A stretch of 64,000 nt of DNA from IMG/VR virus record IMGVR_UViG_3300008448_000002, positions 32,001 through 96,000 of that record. One strand, written 5' to 3'. This DNA comes from a virus. A program made the translations under genes and the position numbers. How positions within the stretch are numbered: position 1 is the first letter of the stretch; every line of letters begins with the position of its first letter. A model generated the notes under the pieces. It had not been told where the DNA came from, made no database searches, and was given only the letters and a program-made list of their open reading frames with translations. This document shows, piece by piece, positions 1-64,000 of the stretch.

Positions 1-618
1 TTTAATATCAACAACAGTAGTAACTAAATCAGGAAAATTATATTTCAGTTCTTCAAAATATTTCTTTTCGATGGGATTCAAAGGAGATTTACTATTTTTT
101 TCCAAATAATCCGCCATTGCCGTCTTTAATACTTTTACTTTATCACCTTTTTTAACATCATCGGCGGATTCTTTAAGTTTTCTACCAACTGGTTCATCTT
201 CTTCGCCAGCAGCAGTAGGCACAGCTCCAAATCCATCATCCATTTCTTCTTCTTGAGGGGCAACTTCAACAGCATCATTGGAATCATCATATGCCATGTC
301 ACTAAAGTTTCCTTCGCTAGAAACATCAAAATTACCTTCTAAACCAGTGATGAAATCACTAATTTTATCTTTTGATACTCTTAACTGTTCAATAGATGAA
401 TCAAGCTCGGATTTTACAAGTTGTTCAAAATCATCAGACAACTTTTCACCAAATACAGTTCTCATTGTATCGGCAAGAGGCATGGTATCTTCGATTTCGA
501 TTTCTGCCAATCGCTCGATTGCTTTTTGTATGTTATTGATTAAGTCTTTTGCCGCAAGAATAACTTCTGCTTTTTGTAGACCATCTTCTAATAGTAATGA
601 TATTTTATTGTGTCTCAT
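1..618 (-). CDS. Partial acidic head/scaffold-like protein (MRHNKISLLLEDGLQKAEVILAAKD...), runs off the window start
   Basis: Open minus-strand frame read manually from ATG at 618 to position 1, absent from the ORF track; acidic/helical with an LLLE leader. Confidence 0.6.
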   Translation of the reverse strand, partial: MRHNKISLLLEDGLQKAEVILAAKDLINNIQKAIERLAEIEIEDTMPLADTMRTVFGEKLSDDFEQLVKSELDSSIEQLRVSKDKISDFITGLEGNFDVSSEGNFSDMAYDDSNDAVEVAPQEEEMDDGFGAVPTAAGEEDEPVGRKLKESADDVKKGDKVKVLKTAMADYLEKNSKSPLNPIEKKYFEELKYNFPDLVTTVVDIK

Positions 619-925
619 ATTTTCCTCTTTTTGATTTTGAGCGTTTTGGGGCGACTTCTCTAAGAATAATTCTCATTGATTCCATGATAAGTGTATTTTT
701 TCTATAAACTTTATCTTCTATTGATATGGATGGATTAATATAAGACAAATGTTTATTTTTATCTTCATATAATTTAAATATTCTCTTTGCCTCATTAATG
801 TCATCTACCGACAATGACAAATCAAACTCTTCTCTAAGCATGGAGTTGAATTGTTTCAATGTATTATCAGTTGTATGAATATCGTCAATGAGCATCAGGG
901 AATTGTTCCAAATAACTAGTTTCAC
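605..925 (-). CDS. Hypothetical protein
   Basis: 106-aa ORF in a tightly packed minus-strand operon; the true start may be slightly downstream. Confidence 0.55.
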   Translation of the reverse strand: MKLVIWNNSLMLIDDIHTTDNTLKQFNSMLREEFDLSLSVDDINEAKRIFKLYEDKNKHLSYINPSISIEDKVYRKNTLIMESMRIILREVAPKRSKSKRGKYETQ

Positions 926-942
926 ATATATTTATAAAAAAA

Positions 943-1152
943 CTAATCTTTGGGTGCTCGAATGTAAACTAAACAGTTATTATACTTTTTCTTCAATAAA
1001 ATATCATTAATATATAATTTTTGGGCAAGAATTTTCTCTCTGTCTGTTAAATCCTTTGAGTAGACAAACTTATTTTGTTCTATTTTTTCTAACAATTCAG
1101 CTTGTTCATTATCAATAATGACTTGTTTATCTTTTATTATTGCGATTCGCAT
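943..1152 (-). CDS. Hypothetical protein
   Basis: 69-aa ORF overlapping the neighbouring genes in operon fashion. Confidence 0.55.
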   Translation of the reverse strand: MRIAIIKDKQVIIDNEQAELLEKIEQNKFVYSKDLTDREKILAQKLYINDILLKKKYNNCLVYIRAPKD

Positions 1153-1657
1153 TTTTCAAGTTCTCTATATCATTTTGTAACTGTATAATTCTCTTGTCGA
1201 TTATACCTTCGGATATTAGTGTTTTTACAGCATTTTCTAATGTGTGGAGATTTTGGGCAACTTTATATGATTTTGAATTATTTGTACCTGCGAGCTTCAA
1301 TACACTATCAATCTCATAGATAGTGTTACAATCATTTAATGATTCTTCAATTTCTTTAATCTTATCATTTCTATTATAATCTTTTTTAGACGTATGACTT
1401 CCAGCACCCGATTTAAACTTAGATGCCATCACTAAATGATTTCTTGGTTGTCTTGTGTCCTTTTTCATAATTCTATATTTCTTTAACATTTTCTCGAAAT
1501 TACTATAGCTATTATATATATCATTATCTCCAATAATATCAAGTAATTTCATGTAATCATCACCATCTAACATATAAAGAAACTTTTTAGCTGTCATTTC
1601 ATCTAAGCCATATTTTCCTAAAATTGAGATAAAAGATAATGTCATTATTTTTTCCAT
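1127..1657 (-). CDS. Hypothetical protein
   Basis: 176-aa ORF; minus-strand late-promoter motif upstream (TATTTATG on + at ~1675). Confidence 0.65.
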   Translation of the reverse strand: MEKIMTLSFISILGKYGLDEMTAKKFLYMLDGDDYMKLLDIIGDNDIYNSYSNFEKMLKKYRIMKKDTRQPRNHLVMASKFKSGAGSHTSKKDYNRNDKIKEIEESLNDCNTIYEIDSVLKLAGTNNSKSYKVAQNLHTLENAVKTLISEGIIDKRIIQLQNDIENLKNANRNNKR

Positions 1658-1722
1658 TAAGTTGTACTATCAACTATTTATGTAAAAATCATAAATAATA
1701 ATATAATGCGGAGGGCTTAGTC

Positions 1723-1971
1723 ATAGATACTGTTGTCACATATATTTTAAAGTCTTTATCCACTGGTGGAGTAGAAGCTATTATAGCTTTGCTAGTTGCC
1801 ATCATTGCCTTCCTCATTTGGGATAGAATGGGACTTAATAAAAAATTAACTAAAAAAGAAGAAAAACTAGAAAAATTAATAGAAGATTATTATGAAAGTA
1901 ATGAATCAGTAATAACGGCATTAAGCGGTATTAAATTGGCATTAACAAAATTGGGAAATAAAATCAAATGA
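1723..1971 (+). CDS. Small membrane protein (holin/antiholin-like topology), probable non-canonical ATA start
   Basis: Frame open from 1723; GGAGG at 1710-1714 lies 8 nt before ATA; hydrophobic segment GVEAIIALLVAIIAFLIW followed by a charged coiled coil; CATAAATA at 1690. Confidence 0.55.
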   Translation: MDTVVTYILKSLSTGGVEAIIALLVAIIAFLIWDRMGLNKKLTKKEEKLEKLIEDYYESNESVITALSGIKLALTKLGNKIK

Positions 1972-2957
1972 AGTTTGGCTTTAACAGAAAAGATACAGAT
2001 ACAGATAAGGATATTGAAAACATGGAAAGACTAAAAAAAACAAAATTGAGCCTGTTGGAGATTGTTAAATCTACCTGTGAAATCGCAGATGAAGTATCAT
2101 GTAAATTAGATAAAGATGAAACACTTTTTGGAAGAAATGTAGATATCGAAATAATTAATAGTATACAAGAACCAGTTTTAATACTAGATGTTAGTGGATA
2201 TATTACTTACTGTAACATAAAAGCCGAAGAGCTTTTATCACTTACAAAAGATGAACTTTCAAAATATCACATTTTGAAACTTTTATCAGAATATTCTAGT
2301 GATTTTGAAAGAAATATTGATTTTGAAAAAATATTAACAAATTACTCTGAAAATACAGTAGAAAATAAACACATTACACTTGATAAACACCCATCAAAAA
2401 TAAAACACATTACGCTATCTAGTACCCTATATAAAACAACTGATGGAGAATTGTGGTTTGTTTTTATAAAAGACAAATCAGAGTTAATTAAAAAAGAACA
2501 AGAAAACACATTAATAAAAAATAAAGTAAAAATATATGAAGAAGTTTTAGAAAGTTTCACAGTGAGTAACAATGAGATGTTAGTTGCCGTAGATAAAGAA
2601 TGGAATGTAGTATATTACAATACCTCCTATAAAGAAAAATTAAAAAAAATATTTAACATCAATATAAAAGTTGGAGAAAATATTAAAAATTATATTACTT
2701 CTATAAAAGAAATGATGAATGATAACCTATATCCAATTGATAATTGGAAAAAATGCTTATTAGGAAAGCCATGTTCTGATGAAAGTACATTTAAAATAAA
2801 AAATAATGAATATTCATTTTTAAATACATTCATACCAATTTATGATGAAAATAAAAGTATCATTGGAGCTATACAAACAATGAAAGAATTATCTCCCACT
2901 ATTTCTATCAATGTACAAAAGAAACAAAAAGAAAAAATAAGTTCAGAAAAAATATAA
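1968..2957 (+). CDS. Tandem PAS-domain protein
   Basis: PAS-like motifs IINSIQEPVLILDVSGYITYCNIKAEELL and EMLVAVDKEWNVVYYNTSY...PIYDENKSIIGAIQT; no output domain. Confidence 0.7.
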   Translation: MKFGFNRKDTDTDKDIENMERLKKTKLSLLEIVKSTCEIADEVSCKLDKDETLFGRNVDIEIINSIQEPVLILDVSGYITYCNIKAEELLSLTKDELSKYHILKLLSEYSSDFERNIDFEKILTNYSENTVENKHITLDKHPSKIKHITLSSTLYKTTDGELWFVFIKDKSELIKKEQENTLIKNKVKIYEEVLESFTVSNNEMLVAVDKEWNVVYYNTSYKEKLKKIFNINIKVGENIKNYITSIKEMMNDNLYPIDNWKKCLLGKPCSDESTFKIKNNEYSFLNTFIPIYDENKSIIGAIQTMKELSPTISINVQKKQKEKISSEKI

Positions 2958-2961
2958 AAAC

Positions 2962-2990
2962 AAAAAAGCCCCCAAATCGGGGGCTTTTTT
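2962..2990. terminator. Bidirectional intrinsic terminator
   Basis: AAAAAAGCCCCC-AAATC-GGGGGCTTTTTT between convergent genes. Confidence 0.85.
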
Positions 2991-3005
2991 AATCTTAAAA
3001 CAATC

Positions 3006-3422
3006 TTAGAGACTGTTTGTGTTAGAGAACGTAACCGCGAGGTTGTTGTTCGTTGTTGGCGAAGTGAATACAAAATCACCCACACCATTCAAGCTAGAAG
3101 CGAGAGAAGGTGTAGCACCTTCCCAAGCATCATGCTCAATAGCGAACTTCAACACATATACAGTGTTGTTACCAGAAGGAAGAGCAGAAGCCGCAGGAAT
3201 ATCAGTGATAGCTGCTTTATCTTCTACGCTGGTAGAAAAATCCAAAACTACTGGTTGTGCTCTGAGGCTAATGGTTTCAACAAGTTTGTCGATGTTAATT
3301 TGGTTAGCATCTGTTGGGCTTGTAGAAGCAGTTAGGTTTACAAGTGTACGAATCTTGTAGTAGTTGAGGTTCTTAGTAAGAAACTCACCACCTTTTGACG
3401 TACCGTTTACTTTATCTGACAT
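3006..3422 (-). CDS. Putative virion structural protein
   Basis: 138-aa ORF with GGAG RBS and late promoter upstream; Thr/Ser/Ala/Asn-rich. Confidence 0.6.
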   Translation of the reverse strand: MSDKVNGTSKGGEFLTKNLNYYKIRTLVNLTASTSPTDANQINIDKLVETISLRAQPVVLDFSTSVEDKAAITDIPAASALPSGNNTVYVLKFAIEHDAWEGATPSLASSLNGVGDFVFTSPTTNNNLAVTFSNTNSL

Positions 3423-3480
3423 ATTTTAAATCTCCTAATTATGTGCGATAGTTATACAACTATTTATACAAAAACTATTT

Positions 3481-3657
3481 TTAGCGTCTAATCATGGTTG
3501 GTTTAGATTGTTTTTTCTTTTTTTGTTTTTCATAGATGCCTTGATGTCCATTTATATCAAAACCATCACTTGTTAATGGCATAGCTACACAAGCCACATT
3601 TCCCGATGATGTAGAACCAGCGGTTGCGTTTTCTTTTAATAATTCATCTAATAACAT
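3481..3657 (-). CDS. Small putative head protein (MLLDELLKENATAGSTSSGNVA..., 58 aa)
   Basis: Read manually, below the 60-aa track cut-off; fills the gap exactly; LLKE leader. Confidence 0.6.
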   Translation of the reverse strand: MLLDELLKENATAGSTSSGNVACVAMPLTSDGFDINGHQGIYEKQKKKKQSKPTMIRR

Positions 3658-4370
3658 TATTTGCTCCCTACTGTGCCACCTAATAATGCGCCAATTAATG
3701 TTGATACAAATGTACTAGGTTTTTTACACTTTCCTGTTTCCGCATTACATGGTACATCTAATTCCATTTTTTCTTTTGATGCCCATTCTTCAAAGTTTTT
3801 TCTGATTTCGTCTTGTACTGGCAATCTATGTCTTAATGCTTGTAATAATCTTGTTACAGCTATCTTTTTTCTATTGTGTTGGTCTATATCCCAGTCAACA
3901 ATTAATCTTCTAAGATTTTTATAGCTTGATTCTTCAATGCCCAATCTTTTTTCCATGATGTAGATAAATGTAAAATCTAAGTGATTATCGTGTTCTCCGC
4001 TATGGAGTCGAGCGAAGTACCCTCTTAACAATGTTTTATCAATAGTTACAGAATTAATGAATACTCTGCTTTCTTCTTTATCTTTGAGCATCTTTATGAT
4101 AGATTCATTATCGTGCGTCATGAATACATATAACAATAGGGAAAAGTCATTCTTAATGTTATTATAACCTCTAAAGTTAGTTGTTAATACTTGCTCGGCA
4201 TAATTCATAGTGAAGCGTTTTTTAAGAAATGTTTTACGCATGATTTGTATTGCCAGTAGATACAAATATACCATATTTGCTAAATCTCTGGCATTATATC
4301 GCTTAAAGTCAGAAATAGACTTGATTGTCTTACCTTCTGTTAAATCTTGTAAAAAATCAAAGCTCATCAT
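3657..4370 (-). CDS. Hypothetical protein with LTE-type leader
   Basis: 237-aa ORF overlapping both neighbours. Confidence 0.65.
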   Translation of the reverse strand: MMSFDFLQDLTEGKTIKSISDFKRYNARDLANMVYLYLLAIQIMRKTFLKKRFTMNYAEQVLTTNFRGYNNIKNDFSLLLYVFMTHDNESIIKMLKDKEESRVFINSVTIDKTLLRGYFARLHSGEHDNHLDFTFIYIMEKRLGIEESSYKNLRRLIVDWDIDQHNRKKIAVTRLLQALRHRLPVQDEIRKNFEEWASKEKMELDVPCNAETGKCKKPSTFVSTLIGALLGGTVGSK

Positions 4371-5172
4371 AAAGTCCTTCTGGAATAGTAATCCCCAAGG
4401 TATTTATCTTATTTTTGAATATTTTAGTAACGGTGTCAAGTCTTTGTTGATTATGGTTGTTCATCTCCTTAAAAATAGTGGCAACCCCCTCTATAGTCAT
4501 TAATTGTTCTTGGTCTATTGTATTGTCAAAATAACAATCAATGAAGCAATCCACCGTATTTATATAAGGTATTTTAATCAGGGATTTATATCCAAAATTC
4601 TCTTCAAAGTCAATAGAAGACATTTCTTTTAATGTTTTCAATCGTTTTCCATTTTTTAAAGATTTTCCTCTATACCTCCAAAACACACCCTCATTAAAGA
4701 GTAGCGTTGGACCATAACGGGCAATCATATCATCACCGTTAAATAATGTAAACAATGATTGTTCGGCAACTATAGAAGAGAGATAGATATTTCTAAACAA
4801 TCCCTTGTACTTAGAATTTGGCGATGAATAATAGATAAACTTCTGCCACTCATAGTTTCCGAGGACAAAATCTATTTGCGTATATTGTTCTTTGTTATAA
4901 GGATGCGGATAAGAAACACTAAACATATTCTTTTTATAAACATGTTTAAATACGGATAATTTTTTATGTATATTTGATAAATCAAACGATTCTTTATCGA
5001 AGTTTATATCAATATCATTTGATACATCTTTTTTAGTGGCAGAACCAAGAATACTATCAAGGAGATATGAACAAGTAATGTCGTCCCCTAAAAAATTAGC
5101 AAGGTCATTTAAAACAATAAAAACATCGTTTTTTAATATAGGAGATGTATTGTCAAATATCTTGCCGCCCAT
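4357..5172 (-). CDS. Pol-beta-superfamily nucleotidyltransferase-like protein
   Basis: hG-S...D-x-D motif: ILGSATKKDVSNDIDINFD. Confidence 0.55.
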   Translation of the reverse strand: MGGKIFDNTSPILKNDVFIVLNDLANFLGDDITCSYLLDSILGSATKKDVSNDIDINFDKESFDLSNIHKKLSVFKHVYKKNMFSVSYPHPYNKEQYTQIDFVLGNYEWQKFIYYSSPNSKYKGLFRNIYLSSIVAEQSLFTLFNGDDMIARYGPTLLFNEGVFWRYRGKSLKNGKRLKTLKEMSSIDFEENFGYKSLIKIPYINTVDCFIDCYFDNTIDQEQLMTIEGVATIFKEMNNHNQQRLDTVTKIFKNKINTLGITIPEGLYDEL

Positions 5173-5173
5173 A

Positions 5174-6100
5174 TTACAATTCCTGTTTTAAGCTATAGAA
5201 ATACAATCTTGTTTTTTGGTCGAGAAATCCCTTATAGGAAATATAAGAGCCATTAACTTCTATTGTTGATTCTTTACTAAATTGTAGATATTTTTTGAAT
5301 GCTTCATCCAATTCTGTCTTTGGAACAGTGCCCGATTTTATCAAATAGTTTAATCCCTCTGTTTTGGTTCTTCCAAAGAGATAATTTCGCCAAATGTGAG
5401 TATAATTATTACAAAGATGGAAATTATCACCATCCATGATTTTAAATGTTATATTACCATCGGTATATACACCGCCTTCAATAAAATTAAAGTCAAATTG
5501 CGAAGGTATATATGGATAATAGGAAATTATATTACCATTATAAACAATCTTCTTATCATCAATATCTTTTTTGGGGATTTTATCTATAATCATCGCCTGT
5601 ATTTCTTCAATATACTGCGATAATAATGTCAATATTGGAGTGTCATTAAATACCTTATTCTTTACTACAGTAAATATTTCTATTTTATTAACAAGAGTTA
5701 ATTGTAAATTATCATCTACTACAGGTATCTGCGCCGCGATTTGTATTTCATTTTTAAGTATGTCTATATTTGAATTGGTTATTACTAGAGTATTGGTAGG
5801 GGATTTCCTCGGAATACTATTGGGTAAATATCCATACAATATTTCAAAATCAATAAAATCTCCATTCTTAAACTCATTACTGTAGGAGGAAAAGTACCAG
5901 AAAAATTGCTTATACATCCAAAGAGATATATTTTCTATTTCATAGACATTTCTAAATGTTCTTGTCTTTGTTTTTAAATAGAATCCAGAATCATCTTTTC
6001 CAACAGACATAAAACTGCCGTCAATCTTTTCAGATACGGATAGATTACCTGTATTAATTTTTAAAAACTGTCTGTTGCTGATTTGATAAAAATGTTTCAT
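5174..6100 (-). CDS. ATP-dependent ligase/RNA-ligase-like protein
   Basis: Motif I-like SEKIDGSFMSVG near the N-terminus; EGGVY...FKI resembles later nucleotidyltransferase motifs. Confidence 0.45.
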   Translation of the reverse strand: MKHFYQISNRQFLKINTGNLSVSEKIDGSFMSVGKDDSGFYLKTKTRTFRNVYEIENISLWMYKQFFWYFSSYSNEFKNGDFIDFEILYGYLPNSIPRKSPTNTLVITNSNIDILKNEIQIAAQIPVVDDNLQLTLVNKIEIFTVVKNKVFNDTPILTLLSQYIEEIQAMIIDKIPKKDIDDKKIVYNGNIISYYPYIPSQFDFNFIEGGVYTDGNITFKIMDGDNFHLCNNYTHIWRNYLFGRTKTEGLNYLIKSGTVPKTELDEAFKKYLQFSKESTIEVNGSYISYKGFLDQKTRLYFYSLKQEL

Positions 6101-6138
6101 AGTAAAGATTTATCATTTACTATGAGTGTTGTCAACTA

Positions 6139-6591
6139 TTATCCATCGTCTATTAAATCATTTTCATAGGCATATTGTCCCATGAGGTAGAATATATCTT
6201 TAACTACTTTATCGGAATAAGGTACAGGTGATTTTACTGTTATTTTGGCGTTTTTTATGTTTTGTTTATATTGAGCAAACGGAACTCTTATATTTTTTGA
6301 TAGTAAATAGGTAGATATTTCATGACTATCGTCATTAAATTTAACTATATTTGTCAAAAAAGCATATAGGTCTTTATATGAACCATCAGAACCAATTTTC
6401 CCAAGATATATTCCGTAGTTTTTTGTTATTTGTTTAACAAATTTGTCTAGTTCTAATCTTCCTGCCGCCTTTGCTCCAACTTTACCATTAGGGTCAATTT
6501 TCGATAAAGCCTTATCATAAACTTTACTAAGAAAGCCTCTCTCTGATAGTTCATCTTCCATTAAAATCTCATCTAGTAACATCTTTTTCAA
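6139..6591 (-). CDS. Hypothetical protein with ILME-type leader (candidate head protein)
   Basis: 150-aa ORF starting MKKMLLDEILMEDELSE. Confidence 0.6.
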   Translation of the reverse strand: MKKMLLDEILMEDELSERGFLSKVYDKALSKIDPNGKVGAKAAGRLELDKFVKQITKNYGIYLGKIGSDGSYKDLYAFLTNIVKFNDDSHEISTYLLSKNIRVPFAQYKQNIKNAKITVKSPVPYSDKVVKDIFYLMGQYAYENDLIDDG

Positions 6592-6826
6592 TCTCTCTTA
6601 GTTTATGTATGAACTTATTTGTATTTCCTGTTTTTACTGCCAGAAAAAACTTTTTTAATAAATCTTCATACTGTTCATCGGTATAATTACTTTTTATAAA
6701 ACTCATTAAATTAATACTAGTTGCCAATGCTGTCATTGAGCGAGCATGTACAACATCATATTTTGTCTTCTTTGGTATAAAGTTTCCCAATTCATCCAAT
6801 AAATCTTGAGAACGCTTTTCTGACAT
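6569..6826 (-). CDS. Hypothetical protein
   Basis: 85-aa ORF in operon. Confidence 0.6.
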   Translation of the reverse strand: MSEKRSQDLLDELGNFIPKKTKYDVVHARSMTALATSINLMSFIKSNYTDEQYEDLLKKFFLAVKTGNTNKFIHKLREIEKDVTR

Positions 6827-7095
6827 TATTGACTGATTCCATTTAATTGTTGTGGTACATATTTTTCAATATTTTCAATAGCTTTGTATATTCCAGTATA
6901 ATATCCCGCTGTGTACTCTTCGGAAAATTCACCTTGTAGTAGATGACTTTTTAATGTTTCAATAATACTTTCTAAAATAGGTGTAACAGTATCTACGACA
7001 ATTTCTTCTTCTGGTTCATCAATAATGATTTCAACAGGGTTTTCTTCCATTGATTCTATTAAAAAAGTAGTTAATTGTTTGTAGTATCCAGCCAT
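6826..7095 (-). CDS. Hypothetical acidic protein
   Basis: 89-aa ORF in operon. Confidence 0.55.
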   Translation of the reverse strand: MAGYYKQLTTFLIESMEENPVEIIIDEPEEEIVVDTVTPILESIIETLKSHLLQGEFSEEYTAGYYTGIYKAIENIEKYVPQQLNGISQ

Positions 7096-7135
7096 GTAAA
7101 ATTATTCCAATATATTATACTATTATTTATGATTT

Positions 7136-8551
7136 TTACGAGGAAAACTTTGAGGATAAACTTAATAGAGCTTCTTTATTGGTATAATTGGAATTATCCA
7201 TTCTAGTAACTACAGGATTTTTCTTCATACTATCCAATTCTTTAACTAAATTATCAGTATGTTGTTTATTTGTGTATGATGTCAAACCATTGGCATCAGT
7301 TACGCGCATTGATTCGGGATTATACGCTAAGTCTATTTTCTTACCGATTCCCGATGAACTTCTTGTTTTCATCATTTGTAATTGATATTCTCCCCGTTCT
7401 TTCATAGTAGCAGTAGCATAGATACCTATGATATTATCGGCAGTGTTGATTTTAGATATGCCCCCAGAAATGTGACTATAATTGTACTCCGATTGTTGTG
7501 AACCCTCTCTATTAATTTGACAGGCACTGACACATAACATTTTAAACTCCTGAGCAAATCCTCTTATTTCTTCACTTACAACTTTATCTTTGATAAATTG
7601 GTCGCTAATATCAATACTTTTGATGCTCGGATATAATAAATCAAGATAGTCAATTACTATAGCGTCTGGTCTATAACCATTTTGTATTTCAAACTCTTTA
7701 ATATAGGCTTTAATGTCATTAACAGTTGTAGCGGCAGTGGGCATGTACTTAATGAAGATATTTCCTTTATTTTTAACTGATTTATCTTTTTGATTCTTAA
7801 TGATGCTTGAGGCATACGAAGGGTCTTTGATAATAGACCTTGTATCTAATCCGGTATTCATAGCATCCATACGCAAGGCAATTAAATCTTCGCTCATCTC
7901 AAGTGTTAGATAAACAACATTCAAACCCATGTTTTTCCAGTTTACAGTAATGTTTTGTAGAAATATACTTTTACCTACGTTTGATGGGGCAATGAATAAT
8001 GATAATTCACCCCTGTTAAATCCACCAAACAACACATCATCTAATTCTCGCCATCCTGTTGATGTCATGTCTGTTTTGTCGCGCATCCGCAAAAGTCTTG
8101 CCTCTGGGTCTTCAAAGTAATCTGTTCCTAAATTTCTTGTGAGACTAATAAGCATTGCCTCTTTACATCTACTTTCAATGGCAGCGTAATCACCTTCTTT
8201 TAGCAAATCCAGTCCAGAAATTATCACCAATTCCAATGCTTTGTGTCTACAAAACTGTTCTATTTCAATAAGAAAATCATCAATGTGTTGTGGTTTAATC
8301 TCTTGTATTTTTTCAATATTTTTCTTAGTCTTTGATAATACTTGTTCTGGTGTAGGCAATATATTGTTTTTTGTTGTATAATCAATAATATATTGACAGG
8401 CAGGTTTTAAAGTTCTGTCCCAATATTCTGGATTGAGAATATTTGAACAGCGTATATATGCCTCAGAACTTGATAGTAAAAACCGTAGGAATAACACCTC
8501 ATCATCTAATGTATAGTCAATCTTTTTATTATTGTCTTTTTTATAATTCAT
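7136..8551 (-). CDS. gp41: Replicative DnaB/T4 gp41-like helicase
   Basis: Walker A APSNVGKS, YLTLEMSE, IVIDYLDLL, CQINREG, SGGISKINTAD, MKTRSSSG. Confidence 0.92.
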   Translation of the reverse strand: MNYKKDNNKKIDYTLDDEVLFLRFLLSSSEAYIRCSNILNPEYWDRTLKPACQYIIDYTTKNNILPTPEQVLSKTKKNIEKIQEIKPQHIDDFLIEIEQFCRHKALELVIISGLDLLKEGDYAAIESRCKEAMLISLTRNLGTDYFEDPEARLLRMRDKTDMTSTGWRELDDVLFGGFNRGELSLFIAPSNVGKSIFLQNITVNWKNMGLNVVYLTLEMSEDLIALRMDAMNTGLDTRSIIKDPSYASSIIKNQKDKSVKNKGNIFIKYMPTAATTVNDIKAYIKEFEIQNGYRPDAIVIDYLDLLYPSIKSIDISDQFIKDKVVSEEIRGFAQEFKMLCVSACQINREGSQQSEYNYSHISGGISKINTADNIIGIYATATMKERGEYQLQMMKTRSSSGIGKKIDLAYNPESMRVTDANGLTSYTNKQHTDNLVKELDSMKKNPVVTRMDNSNYTNKEALLSLSSKFSS

Positions 8552-9553
8552 TTATGTTTTGCCTTCCAGCCAATGATTCCATCTTAGGGTTATATCTTTG
8601 TCGTAATATATGTTCTTTAATATATCATAAATTGTATAAAACTTTCCATATCTTTTTGCGGCTTCGGCGGCATCTTTACAATCTTTTTCCCAAATAGGAT
8701 ATGAAACGCCCCATTTATTGTTTTTTGCCACCTCTATTAATTTCTTTCCTGCTTCGTCCCTATCAGGAACTACAATAATATTTTTATTTGATGATTTAAT
8801 CCATTTAATATGTGTTTCATTCATATTATTACCTAAAACAGATATACCATTTATTGCTAGCGCATCGAGACATCCTTCTACTAGTATCACTGTTTTATAA
8901 TCCGATGTTAGTAAGTGATTATTGTAAATATAATTCTGTCCTACATCTTTTTTATATTTAAGGAATGCCGAATCATCTATTGCCCGTGTTATATGTCCAA
9001 CTATCTTGTCATCAAAATAAAAGGGTATTATAATTTTTCTAGGGTCTTTCTTACAAAAATAAAACTTAGATAAATCATTTAAAAATCCTCTATTATCAAG
9101 ATATTCCACACAATTTACAAAATTGATTTCATGATAACCTGTTTCTAATAATAATAGTATATTATATGTATCTTCTGGCAACGGTCTTTCTTTAAAGTCA
9201 ATGATGTCTTCTTTTTTATTCTCGATTATTAATTCTGAATTATGTTTACTTCTCCATAAATCAAAGGCAATCTTTGCTATTTCTGACTTATCATATCCGT
9301 ACCATTCTAATAATCTTCTGTTGTTCTTATTTAATTCTGTTCCTGTTGTCCATCTAGTACCAAAGGAACAATTAAAACAATGATAACCAAAAGTTTCATC
9401 TGTTAGAGTTATCCCCGCTCTTTTCTTGATATCCTTTTTTCTGTGTCCATTATTAATACAACATTCACCATTAAAACAATTCCATCCATTAATTGCTTTT
9501 TTCTTTTCGCCAGTTATTCGTGGATATATTAAGTCATATAAGGTATTGTTCAC
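8552..9553 (-). CDS. gp61: DNA primase, T4 gp61-like
   Basis: Zn-binding C..CC...HCFNC N-terminus; Toprim LVEGCLDALAI and VPDRDEAG...KDAAE; adjacent to the helicase. Confidence 0.88.
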   Translation of the reverse strand: MNNTLYDLIYPRITGEKKKAINGWNCFNGECCINNGHRKKDIKKRAGITLTDETFGYHCFNCSFGTRWTTGTELNKNNRRLLEWYGYDKSEIAKIAFDLWRSKHNSELIIENKKEDIIDFKERPLPEDTYNILLLLETGYHEINFVNCVEYLDNRGFLNDLSKFYFCKKDPRKIIIPFYFDDKIVGHITRAIDDSAFLKYKKDVGQNYIYNNHLLTSDYKTVILVEGCLDALAINGISVLGNNMNETHIKWIKSSNKNIIVVPDRDEAGKKLIEVAKNNKWGVSYPIWEKDCKDAAEAAKRYGKFYTIYDILKNIYYDKDITLRWNHWLEGKT

Positions 9554-9589
9554 AGATTTATTATAGAGGAAAAATGAGATTAAATCAAT

Positions 9590-10429
9590 TTAATTTCTGA
9601 ATAATACCTTATCAAGTGTTCCTGTATTGAGTGGGTCTGGGAAATATTTAAATCTAATCCACTGTAGATTCATTTCTATTGTATATGAATCATTTCCTGT
9701 AGAATCTTGATATTGTTTATACTCATTACCATTTAAAGGTATGTTAAACCAATCCTCGTTTTCTGTAGAAGGTGAATTATCAAGATTTCCCTCAACCCAT
9801 AGTTTTCCTGTAAAATCAGTTGTATATATGACAAAAGTTTGTATGCCAGTTAAATTGTACGTTTGTTGATTACCTGCGTAAGCACCCGTTACATAATACA
9901 CTTCGTTAAATTCGTTATATTCTTGAGGGACAAAATCACCACTGTAATCTTCGGCGGTGGGGTCGCCACCTTTGATTAAAATTGATTCTCTCGGATTTGG
10001 ATACGAATCCGCCAAAAACTCAAAATATCCCTTAATTCTTTGATTATGGTCTATATAAAGAGGTCTTTCGATATCTTCTTCATCTTTTAATAGCAAACTA
10101 TAGCTGGTAAATCCAGTATTCCAGTTTTGTGTTTCGGTAGGTGTTAGAATGAGTTTATAGAATCCTTTGCTGGCATCAATCAACTGTAGTGATTTCTTTA
10201 ATAATAACGTATTTGAATTATATTCTGTAATAATAATTGATACATTTTTGCCAATAGAATTAACCGATTTTCTATCTACATTTTTAATATAAATGTCTAT
10301 CGAATTGGTAAGCTGCTTGTAAATCTTAAAATCGGATTGATTAAGAGGAAAATTCATATTTTGTACACCCATGTCTCCCAAAGTGGCAATAATTTTTCTG
10401 GGAATTAAAAAGACTGATAATTTGCTCAT
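9590..10429 (-). CDS. Putative virion structural protein (BppU-like N-terminus, beta-rich C-terminal domain)
   Basis: Beta-rich; C-terminal TDFTGKLWVEGNL...EDWFNIPL is shared with the 63041..63454 product. Confidence 0.5.
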   Translation of the reverse strand: MSKLSVFLIPRKIIATLGDMGVQNMNFPLNQSDFKIYKQLTNSIDIYIKNVDRKSVNSIGKNVSIIITEYNSNTLLLKKSLQLIDASKGFYKLILTPTETQNWNTGFTSYSLLLKDEEDIERPLYIDHNQRIKGYFEFLADSYPNPRESILIKGGDPTAEDYSGDFVPQEYNEFNEVYYVTGAYAGNQQTYNLTGIQTFVIYTTDFTGKLWVEGNLDNSPSTENEDWFNIPLNGNEYKQYQDSTGNDSYTIEMNLQWIRFKYFPDPLNTGTLDKVLFRN

Positions 10430-10483
10430 TTAATTTTTTTCTAAATAATAGTAATAATTACATTATTATTTATCGAAAAAAAC

Positions 10484-10864
10484 ATGAATGAACAAACACA
10501 AGAAATATTAAAAAACTTCCCCTTTCTTAGTATGGCAACATACAGTGCCACCGAGGAAGAATATATAGGAATAATTAACAATAGGGATACAGAAATTACG
10601 AGTATGTATTTATATAACAGATTACACGATTTAGATGAAAAAAAATTATTTCTTGAACTCGGTGAAAAATGGTGGTGGGAAACAAATAGACAAATACCCA
10701 TTAATATATCATTAAGGAGTGAATGGTCAATTTTTAGAAAATGCCTTTGTTCATTCATTACAAAAGATTTAACAATAAAAGATGGTCATATTGTTAGTCT
10801 CTGTGAGATTTCAGGTAAGCGAATAAGAAGAAAACAAGTTGAACTAGTCAAAGTTATTAATTGA
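10484..10864 (+). CDS. Hypothetical protein
   Basis: 126-aa ORF preceded by CTAAATA; convergent with the dnaE fragment. Confidence 0.65.
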   Translation: MNEQTQEILKNFPFLSMATYSATEEEYIGIINNRDTEITSMYLYNRLHDLDEKKLFLELGEKWWWETNRQIPINISLRSEWSIFRKCLCSFITKDLTIKDGHIVSLCEISGKRIRRKQVELVKVIN

Positions 10865-11425
10865 TTCCTCCAAAAGATTTAATTGGGCTACAATTACAAC
10901 AGCATATGAAATACTATGCGATTTCTTAAAAAAGTAACCTTTGTCATTAACATCAGGTATCCAAACCTTTTTAAAGATGGTATCCCATCCTAAGTTAAGT
11001 AAATGACGTTTTCCTGGTCTAATGATACATAATGTAGCTGCGAGTTTTTCAATGCTGTCTGGCTTTAACTTTTTAACAATATCATGATGTCCATTTAGAT
11101 GAAAAATATTATCCAATAATTCTTTATCTTGTAACAATGTCCAATCTGGTTCTTTATTTATTAATTTCTTTAAGTGATTTCTATCACTTATTTGTTTGTA
11201 AAATCCAAGGTTTAAAAAGTCTAATTTCATCCATCCGATGTTTTCCGCCTCTTTATATTCAATAGTTGATGTATTAGTTAATATGTCTTTTGGGATTTCT
11301 TGTAGATAAATCCCAGTGGCATGTTTTATTGATTTATTTTTTTCATTAATACGCATGGCATTGACATGTTTAATCACCGTCAATGCCTCATCCCTATCAC
11401 CAAAATCAATGTCAATGTCAGGCAT
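10844..11425 (-). CDS. dnaE: Family C DNA polymerase (DnaE-like) catalytic-core fragment
   Basis: MPDIDIDF, KHATGIYL, KLDFLNL, IIRPG and FKKSHSISYA match DnaE palm/finger motifs; only 193 aa. Confidence 0.85.
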   Translation of the reverse strand: MPDIDIDFGDRDEALTVIKHVNAMRINEKNKSIKHATGIYLQEIPKDILTNTSTIEYKEAENIGWMKLDFLNLGFYKQISDRNHLKKLINKEPDWTLLQDKELLDNIFHLNGHHDIVKKLKPDSIEKLAATLCIIRPGKRHLLNLGWDTIFKKVWIPDVNDKGYFFKKSHSISYAVVIVAQLNLLEESINNFD

Positions 11426-11432
11426 CTATTAA

Positions 11433-11642
11433 TTATTTTCGTTTAAGTTTTCTAACCTCATCAAGAATACTTCTAATATCATTCTTGGCATTCTGTAATT
11501 CTTTATTGAGTTTATTAACATCATTCTTTAACATAATGATTTCGCTGTTTAATTTATTTAACTTGTTAATATCATTCGGGTTTATGACATCAGGAGTTGT
11601 TCTTTTATACTCTTTACCATAAATATCACTTAAATCACTCAT
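11433..11642 (-). CDS. Hypothetical coiled-coil protein
   Basis: 69-aa heptad-rich ORF in operon. Confidence 0.55.
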   Translation of the reverse strand: MSDLSDIYGKEYKRTTPDVINPNDINKLNKLNSEIIMLKNDVNKLNKELQNAKNDIRSILDEVRKLKRK

Positions 11643-12349
11643 ATTTTCAATTCTTTCAACATTTCTTTTATTATTGGAACTATATCTTTATTTAATTCAA
11701 ACTTCTTTTCCCATAAATAAACATCCAAATAATCTTCCAATATTCCAATTTGTTCTTCATCTAATCTACTTAAAAGTTTATTGCCTGTTTTTGATAGATA
11801 AATCACCCAAGGTGTTAATTGTCCCCTCTTAATCATATCGGTTGCTATGTTTGTATTTACAACTTCAAAAAAGTCTTCAAAGAGTGTATTTTTATCCTTT
11901 GAGTAATCGGAGATAGTAAATAAACTTCTTTCTGTTGATTTCATGCTATCTTCATATTTTAAATATTCTTTCAACCATTCATCATAAGTTGAATCTACAA
12001 TCCATTTCTTTAAAGGTACTGAACTTTTCAATAAGTAATCACAGTATTTATGTGGTTCAATAATTGACCGCATTATCAAGTATTTTCCGAAGTCAACAAA
12101 TCCCGTGTAAAAAGAGGATTCGGCGAATTGTTCATAAGTTTTTTGTTTCTGCGAGGGGTAATTCATTTTATAAAACTTATGAAACATCGCAAGTCCTAGT
12201 TGTACATGTCTTTCATCTTTGGTAATATGCCGTTTTTTCTTTTCACACATATGCCGAAAGAGAGTTGACTCTTTATAAAATGTCTTTCCACAGAAGGAAC
12301 ATAGTGCCTCTTCCTGTTCAATGTCTTCTACCTTCTTTGCTGTCATCAT
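11639..12349 (-). CDS. Zinc-finger-containing hypothetical protein
   Basis: CSFCGKTF...FRHMC N-terminal C2HC finger. Confidence 0.6.
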   Translation of the reverse strand: MMTAKKVEDIEQEEALCSFCGKTFYKESTLFRHMCEKKKRHITKDERHVQLGLAMFHKFYKMNYPSQKQKTYEQFAESSFYTGFVDFGKYLIMRSIIEPHKYCDYLLKSSVPLKKWIVDSTYDEWLKEYLKYEDSMKSTERSLFTISDYSKDKNTLFEDFFEVVNTNIATDMIKRGQLTPWVIYLSKTGNKLLSRLDEEQIGILEDYLDVYLWEKKFELNKDIVPIIKEMLKELKI

Positions 12350-12885
12350 TTTAAAGCCTTAAAATCCTTTAATAGTAATGTACATTCTTTATCTGATAAC
12401 TCTGTATAATTGAGCATATCTTGAAAATTGTCAAGTGATGTTTTCTTTATGCTAATATCAATCTCATTAGTTGAAAGATGCGGATAAAAATCTAAAAATA
12501 ACTTTTGTAGTTTTGTAAGGTTATTATTAGTAGACGATACCTTAATCCATCCATGTTTTACGTTTTTCTTTGTTCCCATACAACAAAGTAGCTTCCATAG
12601 TAATTCGGTATCCTTACCCAACTCAAATACAAACTCATTTATAAAATTGGCGGCAGATATATAGTATTCTTGATTATCTCTATTAGAATATGATACAGAC
12701 ATCCATTTATTTAGAATGTAGGGAGACAGTGCTTTCTTTTGTTCATCATCAAGTGTACTATAGAAATTAAAGTCTCTATTTTCTATTTTAGATAATACAT
12801 AGAAAATATCTAATTTCTTAGATTTTGGTAAAGATGGTTCTATTTCTTCTATGGTATTTTCAAAATATAAATCTATGATGTTCAT
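12346..12885 (-). CDS. gp62: Clamp-loader small subunit, T4 gp62-like
   Basis: SPYILNKWMS...NFINEF...LWKLLC pattern; lies in the replication block, with a gp44-like gene at 54051. Confidence 0.6.
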   Translation of the reverse strand: MNIIDLYFENTIEEIEPSLPKSKKLDIFYVLSKIENRDFNFYSTLDDEQKKALSPYILNKWMSVSYSNRDNQEYYISAANFINEFVFELGKDTELLWKLLCCMGTKKNVKHGWIKVSSTNNNLTKLQKLFLDFYPHLSTNEIDISIKKTSLDNFQDMLNYTELSDKECTLLLKDFKALK

Positions 12886-12894
12886 TTTTAGATA

Positions 12895-13422
12895 TTATAC
12901 TAAAATCGAGTTCAAGTCAAGCGTGTCTGGTATCTTTACTGTATCTTTTACAAAGAAACAACAAGAAGGGGGATGAATCCTATCCTGTGATTTAAAACCG
13001 TTATTAATAGGAACTGTTAGAATATAACCATATTTTAACTTTGGAATATTCCATATTACATCGGGCGCATAATCAACTACTTGAATATCGTGAAATGCTG
13101 GCATATACCCGTTAATTGGATTCATGACAAATGCCTGAAAATCTCTGTCATTTAATTGACTTAGCTGTATTATTTCTAATTCACTTCTGTCAATATCACC
13201 AACAACAATACTCCAATCCATCGGCATTTGTATATGATATTGTCCTATTTTTAAAGTTATAGAAGGTTTATTGAATGTTTCCATAAATATCAAGGGAACG
13301 AAAAAGAAATCAGGATTTTTTGTATCAGTATAATCTAATACACAAAAATCTACTTTATTATTCAGTTGTTTTCCTACGTCATCCATTGAATACGGTTTAT
13401 TATCACTTGTCAAAATGTTCAT
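12895..13422 (-). CDS. Hypothetical protein next to uvsW
   Basis: 175-aa ORF in operon. Confidence 0.65.
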   Translation of the reverse strand: MNILTSDNKPYSMDDVGKQLNNKVDFCVLDYTDTKNPDFFFVPLIFMETFNKPSITLKIGQYHIQMPMDWSIVVGDIDRSELEIIQLSQLNDRDFQAFVMNPINGYMPAFHDIQVVDYAPDVIWNIPKLKYGYILTVPINNGFKSQDRIHPPSCCFFVKDTVKIPDTLDLNSILV

Positions 13423-13425
13423 TGT

Positions 13426-14898
13426 TTATTCCTGTTCATCATATGTTATTTTTTTCTCCGTAAAGGGGTATTTTGCTTCTTTATAAAACTTTTTTCTTTG
13501 TATTAAATGTACTTTTGAAAACTTTGCCGTTGAACAAATATCGTATATAGTGACATGATTTTTATCCTTGGCTTTGCGTAATCCCCTACCAATGCTCTGT
13601 ATTACTCGTACAAAGCTCTTTCCTGATTCTAATAATACTATATTAAACAGTCTCGGAATGTTGATACCAGTGCTGGCAACACCATATGTAGCAATCAGAA
13701 CCTTATTATCTTCTGTATTAATATCATTGTATTCGGTTTTTCTATCAGTAGACTTCGTTTTTCCTTGTATGAATATTGAGTTGGGTATTAATTGAGTCAA
13801 TTTATTACCAATATCAATTTTTGATACTAGAATCAATGTGTTACCATTTGTTGATATATTCTGTATTGTTTTCGCCAACCACTCTACTCTTTCTTTATTC
13901 TTCAACAGATAGCTATTTTCATCAGAATATTCTTTATATTTTACTAAATCAATAGTTTGTATAATATTTATAGTACAATTAGATAGTACACCAATATCTT
14001 GTAATTCTGTTGCCGTGATTCCTTCCCCTGTGTTTCCAATAGCAGCTTGTAGAGACATCCTATTGTGTTCTTCTTTTGGAATAGTACCTGTTAATCCCCA
14101 CCGTATAGGAATATGTCTAAAAGTATCAGTTAATAAATCTCTTACCTCATTGCCTTTTAGTACATGACATTCGTCAACCATAACACCAACGACACCATCA
14201 AGTAATTTATCTAGTATTTCTTTTGATTCTTCATCTTTACTTCTTTTCAATACCATTAAACTCTGCCAAGTACAAATTGTATGAGTTTTGTCTATTTCTT
14301 TTCTCTTGCCATAATATGCGCCAACATCTAAACCAATATTCTTGTAATCATCTTCTGTTTGTGTTACTAAATCTGTACTAGGAACAATAACAATTGACCT
14401 ACCATATTTCTCTAATTTATGGGATAATACAGCAGTCATGATTGTCTTTCCGGCACCCGTGGCGATTGGTTTAATCCATTGATGATTGGTTAGATAATCG
14501 TTGATGGCATTAACTTGTTTATCTCTGATGATGATGTATTCACCTTCATTTGGATGTCCTACTGGCCATATTGGGTTTTTACAATTATCTATAATGTAAT
14601 TTTCGTCTATGAGGTCAAACTTAAATGATTGTTGTTTTCTATAATCTTCAATTATTATTTCGTGATTATTTTCAATAAGATAAGGTAAAATCTTGTCAAG
14701 ACAGTTTAAGTATGTTGTACCAGATAATCCAAAGAAACTTACTGTTCCGTCCCATCTACCTAGTTTGTATGCTGGTGTATGTCTGGCAGAATGTATGAAA
14801 TACTTCAGTTTATGGTTACACTCTCTCCTGTATTTCGCATCTAGGTCTTCAAACTTAACATTAACTTCATCTTGTATAATTAATTTTATTGTTTTCAT
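13426..14898 (-). CDS. uvsW: UvsW-like SF2 DNA helicase
   Basis: ATGAGKT, VDECH, GLTGT, ATYGVASTGINIPRL, QSIGRGLR. Confidence 0.92.
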   Translation of the reverse strand: MKTIKLIIQDEVNVKFEDLDAKYRRECNHKLKYFIHSARHTPAYKLGRWDGTVSFFGLSGTTYLNCLDKILPYLIENNHEIIIEDYRKQQSFKFDLIDENYIIDNCKNPIWPVGHPNEGEYIIIRDKQVNAINDYLTNHQWIKPIATGAGKTIMTAVLSHKLEKYGRSIVIVPSTDLVTQTEDDYKNIGLDVGAYYGKRKEIDKTHTICTWQSLMVLKRSKDEESKEILDKLLDGVVGVMVDECHVLKGNEVRDLLTDTFRHIPIRWGLTGTIPKEEHNRMSLQAAIGNTGEGITATELQDIGVLSNCTINIIQTIDLVKYKEYSDENSYLLKNKERVEWLAKTIQNISTNGNTLILVSKIDIGNKLTQLIPNSIFIQGKTKSTDRKTEYNDINTEDNKVLIATYGVASTGINIPRLFNIVLLESGKSFVRVIQSIGRGLRKAKDKNHVTIYDICSTAKFSKVHLIQRKKFYKEAKYPFTEKKITYDEQE

Positions 14899-14945
14899 AT
14901 CATACTATAATATCATTTATCTACAATTTTATCAATATTAAAATA

Positions 14946-15713
14946 TTAAAGAATCTGTACTTTATGCTGTAGATGTTCAGGGATATATAACGTATCCTTC
15001 ATGTTTTTGTAGATTATTATATTTCCTCCCACGTTAAGTGTTTCTGGTAACTTTGTTAAACTAATACAACCTGATAAACACAAATCTCCTTTAACAATTA
15101 AATTATCGGGTAATTGTTTTAAACTTGTACATTCATATAACTTCATATAACTATTAACCGTTAAATTATCGGGTAATTGTTTTAAACTTGTACATCGGTT
15201 CATCTCCAACCAACCATTAACTGTTAAGTTATTGGGCATTTTTTCTAAATTAGAACATTCATTTAAGTTTAAATGAACAACATTTATTAAATTATCAGGT
15301 AATTCTTTTAGATTTGTACACCCATATAAGTATACACTACCATTTACAGATAAATTATCAGGTAATTCTTTTAGATTTGAACAAAAATTGAGTTGTAAGT
15401 CTCGACCAACTGTTAAATTATCAGGCAATTTAAATAAACCTTCAACATTATTTAAATTTAAATCCCCAGAAATAGTTAAATTATTTGGCAATTTTTCTAA
15501 AATTTTACTATTATTTAAATTTAAATTACCATAAACAGTTATTCCTTCAGGTATCCGATTGATTTTATACACCGCATCATTAATTTTAATCAATCCAATA
15601 AATTTATAAGGACCGTGGATATAGAAATCGTGTAAATCATATAAATCATCTATATTATCTATATCATTCCTCAATTTATCATGTACTTCTCTTGTAATTT
15701 TTACTGTTTTCAT
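14946..15713 (-). CDS. Leucine-rich-repeat-like protein with ~22-aa repeats
   Basis: About eight repeats of LPxNLTVxGxLxLxxCxxLxx; inserted between uvsY and uvsW. Confidence 0.8.
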   Translation of the reverse strand: MKTVKITREVHDKLRNDIDNIDDLYDLHDFYIHGPYKFIGLIKINDAVYKINRIPEGITVYGNLNLNNSKILEKLPNNLTISGDLNLNNVEGLFKLPDNLTVGRDLQLNFCSNLKELPDNLSVNGSVYLYGCTNLKELPDNLINVVHLNLNECSNLEKMPNNLTVNGWLEMNRCTSLKQLPDNLTVNSYMKLYECTSLKQLPDNLIVKGDLCLSGCISLTKLPETLNVGGNIIIYKNMKDTLYIPEHLQHKVQIL

Positions 15714-16180
15714 CTACTTATCTCATAGTCTTCCATACCAGCAGTCTTTAACTTTGTTAAATGTCCTAGTTGATAGTGTTTATATTCAAATGCTTTTAAT
15801 ATTGATAAAAATTGATTTCTTACAAATGAGACAGAATTGATGATGTTACTTATTTCAATAACATCATCATCGCATTCTGTATATTTTTCAGCATCTCTAC
15901 TTGATAATTGTCTGGGATGTTTTTCTAAGAAGTGCCTATATTTTTTTCCATGTACACTTGTCAATGTATTCTCAAGGTATTTTAATATTGCCTCGATTTC
16001 TTGTAATTGACTAAATCTGGTTTCCAATTGTCCTGGAAGTCTTGATGACATTTTTTCAATACTTCCTTTAATAATCACCTCTTCTTTAGCTTTATCAATT
16101 TCACTTTGAAAGTATTTCATGGCATCATTTACATGAATTAAGCCATCGGTTGATGTAATCTTAGAAAACCACATGGACAT
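15710..16180 (-). CDS. uvsY: Recombination mediator UvsY-like
   Basis: LSSRDAEKY.E.D.DV...RNQFLSILKAFEYKHYQLGHLTKL; lies between uvsX and uvsW. Confidence 0.8.
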   Translation of the reverse strand: MSMWFSKITSTDGLIHVNDAMKYFQSEIDKAKEEVIIKGSIEKMSSRLPGQLETRFSQLQEIEAILKYLENTLTSVHGKKYRHFLEKHPRQLSSRDAEKYTECDDDVIEISNIINSVSFVRNQFLSILKAFEYKHYQLGHLTKLKTAGMEDYEISR

Positions 16181-16404
16181 TATTCAAATATATCCTCTTC
16201 AATTTCATCTGATGCGTTTCTGATAGTATCTACGGCGTATGCCATAAAATTATCATAATCCTCTAATACCTCATAATCCAAATCAATCTCAGATGATTTG
16301 AACACCGTTAAAAGGTCTAATGCGGCATCTTTTTTATTCTTCGTTGGAAGATAAGTATTCATTACCTCCCAAACCTTTAGTACTAATTCTTCGTATTCTT
16401 CCAT
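16180..16404 (-). CDS. Hypothetical acidic protein
   Basis: 74-aa ORF in operon. Confidence 0.6.
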   Translation of the reverse strand: MEEYEELVLKVWEVMNTYLPTKNKKDAALDLLTVFKSSEIDLDYEVLEDYDNFMAYAVDTIRNASDEIEEDIFE

Positions 16405-16406
16405 GA

Positions 16407-17471
16407 TTATTCCTCTGTATCTTGTTCTTCAGTCTCTACAACTGATTCTTTTAATAATAATTTTTCTGTAAACTCGGACATTACTAAATCCATTATATTG
16501 TTTTCATTTTTATTCCATTGTTTACGGAAGTATTTATGCTCAACACCTTTTAGGTCAACATAGGAATATCTATTACCTTGTTTTTCAATTAGTTTTCTTT
16601 TTTCAAACAAATCAAATAAACCACTGTAAATATCCATACCCGTATCATAAGGTATTTTAATCTCAACATCCTCAAATGGTTTACTGTAACGAGTTTTCAT
16701 AATTTTACAGCCAGCTCTAATACCAGCAACTTCTGTAATTTTATTACCATCCTCATCTTCTTTGAGTTTTAGTTTTTTCATGGCAACAACAATACTTGCG
16801 GCATAAATGTTTTTATCGCCACCAGAAATCTTAGGGTCTGGATTATAAGGGTCTTGACTGGCATATGTATGGTTAGTTGCCAAAAGTCCAATATCAAGAC
16901 TACCAAACATATTAACACAATTTGTAACAAGTGCTCCAAGTGCCTTTGGTTTTCTACCCATGTCACCTTTCATATCACCCGATTGAAACTGGTTTACATC
17001 TGTCGGTGTCATTAACATACCAAGACTATCAATCACAAATAATACTTTTGGTTTTTCTTCCATAGCCTTATATTGTAATACAAACTCACTAATTGTTTTT
17101 GCCACATCATCAACCATTGCCATATTTAATTTAAGCAATTTTTCTTCTGACGTATCTACACCAAGTGCCTTAAGCCATGACTCATCCAGAGCATTTTCTG
17201 TATCAATCAATACAACAAATATATCTTGTTGTTGTGCGTACTTTACAACATTACCAGAACAAAGGTAGCTTTTTCCAGCTCCACTATCTCCAGCGAACAC
17301 AGTCACCTTACCTAATGGAATACCTTTTTTGAAATCGCCACTAATCATATAATTTAGGGCATAATTTCCAGTTGAAATCCATGTAGAGGGGTCATTAAAA
17401 CCAGCAGAGATGTTTGGTATACTTTTTGTAATATCTTTTCTAAACTTAGAAAAATCTACAGGTCTTTTCAT
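16407..17471 (-). CDS. uvsX: RecA/UvsX recombinase
   Basis: ISTGNYALN, GDSGAGKS, IDTENA, VIDSLG, KISGG, KTRYSKPF. Confidence 0.93.
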   Translation of the reverse strand: MKRPVDFSKFRKDITKSIPNISAGFNDPSTWISTGNYALNYMISGDFKKGIPLGKVTVFAGDSGAGKSYLCSGNVVKYAQQQDIFVVLIDTENALDESWLKALGVDTSEEKLLKLNMAMVDDVAKTISEFVLQYKAMEEKPKVLFVIDSLGMLMTPTDVNQFQSGDMKGDMGRKPKALGALVTNCVNMFGSLDIGLLATNHTYASQDPYNPDPKISGGDKNIYAASIVVAMKKLKLKEDEDGNKITEVAGIRAGCKIMKTRYSKPFEDVEIKIPYDTGMDIYSGLFDLFEKRKLIEKQGNRYSYVDLKGVEHKYFRKQWNKNENNIMDLVMSEFTEKLLLKESVVETEEQDTEE

Positions 17472-17497
17472 AATAATAAATCCTTAATATAATTGTT

Positions 17498-17532
17498 AAA
17501 AAATGGGGAGGAGGAATAAGTAACTCCTCCCC
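17498..17532 (-). terminator. Intrinsic terminator after gp32
   Basis: 9-bp stem GGGGAGGAG/CTCCTCCCC with a U-tract on the minus strand. Confidence 0.75.
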
Positions 17533-17549
17533 TAGTTGCGTTTATATAA

Positions 17550-18539
17550 TTAAGAATTATTTTTACGAAGTTTTGCCAGAATATCCGCCGCTTTTGATTT
17601 TGATTCATCAACAGAAGTTTCTACTTGTGGTTGTTCATCACTTTGTACTGGTGTAACAGGTACTACAGATACCTTTTTCGCTGGAGCTGGAGCAACAGTT
17701 GTTTCTGCTGTTTCTTCAGAAGAGTTAAATCCCCAAGGTTTATAGTATTGTTCATACTTGGCGGGGTCATATGGCAAACCATTAACACTATCATGGAACA
17801 TTTCTACGATAATGTTCAATTCATTTGTCGTTGGTTTTTTTGGTATAAAACTCGACAAATCAAACAAACCATATTGTTCAATAGCATCAAGTTCAGCCTT
17901 AGACAAATCTCTTGAGGACATCGCCCAGCTTGATGAAGACCAGTCAGCATATTCACCTTTTTTTGTTTTCTTGATTTTGAAATCTCTACCACCAACATAA
18001 TCAGTAGGTAGATTTTCCATGTCGGGGTCTAACAATGATGTTTTGATTGGATTGAATACTTGTGGGGTGATTGAAAATCTACGAATAGGATTTTCTGGTA
18101 CACTTGGTTCTTGGAAAGGACTTTTTACTACGAAACCTTGGAAAATATAAGTATTTTTACGATAATATTTTCTTGCCAATTCATGTAGTTCATCATTATT
18201 GCTATTTGTTTTCCACCAAGGAGCAATTTCTGCCGTGATAGGGCATTTCAAACCTTTATCGCCATACATATCCACACAAGGCACTTGTACGAATACCTCC
18301 TTGTCTGTATCTCCGCCAACAACTCCAATAAATGGTAATTTGATAGTTTGGCGCAATGCCCAGAATGATAAAGTGTTATCAGGATTACCATCAGGTAAAA
18401 AGCGAACTACTGCTTCTTGTCCTTGTGTCATATCCCAAAACTTATAAATTGCGTTGTCTGTTGTTTTTGTGGATTGTTGGTCGGTATTACGCTCTTGTTT
18501 TTGTAGAGCTTCTCGAACTGCGTGTATATTTAGTGCCAT
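17550..18539 (-). CDS. gp32: Single-stranded DNA-binding protein, T4 gp32-like
   Basis: VVRFLPDGN, CPIT.E..W, GRDFKIKKTKKGEYADWSSSSW, YDP; acidic tail. Confidence 0.88.
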   Translation of the reverse strand: MALNIHAVREALQKQERNTDQQSTKTTDNAIYKFWDMTQGQEAVVRFLPDGNPDNTLSFWALRQTIKLPFIGVVGGDTDKEVFVQVPCVDMYGDKGLKCPITAEIAPWWKTNSNNDELHELARKYYRKNTYIFQGFVVKSPFQEPSVPENPIRRFSITPQVFNPIKTSLLDPDMENLPTDYVGGRDFKIKKTKKGEYADWSSSSWAMSSRDLSKAELDAIEQYGLFDLSSFIPKKPTTNELNIIVEMFHDSVNGLPYDPAKYEQYYKPWGFNSSEETAETTVAPAPAKKVSVVPVTPVQSDEQPQVETSVDESKSKAADILAKLRKNNS

Positions 18540-18553
18540 ATAGTTATAATTTC

Positions 18554-18620
18554 CTTTGAGTTATATATGAGTTAAAAATGAGTTAATGTGACAATTTCAC
18601 TTGTCATATACTATTTATGA
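18554..18620 (-). promoter_or_regulatory. gp32 leader: late promoter, TGACAA-N6-TTGTCA hairpin, three TAACTCA repeats
   Basis: Seen directly between the CATAAATA motif (18613-18620) and the gp32 RBS. Confidence 0.55.
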
Positions 18621-18706
18621 AATATTTTAGATATTATTTTCTAAAATCATCATATACTCAATATATCTCTTCTTAAGAAAAAATACAATATAATTTTATC
18701 TATTTT

Positions 18707-21220
18707 TTAAAGTTTTTTTGCTATTTTATCAATGATGTTATCGCTCATGTCTCCGCCGAGTACTATATCAGATTCTTGTGATAGGTTTTGTATAATATTC
18801 AACTTATTAACGGGTATTTTCTTAATTTTGCCACCTTTTGTTTTAACAAAGGCACTATTATCTTTTTGACCCAGATAACAAACTGTGTATAAATTATTGT
18901 TGTATGCTATCTTAATCATGTCGTTGTTTTTTGGTGTGTCATCTGATTCTGTAATTTTTTTAGAATTAGATGAGAAATCACCGTTGTTAGTAACAGCAGA
19001 TTTTATATGTAAAGAATCGAATACCACATATGTATCTGTGTTTACTGTTTTTTTTGAATTATTATAGTCATCAAGAACATTTTTAATAATTACACCATCA
19101 TGTGAACTACTTATTGCTTTTTCGATTACATCAGTTGTTTTTCCAATAGCTTGTACTTCTCTCCAATACTTACCATCTCCTTGAACAATTAATGGATTTT
19201 CAATCTTTAAATAACATTGAATTATAGCCGGTTCTGCGTTTTGATAATCAAAAGCTCTCCTATCATCAGCATAAGTAGAAGCTGTTTTTCGATGTTTCGC
19301 AAACCAAAACGCGCCAACACCTTTTTTCTCTCCATATCTATCTTGTACACTCATGAAGATGGGAGATGCTTTCATAAATCTAGCATCAGGTGAACCATGA
19401 TATAATACCAATGGTCTTGCTTGGTTGTCGATTGCTTTCGATTCTCCAAACCAATTCCAGAAATTAATAATTCCTTCAATTGTAGGATATATTAATTCAT
19501 TTTCACTATTTTTCGTTTGTCTTTGTTTTCCATTAACTTCAATGGTGTAGGGTATTTCAATAACATCTTCATTTAGGTTTTTAATGGATTTAATTTGGTT
19601 TTTATCAAACACACAGTATATTCCAGCATTATCTACTTCAAATCTTCCTAATTTTTCCTTAGAAGGATATTGTATAATTGAATCATACTGTTGTTTATCA
19701 CTAGATTTAATATTGGTTGTAGATTTTACTATTTTAGGCGCATATACTTTTAAATAAGCCGTCTTAATATTTGAGCCATGAAATTTGGCATATTGTTCAT
19801 CATCGGTAAACCAAAAACCAATTTTTGATACTGAACCATGATTTTTTCCAAGATGCGATTCATCAAAATCTTCAAACTCATAATCAGTGCCATGATAAAC
19901 TACTAAAGGTCTACCTTCTTTATCAACCATTTTGCTATCATTAAACCATTTATAAAAGTTTACTATTGCTTGTTCTGTGTTGGCAATATATTCTCCTTTG
20001 CTATTTCTCGTAGGTCTTTGTTTGCCACCAACATTAATAGTTTCTGGTATTTCTTCACTCTCGTTTAATTTATCTACTGTGTAATCACCACTTTTATGCT
20101 GTGTGCCACCCAAAGATTTATATATAGAGGGAACTTGTTTTTTATTACTTCTTTGTTCATTTTCTCCACCAATTCCTTTATATTGCTTAGATATAAATTG
20201 TAGAGCTATTTCGTATAGTTTCTTTCCGAAACCTTTATTTCTGTGTTTCGGGTCAATTTGTACATTATAAACAGTTAAATATCCTCTTGTATCTGATGTT
20301 CTTCCTTCTGTTAGTAATAAATACCCAACTTTTTTATCTTTATACCAGAGTGTCACATACTTACAGTTATCTATTGAATCAACGGCAATATAGTAATCAC
20401 CGCTTTCATATACAATATTTTTTCCATGTTCATCTTGTTTAATCAACTTATAGTTTTCATTAACAATGTATTTTTCATTAAACCAACTCTCAAATATTTG
20501 TTCTTCTTCTAATGGTTTATCTTTTTTTAATACTTCATTGTTATATATTTCTATCAATTTTTCAGAGAATAGTTTTTCAAAATTATTTAATGTTTTGTTA
20601 TTGATTATCTTCGCGGCAATACCTTTTACAAATGTTTTAAATAGAGTATTCTTTATTTGCGCTCTGTCATTAGAGAAATATGTTATATTATCAATCTTAT
20701 TAGGATTTGATGCCGTATGATACTTATTGTACTTTAATTTACCAGATAATACATTTTCAATAAGTTTAGCAAATCCTAATACTTCATCTTTATATACTAT
20801 TTCCTCTTCATCATCTGGTTTACCATATATTTTTTCATAATATTCTTTGGCAAAGTCTATATATTTACTATCTCCAAATGATTCTTTTAAATCGAATAAG
20901 AAGTCCTTCGGTTTTAATTGCTTATTAAACTTTTTTATATCAAATAACATGTTATATTTTACAGCTACTTTTTTCAAGGTATCTATAATATCTTTAAATT
21001 CTTTTAAACTATCATTTCCACTCAGTGATACGTCAACGGATGAATTAATACCATAATCACCTATTGATACCATCATTCCACTATTTTGACAATATATTTT
21101 ACTGGCTTCTCTTGGTTTTGAAACCTTGTCACCCTGTTGATTGAATAAAGTGAGTTTTTCACCATATCCTTTTAAAATGTTAAATACTTCTTCTGTGAGT
21201 TTTTCAATTGTGGTCGCCAT
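18707..21220 (-). CDS. Polyvalent protein: N-terminal domain + GNAT + two ART-PolyVal-like ADP-ribosyltransferase domains
   Basis: GNAT motif A VQIDPKHRNKGFGKKLYE; two repeats of NFY/WxWFxxSK..D..xRPLVxYHG[TS]...GxFWF. Confidence 0.7.
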   Translation of the reverse strand: MATTIEKLTEEVFNILKGYGEKLTLFNQQGDKVSKPREASKIYCQNSGMMVSIGDYGINSSVDVSLSGNDSLKEFKDIIDTLKKVAVKYNMLFDIKKFNKQLKPKDFLFDLKESFGDSKYIDFAKEYYEKIYGKPDDEEEIVYKDEVLGFAKLIENVLSGKLKYNKYHTASNPNKIDNITYFSNDRAQIKNTLFKTFVKGIAAKIINNKTLNNFEKLFSEKLIEIYNNEVLKKDKPLEEEQIFESWFNEKYIVNENYKLIKQDEHGKNIVYESGDYYIAVDSIDNCKYVTLWYKDKKVGYLLLTEGRTSDTRGYLTVYNVQIDPKHRNKGFGKKLYEIALQFISKQYKGIGGENEQRSNKKQVPSIYKSLGGTQHKSGDYTVDKLNESEEIPETINVGGKQRPTRNSKGEYIANTEQAIVNFYKWFNDSKMVDKEGRPLVVYHGTDYEFEDFDESHLGKNHGSVSKIGFWFTDDEQYAKFHGSNIKTAYLKVYAPKIVKSTTNIKSSDKQQYDSIIQYPSKEKLGRFEVDNAGIYCVFDKNQIKSIKNLNEDVIEIPYTIEVNGKQRQTKNSENELIYPTIEGIINFWNWFGESKAIDNQARPLVLYHGSPDARFMKASPIFMSVQDRYGEKKGVGAFWFAKHRKTASTYADDRRAFDYQNAEPAIIQCYLKIENPLIVQGDGKYWREVQAIGKTTDVIEKAISSSHDGVIIKNVLDDYNNSKKTVNTDTYVVFDSLHIKSAVTNNGDFSSNSKKITESDDTPKNNDMIKIAYNNNLYTVCYLGQKDNSAFVKTKGGKIKKIPVNKLNIIQNLSQESDIVLGGDMSDNIIDKIAKKL

Positions 21221-21233
21221 ACATATTATTTAT

Positions 21234-21269
21234 AAAAAAATCCCTGTAAAACTTAATCTACAGGGATTT
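21234..21269. terminator. Repeated hairpin terminator, copy 1
   Basis: AAATCCCTGTA-N10-TACAGGGATTT, abutting a minus-strand TATAAATA. Confidence 0.75.
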
Positions 21270-21291
21270 CAAGAATGATTAATTATAGATA

Positions 21292-21615
21292 TTATTTAAT
21301 AAACTTTACTATTGATGAGATAGCAACACCAACTACTTCATCAAAGGCATCCTGTAGTTCAACATCCATTTTACGATACTTATCATCACTAATTAATTGA
21401 AGAAGTGCCCCTTTTACTTCTTTTTTAGCAATATTAATATATTCTGAATTATCTACTTTAATGTTCTCGCCTTCTTTTTCAACTAAAGATTGTAATGCCA
21501 TTTTCTTTTCCTCTGATATGTCTTGTTTCTGGATATATTCAGATAATGTCATAGATTTTTTATTTGTCAAGGGATTATTTTCAGATTCATTGATTATATT
21601 AATTAGGTCGCGCAT
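21292..21615 (-). CDS. MRDLINIINESE-leader protein, paralogue 1
   Basis: N-terminal ~45 aa nearly identical to 23903..24301; C-terminus unrelated. Confidence 0.75.
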   Translation of the reverse strand: MRDLINIINESENNPLTNKKSMTLSEYIQKQDISEEKKMALQSLVEKEGENIKVDNSEYINIAKKEVKGALLQLISDDKYRKMDVELQDAFDEVVGVAISSIVKFIK

Positions 21616-21637
21616 TTTTATATTTCTCCATATTATA
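21479..21637. repeat. Direct repeat A1 (RBS region plus 5' coding part)
   Basis: Near-identical to 24161..24323. Confidence 0.85.
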
Positions 21638-21654
21638 CTATTATTTATGAGAAA

Positions 21655-23250
<1,596 letters not shown>

Positions 23251-23280
23251 CTATTTAGTATTTTGAATACTAAACATACT

Positions 23281-23802
23281 TTATTTTGTTAAGTAAGCGG
23301 CGTATTCATCCATCAAACTGATTTTTTTATGATTATAGATAGCATGTAGGGCGGCAAACGCATCTGTGTTATCATTTTCAAGCATTTTTACAAATGTTTT
23401 TCCGAGTAAAATCACTTCATCATATGAAATGACATCAAACCCATCGGTTTTTACTTTTTTAAGAATCTCTGCTATATCATCAGAAGATTTTTCATTAGGA
23501 TTTTTTAATAGTTGGATTGAATCTTCGCTAACTTCTCCATCCATTAACGGATTATCACCATAATTATTTGTAATATTATTCTTTAATGTAGTACCTTTAA
23601 CCAACGGCTTAATACTATATTCATCATTATTGCTGTTTTTGTATTCAACCATGCCATAATCAAAATCTGTTTCATCTTCTCCCAACGCTACAACAGACGT
23701 AGGTTGACATGTTGTACAGGCTTTTACACCAGAAAGATTAAGTATTTGACTTAATTCATCGGTGCTGTCAGAAAAAATACTTACGTTAAAATTGGTTGCC
23801 AT
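23281..23802 (-). CDS. Hypothetical late protein
   Basis: 173-aa ORF with GGAG RBS and late promoter upstream. Confidence 0.65.
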   Translation of the reverse strand: MATNFNVSIFSDSTDELSQILNLSGVKACTTCQPTSVVALGEDETDFDYGMVEYKNSNNDEYSIKPLVKGTTLKNNITNNYGDNPLMDGEVSEDSIQLLKNPNEKSSDDIAEILKKVKTDGFDVISYDEVILLGKTFVKMLENDNTDAFAALHAIYNHKKISLMDEYAAYLTK

Positions 23803-23844
23803 TTAAATTATTCTCCATATTATATAAGTATTTATACAGAAAAT

Positions 23845-23880
23845 AAAAAATCCCTGTAAAACTTAATTTACAGGGATTTT
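23845..23880. terminator. Repeated hairpin terminator, copy 2
   Basis: Nearly identical to copy 1 at 21234. Confidence 0.75.
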
Positions 23881-23902
23881 AAGAATGTATTGTAAAATTA
23901 TT

Positions 23903-24301
23903 TTAAATAATTGTTTCTATTAATTTCAACTCAGGAACATAAATCTCTATTTCTTTGTGTTCATTTCGTAATTTTGAAAATGTATCTATTTTTACTACGT
24001 TATTTCCTTCATTTGTTGCTACCCTTAATACATTTGTACTTTTATACAATATAACAGATTTAGGAATAGAAACGCCTTTTATGTTTAATAGGGTATCGCC
24101 TATTTTTCTATCTTCATTTGTTTCAAAAACACTTTTAATCATTGCTTCGTCAGAAGATGCTTCAACTAAAGATTGTAATTTCATTTTCTTTTCCTCTGAT
24201 AAATTATCTTGTTTGTTAATGTATTCAGATAATGTCATAGATTTTTTATTTGTCAAGGGATTATTTTCAGATTCATTGATTATATTAATTAGGTCACGCA
24301 T
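23903..24301 (-). CDS. MRDLINIINESE-leader protein, paralogue 2
   Basis: Shares its leader with 21292..21615; different C-terminus. Confidence 0.75.
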   Translation of the reverse strand: MRDLINIINESENNPLTNKKSMTLSEYINKQDNLSEEKKMKLQSLVEASSDEAMIKSVFETNEDRKIGDTLLNIKGVSIPKSVILYKSTNVLRVATNEGNNVVKIDTFSKLRNEHKEIEIYVPELKLIETII

Positions 24302-24323
24302 TTTTATATTTCTCCATATTATA
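24161..24323. repeat. Direct repeat A2
   Basis: Near-identical to 21479..21637. Confidence 0.85.
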
Positions 24324-24330
24324 TAAGTAT

Positions 24331-26355
24331 TTATGAGAAATTAAGTCTCGCTGTACCGTACATGTTTGTACCATCGCTTATAAAATCAATTATATCAATG
24401 GCATTGATAGCAGTGCTCAAGGTTGGGGGTGTTCCACCTGCCCATTTATATGCCGTATCAAATGTCAAGAGTCTTGTTCCAACACCATCTTGTTTTACTA
24501 TAATTGTATATTTTCCACCATTTATCATGTTTGTTGGATTATCAAGCGTTCTATCTCCACCAAGAGTAACAGTTGTGACTTGATTACTATCTAAGTTCCA
24601 CGCTATATTAGCTCCATCGGTCAATGTTGATGTTCCAAATACTTGCTGTCTTGTATAAGTTGTTACCGTATTAGAAAAAACAGCATCAGTTGAATATGCT
24701 TGTACGTTTGTTCCGATTTCCAATCCAAGGTTTGTTCTAGCAGAAGATATTGAAGATACATCAGATAAGTTATTTGATGCCAATAATCCAGTAAAAGAAC
24801 CATTCGCTATTGTTGTTATTCTTCCTTTTGAGTCAACTGTTACACTAGGATTGGTATAGCTACCAGCAACACCAGAAATAACAGATAAATCGACTGCTAT
24901 GCTTCCCGATGTTGTTATTGGTCCACCAGAAATTGAAATATCACCAGAGCTTGTTAAATTAACACTTGTAACTGTTCCAACGGTATTTGATGAAATAGCA
25001 GTTATTCTTCCTGTTGAATCAACAGTTAAACTTGGATATGAATAGTTTCCCGCAGTAACCGCCGTGTTATTCAAAGTTACGGTTACTGTACCACTGGATG
25101 TTATGGGACTACCACTGGCAGATAACCCATTACTACCAACAATCGAAATACTAGATACTGTTCCGCCTGTATTTGATGATATTGAAGATATTCTCCCTGT
25201 AGCATCAACTGTTAATGTTGGATAAAAATATGTTCCCGATGTAACGCCCGTTGTTGCCAATGCCAATGTACCAGTAGAAGTAATTGTTCCGCCAGTCAGC
25301 CCACTTCCCGCCGTAATACTTGTAACTGTTCCAACTGTATTTGTAGTAATAGCAGTTATTCTACCTTTAGCATCAACTGTTAATGTAGGATATGAATAAT
25401 TTCCCGCTGTTATTCCCGTGTCAGGTAATGAGATAGTCCCCGCTGTTGTTATTGTTCCTCCGCTTAATCCGCCTCCCGCAGTAATACTTGTAACTGTTCC
25501 TGGTGTGGTAGAAGATATACTTGTAATTCTTCCTGTTGCGTCTACGGTCAATGTAGGAGTGGTGTAACTTCCTGCCGTTACTCCAGTAGTTGATAATGCT
25601 ATTGTGCCACTAGAGGTGATTGTGCCGCCTGTTAGACCTGTTCCTGCTATTAATTGTACAATTACATTTTTGGGTTTCCATAGACTTTGTGTGTTATTCC
25701 ATATTAATGCTTGGTCGTTTGTTGGACTTAAATTATCTACATTACCAAGACTTTGTAATAGAATATTACTTGGAACAACATCAAAATTAATTCTATCATT
25801 CACAGTGTCTAGGGCAATAGATAATTTATTACTATTAGGATTAAGTTTATATAAATTGGCATTTCTAGTGGCAATATTTTTAAATACTCCAACACCAGAA
25901 GTACCGATATTAGTGATTGTATCAACTGAGGATAATTGTGATGTATCAAAATTGAATAAAATATTACCTGAATTTTCAGAAATTGTTAATGATGGTGTTA
26001 CAGATTTTATTGTTTTAAATGTTATTTCATTATTGGTGATTGTCGAAAATATAGAAAATCCATCGCTTGCCAAGTTTCTACCACTTACAACAGCATCCCC
26101 AAGAGTGGGGGCATTTATTGTTAATGTATCGGTTGACCTATTAATGGTGATACCATTACCACCTTTAAGTGTTCTAAATTGGGCATTTCCACTATTATCT
26201 CTACCAATATAAATTGGTTCACCTGTTCCTGTGTTGACTATTTTAAATTGGTCGATTATACCTACGCCAGTTTGGGCAACATTACTCGTATTAGTATCTG
26301 TTTTAATTACTAATGTTCCGCCTTCACTAATTCTAATCTTTGAAGAGTCAGCCAT
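24331..26355 (-). CDS. Tail fibre-like protein with Gly/Thr-rich repeats
   Basis: About five repeats of GTVTSITAGxGLxGGTITxxGTIAL..TGVTAGxYxxPTLTVDxxGRITxI; C-terminal module QDGVGTRLLTF...WAGGTPPTLST. Confidence 0.75.
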   Translation of the reverse strand: MADSSKIRISEGGTLVIKTDTNTSNVAQTGVGIIDQFKIVNTGTGEPIYIGRDNSGNAQFRTLKGGNGITINRSTDTLTINAPTLGDAVVSGRNLASDGFSIFSTITNNEITFKTIKSVTPSLTISENSGNILFNFDTSQLSSVDTITNIGTSGVGVFKNIATRNANLYKLNPNSNKLSIALDTVNDRINFDVVPSNILLQSLGNVDNLSPTNDQALIWNNTQSLWKPKNVIVQLIAGTGLTGGTITSSGTIALSTTGVTAGSYTTPTLTVDATGRITSISSTTPGTVTSITAGGGLSGGTITTAGTISLPDTGITAGNYSYPTLTVDAKGRITAITTNTVGTVTSITAGSGLTGGTITSTGTLALATTGVTSGTYFYPTLTVDATGRISSISSNTGGTVSSISIVGSNGLSASGSPITSSGTVTVTLNNTAVTAGNYSYPSLTVDSTGRITAISSNTVGTVTSVNLTSSGDISISGGPITTSGSIAVDLSVISGVAGSYTNPSVTVDSKGRITTIANGSFTGLLASNNLSDVSSISSARTNLGLEIGTNVQAYSTDAVFSNTVTTYTRQQVFGTSTLTDGANIAWNLDSNQVTTVTLGGDRTLDNPTNMINGGKYTIIVKQDGVGTRLLTFDTAYKWAGGTPPTLSTAINAIDIIDFISDGTNMYGTARLNFS

Positions 26356-27134
26356 TATTTACCTTTTGGTTTCTTTACAACATCAATTTTATTCGTATTA
26401 TAGTCGCTGTATTTTTTTGTAACAATTACTGTATTTCCATCTTCATCTTTAAACTTTCTGGTGACAGCTTTAATTTTATTATCTATAAAGTTTCCATACT
26501 TACCAACCTTGTCATTATATAATTCAACTTTTTTAGACTTTTCTGGAGATACCGCTTTAGGCGTATCAATATCTTTGTTGAAATCTTCACTTTGTTCCGT
26601 TGGTGTATAATTACTTCTTTTTGTTGTGATATAAGATAATTTATTAAGCAATTTCTTATTGTATTCGTTACCATAGTATTCTGAAGTATCGGTTTTTGTT
26701 TCTTCATCATATTCAGGGGTTGTATCCATCAAAGAGGTATCTTTAAGGTTTTTGTCTTTTTTTACCTTTTCAATTTCTTCATTTGCTTTTTTTACAAAAT
26801 TTTCATAATCCAACGGCTCGCTTATATCTCTTACAATCAAATATGACTTTGGTAATTTAAGTAAATTAGTTAATTCTTGTTCAAAAATAGTCGGATTTAA
26901 TGGTAATTGCGTTGTAACATCAATAATTGTTACCTCAACATTCATAAATTGAGTAAAATCAATAGGGTTGTTTTGTATGATTGTTACAGTAGGTGTGCCA
27001 AAAAATACACAATCATATTTTGTTAATGCGGCATCAATTCTGTCAATCATTTTATCTGTTAGATTAGTAACAGTTTTAATGCGATATTTATATGTTCTTA
27101 CATTATCTTTAAGATAGTCTTTTAGTTTTTTCAT
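26355..27134 (-). CDS. Hypothetical late (probably virion) protein
   Basis: 259-aa ORF with late promoter upstream, among structural genes. Confidence 0.65.
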   Translation of the reverse strand: MKKLKDYLKDNVRTYKYRIKTVTNLTDKMIDRIDAALTKYDCVFFGTPTVTIIQNNPIDFTQFMNVEVTIIDVTTQLPLNPTIFEQELTNLLKLPKSYLIVRDISEPLDYENFVKKANEEIEKVKKDKNLKDTSLMDTTPEYDEETKTDTSEYYGNEYNKKLLNKLSYITTKRSNYTPTEQSEDFNKDIDTPKAVSPEKSKKVELYNDKVGKYGNFIDNKIKAVTRKFKDEDGNTVIVTKKYSDYNTNKIDVVKKPKGK

Positions 27135-27172
27135 GGGGAATCCTCAACAGTATACTATTATTTATGATTTTA

Positions 27173-27592
27173 TTAAACAAAAATTTGGTCACGAGTCATT
27201 ATTCTAAATACCATGCCTTGTTTGGTACAAAATGCTTTTGCCGCTTTCCATTTAGCCATATTTACAATTAATGCTATTTTATCTTTCTTAGTCTTTGCTT
27301 CTTTTAAGCTCGCCTGTTGTATAGGCTTAATTTCAATCATTTCTGCTTTTTTATTATTATTCTTATCAACATAATAGATGATGAAATCGGGAATATAAAA
27401 ACTCATTTTTAAGGTTACAGGATTGTAATAAGGTATTTGTACAGGTTCGCTTGCCCACTGAATGATATTAGGATGTTGGTCACACACCATACAAAATCTC
27501 AATTCCCAACTACTTCTATAGTAGGGTAATTTTTTCCCTACATATTTATCGGCATTCTTTGGTGTAAAAGTTCCTTGTTGAAATCTTGACAT
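27173..27592 (-). CDS. gp4: Head completion nuclease, T4 gp4-like
   Basis: YRSSWELRF...CD...WASEP..IPY...YIPDF...EIKP...NMAKWKAA. Confidence 0.88.
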   Translation of the reverse strand: MSRFQQGTFTPKNADKYVGKKLPYYRSSWELRFCMVCDQHPNIIQWASEPVQIPYYNPVTLKMSFYIPDFIIYYVDKNNNKKAEMIEIKPIQQASLKEAKTKKDKIALIVNMAKWKAAKAFCTKQGMVFRIMTRDQIFV

Positions 27593-27600
27593 ATACTTCC

Positions 27601-28953
27601 TTAAACATCAAACAAAATACTACCAATAACATTATTAGTTGATTGATTTTTTGAAAAGCCCAATTGAGAATTGGGAGAGCGAGTATTGTTAATTATATTA
27701 TATCCTGAATTAGTAAAAGTTGTTTGACTACCAGATTTAACTACATAATCAGGAACAGAATTACCATTTCTTTGTGCCGCCGAGGACAATGACGAAGCTA
27801 AAAATCCACCAGAATTACCATTAGATACTCCCAAACCAGTATCAAAAATACTAGGGTCAAATGTAGTTGCCGAAGGTGTTCTACTACCATTTCCAAAAAA
27901 ACTATTAGTTGCCGCATTATTTCTTACGGCATCATTTCCTGTGTATGAACCATTGGTTGTATTGTCGCCAAAATCAAAATTACCAAATGAACTAATTGAC
28001 CCTCTTCTACTGCTATTAATTGAGTTTAAGGGTGTTAAATTATTATTTGTTTCATAAAATCCATTATTAATATCGGGTGTTTCAAAAAGGTCAGTTCCAC
28101 CAAAAATGGCTTTTTTTACATCATTAACATCAGATTTAAACTGATTAAAGAAACTACCTGTAGTTCTTTCATAGTTTTCTGGTTCATAATACTGTCCTAA
28201 ATCAAGTCCTGCCTCTGTTGCTATCCATGAATACTCTGGGTCATTGATGCTTCTACCAGTCTCTTTAAAGACAAGTCCTTCGTAGTTAAAAGTTATATTA
28301 ATTTCAGAGGTTGATGTTCCATCACTATAATCTAAAGAATCGGGATTATACTCGGTTATTTTCGGATTTACAACATCAATTCTATTAAACTTATTTCCAT
28401 AGAATTGATATATTTCTATTCTTGAAAAGAAATAACCAGAACTGGCTGTATCATCATTAGTTTTCTTTGGGTCATATCCCCAATATCCCTGTGGTACTTT
28501 TAATTGTCCACTAATTATATCATTTGCCCAATCCGAGTCACCAGTTGCTCTAGCATCGCCATAATAAAAAGAGTAATAATCAGTGAATAGTGCCTGTACA
28601 CTGTTTTCTATAGTATCATGGAATTTTATTGTTATAGGACTGTATTTTACTTTTGTTTGTACCAATCTTTTTCTATTGTATTGATTTAACTCGTCAACAT
28701 CAAAACTTATTCGGGGTTTATCAATAGATTTTACAAAATATCCAACAATTCTCGACCAATCTACGTTAGTTTCTTTTGCCGCACTACCATTAAAGGTTGT
28801 TCCTCTAAAAAATCTTACATAGAATAAAAAATTGTTTTTTGGAACGGCAACAAATGAGCTACCACCTAAACCAAATAATTTAGATGCCGTTTGTGAATCT
28901 CTAATAATTAGAGGCGTTCCATCACTAGTATTGCTATATGAACCCCGTGCCAT
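27601..28953 (-). CDS. Tail-tube-fold baseplate/tube initiator-like protein
   Basis: N-terminus resembles the gp19 fold (SIDKPRISF...QYNRKRLVQTKVKYSPITIKFHD); adjacent to gp19. Confidence 0.6.
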   Translation of the reverse strand: MARGSYSNTSDGTPLIIRDSQTASKLFGLGGSSFVAVPKNNFLFYVRFFRGTTFNGSAAKETNVDWSRIVGYFVKSIDKPRISFDVDELNQYNRKRLVQTKVKYSPITIKFHDTIENSVQALFTDYYSFYYGDARATGDSDWANDIISGQLKVPQGYWGYDPKKTNDDTASSGYFFSRIEIYQFYGNKFNRIDVVNPKITEYNPDSLDYSDGTSTSEINITFNYEGLVFKETGRSINDPEYSWIATEAGLDLGQYYEPENYERTTGSFFNQFKSDVNDVKKAIFGGTDLFETPDINNGFYETNNNLTPLNSINSSRRGSISSFGNFDFGDNTTNGSYTGNDAVRNNAATNSFFGNGSRTPSATTFDPSIFDTGLGVSNGNSGGFLASSLSSAAQRNGNSVPDYVVKSGSQTTFTNSGYNIINNTRSPNSQLGFSKNQSTNNVIGSILFDV

Positions 28954-28964
28954 TTAAACCTTTA

Positions 28965-29552
28965 CTAGCCGACTGTCTGACCACCAATCAATTGTGGTAA
29001 TTGTGTCATCAATCCGTCAGCCTGTGTCGCGTTATCATAACGAATTGTTATATCAATCATTTGTTGGTCACTGGCAGAATAATCCATTGAACCATAACTA
29101 ATAGATGTCAAGAAACATCCTTCGAGAACCCATGATTCCAATACAGCATCATTACCGCCATCTAATACCTCAATAAATGTGGTAAACTTATAGTTAATAC
29201 CAGAAGCAAATGATGTTTGTTCAAAATGGTTTAATTGTTTCTGGTTTTGATGTCCAACCAATCTCGAAATGTTGTTTGTAATATCATCTCTTAAACCAAC
29301 AGAAATTGTATTCCATTCGTGCTTACCTTGAATGTAGGCAGTAGAGTTATAAGAATGTAGAGATATTTCTTGAAAAGAAACGGTTGGTTTATCGCAAGTT
29401 ACAACTTGTTGTGTTAATTCTAATCCGCCAGCTATTGGTCCAAAGTTAATAAATCTTACACGGAAGCGATACTTAAGTTTTGGGGATAACAACCCGCCTC
29501 TTCCGCCGCCATTTTGTAATGGTACTCCAAACTTCGATAATGTATTTGCCAT
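28965..29552 (-). CDS. gp19: Tail tube protein, T4 gp19-like
   Basis: PKLKYRFRVRF, GKHEWNTI...RDD, WVLEGCF, LTIRYDNA-like end. Confidence 0.85.
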   Translation of the reverse strand: MANTLSKFGVPLQNGGGRGGLLSPKLKYRFRVRFINFGPIAGGLELTQQVVTCDKPTVSFQEISLHSYNSTAYIQGKHEWNTISVGLRDDITNNISRLVGHQNQKQLNHFEQTSFASGINYKFTTFIEVLDGGNDAVLESWVLEGCFLTSISYGSMDYSASDQQMIDITIRYDNATQADGLMTQLPQLIGGQTVG

Positions 29553-29622
29553 GTATATAATTCTCCTAAACAGTATACAACTATTTATAAGAATTATATT
29601 ATTTTTCTGTATGAGAAAATAA

Positions 29623-29753
29623 ACTTGCTATTCCTGTCTATTCAGGAACTTCTATCACTTTATGAATGCCCAGTTCACGCCTTTCGTTATGGTCAGACAA
29701 CCTCCTAGTCACCAGCAATAGAATTATAGGTTCAGGATTTCTCCTTCGCAAGC
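29623..29753 (-). ncRNA. Candidate ~131-nt structured small RNA
   Basis: Minus-strand TTGACA-N17-TATTAT promoter (29789-29761) puts the start at ~29753; ends pair (GCUUGC/GCAAGU); three internal helices, with G-U pairs valid only on the minus strand. Confidence 0.5.
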
Positions 29754-29782
29754 ATAAATAATAATATACTACTTTAACAGGA

Positions 29783-30241
29783 TTGTCAATTTATATGTCA
29801 TCTAAAAAAATCGAAGAAACTTTAAACTTACCATCAATGGAAGATTTATTAAAATCATTAGAAGAAGATAATGAACCATTACAAAAAATAGAAAATGAAC
29901 AAGACATCATTGAGAATCATGATAATGAAATGAACGATATAATGAAAAAAGCCATGACAAGTTATGAATCATTGATGGATTTAGGATTCAATGCTGAGAC
30001 GAGAGTGGCAGGAGAAATATTCGGTGCGGCAGTAAATATGTTAAAGTTATCAACCGATGCTTCAAGAAGTAAAATGGAACAAAAGTTTAAAAAAATAAAA
30101 TTAGAATTAGAAGCTAAGAAAATAGACTATGTTGTTGGTAAGGATAATAAAAGTATAGAAAACAATCAATATCAAGGAAAAGATGTAATAATCATGAATA
30201 GAAATGATTTATTGAAATCTATCAAAGATGATGCTAAATAA
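29783..30241 (+). CDS. Helical late protein, possibly terminase small subunit
   Basis: CATAAATA upstream; helical LMDLGFN...IFGAAVNMLK...KKIKLELE; the small-subunit call is tentative. Confidence 0.4.
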   Translation: MSIYMSSKKIEETLNLPSMEDLLKSLEEDNEPLQKIENEQDIIENHDNEMNDIMKKAMTSYESLMDLGFNAETRVAGEIFGAAVNMLKLSTDASRSKMEQKFKKIKLELEAKKIDYVVGKDNKSIENNQYQGKDVIIMNRNDLLKSIKDDAK

Positions 30242-30355
30242 CATTTGGTGATTTCCTGTATCATTGTATACTCATCGTCCGTTAATGACTAAAGGGAATA
30301 TAAACAGTTATTGCGGGGTTTTAGAGTTTTCCTGACACAACAAAAACTCTACTTT

Positions 30356-30421
30356 AAAATACTTGTTGACAAAGTAAAATAATGTGATATTCTCTTATTT
30401 ATCAAAGAGGGGAATATCCTT
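30356..30421 (+). promoter_or_regulatory. Early promoter plus stem-loop cassette, copy 1
   Basis: TTGACA(30366)-N16-TATTCT with extended TG, then CTCTT...AAGAG hairpin; homologous to 55817 and 57241. Confidence 0.75.
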
Positions 30422-30444
30422 CTTATTAAAAAAAGGAATACATT

Positions 30445-30720
30445 ATGTTTGCTTTATTTCATGTAGAAGAACAAGAGTTTTTAGGAGTACAATCGGGTAC
30501 TTGTGCTCACGAAGGCACACCAATGTCTGTTTTATCTTTTAAAACTAATAACATATGGTTGTGCGATAACAAAGAAGTGGCGGAGCATCTTTTGACTAAT
30601 AAGGACTTTTCTAATTTTGACGGTTATACATGGGATAGAGCATTTCATAGGCAAGGTATATGGTTAAGAAATTCATTTGTAGGTGAATTAAAAGTAGTAG
30701 AACTGAATCCTGTATTCTAG
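30445..30720 (+). CDS. Small hypothetical early protein
   Basis: 91-aa ORF with AAGGA RBS after the early promoter. Confidence 0.7.
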   Translation: MFALFHVEEQEFLGVQSGTCAHEGTPMSVLSFKTNNIWLCDNKEVAEHLLTNKDFSNFDGYTWDRAFHRQGIWLRNSFVGELKVVELNPVF

Positions 30721-30729
30721 GAATATATT

Positions 30730-30939
30730 ATGATTGAATATAAAAACATGAATGAAGATGAATGGTATAACTTTTTGAAAGGTGTCTTCCAAGATGGAGG
30801 ATTTATCGAATCGAACGGTCTTGAAAAATATCCTTTGTCGCAAGTTGCCATAGAAAGTCTTATTAATGATGGTATAGCTAAACACGAGGATAATTTATAT
30901 CTTCCAGTAAATAATAAACCAGAATTACAAGTAATATAA
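30730..30939 (+). CDS. Small hypothetical protein
   Basis: 69-aa ORF with AGGA RBS. Confidence 0.6.
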   Translation: MIEYKNMNEDEWYNFLKGVFQDGGFIESNGLEKYPLSQVAIESLINDGIAKHEDNLYLPVNNKPELQVI

Positions 30940-30993
30940 TTTTAAAAATAGTTCTTGTAATTCATAATAAAATAATGATAATTCTAACAAAAT

Positions 30994-31069
30994 AGGAGTA
31001 TAGCTCAACTGGTAGAGCGTTGGTCTCCAAAACCAAAGGTTGTGGGTTCAATCCCCTCTGCTCCTGCCA
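30994..31069 (+). tRNA. trnW: tRNA-Trp (anticodon CCA), 3'-CCA encoded
   Basis: Acceptor AGGAGTA/TGCTCCT, D-arm GCTCAACTGGTAGAGC, anticodon arm TTGGT-CTCCAAA-ACCAA, T-loop GTTCAATC, ends GCCA. Confidence 0.95.
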
Positions 31070-32729
31070 TTTTATTAACCATTGTGATGCCGCAATCATA
31101 GATATAGTTTCCATAATCTTTATTTGATAGTTTGTCATTATTTCTATCCAAGAAGTATCTTACTGGAGGTAATTGTATGGTTTCATTTTGGGAAAAATTA
31201 TAATAGTTGAATCTATTATCAATTATAATACTTATAGGTTTATTAAATTGTTTCTGTAAGTACAATACAAATAATTCCATAATTTCATTAAAATTAACGC
31301 AAAATATATAAGAAAAGTGATTTATTGTTTCATTTGTGATATTAACTACAGAAATCAACATATTATCTACGAATAATCCGTAAAATATACCATTATATTT
31401 ATTTTGTGGCAAATCATGGTTTTTTATGAATATGACGGCTTCCTTCTTAGTAATTTTCTTAATTGTATGATTACCTATAGCGATGTATTGACCCAATCCA
31501 AGAGATTCTTTGATTTTATTATGAATTATATCTTTACTGGTTTTATACTCGCAATCAAATATTGTCAATAGAGTAACATTCTTATCCCTACATTTTTTAT
31601 ACTTATTATAATGATAATCTTCTGATTTTCCTGCGTTTGTACTGTGCCAGTATATCCCACAATATTCAATCGCTAGATTCTTACTAGGAATATAGATGTC
31701 CAATTCTTGAGGTGATATTAATTTTCTATCACAAATCATAATATCCTCATCAGGCAATAATTCCTTAATATACTCTACAATGCCAATTTCATTTTTTGAG
31801 CGATAAGTTTCTTCAGGATAACATGTTTTACATATCTTTTCTCTAAATCTTATAGAGAAAAATCTATGAAGTAAGGGTATTTCTGTATTACAATCTATAC
31901 ATTCAAATAATATCATTTTCGGAGATAGTTTCTTTATATATTTGATATTCAATTTTTCTATTAAATGTTTATTCTTTTCGATAAACAGTAAAGTACTTTT
32001 ATTACCAGCTTCATTCATTCTTCTAATTGTTTGTACTGGTAAAGGTTTCCCCTTTAAATTATCGGAATACTTCTTTCTTGAATTAGAGAACTTATTTACG
32101 GTGAAATCAGTAATAATTTTTGAATTAGGATATAATTTTACATATTCTTCCAGTGTTAAACCATGAGTCAATGAATGACGGGTATTCATCATTCTTAATT
32201 TTTTATTACAAATAGCACATTCTATCGTTTCGTAATCAATACTTTTAACTTTCTTTGGTTTATTTTTAAAAGACTCCATTCTTGCTTTTGTTGATTTTTC
32301 TACAATCTCTCTAGGTATTTTTCGTCCAGTTAGTTTTCTTGAAATATTATCCTTTTGTTCCTGTGTTAAAGGCTTTCTCGGTTTTGTTTGTTTTAACCCT
32401 GTTTTAGCTCGGCTTAATTTTAATTTCTGTTCCTCTGACATGGGAACACCTTTATTGTGTGCCTGTCTTCCTTTGGTTTTATTTCTTATTTTTAACTTTA
32501 CTTCTTCACTTCTAGGTACTCCCTTCCTAGAATTATTATGTTTAGTAGCATGAACACTATATCGGTGTCTGGTATATTCAGACATTGTAGGACTATTAGG
32601 GTATAATTTTACATAATCCGCTGTTGTATGAATATCGTGTTGTTTTAAATGCGTAATTGAAAGCATTTTAAATTTTTTATTACAAATAGCGCATTCTACA
32701 TAATTTTCCATATAGGAATTATAACTCAT
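31005..32729 (-). CDS. Putative free-standing homing endonuclease (Zn fingers + NUMOD3-like repeats + PD-(D/E)xK-type domain)
   Basis: Two CAIC...H..H fingers, HNKGVPMSEEQKLKLS repeats, SKNE...ELDIYIPSKNLAIEYCGIYWHS; the last codons are antisense to the tRNA. Confidence 0.75.
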   Translation of the reverse strand: MSYNSYMENYVECAICNKKFKMLSITHLKQHDIHTTADYVKLYPNSPTMSEYTRHRYSVHATKHNNSRKGVPRSEEVKLKIRNKTKGRQAHNKGVPMSEEQKLKLSRAKTGLKQTKPRKPLTQEQKDNISRKLTGRKIPREIVEKSTKARMESFKNKPKKVKSIDYETIECAICNKKLRMMNTRHSLTHGLTLEEYVKLYPNSKIITDFTVNKFSNSRKKYSDNLKGKPLPVQTIRRMNEAGNKSTLLFIEKNKHLIEKLNIKYIKKLSPKMILFECIDCNTEIPLLHRFFSIRFREKICKTCYPEETYRSKNEIGIVEYIKELLPDEDIMICDRKLISPQELDIYIPSKNLAIEYCGIYWHSTNAGKSEDYHYNKYKKCRDKNVTLLTIFDCEYKTSKDIIHNKIKESLGLGQYIAIGNHTIKKITKKEAVIFIKNHDLPQNKYNGIFYGLFVDNMLISVVNITNETINHFSYIFCVNFNEIMELFVLYLQKQFNKPISIIIDNRFNYYNFSQNETIQLPPVRYFLDRNNDKLSNKDYGNYIYDCGITMVNKMAGAEGIEPTTFGFGDQRSTS

Positions 32730-32746
32730 TTTATGTTGGTTTACAA

Positions 32747-32775
32747 TAAAAAAGAGGGCATTTTAAGCCCTCTTT
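32747..32775 (-). terminator. Intrinsic terminator after the tail sheath gene
   Basis: AAAGAGGGC/GCCCTCTTT stem with a minus-strand U-tract. Confidence 0.75.
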
Positions 32776-32800
32776 AAAGTTTTTTATGTATTTTATTATA

Positions 32801-35800
32801 TTACTGAGTAGCTGTTCTATTATTGAAAAGTTGATTTAAATCAGTACCAGTGTTGACAATTCTGATAGGGACGAATAAAAATTCCAGGGTCTTCGATGGC
32901 GCAATCGCCACGTCAATCCAGAGTTCATTTCTGTCAATTCTCGCAGGAGTATTGTTTGTTTCATCGCAAATAACAATGAAGTCATATAATCCACGAAGTG
33001 CCAAAATATCACCCAAAAATCTTTCAAACGCATTTTTAACAGCGTCTCTTGTTTGTTGGTCGTTTTGTTCAAATAAGAATGGTTTTGAAAGGTTATCTAA
33101 TTTATAACGAATATAGTTAATCAATCTAGCAACATTTATTCTATCCAAAGCAGATGAAACAGGTGATAATGTTTTTTGACCGTATATTACTAATCCTCTA
33201 TTTGGAATGTAGGCAATAGGGTTAATTTTGTTTTCATATAAAACGTCTCTTAAACCATTGCTTAAAACAGTTGGTCTAAACTCACCTTCACTTGTCAAGT
33301 AACCAACAGTTGTAGCATTTGTTACTAATCCTCTTTCAAATCCAGCGGGAGCAAACCAAGGATAAGAAACAATATCATTTCTTACGATTGTTCTTAAGGC
33401 AATTGTAGATGGTGGAATAGCGATTTCCGAACCATCAATGTTTGTTCCCAAGCCCCAAGGATAGTAAATACCAGCATAAGGCGAAGCTGATACTAAACCA
33501 TCTTCACTATTACTAGAAGCACCACTTAATTCTGGATTTGCCCATTTTTGTATAGCTGTTCCATTGGCAGGTAATCGTATTGGAGAATCACCAACAACAA
33601 ACGCAACTTCTTTCTTGTCTGTATTTAAAGAAATCATTTCATCAAGTAATTCTACATAACCAGGAGCAGAGATTAAATTATAGAAAATCGTTTCTGCTCT
33701 AATGTCTTCATTACCAGCAATAGTTGCCGCTAATGATTGTACAATCATTTGACGTTGTGCTTTTCTTCCCATGTAGGGACTACCATCTTGTTTATTACCT
33801 GATACTGTAATCCATCGTCCTTCTTCGACAACGGGTGAACCAGAGTACGCGCCCACTGTATATACTGTTTGTGTGTAATCTGTTCCATTGAAATCAACTG
33901 AAAGATAATTTGGTTTCCATTGTTTTACATTCAAGGTAGAATATCTTGTATTAAACAACAACATACCTTCTGGATATGCTCTAGGGTCTGGCGCGTCTGG
34001 GTCTACAAAATCACTTGTAACCATAGCGGATGTTGTTTTATCACCATCTAATGTACCATCGGCACTCCATCTAGCATCGGCGAATATTACACCGAATGGT
34101 GTTGTTTGGTCTGTGTTGTCAATCAATACCCATGTGTTACTGGATGTTTGAAATCTGTAAATTTTTGGATAATTCTCTAAATCAGATGTTCTTACCCAAA
34201 TATCATTATCAACCAAAGGTGAGCCACCTGATTGTGTTGTTGGAGCAGAACCACTTAAGATTGGTCCATTAGTATCTGTACCAGAGTAGGCAGAATAGTT
34301 TCTATACCCTTTCCATTGGTCGCCATCATTTACCATGATATCAACAGCAAATGAACTATTATACCATAGTGTATCTTCTGTTGGAGTAGATGTTATCGCC
34401 GTTAAGGATGGAGTATGAGATAGGTTACTCCATGTTGTGCCATTGAATACTCTTAAAATATGACTTGCCAAAGCATCTGTAGAGTCACCATACGCATTAT
34501 ATTGTACATAAACACTACCTGCTGTTCTTGTAGAACCAAGAGCCGTATTAGCTGCCGTATCATCGGCATATAGGTTGGCGGTTACTACGCCAAAGGTATT
34601 TGTTGAAGAATTATATCTCTTTAGTAAATACTTTGCTCCAGCATTAGGAATGGTTGTTTTAACCCAAACATCACCAACAGATGAACCCGTTGGAATTGTC
34701 GTGTGCGGGGAATAATATAAATCATTCCCTTTAACTAAGGTTGTTGTAACCCCAAGTAAAGTTGCGGGAGTTGACGTTGTGTTTGTCAATTTTATGTTTC
34801 CGCCAAACGTATTTGTAATAACCAATGCCGTTGCTGGATTAGAGGCAACAATACCTTTTGCGGGGTGATTTGCTGCCAAGCCAGTGATTGCTGCGTTAAT
34901 CTGCGTTACTACGTTTGAAAGAGTTGTTATTGAACTAAATGTTACAGCAACATCATTACCAGATAATCCATCAACATTTATTGTCAAAACAGAACTGTTT
35001 AATCCTGCTAAGGTTGGTGAAGAGCTGCCAACTATTCTTGTTGGGGTTGCCTTTTTCCAGTTTGCGCTACCAACTAAGAACCATAAGTCAATAGCCGCTG
35101 AATCCGTTGATTGACTTACTGCTTGTGGTCTTAATTTTTGAAAAATTAAATAATCACTATTTTTTGTCAAAACAGCAAATTCACCTGCTGTTCCAATGGT
35201 AGCTTTTGGTGTTTCTTGGGCAACTAATGTTGTATTAGAAATATCTTTTAATCCAATATCAGTAATCAACTGAGCAGTCGTTGTACCTGTAATTACCAAG
35301 TTTCCGCCAGCAATATTTCTCAAAAATAAATATGATTTACCAGCAAGTCTATATACACCTGCTTGTATTCCTGGAATTGCTGCCGCTGTGATAGCATTTA
35401 CTATCTGTGTTAATGTATTACCTGAAGAAACCGCAACGGTCACACCATTGATTACTAAACTTCCTGTTACAGAGGCAACTGCCGTTACAGCGTCAGCATA
35501 TCCAACATTTGCCAATATTTCTTTGTCAATATCCGAAGTTGAATTAATGATGTATGGTGTTCTTGCTCCAAATGCGTTGTATGGTACAGAACCACCATTA
35601 CTTTCAAATATACCAAAAGATGTTTGTGATAAATCCAACCAATACGCACCGTTTGATGGATTACCTCGCGGAGTTGTGGCACGAGGTGAAAGTGAACTAT
35701 AATCAATTGCCGCTCTTACTACATATGCTCTGTTAGCAACACCAAGGTATTGATAAGCAGCATGTAAACCATATTCATTCAATTCATAACCATGAATAGG

Positions 35801-36043
35801 TGTTCCACCTGAACTATAGAAAATAGGATTGCCAAATGTTTGTATTAATTCTCTTTGTGAGCTAATTGTATATAATTTACCAGCATTTGATGCTAATGTG
35901 CCTTCTGCCACAGATGCCCCATCTGGTGCTGTTTTGTTTTCCGCTGTTCCAAAAATAATTAGCGGAACTGTGCCGCTTCCTGCCGAGCTGTAAAAACTCT
36001 CGTCAATTACTGATACTTCTACGCCTGGTGATACCAATGTCAT
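32801..36043 (-). CDS. gp18: Contractile tail sheath protein, gp18-like (1080 aa)
   Basis: LVSPGVEVSVIDES N-terminus; YYPWG, WFAPAGFERG, INPI...GQKT...DRINVARL, IDRNELWIDVAIAP. Confidence 0.93.
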   Translation of the reverse strand: MTLVSPGVEVSVIDESFYSSAGSGTVPLIIFGTAENKTAPDGASVAEGTLASNAGKLYTISSQRELIQTFGNPIFYSSGGTPIHGYELNEYGLHAAYQYLGVANRAYVVRAAIDYSSLSPRATTPRGNPSNGAYWLDLSQTSFGIFESNGGSVPYNAFGARTPYIINSTSDIDKEILANVGYADAVTAVASVTGSLVINGVTVAVSSGNTLTQIVNAITAAAIPGIQAGVYRLAGKSYLFLRNIAGGNLVITGTTTAQLITDIGLKDISNTTLVAQETPKATIGTAGEFAVLTKNSDYLIFQKLRPQAVSQSTDSAAIDLWFLVGSANWKKATPTRIVGSSSPTLAGLNSSVLTINVDGLSGNDVAVTFSSITTLSNVVTQINAAITGLAANHPAKGIVASNPATALVITNTFGGNIKLTNTTSTPATLLGVTTTLVKGNDLYYSPHTTIPTGSSVGDVWVKTTIPNAGAKYLLKRYNSSTNTFGVVTANLYADDTAANTALGSTRTAGSVYVQYNAYGDSTDALASHILRVFNGTTWSNLSHTPSLTAITSTPTEDTLWYNSSFAVDIMVNDGDQWKGYRNYSAYSGTDTNGPILSGSAPTTQSGGSPLVDNDIWVRTSDLENYPKIYRFQTSSNTWVLIDNTDQTTPFGVIFADARWSADGTLDGDKTTSAMVTSDFVDPDAPDPRAYPEGMLLFNTRYSTLNVKQWKPNYLSVDFNGTDYTQTVYTVGAYSGSPVVEEGRWITVSGNKQDGSPYMGRKAQRQMIVQSLAATIAGNEDIRAETIFYNLISAPGYVELLDEMISLNTDKKEVAFVVGDSPIRLPANGTAIQKWANPELSGASSNSEDGLVSASPYAGIYYPWGLGTNIDGSEIAIPPSTIALRTIVRNDIVSYPWFAPAGFERGLVTNATTVGYLTSEGEFRPTVLSNGLRDVLYENKINPIAYIPNRGLVIYGQKTLSPVSSALDRINVARLINYIRYKLDNLSKPFLFEQNDQQTRDAVKNAFERFLGDILALRGLYDFIVICDETNNTPARIDRNELWIDVAIAPSKTLEFLFVPIRIVNTGTDLNQLFNNRTATQ

Positions 36044-36134
36044 AATAAACCTTTCAATGTCTTAATTCTTTTATACTATTATTTATGAAATTATTGAAAT
36101 AAGGGTATAATTTCGTTGAAAGGTTTAGTAATGC

Positions 36135-36737
36135 TTAAATTATTGTTTTTATAATTTCTTTTAATGTTTTCAAATTACTATTGTTGTAGATTATTTCTGT
36201 ATTATACGATACCGATGCCCATTCCGAATAATGTACATTGTATTTTTCCATATCTTTAATTGATTCATCATTAATGTTTTTGGCAATATCATACCATTCT
36301 GGTAAATCACCTCTGATTACTCTGTATAATTTTCCGCCAACTTCTTCAATTGCCTGTAACTCATTGATGAATCTACAATCCGTAATAACAATATTATCGT
36401 TGCTATCAAGTATTCGTTTCTTTAACGATTTTATCCATATATCTTGATGAAAATTATTCCTGAATACTTCTGTGCCAATTTCTTGTAATACTTTTCTGGG
36501 TGTAATTTCTTTGTTTAATTCGTTTGACCAATATTCGTCAATTGTTTCTCTCCATTGTCTCGAATGTGGTGTGCTTCCTTCTAATAATTCTCTATCCCAT
36601 GAGAATATAGTTGAAACGCTGTCTTTTAATGGTTTTGCGAATGATTCTTGTTTAAATCCATAATCATCAACTAATATATTTGCTATTGTGGATTTACCAG
36701 AGCCAGCCAGTCCTAAAATACCTATAATCTTTTTCAT
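36135..36737 (-). CDS. Deoxynucleoside monophosphate kinase (T4 gp1-like)
   Basis: IIGILGLAGSGKST, FAKPLKD, PRKVLQEIGTEVFR, ITDCRFINE, HYSEW. Confidence 0.88.
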   Translation of the reverse strand: MKKIIGILGLAGSGKSTIANILVDDYGFKQESFAKPLKDSVSTIFSWDRELLEGSTPHSRQWRETIDEYWSNELNKEITPRKVLQEIGTEVFRNNFHQDIWIKSLKKRILDSNDNIVITDCRFINELQAIEEVGGKLYRVIRGDLPEWYDIAKNINDESIKDMEKYNVHYSEWASVSYNTEIIYNNSNLKTLKEIIKTII

Positions 36738-36925
36738 AAGGGAAACTCTAACAGCATAATATTGCTAATAGATAAAAATTGTGATTTTCCAGAAAAAATC
36801 TTTTTACTATAATATATACAGAACTTGCCACCCCTTAACCACGATTCATTATGGATTACAGTATTAATAGACTCAATTTCTTTTAATGTTATATATTTAT
36901 TTTTTTCAATATTTAAAGTTTTCAT
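36734..36925 (-). CDS. Small hypothetical protein (MKT- tandem array)
   Basis: 63-aa ORF overlapping neighbours by ATGA. Confidence 0.5.
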   Translation of the reverse strand: MKTLNIEKNKYITLKEIESINTVIHNESWLRGGKFCIYYSKKIFSGKSQFLSISNIMLLEFPL

Positions 36926-37107
36926 AATAATCTCATATTACTATTAAAATTAATTGGTATGTCAATAAATTCATAACTAAGTAGCATTATTTTTATTTCA
37001 TAAAAATCTTCTTTAGTTGTTTCAAAAAATGCTATTTTAGTAAAATAACTACCATCTTTTTCTAAAAAGGTATTATATTGTTTATTATTGACACGAAGCG
37101 TTTTCAT
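36922..37107 (-). CDS. Small hypothetical protein, paralogue of 37145..37315
   Basis: 61 aa; near-gapless alignment to its neighbour. Confidence 0.6.
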   Translation of the reverse strand: MKTLRVNNKQYNTFLEKDGSYFTKIAFFETTKEDFYEIKIMLLSYEFIDIPINFNSNMRLL

Positions 37108-37144
37108 AGTATAATTATAACATAATTATGGTAAATTTTACAAT

Positions 37145-37315
37145 CTAATAAGTTACTAAAGTTAAGGAAACATCAGCATAACTAAAAGGTCTCATTATTT
37201 CAACTTCATAATAATCTTCTTTAATTGTTTCACTGAAATACAATTTGGACAGATATAAAATATCCTTTTTTAAAAAAGTATCATATTTTTCGTTATTGAC
37301 TTGAACCGTTTTCAT
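37145..37315 (-). CDS. Small hypothetical protein (56 aa, MKTVQVNNEKYDTFLKKDILYLSKLYFSETIKEDYYEVEIM...)
   Basis: Read manually; clear paralogue of 36922..37107. Confidence 0.65.
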   Translation of the reverse strand: MKTVQVNNEKYDTFLKKDILYLSKLYFSETIKEDYYEVEIMRPFSYADVSLTLVTY

Positions 37316-37509
37316 GAAATGTATCTTAATTTACGAGATTTAAACATCACATGGTTACGTTTCGTTAGTATTCTATAATGATACTCTAAATAGTCATCAT
37401 AACAATGTATTACAAAACAAGCATTGTGTTTGTAGGTATTATCATCAACTGCGATAGACCGTTTCTTTAGTAAAGTATAATCATAACGGGGCAGTAGAGC
37501 TTTTTTCAT
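37312..37509 (-). CDS. Small hypothetical protein
   Basis: 65-aa ORF; upstream sequence resembles that of 37107. Confidence 0.5.
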   Translation of the reverse strand: MKKALLPRYDYTLLKKRSIAVDDNTYKHNACFVIHCYDDYLEYHYRILTKRNHVMFKSRKLRYIS

Positions 37510-37537
37510 ATGATTATAATAACATAATTATTGTAAA

Positions 37538-38284
37538 TCAGCCAATAATAAATCCATAACCCATATTAGAATCCATTTGATTCTTTAATTCTTCTTCAAG
37601 AGTTATCATCATTTCTTTGGCATCGGCTTTTAATTCAGCACCATTTAATGAGCCGCCTCCTTGTGGTCCAGCGATTGTAGAAAACTTAGAATATGCTTCT
37701 CCAAGCATCATTTTACATTTTGCCACGGTATATTCTCTTATCCAAGGTCTAGCATATATATCTTTTAGAATAATATCATCGGGTCTTGTATTGTGTATAT
37801 GTAGTAAGATTGATTCTACGTTTCTGATGTCTCTATCTAAAGATAACCTTCTTGATGTTGGGTCGTATTGAAAGGTTACATATAGACCAAACATTCTACC
37901 TATTATTTCCTGAAATCCAGAAAACAATTCATATGTCACTAAATCTGTGCTTCCGCCACCTGTTAAAACAAATTGGTTTACAAACGCAGAGGCAAATGGG
38001 TCAAAATTGAGTCCTTGACCAGAAATAGTGCCCGTTGTACCTCTTCTAAAGATATTTTTCACTAAAATTACTTCTTCTGGTAAGTAATAGTCTCTTTGTC
38101 CTGGTTGTACCTCTAAAAACGCAAATCTTTCTTCTGTAGAGTTTACTGACCTTAATCTATATCTTTCAAATGCCAATTTTAATGCCAATTCATAATGTTC
38201 TGGGTCAAGGTAAACATCAACCAATCCTTCACCAAGGGTTAGTCTAACATCATTGATAATTTCTTGTTTTAATGGTGATAACAT
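37538..38284 (-). CDS. gp13: Neck protein, T4 gp13-like
   Basis: LTLGEGLVDVYLDPEH, PWIREYTVAKCKMMLGEAYSKF..I.GPQGG.SLNG.ELK. Confidence 0.85.
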   Translation of the reverse strand: MLSPLKQEIINDVRLTLGEGLVDVYLDPEHYELALKLAFERYRLRSVNSTEERFAFLEVQPGQRDYYLPEEVILVKNIFRRGTTGTISGQGLNFDPFASAFVNQFVLTGGGSTDLVTYELFSGFQEIIGRMFGLYVTFQYDPTSRRLSLDRDIRNVESILLHIHNTRPDDIILKDIYARPWIREYTVAKCKMMLGEAYSKFSTIAGPQGGGSLNGAELKADAKEMMITLEEELKNQMDSNMGYGFIIG

Positions 38285-38304
38285 ATTTTTTCCTATTATA
38301 TAAG

Positions 38305-38316
38305 TATTTATAAATA
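38305..38316. promoter_or_regulatory. Palindromic bidirectional late promoter TATTTATAAATA
   Basis: TATAAATA present on both strands in the 38-bp gap between divergent genes. Confidence 0.65.
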
Positions 38317-38322
38317 GTATGT

Positions 38323-39468
38323 ATGAAGATACATCAAATTATAACTGAATCAATATTACTCGAATACAATATTATCAATAATGATAAAATTAATAATATT
38401 TTAGATTTATTTCTAAAAGAAAAAGAAGTTACTGATATTTTCGTAATTAATTGGTTAAAGAAAAAAGTGAACAATTATATCAATTCAACAGGAAAATTCT
38501 TGAATCTGTATAATCCAACAGAAGATGACAAACAAAAATATCCTTGGTTAAACAAGGCGATTGATAATAACCAAGAAATATATAGATTCACAGAGGTTGC
38601 TGGTTTTAGGATGAGAGTAGACTCGGTTATTGATTGGGTTAAGTCACTTAATAAAGAAGATGAAGACTACAAAAAACTAGACAGAATATCCTTTGAACAG
38701 GCACTAGAACGCCATGATAGATGGATGAAGAAGAACGATGGCATTCTTAGGGATGACAGTAAATTAGTAAAAACTATTTACTCTTTCCCCGATGGATATA
38801 AAATTGTAGAATTACCCGATGACTTCTGTAAAACTCGTGAAGGTCAATTGATGGGACATTGTGTTGGACAAGGAAAATATTCAGGAAAAACTATATTTTC
38901 ATTAAGAGATAGGAAGAATAATCCCCATGCCACATTAGAATTAAAAGGAAATCGCGTAGTACAACTACAAGGAAAAGAAAACAAAGATGTAGTTGAAAAG
39001 TATCATCCTTATCTACAAGAATTTTTTACTAATAGTGAGTATACGTTGACTGAAGGTTATTATACAAAAATTGGATTAATTAAACTCAATAATGAAGTAT
39101 ACAAAATAAATGAAATACCCGATGGACTAGTAATAGAAAATGAAACATACACTGATTTGGAAAATTGTGAAATTTTAACTAAATTACCGAATAATTTAAC
39201 AGTTAATCATTATTTGAATTTAAATGGTTGTATTAATTTAGTTAAAATTGGCGATAATTTGAAAGTTGGCACTAACTTAGATTTAGGTGGATGTGTTAAT
39301 TTAGTTAAAATAGGTGATAATTTAAGAGTTGGTCATGTATTAAACTTGAGTAATTGTACAAGTTTAGCCAGACTTCCATATGATACAAAAGTAGGTAGTT
39401 CTGTAATTTTAGATAGATATTCTAAAATTAGATTTCCAGAACACTTGAAAATATTGAGAAAAGATTAA
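38323..39468 (+). CDS. PcfJ-like domain + LRR-like repeat protein, paralogue 1
   Basis: REGQLMGHCVG...IFSLRD..N.PHATLE, then NLxVxxxLxLxxC repeats; MKIHQIITE leader. Confidence 0.75.
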   Translation: MKIHQIITESILLEYNIINNDKINNILDLFLKEKEVTDIFVINWLKKKVNNYINSTGKFLNLYNPTEDDKQKYPWLNKAIDNNQEIYRFTEVAGFRMRVDSVIDWVKSLNKEDEDYKKLDRISFEQALERHDRWMKKNDGILRDDSKLVKTIYSFPDGYKIVELPDDFCKTREGQLMGHCVGQGKYSGKTIFSLRDRKNNPHATLELKGNRVVQLQGKENKDVVEKYHPYLQEFFTNSEYTLTEGYYTKIGLIKLNNEVYKINEIPDGLVIENETYTDLENCEILTKLPNNLTVNHYLNLNGCINLVKIGDNLKVGTNLDLGGCVNLVKIGDNLRVGHVLNLSNCTSLARLPYDTKVGSSVILDRYSKIRFPEHLKILRKD

Positions 39469-39506
39469 TTTAAATAATTGTTTTTGTATTTACAATAAAT
39501 AATAGT

Positions 39507-40565
39507 ATGCCCAAATTATCACTATGGAATCCTGTTAAAAAGAATGATTATCGCCTGTTTGACAGGACGATTAAGGAGATGTTTGACATCGGTGGGACTG
39601 GTGTATATTTACACAAATATCTTGGACCAAAAGACCAATTAGATACAGGTGATTCAACTTTGCCCCCTATTACAGATGGAAATGAAACTACCATACAAGA
39701 TTTATTATTTCTTGAAAACAGAGATAGAAAATACGATAAAGACATTTATGAATTAAGAGCGGTGTATAATCTACAGGATGCCGATTTTGATTTAAAACAA
39801 TTCAATATCTTTATAGAAAATGATGTTTTGTTTCTTGAGTTTCATATGAATGATAGTGTTGCCAAGATTGGCAGAAAAATAATGAATGGTGATGTTGTTG
39901 AATTACCCCATTTAAGAGATGAATACATATTGAATAGTTCAAAGGGTATAACCAATAAATTTTATGTGGTGGAAGATGTCAATAGAGCAAGTAGTGGTTA
40001 TTCACAAACATGGTATCCACATATTTTGCGCGTTAAAATTAAACCATTGACTGATTCACAAGAATATAAAGATATATTAGATGGTAGTGATGAAAACTAT
40101 CCTGACACTACAATAAGAGATATTTTAAGTAAGATTGACATTGATATTGGTATAACAGAGGCAATCATACAACAAGCAGAAAATGAGGTTGATAGAAGAA
40201 ACTTTGAGACAGCGCAGTTTTATGTTGTACCCAACGAAGAGATGACAAGTATGTATCCTTGGATATTCACTGGCGATGGTATTCCACCTAATGGGGCAGA
40301 ATTAGCTAGTTCTGGTAATTCCTTTCCGAGTAATCCAACAGAAGGTGATTGGTTTTTAAGAACCGATTATGAACCAAATGTATTATATAAAAGAGTTGAT
40401 GGTAATTGGAGAAGAAGAGAAGTTGATTACAGAAAACAATGGGTTGCCGCTCATAGAATATTGGCTTCTTTCATAAATAATGATACTATAACAAATAATC
40501 AAGGTGAAATATCACCGCAAAAACAAGCATTATCCAAAGCTATTAAACCAAAGGCTAATTTATGA
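39507..40565 (+). CDS. gp14: Neck/head-closure protein, T4 gp14-like
   Basis: LLFLENRDRKYD, GRKIMNGDVVELPHL, FYVVEDV...SQTWYPH; near gp13 and gp15. Confidence 0.75.
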   Translation: MPKLSLWNPVKKNDYRLFDRTIKEMFDIGGTGVYLHKYLGPKDQLDTGDSTLPPITDGNETTIQDLLFLENRDRKYDKDIYELRAVYNLQDADFDLKQFNIFIENDVLFLEFHMNDSVAKIGRKIMNGDVVELPHLRDEYILNSSKGITNKFYVVEDVNRASSGYSQTWYPHILRVKIKPLTDSQEYKDILDGSDENYPDTTIRDILSKIDIDIGITEAIIQQAENEVDRRNFETAQFYVVPNEEMTSMYPWIFTGDGIPPNGAELASSGNSFPSNPTEGDWFLRTDYEPNVLYKRVDGNWRRREVDYRKQWVAAHRILASFINNDTITNNQGEISPQKQALSKAIKPKANL

Positions 40566-41689
40566 AGATACATCAAATTATAACAGAATCAATATTACTC
40601 GAATACAATATTATTGATACAATTGAAATTGATAATATTATAGATTTATTTCTAAAAGAAAAAGATGTTACGGATGTGTTTGTAATTAATTGGTTAAAGA
40701 AAAAAGTTAAAAACTATATTAATTTAACAGGTGAGTTTTTAAAATTATACAATCCAACAGAGGAAGATAAAAAAAAATATCCTTGGTTGAACAAGGCAAT
40801 TGATAATAAACAAGAGATATATAGATTGGGTAGTGTTTTTAGTCTTAGATTGAAAGTAGACATGATTATTGATTGGGTTAAATCTCTCAATAAAGAAGAT
40901 GAAGACTACAAGAAACTTGATAGGATTTCTTTTGAACAGGCACTAGAACGCCATGACAGGTGGATGAAAAAGAACGATGACATTATTAGAGACGACAGTA
41001 AATTAGTTAAAACGATTTACCAATTTGATGATGGCTATAAAATTGTAGAATTACCAGATGACTATTGTAAGACTAGAGAAGGTCAATTAATGGGACATTG
41101 CGTAGGTAAAGGCGGATATACAGGAAAAACTATATTTTCATTAAGAGATAGGAAGAATAATCCTCATGCCACATTGGAATTAGAAGGAAATAAAGTAGTA
41201 CAATTACAAGGAAAAGAAAACAAAGATGTGGTTGAGAAGTATCATAAGTATATTATTGAATTTATTGAAAATACCAATTATACATTAAATAATGTTTATC
41301 TCAAAAAAATAGGTTTTATTAAATTAAGTAATGGAATTATAGATAATTTAACTGTTAATGACATTTTGGATTTATCTGAAAACATGTGGTTAAATAGTGT
41401 TAGTGATAATTTTAAAATTGATGGTTCATTAAGTTTAGCTGACTGTAAAAACTTAGTTAGTATTGGCAATAATTTAACTGTTAATGGTAGCTTATATTTA
41501 AGACATTGTAAAAGTTTAATTAGTATTGGCAATAATTTAACTGTTGGTGAAAATTTAATTTTATATGGTTGTATAAATTTATTTAAATTACCAGTAGATA
41601 TACAAGTTGATGGTAACATATACATGGATAAAAATACAAAAACTATTATTCCTGATAATGTAAAAGATAAAATAATATATAGAGAATAA
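40562..41689 (+). CDS. PcfJ-like domain + LRR-like repeat protein, paralogue 2
   Basis: First ~230 aa closely similar to 38323..39468; repeats divergent. Confidence 0.75.
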   Translation: MKIHQIITESILLEYNIIDTIEIDNIIDLFLKEKDVTDVFVINWLKKKVKNYINLTGEFLKLYNPTEEDKKKYPWLNKAIDNKQEIYRLGSVFSLRLKVDMIIDWVKSLNKEDEDYKKLDRISFEQALERHDRWMKKNDDIIRDDSKLVKTIYQFDDGYKIVELPDDYCKTREGQLMGHCVGKGGYTGKTIFSLRDRKNNPHATLELEGNKVVQLQGKENKDVVEKYHKYIIEFIENTNYTLNNVYLKKIGFIKLSNGIIDNLTVNDILDLSENMWLNSVSDNFKIDGSLSLADCKNLVSIGNNLTVNGSLYLRHCKSLISIGNNLTVGENLILYGCINLFKLPVDIQVDGNIYMDKNTKTIIPDNVKDKIIYRE

Positions 41690-41695
41690 TAATTT

Positions 41696-41857
41696 ATGAA
41701 ACTAAGTGATATACAACCATTAAACGAAGAAACCAAAAAAGGTTTATACTATTATGTCAATAGACGTAAAAAGCTCGGTATAAGTAGAAAAAAAGGTGAA
41801 GAAGGTACTCCATCGGATGAAGATTTTAAAAATGCCGCTAAAACTGCCAAGAAATAA
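41696..41857 (+). CDS. Small basic protein (53 aa, MKLSDIQPLNEETKKGLYYYVNRRKK...DFKNAAKTAKK)
   Basis: Read manually; LNE leader plus a Lys/Arg-rich body, candidate DNA-binding head protein. Confidence 0.6.
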   Translation: MKLSDIQPLNEETKKGLYYYVNRRKKLGISRKKGEEGTPSDEDFKNAAKTAKK

Positions 41858-41872
41858 TATAGGAATAGTATA

Positions 41873-43270
41873 ATGTCAAACATGAGTTATTTCTATGATG
41901 GGCAATTAAGAAGATATTTAACACAGTTCATACGCATGTTCAGTGAGTTTCAAGTTGCGAATGGATATAATCCCGATGGTACACCAATTTTAAAAACCAT
42001 TCCTATAAAAATGGCAATGACAAATAAGAATGTTGCCAGTATCATCGGAAATAATAGTGAAACAACCATAAATGCGACACCACAAATGAGTGTTTACATA
42101 GAAGGTATAACATTATCACCAGAGAGGCGGCAGACACCCAATCATACAAGTCAAGTAAGTGTTACTGAAAGAAGAATTGACGAAAGTGGTAATTATACAT
42201 CAGAAATTGGTAGAAGCTATAGTATAGACCGATACATGCCTGTTCCTTATGATTTAACTATGAAATTGGATATATGGACTAATAATGAAAGTCAAAAGCA
42301 TCAAATATTAGAACAGATATTGACTTTATTTAATCCAAGTCTTGATTTACAAACGGGAACTAATCCTATTGATTGGAGTAGTTTGACAGTTGTAGAATTA
42401 ACCGATATTAATTGGAGTAGTCGTTCGATACCCGTAGGGAGTGATATTGAGATTGATGTTTCCTCATTAAGTTTCAAAATACCCATTTTCATCAATCCAC
42501 CAGTAAAAGTTAAAAATCAACAGATTATACAACAAATTGTCACAAATATTCTTGCGAGTAGCAATATACCCGAAAAAGGTGAAAATGACGATATTATATT
42601 AGACTCCAATGATTTTATATCAAGACAGATTGTTACACCAGGAAATCATAATATACGAGTGGTTGGCGATACTATCACTTTATTAGGACAAAACGGTTCT
42701 GAAAGAGATGCGAATGGTGATTTATATAGTTGGAAAAATCTCTTAGATTATTATAGTGTATTAAGACCATCTGTGAGTCAATTAAGGTTATTGACAGGGA
42801 ATGATTCGGAAAACTATTCTGGTTCAATCATCGGCAAGATTGATTTTCATCCTAGCAATGAAAATCAATTAACATGGATTATTGATATTGATACTTTGCC
42901 ACAGAATACCATTTTACCTATAACAGCTATTATAAATCCCACTAAATCACATCCTTTAAGTGGATTAACCTTACCTTTAAATAATACTCAAACATACAGA
43001 TATCTGTTACTAGAAGATATTCCGAATAATAGTGCGGCATGGTATAATGGTTCAACATATTTTACGGCAAAAGAAAACGATATTATACAAATATCGTACA
43101 GTGTATCTTTTGGTTGGGTGGCATCAGTATTGTTTAACTCTTTCAATAACAATACAATACAATATGTTAAGAATAATTTTGATAATAAACAGCTAAAATG
43201 GAATGGTGAAAGTTGGTTATTTGCGATTGATGGCGAGTACAATCCAGGATTTTGGAAAATCAATTTATAA
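41873..43270 (+). CDS. gp15: Tail terminator / sheath stabiliser, T4 gp15-like
   Basis: YFYDGQLRRY..QF.RMF, MPVPYDL.MKLDIWT.N..QKHQILEQIL.LFNP. Confidence 0.85.
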   Translation: MSNMSYFYDGQLRRYLTQFIRMFSEFQVANGYNPDGTPILKTIPIKMAMTNKNVASIIGNNSETTINATPQMSVYIEGITLSPERRQTPNHTSQVSVTERRIDESGNYTSEIGRSYSIDRYMPVPYDLTMKLDIWTNNESQKHQILEQILTLFNPSLDLQTGTNPIDWSSLTVVELTDINWSSRSIPVGSDIEIDVSSLSFKIPIFINPPVKVKNQQIIQQIVTNILASSNIPEKGENDDIILDSNDFISRQIVTPGNHNIRVVGDTITLLGQNGSERDANGDLYSWKNLLDYYSVLRPSVSQLRLLTGNDSENYSGSIIGKIDFHPSNENQLTWIIDIDTLPQNTILPITAIINPTKSHPLSGLTLPLNNTQTYRYLLLEDIPNNSAAWYNGSTYFTAKENDIIQISYSVSFGWVASVLFNSFNNNTIQYVKNNFDNKQLKWNGESWLFAIDGEYNPGFWKINL

Positions 43271-43328
43271 TAATACTTGACATTTTTAAAATTACTGATA
43301 AATATGGTAAAGTATAAAGGATTTTAAG

Positions 43329-43799
43329 ATGTCAGAAAAAAATACAATTCCCGTTTTCGTTTATGGAACTTTAAGAAAAGGCTCAACTGCCAATCATTTT
43401 TTAGCAGATGCCACTTATCTTGGTGAGGATACCACAAAACAAAAATCATTTGATATGGTTGATTTGTACAGTAGTTCAACGAGTAGTTTTCCTGGTGTTG
43501 TAAAAACTGGTAAGTTTGGCATCGAAGGTGATGTGTATCTTGTTAATGATGATACCCTGTCCATGTTAGATGATTATGAATCAAACGGCTCATTATACAA
43601 CCGAGAATTAATAGAATTGAGTGGATTTAAAGACAAAGCATGGATTTATTTTTTCAACTTGGCGCGATTTGAAAGAAACTTTAAAGTATTAGACTGGTAT
43701 GAGTCTGAAAGAATATCCCATGAAAATAACACGTTAGTATGGGAAGCAAAATCTTTAAAGAATGTAAAACCATTTAGACCAAGTGTTAGAAATATTTAA
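43329..43799 (+). CDS. Gamma-glutamylcyclotransferase (AIG2-like) family protein
   Basis: VFVYGTLRKG..NH.L, IEGDVYLV..D..SMLDDYE, Y.RE.I, AWIY. Confidence 0.85.
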   Translation: MSEKNTIPVFVYGTLRKGSTANHFLADATYLGEDTTKQKSFDMVDLYSSSTSSFPGVVKTGKFGIEGDVYLVNDDTLSMLDDYESNGSLYNRELIELSGFKDKAWIYFFNLARFERNFKVLDWYESERISHENNTLVWEAKSLKNVKPFRPSVRNI

Positions 43800-43817
43800 A
43801 AAATATTTTATTATTGT

Positions 43818-44339
43818 ATGATATTAAATGTTGCGACAAAAATTACACCGCTAGCACTAGCCAACACGTTTATAGAGCGTCATGGGCGGAAAGTGAATGG
43901 TATACAGCATATGAAGCTACAAAAGCTATGCTATTACGCACATGGCTGGTGGCTTGCTTTACAACCTGAACCGTCCGAACCGTTTCTGACGGAGCGACCG
44001 CAAGTATGGAAATATGGTCCCGTTTTTAATTCGCTTTACAATGTTCTTAAACCCTTTGGTAAGCGTCCGATTAAAGAACCAAAATCGGATAATCCATTCG
44101 TTACACCTGATGTTGTTCAAAATGCTGAAGTCATTAAGTTGATTGATTGGATATGGAATAGATATGGGCAATATACAGCAGAAACACTATCTGACATGAC
44201 CCACGAAGAAGGCACACCTTGGAGAAATATTGCTAAGGAAAATCACTACAGAGTTAGGCGTGACTTACCTATTGATAACAGGCGTGTAAAAGATTATTTC
44301 AACAGCGAATACAAAAAATTGGCACCCTCAGCAACATGA
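43818..44339 (+). CDS. Panacea (DUF4065/SocA-like) antitoxin-domain protein
   Basis: MKLQKLCYYAHGW...PQVWKYGPVFNSLY...YGQYTAETLSDMTHEEGTPW. Confidence 0.85.
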   Translation: MILNVATKITPLALANTFIERHGRKVNGIQHMKLQKLCYYAHGWWLALQPEPSEPFLTERPQVWKYGPVFNSLYNVLKPFGKRPIKEPKSDNPFVTPDVVQNAEVIKLIDWIWNRYGQYTAETLSDMTHEEGTPWRNIAKENHYRVRRDLPIDNRRVKDYFNSEYKKLAPSAT

Positions 44340-44410
44340 ATGAAATTATATATACTTTACAAACCCATAGCTAAAATTTTACTAAATAATAATTAAAGGA
44401 GGCTTTAATT

Positions 44411-44542
44411 ATGAATGAAGAAAATATGGCGGATGGCGAGGAAGAACGTATATTTTATTTCGATGCGAGTGATTTTGAACGAAGCCAAGAACGAATGGTA
44501 GCGTTATCTTGTTTAGCCAAACATAATCAAGGGAGCAATTAA
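44411..44542 (+). CDS. Mini-protein 1 (43 aa) with portal-clip-like motif ERIFYFD
   Basis: Read manually; strong AAGGAGG RBS; CTAAATA upstream. Confidence 0.65.
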   Translation: MNEENMADGEEERIFYFDASDFERSQERMVALSCLAKHNQGSN

Positions 44543-44544
44543 GT

Positions 44545-44721
44545 ATGACTAATTTAGAAGAATTAATTAACAGCGGTAAAGTAAAGAAAACTCGTTGTAA
44601 TATTACTGGAAAAGTAACTTATGAGATTAACCTTAAACATATGTCTACAAGTAAATGCGATGAATATATAACACGAGTCAAGAATGAAATGAAAAAACAC
44701 AAAAATAAAGAAAGAATGTAA
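44545..44721 (+). CDS. Mini-protein 2 (58 aa) with motif YEINLKHMSTSKCDEYITRV
   Basis: Read manually; starts 2 nt after the ORF1 stop; GGAG upstream. Confidence 0.6.
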   Translation: MTNLEELINSGKVKKTRCNITGKVTYEINLKHMSTSKCDEYITRVKNEMKKHKNKERM

Positions 44722-44722
44722 T

Positions 44723-44848
44723 ATGGATACAGAACATACAGAAATAGGTGAAGAAATAATTCTAAATATTGATACAAGTAATATGACAGATGAACAGGCG
44801 AATGATTTACTCAAAAGAATTAAAGATATTGTTTACGGAATAGAATAA
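44723..44848 (+). CDS. Mini-protein 3 (41 aa) with motif ILNIDTSNMTDEQANDLL
   Basis: Read manually; starts 1 nt after the ORF2 stop. Confidence 0.6.
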   Translation: MDTEHTEIGEEIILNIDTSNMTDEQANDLLKRIKDIVYGIE

Positions 44849-44878
44849 TTAACAAAAAGTAATGAAAGAATAAAGAAT

Positions 44879-45148
44879 ATGAGAATAACACAAGAAACTA
44901 GAATCGAGGCATTAAAACTCGCTATTGAGGCGCATAAAACCTTACCGCCAAGTGTAATTGTAGATGCGGCGAAGGTCTTTGAACAGTATATTACTGGATA
45001 TGATTCGCTAACCGATGAAGAAAAAGATGCTATACTTATCAAAAGAATACAAAAAGCACAAGAAAGAAAAATAATTCATGTTGAAGTTGGTGAAATGTCG
45101 CCCCATAAAGCAGAAAATTATATCGAAAATATTAAAAAGAATAGTTGA
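44879..45148 (+). CDS. Mini-protein 4 (89 aa) ending in RKIIHVEVGEMSPHKAENYIENI
   Basis: ORF track; its C-terminus is the closest match to the recalled T4-type portal motif. Confidence 0.7.
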   Translation: MRITQETRIEALKLAIEAHKTLPPSVIVDAAKVFEQYITGYDSLTDEEKDAILIKRIQKAQERKIIHVEVGEMSPHKAENYIENIKKNS

Positions 45149-45184
45149 CATTTGATATAATTTCTGTTAATTTATATAAATAAT

Positions 45185-45975
45185 ACTAGCGATTAATTTA
45201 ACTCATATTATAACTCAAAGAATTTCCCTCGTTTATTAATTAAGTTTGACATGCGGAACACCTGACGCAGCGTTGTAAGTCTATTAAGGGGCTAGACGAA
45301 TGGAAGCGACTACTATTACGCCCTTAGCGGGATACCGTAACAGTACAGAGTGCCATTTCCCGTGAAAAGGAAGAAAGACTCCGTTCATAAATGGATAGCT
45401 ATGTTTACTTAGTTTATTGGCCATTTATGATTTTGTAATTAAAAGTATTGCATTTATCATAAATCGGTAACATAAAAGTCGGCAGTACTATAAAATCACT
45501 CAACTGACTCCTTAATTGGAGAGGAATTGATGCTGCTTAAAGATTCTTGATTAGAATCTAATTTTCAAAAGAATTGTAATTATAAGAATTAGATATGTAG
45601 GATAAGGAAAATTAAGTTCTAAATCAGGGGAACATAGAATACTGTTGTGTTATGAATAAAGAGTATGCTCTGTCTGTGAAGTTATTGACAACATACAACA
45701 AAAATAGGCTTCTGCTGGAAGTTTGTTGGTCTATTTTTGTACCGCCCTAGAATGACGAGAGTTGTTCGGAACAAGTGTTAAAATTAGGTATACGGAGGGC
45801 CGCCTAGCAAGAAGAAACTTGTACACTAACAATTAATATTTCCAGAAGACGTGATAAAAAATGTTTTAAATGTTCCCTCTACATCTGTTATCGGCACTTT
45901 ATTGTGTTTTAGGCAGGTGTAGGGGGAAAAGACGTGCGCTACGCGCAAGAAAGCAAGAAAACCTAGTTTGGGGGG
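45185..45975 (+). ncRNA. Candidate large structured non-coding RNA
   Basis: No ORF of 60 aa or more; GC-richer than the flanks; TTGACA (45145) and TATAAATA (45175) upstream; many helices, including a 14-bp helix with two G-U pairs; ends in a 10-G tract. Confidence 0.5.
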
Positions 45976-46189
45976 GGGGTGATGTAGTAAGAATGCCTTG
46001 TATTAGTTGATTATTAGAAGTAATGAATTAAATTGATAAATTAAATAAAAACTTACCAAGTAGACCTGATGATTAAATAAAAACAAATTTATATAAAATA
46101 TATACTTTAAAATAACTCGCACTGATATATCACAAATTAACTAATATAAATTAATTACCTGATGTATATAAATTAACTTAAAGTAATTG

Positions 46190-46520
46190 CCATGTAAGGT
46201 AGCGTGACACGGCTTGCGCCATGCCACTCACAAGTTGTAAGTTAGATTGCTTCGGCTAACGCCTCGCCCTAACTTACAACTTAATATTTTCTTTATTGAA
46301 TTAATTTAATAAGTAATTAAAATAAACATATAAAAATACTCTTAGAACAAGATTGAGTAATGGTAAAAGTAATTAACAAGTAAGAAGGAGGGCGTAAGCC
46401 AGACTGAATTACTTGTTAATTAAGAGAGGTGCGAGGTCGTAGACCGAGTAGCTCGCTAGAACAGATTAACTAAGAAATTATGAATATAACCTGAAAATCA
46501 CTTAAGGACATCTATGTCCA
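46190..46520. other. Cluster of long perfect inverted repeats with GC mini-hairpins (origin-like or RNA structure)
   Basis: 14-bp IR 46232-46245/46269-46282 enclosing GCTTCGGC; 14-bp IR 46370-46383/46409-46422 enclosing GGCGTAAGCC; GGTC-GTA-GACC. Confidence 0.55.
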
Positions 46521-46550
46521 GATTTCAATCAAGTTATAAATATATGTAGC

Positions 46551-49500
46551 ATGACAAATAACACATATCACCTATCTGTAAATAATTCAAATATAGCTGA
46601 AATAAATTCAGGTGGAGAAATATACGAATTAATAACAAGTAATGGATTCCAATTAAAGACATATGAACATATACCCAATGTACTATCATTTACCTCTAGT
46701 GATTCTATAAGAAAAGAAATATTCGACAAGTCATATATAAAATACAAAACAGATGAAATATTTTTTAATCTCAATTCTGTTGTACTCAAGTTTAAAAAGA
46801 AATACTCATGGGGTCTTGACAGAATTGGCAAAAGAAACCCATTATTACAAAAGAAATACTTTGGAACGGAAACGGGTAAAGGAGTAAATCTATTTGCCAT
46901 TGATTCGGGTGTGTTCCATCAACATGATTCTGTTAATAAAAAAATAAATCTCACATTCGCATATGATGCGTTTTTTGATAATAATGATGTGAATTTTATA
47001 CTTCCATTTAACAATAATTCCTACATTGATTCGCATGGTACAGAAATGGCGAGTATTATACTTGATGGCGATTTTGGTACGACATCTAATGTGAATTATA
47101 TTCCTGTTCGTATTTTTAATGATATTGGTATTGCCTCATTGTCGGATTTGTTAGATTCTTGTAACCATATTATTGATACTCATTTATCTATAAACGTATC
47201 AACTCCTTTTGGTAACTCATTATATAAACCGTCTATTGTTAATATGCCATTCAGTACAAAAAATAAGGCATTGTTACTAGATGATGTTATGTCTGCTTTA
47301 TTGGCAAATAATATTCATGTTGTTACGAGTTCTGGTAATGATAATGATGATGCTTATAATTATAGTCCTCAATCTGCTGGTGTATCAAGAAATAAAGTTT
47401 TAATCAGTGGTAACACATACAGAGTAGACACAAGTATTAATTATACAAAAAAGCCTATTGTGGTAGGGGGCTGCGATAACCCAAGTATAGAAATCATTCA
47501 AAAAGATAAAGTATGGAAAGAAGATAATTTTAATGGGTCAAATTGGGGAGAGTTTGTTGATATACTGTGTCCCGCCAAGGATATATTAGTAGGAAGTTTA
47601 TCTTTTTCTGGTTCAAATTGGAATAATTCTATAAGGAATTATTATACATATAAATCTGGTACAAGCTATAGTAGTGCCTTTTGCTGTGGTATTTTGGCAA
47701 TGTATTTACAAAAAGAAAAAAATCTCACAACAACGCAATTATACAATAAATTATTAAGACGTTCAACCATAGGAAGTTTAGAGATAGATGATTTATCTAA
47801 TTTAAGAGATAATGAACAGAATGATATATTTATTAATCCTGTTGTTGTCACACCAAACAGAATAGGGTATATTTGGTATACGCCTATTTTGATTAACTTT
47901 GATACAATTAATACAATTATAGTTGATGAAAATACAGAAAATGATATTAAAATAACAGCGATATCAACTGATAGTTTTAATGAAAAACAAAAAGTTAGCT
48001 TTTTTCTTGGAACAGTAACTTCTCCTATACCAACTTATACCGATTTAAATATAACAGCATTATTCGGCGATATTTATGAAGGTAATGATATATTTGGAAA
48101 CCTTAATATACAAAGTAATTTTGTAACTGAGGATACTGTATCTACCATTACTATTACTGTTGTTGATGGATTTTCGGATGATTATAGACACTTTCAGACT
48201 TTATCCATACCTATCAATATAAAGAATCTTTCTGTTATGCCTACATGGTTATTACCAGTAGAAAGTAATTTGGGTGATATATCACAGGATGATAATATTG
48301 ATATTGTGTTTTCTTGTAGAGATTTAACAGACGGTTCGCCTGTAACATACACTATATTACCGTCAAATGAAGTATTGCCTATTGGATTAAGGTTTCAAAA
48401 TCTAGTAGATGGAACATTCAAGATATTTGGTACTGTTGGGGCATTAGATAAAAAGTTAGAAAAATATGAGTTTTTCATTAGGGCAAAAACATCTGTTGGT
48501 AAATTTTCTGATAAATATTTTTTCTGGAATACTAATATTGTAAATATACCACAAGAGTTTGATACCTTGTGGACAGATACTCTTCCAAGTACAACTGTTA
48601 ATACTAATGTTTACTATAATTTAGGAACATATCCAAAAAACACACCTCTTGGAATAAACTTACTAATTAATTTATTGATTTATAACCCTGATAATGACCC
48701 GTTGATTATAAAATTATTTAAATCACCTGATATTACTACAAGTTTTGGAAAACTACCCCTCGGTTTAAAACTGAATACTGAAAGTAGACGAATTGAAGGC
48801 ATCCCCTCTGTTAGTATTTCTGGTGGCACATATTATTTTAAAATAACATTAGGAGATGGAGAGTTTGTTACAAATGGTTATTTTAGTATAACTATATCTA
48901 ATGATGACATAGGATTAATACAAGACCCCAGTGATATAACATGGACTACCCCCGCTGGATTCATTGGCGAAATATATGAAACGTATCCATCACACCTTAG
49001 TGTTTTGGCTAAAAATAGTGCCAATGGAAGAATACAATATATATTATCAAGTGCCAGTAACCCAATGCCGCAAGGATTAAGCATTGATGCCAATACTGGA
49101 TATATAGTTGGTAATGCTCCCTATGTTTCTGGAACGGCAACATATAGTATAACAGTATCAGCTTACAATGAGTTTGTTTCGGTTGATAGAACATTTACTT
49201 TTACTATTATATCCATATATGATACTCAAAATGTCATAAGTATTGATGTTTTATTAACGGGATTACCTACCAAAGATAGATTAAATCTTGTTAGATTACA
49301 ATCGTTTATAAACAAAAATAATATATTTAGAGAAGACGATGAAAACTTTGGTATTAAACAAGACTTGAGAATGTATCTTGTGGCAGGATTAAATTCTGTT
49401 TCAGATAGTGTAGTTTATGCCAAATTAAAAGATTATCATCAGGATTTATCGGTTAAGTTTGGAAAATTGAATTACCAATCTGTGACAGATACAGTTGGAA

Positions 49501-50375
49501 ACAATCTATATGATGTGATTTATTATGAAATATTAGATACAAGTTCTGGTGCCGCTGGCTTTGATGTACAAAATATTGAAGTTCCCTTACCCTATGCTCA
49601 AGGACTAATTAAAGGACAGTTTCCCTATAAGACATCCTCCACAACCACGCAAGATAATTTCTTCTCTAAATCTTTGAATAACTTTAGAAAAGATTTAATA
49701 AATATTGAAAACCGCTATATTAGAAAAGACGAAGTGACATTAAATACTTCTCCTAATGATGAACAAAATGGTATTGGTGTATCGGGAAATGAAGGGTATC
49801 CTTTATGGATGATTTCAAAAAATAGGAATAGTATTGATAAGTTTGTTTCTGCCATACCTATCGCATTTGTTTCATATGGCACAGCATTTGATGTAGTAAA
49901 GACGTTACAAGTAAACAAGTTGGATACTGTACTAACTGGTTTATCTTTAATGATTGATAGGTACTTAGTACAGCGATTCATTATAAGTAACACTTCTTTT
50001 GATGATACATTAATTTATCAGTATAGTAAGACGGCACTCATAACATCGTATCAAGAAGTTGCCGATATTACCGAAAGAAACAATATCGTATCTCCTTTAT
50101 TGGGTAATGTAGTAAAGGTTATAAATACAAATGAGTACTATATTTGGAACTCAACAATAGATGTACAGCCCAATGGATGGTTAGACATAACGACATTTGG
50201 TAGTTTTGATATTAGTAATATTGGAGATACCATAATAATAAACAATTTAACAACAGATGGAAATGAAACTATTTTTGACTTTGATAGTATAACAAATACA
50301 AAAACTGATTTTGATTTGGCAATAATTAAAGAAAAACGATTTATTAAGTTTCCACCGAGCGATGAAAAGAGATAA
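46551..50375 (+). CDS. Subtilisin-family (S8) protease fused to Ig-like repeats and a baseplate-wedge-type C-terminus
   Basis: Catalytic triad motifs AIDSGV, DSHGTEMA, SGTSYSS and oxyanion SSGND; Ig-like repeats (TWLLP..NLG, ITWTTPAGFIG). Confidence 0.75.
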   Translation: MTNNTYHLSVNNSNIAEINSGGEIYELITSNGFQLKTYEHIPNVLSFTSSDSIRKEIFDKSYIKYKTDEIFFNLNSVVLKFKKKYSWGLDRIGKRNPLLQKKYFGTETGKGVNLFAIDSGVFHQHDSVNKKINLTFAYDAFFDNNDVNFILPFNNNSYIDSHGTEMASIILDGDFGTTSNVNYIPVRIFNDIGIASLSDLLDSCNHIIDTHLSINVSTPFGNSLYKPSIVNMPFSTKNKALLLDDVMSALLANNIHVVTSSGNDNDDAYNYSPQSAGVSRNKVLISGNTYRVDTSINYTKKPIVVGGCDNPSIEIIQKDKVWKEDNFNGSNWGEFVDILCPAKDILVGSLSFSGSNWNNSIRNYYTYKSGTSYSSAFCCGILAMYLQKEKNLTTTQLYNKLLRRSTIGSLEIDDLSNLRDNEQNDIFINPVVVTPNRIGYIWYTPILINFDTINTIIVDENTENDIKITAISTDSFNEKQKVSFFLGTVTSPIPTYTDLNITALFGDIYEGNDIFGNLNIQSNFVTEDTVSTITITVVDGFSDDYRHFQTLSIPINIKNLSVMPTWLLPVESNLGDISQDDNIDIVFSCRDLTDGSPVTYTILPSNEVLPIGLRFQNLVDGTFKIFGTVGALDKKLEKYEFFIRAKTSVGKFSDKYFFWNTNIVNIPQEFDTLWTDTLPSTTVNTNVYYNLGTYPKNTPLGINLLINLLIYNPDNDPLIIKLFKSPDITTSFGKLPLGLKLNTESRRIEGIPSVSISGGTYYFKITLGDGEFVTNGYFSITISNDDIGLIQDPSDITWTTPAGFIGEIYETYPSHLSVLAKNSANGRIQYILSSASNPMPQGLSIDANTGYIVGNAPYVSGTATYSITVSAYNEFVSVDRTFTFTIISIYDTQNVISIDVLLTGLPTKDRLNLVRLQSFINKNNIFREDDENFGIKQDLRMYLVAGLNSVSDSVVYAKLKDYHQDLSVKFGKLNYQSVTDTVGNNLYDVIYYEILDTSSGAAGFDVQNIEVPLPYAQGLIKGQFPYKTSSTTTQDNFFSKSLNNFRKDLINIENRYIRKDEVTLNTSPNDEQNGIGVSGNEGYPLWMISKNRNSIDKFVSAIPIAFVSYGTAFDVVKTLQVNKLDTVLTGLSLMIDRYLVQRFIISNTSFDDTLIYQYSKTALITSYQEVADITERNNIVSPLLGNVVKVINTNEYYIWNSTIDVQPNGWLDITTFGSFDISNIGDTIIINNLTTDGNETIFDFDSITNTKTDFDLAIIKEKRFIKFPPSDEKR

Positions 50376-50378
50376 CAA

Positions 50379-51464
50379 ATGGCATCAACAATAACACCTG
50401 ATTCAATAGACCAGAATTTTCCTATTCCTAATGTTGACAATGATAGTCAGGGTTTTAGAACAAACTTTGCTATAACAAAACAGAGTCTTTTGACGGCAAA
50501 GCAGGAAATTAATGCCATACACGGTCAAACGATAAGTATTTCTAGTTCTACTTTAACAGGCTCTAGTACATCTTTTAATCCACAAAATCCTGTTGTACTT
50601 ACATTAGATTTAAACAATCTTTCACCATCAAGCGCAGGAGTATATACTACAAGCGGTAATAACTTATCATTGACAATTGATACCAAAGGAAGAGTTACCA
50701 ACATAACACCAACTGCTATCTCATTGCCTTTACTAAATCCAGGAACATATAATCAATCTATTGATAGTAATGGTAATTTGATTGGTACAAACATTACAGT
50801 AGATTCCTTGGGTAGAATTACTACTATAGCATCGACAACTATAGCAAACTATGGACTTATTAATAGTGCCTTGACTAAAGGAAATTTAATTGTTGGTGAT
50901 ACCTTAAATAAAAGTTCAGCGTTACCTGTTGGAAATGATGGACAAGTGTTGGTGGCAAGACCCGCCGAACCACAAGGGGTAAAATGGGAAGATGCCGTGT
51001 TATCTGGAGGCGGCTCCTCAATTGAAGAAACTGTAACCTATACTCCATCGAACGCACAAACGCTTTTTACTTTACCGTCTGATTGTCAATCTGTAGTGCG
51101 AATGTTAATAAATGGTCAAACCACAATTTCTTATACTTACAATAACACTACAAAGGTATTAACATTTGACCCAGTTGGAAATGGATTCGGTATTGAAACA
51201 ACCGATGAAGTTGTTGTTAAGTATAAAACCTCAACTTCTGGTGTAAATAATTTACTATTTACAATAGCACCAACTACAAACCAAACATTATTTCAACTTC
51301 CTTTGAACGCGAGTATTGTAGTGGGCATGTTTATAAATGGACAGGGTACTAATGATTATAGCTTTAATGCCAACTTAAAGCAAGTGACTTTGAATACATC
51401 AATTAATGGTTATACTATAGAAGCCAATGATGAAATATTATTTTTATATACTCCGACTTCATAA
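50379..51464 (+). CDS. Virion structural / fibre-like protein
   Basis: IDQNFPIPNVDNDSQGFRTNF N-terminus; TIDTKGRVT fibre repeats; two beta-sandwich repeats at the C-terminus. Confidence 0.6.
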   Translation: MASTITPDSIDQNFPIPNVDNDSQGFRTNFAITKQSLLTAKQEINAIHGQTISISSSTLTGSSTSFNPQNPVVLTLDLNNLSPSSAGVYTTSGNNLSLTIDTKGRVTNITPTAISLPLLNPGTYNQSIDSNGNLIGTNITVDSLGRITTIASTTIANYGLINSALTKGNLIVGDTLNKSSALPVGNDGQVLVARPAEPQGVKWEDAVLSGGGSSIEETVTYTPSNAQTLFTLPSDCQSVVRMLINGQTTISYTYNNTTKVLTFDPVGNGFGIETTDEVVVKYKTSTSGVNNLLFTIAPTTNQTLFQLPLNASIVVGMFINGQGTNDYSFNANLKQVTLNTSINGYTIEANDEILFLYTPTS

Positions 51465-51523
51465 ATTATATTGTCTAATTTAATAAAATATGCTATTATT
51501 AATTTAATAGTAAAGGATATAAT

Positions 51524-51913
51524 ATGACTACATTAAACGAACAATACTCGACTTTTGTTGGTGGATTATTAAGTAAACCAACCACCAATGATAATGCTTT
51601 TTTAGAAAGTTTGGTATCCCTACAAAAAGATGTAAATATTTCAACATTGTTAGCTGGTTCACTGGGATTACTTGGTGAATCCGCTGAAGTTAGTGAATTA
51701 GTTAAGAAAATGGTTTTTCAAGGTAAACCATTTACACAAGATATTAAAGAAAAACTTGTAATGGAACTTGGCGATGTTGCTTTTTATCTAATGACTGCCT
51801 GTTTGGCACTCAATGTTAGTATTGATGATATTATTCTTAATAATATAGAAAAGTTAAAAACTCGCTATCCAAATGGGTTTACTGTTCAGCATTCAGAGAA
51901 TAGAATTGTATAA
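51524..51913 (+). CDS. mazG: MazG-like NTP pyrophosphohydrolase
   Basis: GLLGESAEVSELVKK...MELGDVAFYL...NIEKLKTRYP. Confidence 0.85.
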   Translation: MTTLNEQYSTFVGGLLSKPTTNDNAFLESLVSLQKDVNISTLLAGSLGLLGESAEVSELVKKMVFQGKPFTQDIKEKLVMELGDVAFYLMTACLALNVSIDDIILNNIEKLKTRYPNGFTVQHSENRIV

Positions 51914-52161
51914 TGGAATACGACTTTAAAAACCTAAAAGATGAAGAAATATATACAAAAATTGCCGAATTGAATAAAAGAATAGCTTTTTATTCAAACA
52001 TGGGAAATGTTGATGTTTTAAATCAATTAAGAAATTATTTAGAAATATTAAGAAATGAACTCTCAGAACGTATTTTAACTAATACAACGGATAAGAGAAC
52101 AAAAAGAGTATTCAAACGTCCTTTAATGGCAAAAAGAAGATTGAAAAGTAATGATGAATAG
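51913..52161 (+). CDS. Hypothetical protein
   Basis: 82-aa ORF in operon. Confidence 0.6.
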   Translation: MEYDFKNLKDEEIYTKIAELNKRIAFYSNMGNVDVLNQLRNYLEILRNELSERILTNTTDKRTKRVFKRPLMAKRRLKSNDE

Positions 52162-52822
52162 TTTTTCGTTTAGTTATAAAAATACTTTAAAAATAGTAAG
52201 AATTTTAGATTCTACTTTTATGCCTGAGTTTTTAACATTTGAGATTGGCTTTACTCAAGTTGAAAAAATTGAAGAGGAGAACATAGAAGAAATATGTCAA
52301 AATACGTTTATTAAGATTGATTTTTTTATTAAAACGGTCTTAGATAATGCCATTTTTGTTGAACATATTGACCCACTATGTGAAGAACTACTTATGGCGG
52401 ATAACGAAACAACGACAGTAGATAATACAATAGTATTATGCCCATCTCCCCCAACAGACACTATTATAGCATTGTTGTTACTGTCAAAGTTGAAAACTAT
52501 CTCAAATGCGGTTTTTGATGTTAAAAATATAAAACTTGGGAAATTAGTAGAAAATCACATGACGGTAGAGTATGATGGCAATCCTGCTACCATACTACCA
52601 ACTAAAGACCAATGGGTATCAAACGAAGGGTTTTCTTTTGATAAATCATGGTGGGAGAGAGACGATATTAGTACATTTGATGCCGTATTTGAAACAGCAG
52701 AGGAATTAGAAACGATGAAAGAAACGGTTTCATATGATAATTTCTTTGGTTCTACGGTAACACAAGAAAAAAATAATGTTATTAGACCGCAATTCACTGT
52801 TATAACCAATGATAAACTATAA
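52151..52822 (+). CDS. Hypothetical protein
   Basis: 223-aa ORF in operon. Confidence 0.65.
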   Translation: MMNSFSFSYKNTLKIVRILDSTFMPEFLTFEIGFTQVEKIEEENIEEICQNTFIKIDFFIKTVLDNAIFVEHIDPLCEELLMADNETTTVDNTIVLCPSPPTDTIIALLLLSKLKTISNAVFDVKNIKLGKLVENHMTVEYDGNPATILPTKDQWVSNEGFSFDKSWWERDDISTFDAVFETAEELETMKETVSYDNFFGSTVTQEKNNVIRPQFTVITNDKL

Positions 52823-53360
52823 AATAGTAAATGAATATAATTTAATTGATGTTGATGAGAAATATGCCATTGATATTCTTTTAAAGGATGATGACTTACT
52901 AGATAGTGTATATTTAAATAAAGACTTGATAGAACAATATAATAATAGTTGTGACACAACATATCAAGATAAAACTCATTTTATGTCTCCATCGACTATC
53001 ATGAACATGTACACTAAAGAAGAATATTTTGATAAGTGTATTAATAACTGGTTTATACCAACCAAATATAAGAATATTAATTTAAAGTCTTATTTTTATT
53101 CTAAAATAGAAACCATTATAGAAAAGAATAGAGTTGATTTAGAATTAAGTTTAATTAAAAAACATAAGTTAGAAGACATGATACGCTCATTAATATATCT
53201 GGTGGATATATTAGCTATAAATAATATTCTATGGGGAGTGGGCAGAGGAAGTTCTGTATCGCTTTATATTTTATATTTAATTGATTTACATGCTATAGAT
53301 AGTATTAAATATGAAATAGACCCATATGAGTTTTTTAAACAAGAAAAGGAAATAAACTAA
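52809..53360 (+). CDS. dnaE: DnaE-like N-terminal fragment (GRGS region)
   Basis: RVDLEL..I....LWGVGRGSSVSLYILYLIDL..ID.IKY.I...EFF matches the DnaE segment just before MPDxDxDF. Confidence 0.8.
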   Translation: MINYKIVNEYNLIDVDEKYAIDILLKDDDLLDSVYLNKDLIEQYNNSCDTTYQDKTHFMSPSTIMNMYTKEEYFDKCINNWFIPTKYKNINLKSYFYSKIETIIEKNRVDLELSLIKKHKLEDMIRSLIYLVDILAINNILWGVGRGSSVSLYILYLIDLHAIDSIKYEIDPYEFFKQEKEIN

Positions 53361-53710
53361 TGTCAGGAAGAAAACAACATTTTACTAATTCGGGAAAACC
53401 ATTTGATATGATGACGCTTGCCGCAAAGCATGAGCATGATATTGCCTTAGGTAATTCAAAAATGAATACAAGAGGTGATATCATCGGAAAAAATGGCGAG
53501 ATTGAAGTAAAAAGAGAAAAAATTATAGACGAGTATTACAAAAGTAGTAATGCCCCTATAAAAAATGTAAGTATTAAAGATACTTTTAATAATACTTCTT
53601 TTGAAACTCCATCACAGGCAATGGCAAGAATTGCCAAACACGAGCAAGAGTTGAAGGACAATACTCCAAAAGAAAAAGAAACAACAAGAAAATTAGTAGA
53701 CAAGGAATAA
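53360..53710 (+). CDS. Hypothetical protein
   Basis: 116-aa ORF in operon. Confidence 0.65.
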   Translation: MSGRKQHFTNSGKPFDMMTLAAKHEHDIALGNSKMNTRGDIIGKNGEIEVKREKIIDEYYKSSNAPIKNVSIKDTFNNTSFETPSQAMARIAKHEQELKDNTPKEKETTRKLVDKE

Positions 53711-53714
53711 AACA

Positions 53715-54050
53715 ATGATTTCGTATCAGGCAGTGGAGGGCGAAATAATACCCTTATCAAATGATATTTTAGTAGTAGAGATGGAAACGACAGGTGAAAG
53801 AAAGACCGCATCTGGTATCCTATTAATTGATAATAACGGAAAACAATCAGGAATTAGACCACGATGGGCGAAAGTTTATAAAATCGGTAAAAATGTTGAT
53901 TATGTAAAAGAAGGCGAATGGATTTATATTGAACATGGGAGGTGGACTTATCAATATAAATTATTGACAAAAGACGGGGAAAAGAGTATACAGAAGGTAG
54001 ATACTAACTGTATACTCATGGTTAGTGAGGAAAAACCAGAAAGTCTTTAA
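53715..54050 (+). CDS. groES: GroES-like co-chaperonin
   Basis: IPLSNDILV...ERKTASGILL...AKVYKIG...VKEGEWI. Confidence 0.8.
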   Translation: MISYQAVEGEIIPLSNDILVVEMETTGERKTASGILLIDNNGKQSGIRPRWAKVYKIGKNVDYVKEGEWIYIEHGRWTYQYKLLTKDGEKSIQKVDTNCILMVSEEKPESL

Positions 54051-54986
54051 ATGTTTAATGCCGATTTATTAATCGAAAAATATAGACCTAGAACTATTGA
54101 TGATTATGTTTTTACAGATGAAAATGTTAAAAATAAGATATTGAGTTTTATAGAAAATAAAGACGGTATGACCATTCCAATCCCGCATCTTCTCCTCAGT
54201 GGAAAACAAGGGTCTGGTAAAACGAGTCTCGCCCTGCTCCTTGTTAAACTTGTAGGTGTTATTGACTACGATGTATTGTTTATCAATGGCAGTAAAGAAA
54301 ATAGTGTTGAGACCGTTAGGGAGAAAATATCTAATTTTTGTACAACAATGCCGTTGGGTAATTTTAAGGTTGTCATTATAGATGAAAGTGATTATTTATC
54401 TATTAATAGTCAAGCAATCCTACGAGGAGAAATTGAAAGATATAGTAACTCAGTTAGATTTATATTAACATGTAATTATAGAAATAAAATTCTTCCAGCT
54501 ATACTTTCTAGACTACAGAAGTTTCATTTCAATTCTTTGGACATGGATACATATGTTAATAGAATAGTTAAAATATTGGATACCGAGGGAATTACTTATA
54601 AAGAAGAAGATATTATTGAAATTATTAATATTTCCTATCCAGATTTGCGAACAACAATAGGTCTAATCGACCAACAGGTTATTGATAAGAAATTAATCCC
54701 CGTTACTGATAAAGATTTTTCTGTTGATGAAAAGTACTCTTCGTTTGTTAAAATGTTTAAAAGCGGCGATTTAAATAAAGCAAGAAAGTTTTTAGTTGAA
54801 TCACTTTCGAGTGACGAATATATTGATACTTTTAGATATTTTTATGAAAATATAGAAATGTTTTCGGATGATGAAGAGAAAATAATGCGAAACATCATTA
54901 TTATTGCCAAGTACTTAAAGAATCATACGTTGGTTGCCGACCCAGAAATTAATTTATCAGCCTGTATATTGGAATTATTAAAATGA
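54051..54986 (+). CDS. gp44: Clamp-loader large subunit, T4 gp44/RFC-like
   Basis: EKYRP, GKQGSGKTS, INGS, IIDESDYLS..SQAILR, RFILTCNY, ILSRL. Confidence 0.92.
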   Translation: MFNADLLIEKYRPRTIDDYVFTDENVKNKILSFIENKDGMTIPIPHLLLSGKQGSGKTSLALLLVKLVGVIDYDVLFINGSKENSVETVREKISNFCTTMPLGNFKVVIIDESDYLSINSQAILRGEIERYSNSVRFILTCNYRNKILPAILSRLQKFHFNSLDMDTYVNRIVKILDTEGITYKEEDIIEIINISYPDLRTTIGLIDQQVIDKKLIPVTDKDFSVDEKYSSFVKMFKSGDLNKARKFLVESLSSDEYIDTFRYFYENIEMFSDDEEKIMRNIIIIAKYLKNHTLVADPEINLSACILELLK

Positions 54987-55552
54987 ACATTTTACTTGAT
55001 GTTGATGATGTTTTACTTGAGTGGAGAAAAGGTTTTGAAGAATACCTAATTAAATCTCTCCCTATTACATATAAAAAAATTATTGATGGATACGAAACAA
55101 TAGATGTCGCGTTATTGACTGGTGATACGATTGTAATGTCACCAGCACTTGAGTTTAATGAGATATTAGAGTTTTCGCAATTAAAACCTATTGATAACGC
55201 TGTAAAATATGTCAGACAACTACATGAGGATGGATTTAAAATGTCATGTATTACGGCATGTGGCACAAAGAAAATAACAAGAAAATTGAGAAAATATAAC
55301 CTTGATAGATACTTCGGTGACATATTTGAAAATATTGAACATGTTAATATTGGAGAAACTAAAAGATATATTTTACAACAATATAAAAAGGCATTTTGGG
55401 TTGAGGATAATTTATTAAATTGTATGATTGGTGAGTCAATCGGACATATACCGATTTTAATGAATAAACCCTATAATCAAAGTAATGATGATGTAATCAG
55501 AGTTGATAACTGGCAAGAAATATATGGTGTCATTAAAGGGCTAACTAATTGA
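54983..55552 (+). CDS. HAD-family 5'(3')-deoxyribonucleotidase-like protein
   Basis: LLDVDDVLLEW, VEDN, LMNKPYN. Confidence 0.8.
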   Translation: MNILLDVDDVLLEWRKGFEEYLIKSLPITYKKIIDGYETIDVALLTGDTIVMSPALEFNEILEFSQLKPIDNAVKYVRQLHEDGFKMSCITACGTKKITRKLRKYNLDRYFGDIFENIEHVNIGETKRYILQQYKKAFWVEDNLLNCMIGESIGHIPILMNKPYNQSNDDVIRVDNWQEIYGVIKGLTN

Positions 55553-55564
55553 TTTATTAATATT

Positions 55565-55600
55565 AAAAACCCCTGTAGATTAATTTTCACAGGGGTTTTT
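55565..55600. terminator. Repeated hairpin terminator, copy 3 (with compensatory changes)
   Basis: AAAAACCCCTGT...ACAGGGGTTTTT between convergent genes. Confidence 0.8.
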
Positions 55601-55610
55601 AATTTATTAC

Positions 55611-55796
55611 TTAACGGTTGTATTCTACTTGAACTTCGGCCACCGTATATCCATTAATTGAAGGAGCAAATCGAGCCTCGCCTTCAAAATATGGGTAATT
55701 TTCATATTCTAATTGAACTTCTGTAAATGAATCAACTATTCCAACAGCATCTACTAGATTACCATTAAAACGAACTTCTAATACCGTGATTTCCAT
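55611..55796 (-). CDS. Small hypothetical early protein in a promoter-terminator cassette
   Basis: 61 aa; AAGGA RBS; own promoter cassette and terminator. Confidence 0.65.
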   Translation of the reverse strand: MEITVLEVRFNGNLVDAVGIVDSFTEVQLEYENYPYFEGEARFAPSINGYTVAEVQVEYNR

Positions 55797-55816
55797 ATTA
55801 TATTCCTTTTTGTTGA

Positions 55817-55885
55817 TTGGGATAATTCCCTCTCTGATAAATAGAGAGTATCATAGATAATAAGTTTGTCAAGGATTATTTTAAA
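55817..55885 (-). promoter_or_regulatory. Early promoter plus stem-loop cassette, copy 2
   Basis: Minus-strand TTGACA...TGATACTCT followed by a CTCTCT/AGAGAG hairpin. Confidence 0.75.
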
Positions 55886-55893
55886 AAGGTGAT

Positions 55894-56310
55894 TTATTTT
55901 TCTAATTTATTTTTTCTATATATTTCTATGGACTTTTTAAGATTATCTATAGTAAAATATCTTGTTTTATCTTTATAATAGGAATAATACCATTTTTTAA
56001 TACCAGTCAACTGAGATACTTCTTTTAAAACCTCGGATAATTCTTGTGGAAAATCTTTGTTATCATAAAATTCAACAAAAACAAGATAAGAACCTTCTTT
56101 AGTTATGGTGGCACTAACCTCTGTATCAAGTAATTGTGCCGTTGATTTTTGTATAAATCTATTCAAATCTTCTGCTGGCTCTTTATAATCAAGGATAAAA
56201 GCAACAACAACTACTTCATCGTCATCAATCTTTGATTCATATTGATTGATGCTTATAACATTTTTGACAGTATCTTTTAAATCGTTTGCCTCTAGTCCTT
56301 CAAAAAGCAT
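55894..56310 (-). CDS. Hypothetical protein
   Basis: 138-aa ORF. Confidence 0.7.
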   Translation of the reverse strand: MLFEGLEANDLKDTVKNVISINQYESKIDDDEVVVVAFILDYKEPAEDLNRFIQKSTAQLLDTEVSATITKEGSYLVFVEFYDNKDFPQELSEVLKEVSQLTGIKKWYYSYYKDKTRYFTIDNLKKSIEIYRKNKLEK

Positions 56311-56312
56311 TT

Positions 56313-56807
56313 TTATTTCTCCCGCTTCTTAAATACTGATTGCTTATCAATGCCTTCTTCTTTGGCATCTTCAATCGTTTCTAAGTTAAAATCCAAATCA
56401 TCATATAAGTTAAAATCATCTTCTAATTCAACTAATAAGTTTTTTGGAACTCTTAATTCAATTAACCATATTTTCTTTTTCTCTAATTTTGGTTTTTTTG
56501 TACCAGATTCATAGTCTTCTGGGTCTTCAATATCAATAGGAACTTCCTCTGTTGCTCGTTTATACTTTATTTTAGCCCCATATTTTATCAATCTTAATGC
56601 TCCTGCCTTATCGGGCATCTCTTCGTAATCATATTTTAGAACTATGCCTATCCAATGTTTTTCAATAATTGGTCCCTCGACAACTTCACCTTTTATCCAA
56701 TTTTTAAAAACATAAATATCTAAATTATCCATGAAATCTTCAATTTCAATAAGATAAGTTAATAATGTCTGATTTTTTTCTAATTTTTTGATGTCATTGT
56801 TATTCAT
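56313..56807 (-). CDS. Hypothetical late protein
   Basis: 164-aa ORF with CATAAATA upstream. Confidence 0.7.
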   Translation of the reverse strand: MNNNDIKKLEKNQTLLTYLIEIEDFMDNLDIYVFKNWIKGEVVEGPIIEKHWIGIVLKYDYEEMPDKAGALRLIKYGAKIKYKRATEEVPIDIEDPEDYESGTKKPKLEKKKIWLIELRVPKNLLVELEDDFNLYDDLDFNLETIEDAKEEGIDKQSVFKKREK

Positions 56808-56821
56808 GTATACTATTTATG

Positions 56822-56857
56822 AAAAAATCCCTGTAGATTAATTTTTACAGGGATTTT
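56822..56857. terminator. Repeated hairpin terminator, copy 4
   Basis: AAAAAATCCCTGTA...TACAGGGATTTT abutting a late promoter. Confidence 0.75.
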
Positions 56858-56877
56858 AAAAATATTCACTGAATATG

Positions 56878-57213
56878 TTATTCTTTGATAATTTCCATGA
56901 TTTTCTTTAATTTGTCAAAGGATACTCCTTTATTTTTTAAAGTATCTTCGAGTTCGCGCTTCATTTCTCTGAATTGTTTGTTTTCATCATCGCGGCGATT
57001 TGCCTCAACATGACCTTCATGAAAAAGATATATTCTATCGGATGAGTATGAATTTCCATATAATTTACCAGTTGACATGGAGAACTTTTTACCATTATCC
57101 AATGTAACTGTAGTTTTTGTAACGGCAACTACCTTATGAAAAGTATATCTATTATTCCAAGATTGAGTCAAAGAAACAGTATCATCTACTTTGTATAATG
57201 GAGTATCGAACAT
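56878..57213 (-). CDS. Hypothetical early protein in a promoter-terminator cassette
   Basis: 111 aa between cassette copy 3 and terminator copy 4. Confidence 0.7.
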   Translation of the reverse strand: MFDTPLYKVDDTVSLTQSWNNRYTFHKVVAVTKTTVTLDNGKKFSMSTGKLYGNSYSSDRIYLFHEGHVEANRRDDENKQFREMKRELEDTLKNKGVSFDKLKKIMEIIKE

Positions 57214-57240
57214 TTTCTTAATCCCTGTTATATTGTTGAA

Positions 57241-57306
57241 AAGGATAATTCCCTCTTTGATAAGAAGAGAATATCACAATATTTTACTTTGTCAAGAATT
57301 ATTTTA
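57241..57306 (-). promoter_or_regulatory. Early promoter plus stem-loop cassette, copy 3
   Basis: Reverse complement is nearly identical to 30356..30421. Confidence 0.75.
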
Positions 57307-58068
57307 CTATTCACCGTACATTTTTAATACTGTAGAAATGATAGGGTGTCTTTCAATGTCTTTATTATCAAACTTTACTATTGATATACCTTCTGGATTA
57401 TATAAAGATATTCTACGAATAAAATCGCTTAAACCGTTTTCTGTTCCTCTATCAGATTGATTTATATCACCTGTAACAACAATCTTAGAGTTTTCACCAA
57501 TACGAGTTAAGATACTTTTCAATGTCATGTTAGTAGTACCCTGTGCCTCGTCAAGAATGATATAAGAGTTTTTAAATGTTCTTCCTCTGATATAAGTAAT
57601 CGGAGAAACATCAATAACACCATCAAGTAACATTCTTTTTACTTGTGGTTTACTATAAAACTCTTCAAAAATATCAATGATTGGTAAAATCCACGGTGCC
57701 ATTTTTTCCATAATATCACCAGGAAGATGCCCAATATCTTGATTATCACATGATACGGTTGGTCTAGTAATGACAATCTTGTCAATTTTTTGTTCTTTTA
57801 GTAATTTAATGGCATATAATGTCGCCAAATATGATTTACCACATCCTGCTGGACCAGTAGCAAACACAATATATTTGCTTTTATCTTCCAACATTCTTAA
57901 TAAATCTTGTTGATTTTTACTTCTGGGAGTTATTGTTATTGGTCTTTTAGTATGAGTGTGGTCATATTCTTTGACGATTGCTATTGGTGATTCTTTTAAT
58001 TTTAGTAAGGGGGATTTAGTAACTGTAGTTTTCTTTGGTTGTCTGGTTGCTCTTTTCTGACGCATCAA
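57307..58068 (-). CDS. phoH: PhoH-like ATPase
   Basis: GPAGCGKS, IVITRP, GHLPG...EKMAPW, YIRGRTF, ILDEAQ, TRIGENSK.VVTGD..QSD. Confidence 0.93.
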   Translation of the reverse strand: MMRQKRATRQPKKTTVTKSPLLKLKESPIAIVKEYDHTHTKRPITITPRSKNQQDLLRMLEDKSKYIVFATGPAGCGKSYLATLYAIKLLKEQKIDKIVITRPTVSCDNQDIGHLPGDIMEKMAPWILPIIDIFEEFYSKPQVKRMLLDGVIDVSPITYIRGRTFKNSYIILDEAQGTTNMTLKSILTRIGENSKIVVTGDINQSDRGTENGLSDFIRRISLYNPEGISIVKFDNKDIERHPIISTVLKMYGE

Positions 58069-58109
58069 AATCTCCTGTTGTGAGTTCCTACAATCTATTT
58101 ATGTAAAAT

Positions 58110-58796
58110 CTAAGTCCATAAATCTGTCCTAATTTTAGCTAATCTTCCAAACATATAATCATCTTCCAATCTATATACATCTTCTATTATATGAAATGTG
58201 TTGTACATTTCTGTTTCTTCTTTGCTTTTCAACCTATTAATGAATAAATCTATAGGTTTTTCTCTCTTTTTGTATATTTCGACTGCTTTTGGGCAATCAT
58301 ATACTGAAATTCGCTTTAATCTGTAATTTTTCCACCAATAATATAATTCAAGTATTTCTCTGGCAGATTCGCCACGGGTCATTCCAGTCAATGTTGATTG
58401 CTGATTATCATCATCCTCCATTTGTTCTATAAGACTTGCTACTCCATTAATAGATGCCTTGCTTTTATCTTCCCAACCCAATTCCTTCTCGACAAAATCA
58501 ATCAATAAATTGAAATTGGCATATAATAACATTTCTGGTTTATCGCAATATCCTGGTTTCATACCAGTTCTAATCACATGATATCTGTCTGTGGTTCTAT
58601 ATTTAATCCACCATAAAGGGTCAGTTATTAATATTCTCTTATAAAGATAAAGAAAATCAATTAATGTTTCGTTTGTAAAGTATTTTATGGGATGCGCTCT
58701 TTTTGTATTAACTCTCCAATCATACCAACCCTGTGATGTCAGAGAGCGGGGTTTTTCAAGGATTAAAAGTTTTTTAATTTTTTGATAAATAGTCAT
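58110..58796 (-). CDS. Hypothetical protein
   Basis: 228-aa ORF. Confidence 0.7.
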   Translation of the reverse strand: MTIYQKIKKLLILEKPRSLTSQGWYDWRVNTKRAHPIKYFTNETLIDFLYLYKRILITDPLWWIKYRTTDRYHVIRTGMKPGYCDKPEMLLYANFNLLIDFVEKELGWEDKSKASINGVASLIEQMEDDDNQQSTLTGMTRGESAREILELYYWWKNYRLKRISVYDCPKAVEIYKKREKPIDLFINRLKSKEETEMYNTFHIIEDVYRLEDDYMFGRLAKIRTDLWT

Positions 58797-58810
58797 AAAG
58801 TGAGGTTTTA

Positions 58811-59218
58811 ATGTTTTCTCTTATATCTAGTTTCCTACCTATATTTAGAAATCCTACATTTATTTTATCTGCTATACTTATTTTAGCATTAGTTATATTC
58901 TATATACATTATAGCAACTTAAAGTCTGATTTACAAGAAAAAAATAAAGAAATTGGACAATTAACCTCAACCTTAGCTCAAAAAGAATCCATTATACTCA
59001 ATCTACAAGAGCAAAATACTAAAATGAAACTGTTAAATGAGGAATATACAAAAAATATAAAGAAAATACAAGATAATTCAAATGAAGTTAAGAAAACAAT
59101 AATTAAAAGAAATTATAAAGAAGAATCTAAAAAGACAAATAATCTTACACTGTTTCAAGATGCTATCAATGTAGAAAGCAACAGAATGTTAAAAGAATTA
59201 GAGGAATCAACTCAATGA
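58811..59218 (+). CDS. Inner-membrane spanin (Rz-like)
   Basis: N-terminal TM helix plus a long coiled coil, directly followed by a lipoprotein gene. Confidence 0.7.
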   Translation: MFSLISSFLPIFRNPTFILSAILILALVIFYIHYSNLKSDLQEKNKEIGQLTSTLAQKESIILNLQEQNTKMKLLNEEYTKNIKKIQDNSNEVKKTIIKRNYKEESKKTNNLTLFQDAINVESNRMLKELEESTQ

Positions 59219-59517
59219 AATATTTTATTCTAATATCACTTCTTTTTCTACCATCTTGTATTTTTTCTACCAAAAGCAATCCTCCAGTTGTTTATCAACC
59301 AGTAAAAATAGAAATTGTGCCGCCCACTGTTCAACCGATAACTCAAATACCTTTATCATGGACTGTATTTGAAGATTCAACTAAAGAACTTAATTTTTGT
59401 TTGAAAGAAGATGAATACAAAAATAATCAACTAAACAATCAAGAATTAAAGCGGTATATTCTCGGACAAAAAGAAGTTATAACTTTCTATCAAAAAATAA
59501 CAGACAATCAAAAATAA
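59215..59517 (+). CDS. Outer-membrane spanin lipoprotein (Rz1-like)
   Basis: Signal peptide with lipobox LPSC; Pro-rich N-terminal linker. Confidence 0.7.
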   Translation: MKYFILISLLFLPSCIFSTKSNPPVVYQPVKIEIVPPTVQPITQIPLSWTVFEDSTKELNFCLKEDEYKNNQLNNQELKRYILGQKEVITFYQKITDNQK

Positions 59518-59580
59518 AAGTTTGACAGTTAATAATAATCCTGTATAGTGATATTAATATCATACAAAAGAGGATTTTGA

Positions 59581-61812
59581 ATGTCAAGAAATATACAAGA
59601 ACTGGTACTATTAGACAACATTGTCATAGGTTTAGTAAATAAACACAGACATTCCTACATTACCACTGAGCATTATCTATATGCTTTGTTACTTTCAGAC
59701 GCAAGTGTTGAAAACTTTTTTGAAAGCATCAATGTAGATAAATCGGATATAATACAAGAATTAGAAGAATTATTTACTATGCCAGTATTTGGTGAATTAC
59801 CCTTTGATTCTACGAGACATAAAGTAAGTCTTGATATTATAGCATCAAGTGTTGTAAAAAACGTAATACATCTAACGTCATTATCAAAAAAATATAATTC
59901 ACTGCGGTGGTTAGAAGAAATTGTAGAATTAGAGCCAACTTATAGTCATGCCAGTTATATGTTGGCAAAAAGAAAAATAACTAGAAAATTAATCAATGAT
60001 TATTTAAAAAGCTCATTATATGATAAAGAAGAGTTATCACCAGAATTATTAAAAGTATTGAATACTTATTGTGTTAATATCAACAAAAGAGCTAAAGAAA
60101 ATAAAATTGATGCGTTGGTTGGTAGAAAAGATGAGATACAAGAATTATCAGAGATTTTACTAAGACGAGTTAAAAATAATGCTATCATCACGGGATTACC
60201 AGGAATCGGTAAAACTGCCATTGTTGAGGGATTGGCAGATAGAATTGTCAAAGGAGATGTCCCGAAACTATTAAAAGATAAAATAATCTGGTCTTTAGAT
60301 TTAACATCCTTAATCGCTGGAACAAAATACAGAGGTGAGGCAGAGGAAAGAATTAGTGATATTTTAAAGATTTTCAAGCAAAAAGAAAATTATATTCTTT
60401 TTATTGATGAAATTCATATGATGGTGGGTGCTGGGACATCAAGTGATAAATCTATGGATTTATCTAACATGTTAAAGCCGGCACTTGCCAGAGGTCATTT
60501 GAGATTGATTGGGGCAACAACCGAAGAGGAATATCGAAAACATATTGAAAAAGATTCTGCTCTTGTAAGAAGATTCAAGGTTATTAATGTGGAAGAGCCG
60601 TCTATTGAGGAGGCAAAACTAATTATTAAAGACCTAAAAAAATATTATGAAGAATTTCATAAAGTTGTCTATACTGATGAAATTGTGGATGAAATCGTTG
60701 AATTAACCAGCAAGTATATAACAGATAGATATTTACCCGACAAGGCAATTGACGTTATTGATAGTTGCGGGGCAAGACAGCAAACTATGGATGATAAGAA
60801 AATAATTAATATTTCCTCAGAAATGGTAAGAAAACAGATAGAGAAAATATCTAAAATATCATTAGATGTAAAAGAAGAGGAATCAACAAATATTGAAAAA
60901 CTTGAAGAAAATATAAAATCAGTTGTTTTTGGTCAGGATAATGCTATTGAAAAGGTTGTAAATTCTGTATATCTGGCTAAATCAGGACTAAATGATTCCG
61001 ATAAACCCTTATCAACATATTTACTGGCTGGACCAACGGGAACTGGAAAAACAAGTTTGGCAGTAGAATTAGCAAAAAATCTTAATATTCCCTTAGTAAA
61101 GTTTGACATGAGTGAATATCAAGAACCACATTCTGTATCTAAATTGATTGGCTCTCCTCCTGGATATGTTGGATATGAAGATGGTGCGGCTGGCGATGGA
61201 TTATTAATTAACAAAATACAACAACATCCTAATTGTTTGTTATTATTAGATGAAATTGAAAAGGCACATAAAAATATTTATGATGTATTCCTACAAGTTA
61301 TGGATAGTGGAAAAGTTACAAGTTCATCGGGAAAATCGGTAAATTGTCAAAATATTATTCTTATGATGACGACTAATGCGGGGGCAACTGAATTGGAGAA
61401 AAACAGTATTGGTTTCTTTAATTCTAAAGATTCATCATCGGACGATGGAGTCATCAATAAAACATTCTCACCAGAGTTTAGAAATAGAATTGATTCTATT
61501 ATAAAGTTCAATAAACTTGATACAAAAGTTATAGTACAGGTTGTTGGTAAATTTGTTCTTGAGTTACAAAATAAATTAAGAGAAAAGAATATCAAACTAA
61601 AGATTGATGAAAAATCCATATTGTGGCTTGCCGAAAATGGATTCGATGATAAAATGGGTGCCAGACCATTAAAAAGACTCATCAATGAAAAAATTAAACA
61701 ACCTTTAAGCAAAGAAATATTATTTGGAGATTTAAAAAATGGTGGAACTACTACTGTAAAGATTAAAAATAATACTATACAACTCATATTTAGAGGGAAA
61801 AATGGACAATAA
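59581..61812 (+). CDS. clpA: ClpA-type Hsp100 AAA+ chaperone
   Basis: Two AAA modules: GLPGIGKT/FIDEIH and GPTGTGKT/DMSEY/LLDEIEKAH, FSPEFRNRID, MGARPL; no ClpB middle domain apparent. Confidence 0.88.
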   Translation: MSRNIQELVLLDNIVIGLVNKHRHSYITTEHYLYALLLSDASVENFFESINVDKSDIIQELEELFTMPVFGELPFDSTRHKVSLDIIASSVVKNVIHLTSLSKKYNSLRWLEEIVELEPTYSHASYMLAKRKITRKLINDYLKSSLYDKEELSPELLKVLNTYCVNINKRAKENKIDALVGRKDEIQELSEILLRRVKNNAIITGLPGIGKTAIVEGLADRIVKGDVPKLLKDKIIWSLDLTSLIAGTKYRGEAEERISDILKIFKQKENYILFIDEIHMMVGAGTSSDKSMDLSNMLKPALARGHLRLIGATTEEEYRKHIEKDSALVRRFKVINVEEPSIEEAKLIIKDLKKYYEEFHKVVYTDEIVDEIVELTSKYITDRYLPDKAIDVIDSCGARQQTMDDKKIINISSEMVRKQIEKISKISLDVKEEESTNIEKLEENIKSVVFGQDNAIEKVVNSVYLAKSGLNDSDKPLSTYLLAGPTGTGKTSLAVELAKNLNIPLVKFDMSEYQEPHSVSKLIGSPPGYVGYEDGAAGDGLLINKIQQHPNCLLLLDEIEKAHKNIYDVFLQVMDSGKVTSSSGKSVNCQNIILMMTTNAGATELEKNSIGFFNSKDSSSDDGVINKTFSPEFRNRIDSIIKFNKLDTKVIVQVVGKFVLELQNKLREKNIKLKIDEKSILWLAENGFDDKMGARPLKRLINEKIKQPLSKEILFGDLKNGGTTTVKIKNNTIQLIFRGKNGQ

Positions 61813-62140
61813 TTTAGCATTAGAACTATATAAGTATAATTTATTACCAAGACATACAAAGCTGTATGCCAAGTATAAAACAAAAGACGTTGCGGGTAAT
61901 CTTTGTAATATTACAAAAGGATATTTTTCTCTACTTGAAGTATCAATAAAAGACGATAATGTTTTCTTCGTGGTAGAAAATGAACATGATTTAAAACAAG
62001 AAATTATACATAATAGCAATGTTTTAGAGATTGATGGGATGCTTCCTGAACGATACTTGGAAGGAAATATGATATTTAATAAAGCATTTAAAAAACCAGG
62101 AAGAAAGCCAAAATATGGAAAACATATCTCTTTTAATTAA
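61802..62140 (+). CDS. Hypothetical protein
   Basis: 112-aa ORF in operon. Confidence 0.6.
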   Translation: MDNNLALELYKYNLLPRHTKLYAKYKTKDVAGNLCNITKGYFSLLEVSIKDDNVFFVVENEHDLKQEIIHNSNVLEIDGMLPERYLEGNMIFNKAFKKPGRKPKYGKHISFN

Positions 62141-62699
62141 GAGTCATTCTCACTACAAGAAGATACAAACAATAGAAGAAATCATAGGAATGTCCTTTGA
62201 TTATGATAATTCTCCTTGGTTGGCGGGAGGATACTGTCGTAAAAAATTTTTTAAGATTGGGTTGGGAAAATCTGATATTGATATTTTTGTTAAAAATGAA
62301 GAAACGTACAATAAAATTAATAGAAATCTTATACAAAACTTTGATTTTGTTATCGGCAAAGAAAGTAGATTTGCGATGACATACAACAGTAGATTAAATA
62401 ATATTAATAATATACAACTAATTAAGAAACCATTCCCTACACTAGAAGAATTACTAAATGCGTTCGATTTTACCATGTGTTCTTGTTCGATGGACAAAAC
62501 CAATTATTATTTTGTTAAAAATTTCATAAAAGATAATAAAAATAAGATGTTAATATCTAAAAATATTCTTACTAATTATAATCTATCCAGAATGGCTAAG
62601 TTTATCGAGGAAGGTTTTATGGTATCTGATGAATACGCTAGGAGATTGAATGATTTTTATCAATCAGGTGAAAAAACGGTTTATTTCTATGACCAATAA
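62115..62699 (+). CDS. Class II (CCA/poly(A)-polymerase-like head domain) nucleotidyltransferase
   Basis: WLAGGYCR...SDIDIF and FDFTMC motifs. Confidence 0.7.
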   Translation: MENISLLIKSHSHYKKIQTIEEIIGMSFDYDNSPWLAGGYCRKKFFKIGLGKSDIDIFVKNEETYNKINRNLIQNFDFVIGKESRFAMTYNSRLNNINNIQLIKKPFPTLEELLNAFDFTMCSCSMDKTNYYFVKNFIKDNKNKMLISKNILTNYNLSRMAKFIEEGFMVSDEYARRLNDFYQSGEKTVYFYDQ

Positions 62700-63069
62700 T
62701 ATTTTCATGTATGATTGTGAAATAGATAAATCCAATATAGAAACATTAAGAACAACATCAACTATCATCAACGATAGAATGTTATTATATACTATTAAAC
62801 CAAATGTTACATTAATATTATACAAAGATATATTTTTTACGTTGACGGAAGTATTTTATTTTTTTTCTGGAAATAGTTCTTTTTTTATTGAACCCTATAA
62901 GAAAATGATGAAATACAACAAGAAAATATCAAATCATAATTGTGAACACATTTCTAGTGTTTTTTGTGAGTTTATAAATAGATATTTGGATTTGGCAAGT
63001 TTCGTTGCCGAATATAATGAGATTTTGATAAATAGTAATTATGGTACAAAGTGTAATATTACTCCCTAG
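62650..63069 (+). CDS. Hypothetical protein
   Basis: 139-aa ORF; the true start may be the internal MTNN. Confidence 0.55.
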   Translation: MIFINQVKKRFISMTNNIFMYDCEIDKSNIETLRTTSTIINDRMLLYTIKPNVTLILYKDIFFTLTEVFYFFSGNSSFFIEPYKKMMKYNKKISNHNCEHISSVFCEFINRYLDLASFVAEYNEILINSNYGTKCNITP

Positions 63070-63454
63070 TTCAACTGGCGCATTAAATGTAGAAGGTTCT
63101 CCTGTTGCCGCCGATGGTTTTTATGGTAACACGGATGGTTTACATACCATTGCTATATATGTACAAAATTTCACGGGAAGAGTTTATTTAGAGGCAACTT
63201 TGAGTTCAACACCTACAAGCGAAGACTGGTTTAATTTACCTTTATCGCAAGTTGGGTATTTACAATATCCTATTAATCCATCAAACCCAACGGGAAGCAA
63301 CAATGGTGATACTGGTGTAAAATCATTTACATTTAAGATTAATGCTATATATTTAAGAATGAGAATAGATAGAAACTATTTGCCTGTTTTACCACAAAAC
63401 CCACAAGATTTGGCATTATTAGGAATAGTTAGAAAAGTTTTATTAAGCCGTTAA
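63041..63454 (+). CDS. Putative structural protein, paralogous to the C-terminal domain of 9590..10429
   Basis: QNFTGRVYLEATL...EDWFNLPL. Confidence 0.6.
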   Translation: MVQSVILLPSSTGALNVEGSPVAADGFYGNTDGLHTIAIYVQNFTGRVYLEATLSSTPTSEDWFNLPLSQVGYLQYPINPSNPTGSNNGDTGVKSFTFKINAIYLRMRIDRNYLPVLPQNPQDLALLGIVRKVLLSR

Positions 63455-63501
63455 AAAAACATAAATAGTCTATGAATAACATTCATAGGAAACTATTTAA
63501 A

Positions 63502-64000
63502 AATGGCTCAGTTAAGACCCAAACAATTAAAATTTACAGCACAAGGTGATATATTAATAGGTGGTTCAACGGGAACTAGCACCATATTAGCTCTTGGAAC
63601 TAATGGACAAATATTAAAATCTAATGGAACATCCCTTGTTTATGCTACCAATAATGCGACAGGTGTAATAAATGATAGTGCTGTAACAGGTGCTACTGTA
63701 AAAGATGCCCTTAATAATTTACAAATTGCTATTGGTTCTGGGGGTTCTGTTGATTTAACTACCGCAACTCTTGAAGCTAGTAAAAGTAATGCCACTTTAC
63801 CTTTAATCAATTATCTCACACCTAAGTTTAATCCAGCAAACTATACTGGATTTGTTGGTGATGGTGTATCTAGTGACCAAACAGCGATTGATTCAATGAT
63901 GGCAGATATTGATGCCATAGCCACAACTAAAAAGTTTATTTGTATCGAAATGCCTTCTGATAGACCAGTCAGAGGACAGATAAAGAAATTATTGGCTGGC
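63502..64000 (+). CDS. Partial tail fibre-like protein (MAQLRPKQLKFTAQGDILIGG...), runs off the window end
   Basis: Read manually; CATAAATA at ~63460, AGGA RBS; fibre-type motif GTNGQILKSNGT. Confidence 0.6.

Follow-up and report, generated by a model that had tools for sequence, protein, structure and literature searches.

An array of four small genes in a T4-related phage

Our analysis concerns a window of 64,000 nucleotides, bases 32001-96000 of a 194,657-bp IMG/VR record that is judged about half complete (31.7% GC). The source virus is a large myovirus related to T4. Within the window are encoded its large terminase, a gp13-type neck protein, a gp15-type tail completion protein and a sheath protein, and its portal is encoded elsewhere in the same record. 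On the 3' side of gp15 the genes run in the order of a gamma-glutamyl cyclotransferase-like gene, a SocA/Panacea antitoxin-like gene and four consecutive open reading frames, here called m1 to m4 (ORF1 to ORF4 of the array), which are separated by gaps of 2, 1 and 30 nt (m1-m2, m2-m3 and m3-m4). An earlier, sequence-only reading of this DNA had placed four ORFs of 43, 58, 41 and 89 amino acids at 44411-45148, and both the sizes and the coordinates are exact; the antitoxin that it saw beside them, lacking a toxin, is likewise borne out by a Pfam match. A candidate fifth member, c5, lies further along the window. The distinctive feature of the locus is this tandem and strongly diversified clip array.

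Table 1. Features of the array, its surroundings and the candidate partners of its products. Positions are those of the window except for the portal.
Feature	Position	Strand	Description
Large terminase (TerL)	21655-23247	-	PF03237 E 1e-21, PF17289 E 6e-10; candidate binding partner
gp13-type neck protein	37538-38284	-	PF26809 on the identical gene of contig L008; candidate partner
gp15-type tail completion protein	41873-43270		Assigned by Pfam search
SocA/Panacea antitoxin-like gene	43818-44339	+	PF13274 E 1.6e-17; no toxin gene seen alongside
CTAAATA, T4-late-type promoter variant	44382-44388	+	23 nt 5' of m1
AAGGAGG Shine-Dalgarno sequence for m1	44396-44402	+	8 nt 5' of the ATG at 44411
m1	44411-44542	+	43 aa; weakest member; clip strand motif and possible helix only; net charge -6
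m2	44545-44721	+	58 aa; clip strand, tip, alpha6-like helix; net charge +7
m3	44723-44848	+	41 aa; clip strand, tip (NM), alpha6-like helix; net charge -8
m4	44879-45148	+	89 aa; N-terminal helix, portal wing end, stem helix alpha5, first clip strand, tip, alpha6
c5	51913-52161	+	82 aa; candidate fifth clip member (clip-only HMM)
Own portal	G000:C1:121097-122851	-	584 aa; outside the window, 45 kb downstream of the array

Two stretches near the array deserve description in their own right. Two PcfJ-like genes and a gene of 352 aa separate the gp13 neck gene from gp15 (window 38323-41689); since relatives have lysozyme, hydrolase or homing-endonuclease genes at this position, the neck module is a hot spot for accessory genes. 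Immediately 3' of the array is an ORF-free gap of 1.4 kb (window 45150-46550) with GC-richer islands. It contains TATAAATA at about 45175, and long hairpins occur in it, one of them at about 46232-46283 with a T-rich run after it. No Rfam family was matched in this gap, even at E-values of up to 1.

Resemblance of the mini-proteins to the portal clip

The clearest link to the portal is that of m4, which matches the Pfam family Portal_T4 (PF07230) with an E-value of 2.1e-9 and 37.1 bits (cut-off 22.9 bits) over positions 192-231 of the 433 in the profile, and the portal family phrog_213 with an E-value of 2.9e-8. Its identity to the phage's own portal is 50% over 38 aa (E 1e-12, portal residues 280-317), and its residues 49-85 align to residues 268-304 of T4 gp20. 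In tblastn searches of isolate phages the likeness to portals extends over m4 residues 11-86, so that m4 runs from the last part of the wing through the entire stem helix alpha5 and the first clip strand to the tip and alpha6.

The sequence-only reading had proposed PF07230 as a profile against which to check each peptide. By significant profile match m4 is the sole member of that family; m1-m3, like c5, gave no Pfam match, and these proteins are linked to portals only by a clip-restricted profile or, for m1-m3, by profile-profile comparison. An HMM of the stem/clip segment of 107 portals was searched against every ORF of 30 aa or more in the 194.6-kb record, 1349 in all. It ranked the own portal first (E 3.4e-42) and m4 second (E 1.7e-13), followed by m2 in third place (E 0.002), m3 in fourth (E 0.023), c5 in fifth (E 0.025, profile positions 16-61) and m1 in eighth (E 2.8). 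By our own arithmetic, the probability that three named neighbours of m4 would all fall within the top 8 of 1349 is about 5e-8. A profile of m1, m2 and m3, built without m4, was aligned by hhalign to a profile of 25 portals with a probability of 92.9% and an E-value of 3.8e-7, over residues 292-320 of the own portal. The strand motif R[IV]FY[IVF]D occurs, among all six-frame ORFs of the genome, in the own portal and in m1 only. The HMM ranks and the hhalign match, together with a MAFFT alignment that reproduces the original register, uphold the claim that the four ORFs share one alignable motif. The further claim, that all four are stand-alone and diversified derivatives of the portal clip, survives in graded form: on these comparisons we regard such an origin as firm for m4, good for m2 and m3 and weak for m1, and we treat both m1 and c5 as statistically weak members.

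The order of strand, tip and alpha6 known from the stem helix alpha5/clip region of T4-type portals (PF07230; PDB 3JA7 and 6UZC) is kept in all copies, although the mini-proteins are far more divergent than these portals are among themselves. Pairwise identity among the copies is about 20% in the MAFFT alignment, in which the strand-tip-helix pattern is nonetheless retained; the identity of m1-m3 to the own portal does not exceed about 25%, and the portal-invariant residues around the strand (RAPERR, D and G) are mostly missing from them. The net charges of the five copies are -6, +7, -8, -1 and +5. With 41-89 aa, the mini-proteins are fragments derived from portals and not portals: a complete portal has about 500 aa, with wing, stem, clip and crown, and can form the dodecameric ring, whereas here the wing, crown, second stem helix and clip hairpin are all absent. 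Having neither wing nor crown nor the remainder of the stem, they would be unable to build a portal.

Expression and predicted structure

The four ORFs of the array are intact and consecutive, each with a start codon, and cover 738 nt of an AT-rich genome. The CTAAATA promoter variant and the AAGGAGG ribosome-binding site that had been read ahead of them are both in place (Table 1), and the promoter sequence belongs to the real promoter-type signals of this phage: the 80-nt stretches ahead of 168 genes show an 11-fold enrichment of ATAAATA and a 5.6-fold enrichment of CTAAATA. The CTAAATA variant is common to the upstream regions of the array, the portal gene and the TerL gene, which suggests late co-expression, and the mini-proteins are thus probably made late, alongside portal and terminase. 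The codon-usage score averages 0.44 for the array, compared with 0.51 for genes and 0.03 (sd 0.34) for out-of-frame ORFs; the scores of single ORFs are not significant. The start of c5 overlaps the stop codon of a MazG gene (TAATG), and c5 is by its sequence predicted to be translationally coupled to MazG.

AlphaFold2 models were obtained for m2 and m4. The m2 model (pLDDT 74.6) has two strands, at residues 13-18 and 23-28, that form a beta-hairpin, and then a helix at 35-57; the m4 model (pLDDT 75.6) has a helix at 46-59, an extended or coil segment at 60-74 and a second helix at 75-88. The beta-hairpin followed by a helix that had been expected of these proteins is therefore predicted for m2, while m4 is modeled as helix, extended segment and helix. 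Foldseek found nothing significant in the PDB, with T4 portal chains at ranks 4, 6 and 7 (E 2.6-5.5, 38-40 columns, about 3 Å rmsd), and the ESM Atlas gave only viral hypothetical clusters below threshold. A ribbon-helix-helix identity was considered and rejected: no family of this type is among the Pfam matches at E-values of up to 1, and the m2 model has a hairpin and one long helix, where such a fold calls for two helices after the strand.

Relatives and distribution

A HMMER search with m4 against 1.84 billion representative sequences recovered two other proteins only, P0123 and P0124. P0123 has 249 aa and comes from a complete phage genome of 516,805 bp with terminal repeats (IMGVR_UViG_3300034072_000758), which also carries a full portal gene 100 kb away; a separate small clip gene with a full-length portal elsewhere in the same genome is thus found both in our phage and in this one. 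P0124, of 93 aa, has two clip modules in a single chain and is encoded next to a MazG gene on a short contig of 2.9 kb. Both are single genes, P0124 with its internal duplication, in contrast to the four adjacent genes and candidate fifth described here. By hmmalign and MAFFT the common module runs from the first clip strand over the tip to alpha6, with the end of alpha5 as an optional addition in front, and the hmmalign alignment of nine sequences places the limit of the stand-alone copies just after alpha6 in P0123, in both halves of P0124 and in m2-m4. The alpha6 of P0123 resembles that of its own phage's portal and not the family consensus. Outside the module, the only resemblance is a weak one between the N-terminal regions of m4 and P0123. 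Iteration of the mini-protein HMM yielded no further members in this genome or in the 517-kb phage genome.

The order of MazG, one or more small ORFs and a DNA_pol3_alpha-like fragment is common to window 51524-53360 and the P0124 contig; this shared order suggests a related phage with a clip gene in its replication-gene region. Two further contigs that were found with P0124 (L013 and L014) were considered as stand-alone members and are ordinary portals.

Searching 50,697 isolate phage records by tblastn with P0123 gave matches at 2325 places in 2323 records, which means a single place in almost every record. All 25 of the matches listed are annotated portals or lie at the position of the portal gene as judged by sister records, and no stand-alone clip relative is among the matches listed. 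The one record seen with extra places, that of Escherichia phage WPEC3 (PV611058, about 294.8-295.7 kb), was found with m4 as the query; its apparent tandem array of three portal pieces was rejected as an assembly artefact, the region having long poly-G/C runs and pieces of about 150 bp that are 99% identical to the WPEC3 portal gene; these pieces carry Sir2, NUDIX and portal CDS annotations.

Megablast against isolate phages found no close relatives of the phage, a related-locus search of IMG/VR with m4, gp15 and TerL found no relatives, and a word-indexed protein search with m4 returned only m4 itself. The identical contig L008 stops 250 bp past gp15, short of the array. In the nearest relatives found (L009 and L011, with 46% identity in gp15) there are no clip ORFs 3' of gp15, and NAD-salvage genes stand there instead. 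The expectation that the array would be conserved in related phages is therefore disappointed at this locus, although the family itself does recur, in two other uncultured phage contigs. We found no published description of stand-alone portal-clip mini-genes in the literature searched.

Possible functions of the clip copies

Several partners crowd onto the clip: the packaging motor binds there, as does the neck, and so do no fewer than two immune sensors of bacteria. In T4 gp20, residues 255-278 form helix alpha5 and residues 279-358 the clip, and the tip residues N291, M292, R295 and K296 touch the terminase gp17, their mutation abolishing packaging (PMC4493910). The T4 residues given in the first reading agree with these, and the same paper backs its identification of the shared segment as the terminase-contacting tip of the clip. 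One strand of each subunit pairs with two strands of its neighbor in the T4 clip sheet, and after packaging the C-terminal arm of gp13 enters the space between the alpha6 helices and also docks on the clip strand (PMC12929587). A synthetic peptide of 24 residues (gp20 288-311) binds gp17 and inhibits packaging in vitro, as cited in PMC4493910. The core of m2-m4 covers the residues equivalent to this peptide, including the N291/M292 and R295/K296 positions; the mini-proteins differ from it in being natural, gene-encoded and present in several diversified copies. At the column of M292, a residue that T4 requires for packaging to start, the own portal has Q (residue 304), whereas M is found in 104 of 106 related portals; the copies have M in m2, m3 and m4, V in c5 and F in m1, and so are hydrophobic in all five cases.

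On these grounds the mini-proteins are most likely soluble look-alikes that would occupy whatever binds the clip tip. We infer their expression, the binding of a partner and the partner's identity, and among the partners we place first a packaging or assembly protein, the terminase or the gp13 neck protein, for which the mini-proteins would be soluble competitors; this is quite possible, while still short of probable. The ranking follows from the direct precedent of the peptide and from the hydrophobic tip that the copies have kept. Second place goes to host portal sensors, which are favored by the setting in an accessory locus, by how far the copies have diversified and by the patchy distribution of the family. 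The array would yield free-standing and diversified copies of the first clip strand, the tip and alpha6, in m4 alone together with the end of alpha5, and the candidate target would be the arm of the gp13 neck protein or the large terminase, whether the phage's own or one from a co-infecting T4-like phage. Binding might then block docking or set its timing, in the manner of the gp20 288-311 peptide with gp17. Against a terminase blocker stands the consideration that, made alongside the phage's own terminase, it would harm the phage unless the own pair were insulated, which is conjecture; against simple self-regulation stand the four or five copies, their identity of about 20% and charges that run from -8 to +7.

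Natural, gene-encoded copies of this surface alone would add a new class to the small regulators or counter-defence proteins of phages, one made by excising a module from an essential virion protein. Were they to block terminase docking, they would be natural packaging inhibitors; in any case four to five copies of varied charge and sequence provide a ready panel for the identity and specificity of clip binders.

The mini-proteins may instead act as immune decoys, occupying Avs4-type STAND, Avs11 or SpbK-like TIR sensors without bringing about their oligomerisation and thus shielding newly made portal. We regard this as possible and on the whole doubtful. SpbK makes its contact at the clip helix, and its clustering requires the portal dodecamer (PMC12847820); the clip-region surface is also part of what Avs4 binds, as cited in the same report. 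A decoy would have to be made together with the portal, which the predicted late co-expression would provide; m4 and P0123 extend from the wing end through alpha5 and the first clip strand to alpha6, and the alpha6 of P0123 follows its own portal over the family consensus. The locus is a variable accessory one that adjoins the Panacea antitoxin-like gene, and the copies are strongly diversified and patchily distributed. Conversely, Avs sensors use extended interfaces that recognise a fold (PMC13581612), with which a piece of 40 aa may not compete, and m1-m3 are poor copies of the own portal, from which the tip residue also differs. We found no portal-derived decoys in the literature searched, and decoys that blind Avs4- or SpbK-type sensors would be the first to derive from the sensed protein itself. 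A parallel is DSAD1, which is reported to be a separate phage protein that counteracts the tail-tube sensor DSR2 (PMC11087589); the likeness is that of a small phage accessory protein with a proposed interference in the recognition of a virion protein.

Returning to the look-alikes of the clip as competitors for packaging or assembly partners, a more specific form of this reading takes the array as a set of weapons between phages, in which each copy would mimic the usual hydrophobic tip of portals and block terminase or neck docking of a different co-infecting T4-like phage, and packaging of the own genome would be insulated by the change from the almost invariant M to Q at the portal tip. We consider this form unlikely.

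Improbable, in our estimate, is a role as modulators or poisons of portal-ring assembly, in which a free clip strand would pair with the two-stranded hairpin of a portal subunit, replacing the strand of the neighbor, and so cap the portal monomers of a competitor or, ahead of assembly, those of the phage itself. The strand is kept in all mini-proteins and is unpaired in the m4 model; in m2, however, it is predicted to be satisfied within the protein's own hairpin, the RAPERR, D and G residues around it are mostly lost in m1-m3, and such a mechanism is without experimental precedent.

It is very improbable that the array is non-functional debris, the leftover of partial portal duplications that by chance have stayed open. 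The array is not conserved in relatives, m1 is barely recognisable at rank 8, and no close relatives were found by which selection could be gauged. Yet debris would hardly be expected to keep four intact consecutive ORFs with start codons over 738 nt at 32% GC behind a shared promoter and a strong ribosome-binding site, to preserve the strand-tip-helix pattern through divergence to about 20% identity, or to show identical module limits in unrelated phages, including the 93-aa protein with two modules; the predicted coupling of c5 to MazG also speaks against it. An antagonism of the stringent response through RelA/SpoT binding retained from the portal, by analogy with T7 Gp8, which binds RelA and SpoT (PMC13483052), and with a Panacea-domain protein as neighbor of the array and MazG as neighbor of c5 and P0124, is scarcely credible, since deletion of the T7 clip enhances the binding, for which the clip is therefore dispensable and an intact ring is needed (PMC13483052).

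Other features of the window

A tRNA-Trp gene (CCA) at window 30994-31069 on the plus strand overlaps the 3' end of a 574-aa ROS/MucR-like ORF on the minus strand (31005-32729). At window 18707-21220, a protein of 837 aa has both a GNAT acetyltransferase and an ART-PolyVal ADP-ribosyltransferase domain, and ART-PolyVal genes are found near P0123 in the 517-kb phage as well.

Follow-up and report, generated by a model that had tools for sequence, protein, structure and literature searches.

The locus described here belongs to a T4-like jumbo phage of the Atu_ph07 type, which is represented by a 194,657-nt IMG/VR virus record with a CheckV completeness of 51%. The window, i.e., the whole stretch of DNA that was analysed, comprises 64,000 nt (bases 32001-96000 of the record). 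The gp15 protein of the phage is 46-47% identical to its nearest relatives, among them Agrobacterium phage Atu_ph07. Every gene in the neighbourhood is on the + strand and the record is elsewhere tightly packed with genes; between the genes that follow gp15 and a long gene for an S8-protease/Ig protein, a frame-free gap is present (Table 1). One of the upstream ORFs (89 aa) is portal-like. A complete portal gene is present elsewhere (G000:C1:121298-122701), and so this ORF is a stand-alone mimic; for the same reason, an intron in the portal gene is ruled out. An identical copy of the locus (100% across the gap) occurs in a 7.7-kb contig of an independent NCBI metagenome assembly. This copy supplies no sequence variation, but it indicates that the gap sequence, including a run of ten G residues, is not an assembly artefact.

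Table 1. Genes and sequence features at the locus, in window coordinates.
Feature	Position	Strand	Remarks
gp15	41873-43270	+
GGCT-family gene	downstream of gp15	+
Orphan Panacea gene	after the GGCT-family gene	+
Four mini-ORFs mimicking a portal segment	44411-45148	+	directly upstream of the gap
Frame-free gap	45149-46550		1402 nt
Early-type sigma70-like promoter (predicted)	45132-45173	+	consensus match only
T4-type late box TATAAATA	45175-45182	+	exact, orphan; next ORF start 1369 nt away
Unstructured 5' end of putative transcript	45189-45262	+	MFE -3.1 kcal/mol, z +1.41
Copy of gp32-mRNA leader repeats	45195-45224	+	TAACTCA at 45199 and 45211 plus flanks
GC-richer non-coding body	45263-45865	+	overall folding at chance level
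Hairpin (predicted)	45873-45928	+	17-bp stem with G.U, 3x3 internal loop, apical 5-bp stem
G10 run	45970-45979	+	sole G or C run >7 in the record
AT-rich zone	45988-46190		GC 0.185-0.195; direct repeats
Hairpin, 10 bp, tip GGC-TTGC-GCC (predicted)	46204-46227	better paired on -	2 G.U on -; A.C mismatches on +
Perfect 14-bp stem around GGC-TAAC-GCC mini-hairpin (predicted)	46232-46297	+	followed by a U-rich tail
Second perfect 14-bp stem around GGC-GTAA-GCC (predicted)	46370-46457	+	then GC-rich hairpin 46431-46456
Hairpin (predicted)	46485-46550	+	3' strand overlaps the late promoter TATAAATA (46535-46542) of the S8-protease/Ig gene
S8-protease/Ig protein, 1274 aa	46551-50375	+	ATG at 46551

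The front two-thirds of this 1.4-kb region, positions 45185-45975, had been singled out in the original prediction as a highly structured non-coding RNA of about 800 nt, which was said to be part of an ORF-free gap in a dense genome and to be GC-richer than its flanks. The latter two points are confirmed. The stretch is non-coding: stop codons of each kind occur 2-31 times in each of the six frames of the gap, and its 1360 frame-free nt are the longest such stretch in the record, the runner-up having 593 nt. A hexamer coding score trained on the long genes of the phage is at most 0.06 in any frame of 45100-46450, as compared with 0.3-1.15 in the flanking genes. The GC content of 45185-45975 is 0.364 versus 0.307 and 0.301 in the two flanks.

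Several other explanations for the gap can be set aside. With all three stop codons present in all six frames, an alternative genetic code is ruled out, as is a recently decayed gene or paralogue remnant, because the hexamer coding signal is absent. No match to the gap was found by tblastn with all 627 ORFs of the record plus the portal protein, nor with the small ORFs of the syntenic array in Atu_ph07. The record has no second copy of any part of the gap beyond 14-mers, which rules out a DGR template, a trans-antisense target or a repeat family, and an apparent tandem duplication (46176-46365 and 46362-46552) amounts to one 19-nt word in common.

The TTGACA and the late box reported just before the interval were both found. 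The putative early promoter consists of an A-rich upstream stretch, TTGACA at 45145-45150, a 17-nt spacer and TGn plus TAATTT at 45165-45173; TGATATAAT at 45153-45161 is an alternative extended -10 element. It resembles the early class of the phage itself, in which an A-rich stretch, TTGACAA and a TG-extended -10 are also present. As for the late box, 14 of the 38 copies of TATAAATA in the record sit 7-39 nt ahead of ORF starts, and for this reason we consider it to be a functional late promoter in this phage. Thus, 45145-45182 holds two overlapping promoters, one of early and one of late type, both of which are directed into non-coding DNA. A similar arrangement of TTGACA plus box also precedes a tRNA pair elsewhere in the genome. 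These promoter matches make both early and late transcription into the gap plausible, and the stretch is probably represented by a + strand transcript.

The predicted 5' end of this transcript carries the most testable feature of the locus. Twenty-seven nt are common, nearly exactly, to 45195-45224 on the + strand and 18580-18551 on the - strand. The latter lies in the leader of ORF 17550-18539, which encodes a gp32-family single-stranded DNA-binding protein (SSB; PF08804, 34.4 bits), and tandem TAACTCA pairs occur in only these two places in 194.7 kb. The local alignment score is 42, as compared with 21.2+-2.7 in 1000 shuffles (maximum 35, 0/1000 reaching it), and the leader copy is the best non-self tile of the record. 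Its repeats begin about 11 nt past the predicted late start, and the first 74 nt of the putative transcript, 45189-45262, are AT-rich and predicted to be unpaired; 185 of 200 shuffles fold at least as well.

In the gp32 mRNA of the phage, the TAACTCA repeats lie between a 5' hairpin and the ribosome site. In four relatives, the gp32 leader has a late-type box, a 5' hairpin, two to three tandem repeats of 7-9 nt and then a Shine-Dalgarno sequence, and the repeat words are lineage-specific (e.g., TAGCACAA in Atu_ph07 and GCTCAAA/GCCCAA in others). The shared plan with lineage-specific words indicates that the leader repeats are a conserved regulatory element; in the four relatives the repeat pair occurs at gp32 only. 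In T4, autorepression of gene 32 needs a folded 5' element plus unstructured UUAAA/UAAA repeats (PMC535899). The gp32 leaders of our phage and its four relatives follow the same plan of hairpin, repeats and ribosome site, and the non-coding copy resembles the T4/RB69 operator in having tandem repeats in an unstructured A/U-rich stretch near a transcript start. The copy is unlike that operator in other respects: no stable pairing that could serve as a 5' hairpin was found before the repeats in 45189-45262, which leaves them without an adjacent folded nucleation element, and neither a Shine-Dalgarno sequence nor an ORF follows, the nearest ATG opening a frame of four codons. With no ribosome site or ORF behind it, a role of the copy as a translational operator is ruled out. 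Its repeat word, TAACTCA, differs from the UUAAA of T4, and binding of gp32 to the repeats is proposed by analogy. A search of the record, which covers about half of the genome, found no RegA-type repressor.

The helix-forming words named in the original prediction are all present at their positions, but most of the interval does not behave as a highly structured RNA. The whole 791-nt interval has a folding z of -2.73 on the + strand and -2.62 on the - strand, and these values are due to a single hairpin at 45873-45928. Without it, 45185-45865 has a z of -1.11, with 4 of 20 shuffles equally good, and among 150-nt windows those in 45200-45350 and 45500-45800 are near z 0. When G.U pairs are allowed, dinucleotide shuffles have a longest stem of 11.2 bp on average, and the listed helices of 7-10 bp are therefore individually unremarkable; likewise, stems of 9-10 bp with G.U allowed occur at chance level. 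Lists of such helices in AT-rich DNA are not evidence for an ornate RNA.

Perfect Watson-Crick stems of at least 9 bp are moderately enriched (3 versus 0.24 in shuffles, 0/200), and in perfect-stem content the gap ranks in the top ~4% of the 800-nt windows of the record. Such stems form equally well on both strands. Two of those in the gap derive from the word TCATAAAT, which occurs three times about 35 nt apart: direct at 45385, inverted at 45421-45431 and direct again at 45456. This direct-inverted-direct order explains the two mutually exclusive helices that had been described, and the triplet could equally be a set of DNA sites.

The hairpin at 45873-45928 is a different matter. As predicted, its G.U pairs exist on the + strand only; the stem is 17 bp long, and the argument that such pairs point to RNA is valid for this element alone. 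Stems of at least 17 bp occur in 2 of 300 shuffles, the longest stem on the - strand is 10 bp, and the surrounding 117-nt fold has a z of -4.0 on the + strand versus -2.7 on the - strand. By its modelled shape, it may be an RNase III-type or 3'-stabiliser hairpin.

The best-folded part of the gap, 46180-46550, falls outside the interval of the original prediction (z -3.35 for 46180-46300 and -5.59 for 46300-46550, the latter with 0/200 shuffles). Two perfect 14-bp stems are present here, a length reached in 0/300 shuffles. Three of the 13 GGC-N4-GCC words of the record fall within 190 nt, each on the tip of a hairpin. The structure at 46232-46297, with its U-rich tail, may be a transcript 3' end. 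Which strand the cluster belongs to is not settled, since the hairpin at 46204-46227 pairs better on the - strand. The AT-rich zone that precedes the cluster is one of the seven most AT-rich 200-nt loci of the record; it has direct repeats of ATTAAATAAAAAC at 46040 and 46072, and 46121-46178 has an 18-nt period of about three units, which is weak (72% match).

No relative of the gap was detected. Covariance models of Rfam 15 gave no match in the gap at the gathering threshold, the sole hit being a tRNA at 30994, and with short inputs at E<=10 they gave only noise, miRNA precursors among it (e.g., U6atac at 13.7 bits versus 33 and dCoV-3UTR at 20 versus 175). Thus, neither GOLLD, ROOL, OLE, HEARO, raiA nor any other family in Rfam 15 has a covariance-model match near its gathering score. 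ARAGORN found no tRNA or tmRNA in the gap. These searches agree with the earlier statement that no group I, group II, tmRNA or RNase P core is present. The suggestion of an unclassified RNA family fared less well: no known family matched, but no homologue was found anywhere, and so no family can be demonstrated. Specifically, blastn against 50,697 phage records gave no homologue of the gap; a 16-mer scan of viral contigs gave 17 chance matches; the flanking proteins, sought in viral contigs, led to no homologous locus; and, among 5.8 billion proteins, none exceeds 25% identity to the S8 protein. Nothing similar was found by nhmmer and BLAST in 80 gp15 loci of relatives (930 kb) or in four whole related genomes and their gaps. 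Of two metagenome pattern scans, one was empty and the other gave an unrelated contig of GC 50% (L205). Near gp15 in the relatives, frame-free gaps never exceed 416 nt, and the protease homologue in Atu_ph07 is preceded not by a gap but by a dozen small ORFs in an array. A 29-nt, 90% match to Atu_ph07 257374-257402, in the gene next to the protease homologue, was taken as chance; it has an E of 0.3 against the whole phage collection, and the phage's own orthologue of that gene (50379-51464) is without it. Within the range of these searches, the control region is restricted to this phage and is a singleton locus.

The best reading of these results is that the gap, 1.4 kb long, is a non-coding control region of composite make-up, located where genome modules meet, and not one ornate RNA. 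The observation behind the original prediction is therefore partly confirmed and its interpretation partly supported. Within this reading, we propose, with a probability of roughly 0.35, that the non-coding transcript is a decoy for whatever binds the gp32 operator. The region would be transcribed throughout infection as a non-coding RNA, and the 5' end of this RNA would compete with the gp32 leader for its binding factor. If T4 is a guide, this factor would be gp32 itself, which would repress its own translation by cooperative loading on unstructured repeats; autoregulation of gp32 is assumed to operate in this clade. The decoy would then raise the level at which gp32 synthesis shuts off, or, alternatively, free gp32 would control the RNA itself. 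Acting as a stabiliser or a processing site, the long hairpin would protect or define the 3' end.

Most of the points in favor of the decoy have been presented above. The gap is non-coding by its stops in all frames, its lack of a coding signal and its length. The late box is validated by its position before genes, the early-type promoter fits the class used by the phage, and a similar arrangement appears to drive a tRNA pair elsewhere. The operator copy is unique, far beyond chance and in unfolded sequence, and its partner ORF encodes gp32. T4 gene 32 provides a precedent for a folded element with unstructured repeats (PMC535899). The G.U pairs of the 17-bp hairpin exist on the + strand only, the strand of all neighbouring genes.

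Known RNAs that titrate proteins include CsrB/RsmZ for CsrA and 6S RNA for RNA polymerase; they present many sites or mimic a whole structure, and they are conserved. The proposed RNA would be like them in being non-coding and in showing a protein its natural binding site, thereby relieving repression, and unlike them in having one two-repeat site and no conservation. To our knowledge, no decoy for a phage SSB has been described. Some observations are difficult to reconcile with a decoy. The copy is without the 5' hairpin seen in every gp32 leader, and nucleation in T4 requires the folded element. About 70 nt would be enough for a decoy, and this model does not explain the ~600-nt body, the G10 run, the repeats of the AT-rich zone or the hairpin cluster. 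Four relatives carry the repeat pair solely at gp32, which argues against a conserved decoy class. As there is no homologue, the sign of selection is limited to the match itself, and the match could be a recent scar of illegitimate recombination at the module junction.

The readings are not all mutually exclusive, and the last point leads to one that we consider rather unlikely, namely, that the gap is a relic spacer: non-functional DNA at a module junction in a hyperplastic islet, into which illegitimate recombination copied an orphan promoter and a leader fragment, the hairpins being merely terminators or insulators between early accessory genes and a late structural gene. The gap does lie between the gp13-gp15 module and the protease/fibre module, which in Atu_ph07 are separated by about 150 kb; the corresponding place in Atu_ph07 is occupied by a dozen small ORFs rather than a gap; no search returned a homologue; and most of the interval folds at chance. 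A spacer would account for the singleton status but not for the raised GC, since neutral DNA in a phage of 32% GC should drift AT-rich, as other intergenic DNA (0.19-0.25) has done, and the interval at 0.36 is above its coding flanks. Nor does it fit the leader copy: the random-like stop density and the lack of an old frame would imply that any decay is ancient, yet the 27-nt copy is nearly exact. Four hairpin features are also far beyond chance in a record that is otherwise tightly packed. An R-loop-primed replication origin, which we regard as unlikely, would account better than the decoy for the G10 run, the AT-rich zone and the palindrome cluster, and for a larger share of the odd features overall. 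Here the transcript from the promoter pair would prime the leading strand, as at T4 oriF/oriG or by ColE1 RNA II, an R-loop-priming origin RNA; the rG:dC hybrid formed by the G10 run would be very stable and would border an AT-rich zone where the DNA would unwind, proteins would bind the GGC-N4-GCC palindromes and the direct repeats, and SSB would nucleate on the displaced strand at the gp32-type repeats. The only G10 run of the record abuts an AT-rich locus with direct repeats, 3 of the record's 13 GGC-N4-GCC words are clustered in 190 nt, and an early-type promoter lies ahead of the region. Origins of T4 consist of a promoter and an A+T-rich unwinding element directly behind it, within ~100 bp; oriE has an early promoter and iterons, and oriC may need a late promoter (PMC3016281). 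The locus is like oriF/oriG in having a predicted promoter directed into non-coding DNA and an A+T-rich zone, and like oriE in its direct repeats, and its G-run would yield a stable RNA:DNA hybrid, as in oriF/oriG and ColE1 RNA II. It is unlike oriF/oriG in that the AT-rich zone is 800 nt from the promoter, and sequence similarity, a skew signal and an initiator gene beside the region were not found. GC skew, with its minimum at 38 kb and not at the gap, tracks gene orientation; it was discarded as an origin marker because it reflects transcription only. In addition, ordinary promoter regions of this record include AT-rich stretches of the same type, the 18-nt repeats match poorly, and the relatives have no homologous locus.

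For 46300-46550 only, it is conceivable but quite improbable that the structures form a cis-acting leader that locks translation of the S8-protease/Ig gene on read-through transcripts before late times; late transcripts would escape it, because they would start within the structure, from the TATAAATA that lies 9 nt ahead of the ATG. The T4 genes e, soc, 49 and I-TevI provide the precedent, with inhibitory leader structures that late transcripts escape (PMC3014915), and 46485-46550 is like them in that a T4-type late promoter is inside a stable structure by the start. The 251 nt fold at z -5.59, better on the + strand; two predicted helices, 46485-46494/46529-46538 and 46326-46332/46541-46547, take in the late box and stop 3 nt short of the ATG; and no convincing terminator lies between the upstream genes and the S8-protease/Ig gene. 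Unlike in the T4 cases, however, the prediction leaves the start codon unpaired, the gene offers no Shine-Dalgarno sequence that could be masked, and a lock of this kind could be far smaller: it would require neither of the 14-bp stems that carry GGC-N4-GCC tips. A lock is also silent on the interval 45185-45975. About as doubtful is a combination in which the long RNA, as an SSB-operator decoy, would tune the amount of SSB and may also seed an R-loop at the G10/AT-rich zone, thereby coupling SSB supply to origin firing. Folding statistics disfavour one ornate RNA of ~800 nt (or ~1.1 kb), a new family like GOLLD/ROOL with a tertiary fold invisible to energy-based prediction, and we hold this to be very unlikely. 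The locus is like GOLLD and ROOL (Rfam; PMC12286853) in being long, phage-borne, non-coding and GC-richer than its AT-rich surroundings; the predicted promoters, the + strand-specific hairpin and the excess of perfect stems are consistent with such an RNA, and pairing would be possible between three C/U-rich words (45223, 45357 and 45872) and four G-rich ones (45286, 45626, 45921 and 45970). It is unlike them in lacking a covariance-model match (none in Rfam even at E<=10), homologues (in 80 related loci, four genomes, the phage collection and the metagenome scans) and hence covariation or a family. A fold far above shuffles over most of the length is typical of large ornate RNAs, although it is not strictly defining; here, for about 680 of the 791 nt, the fold is at the level of shuffled sequence (z -1.11), and the global z is equal on both strands, so that the original prediction of a large globally folded RNA is not borne out.

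If the decoy or the R-loop reading is true, the locus would be the first case of a phage non-coding RNA that sets the level of the phage's own SSB or that marks an origin in an Atu_ph07-type jumbo phage. As a singleton without conservation, it is a lead and not a result, and the gp32-operator copy is the place to begin. For those interested in large structured RNAs, the same genome offers a useful yardstick outside the window. The 681 nt that fold at z -1.1 in the gap compare with z -7.43 for a non-coding stretch, L026:1025-1860, which, by predicted folding, is the truly well-folded RNA candidate of this genome.

The real candidate of this genome for a large, highly structured RNA is an ORF-poor, GC-rich stretch in L026, a part of the same virus record outside the window (see the table). 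Its GC content is about 0.45, it contains the closing words GGTGCGG...CCGCACC in repeated form, and its predicted fold is more stable relative to shuffled sequence on the + strand than on the - strand (z -7.43 vs -4.70). Rfam returned no match to this stretch at E<=0.1, no tRNA was found in it by a tRNA search, and nhmmer found no match to it in four relatives.

Two pieces of the longest frame-free gap in the window, 45254-45280 and 46231-46250, match one and the same 36-nt stretch in the 257374-257402 region of Atu_ph07, with identities of 27/29 and 19/20 nt, respectively. The matched stretch lies inside the gene adjoining the Atu_ph07 protease homologue. The E value of 0.004 within the Atu_ph07 genome becomes 0.3 against the whole phage collection, and the match is probably due to chance. 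The next ORF after the protease gene, of 361 aa, contains a fibre-type motif (...TIDTKGRVT...). Its Atu_ph07 orthologue, with which it shares 33% identity over 191 aa, is a protein of 876 aa that neighbours the Atu_ph07 'extracellular serine proteinase'. The synteny of the protease-fibre pair is kept between the two phages, and the surrounding modules are rearranged.

Upstream of the gap are four tightly packed mini-ORFs. The last one (89 aa) matches positions 192-231 of Portal_T4 and, over 38 aa, has 50% identity with the complete portal of the same phage (G000:C1:121298-122701, whole-record coordinates); the motif is weakly present in at least one of the others as well.

Features in the window and elsewhere in the virus record
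Feature	Position	Whole record (G000:C1)	Strand
ORF-poor, GC-rich stretch, ~830 nt	L026:1025-1860	192524-193359	
Candidate small RNA, ~180 nt, with promoter and terminal hairpin	L026:335-555	~191835-192055	-
tRNA cluster, 2 genes	L024:402-562	~104600-104760	
tRNA cluster, 4 genes	L025:142-536	~108040-108435	
gp32 leader	window 18537-18620		-
Four mini-ORFs (43, 58, 41, 89 aa)	window 44411-45148		
361-aa ORF	window 50379-51464		
Late genes with TATAAATA 7-9 nt before ATG	window 46535-46553; 38309-38325; 21234-21220 (-)		
Early-promoter class	window 30366; 55872 (-); 57295 (-); 75679; 81999; others		

The gp32 leader of this phage and those of four Atu_ph07-type relatives (L119-L122) have a common plan, i.e., a late-type box, a 5' hairpin, two to three tandem 7-9-nt repeats and the SD, and the repeat words differ by lineage. 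This pattern suggests a conserved operator of gene 32, in co-evolution with its binder.

In several late genes, the T4-type late box TATAAATA lies only 7-9 nt ahead of the ATG and a Shine-Dalgarno sequence is absent; by implication, their mRNAs would be leaderless or near-leaderless. A clear early-promoter class consists of an upstream A-rich stretch, TTGACAAAGTAAAAT... and then TGTGATATTCT. The promoter TTGACA-N17-TATAGT, with TATAAATA in its spacer, is located 26 nt upstream of the two-gene tRNA cluster. The candidate small RNA has the promoter TTGACA-N17-TATAAATA, and its predicted transcript ends 3' in a GC-rich hairpin (GACGGGTC...GACCCGTC) and a T-run.
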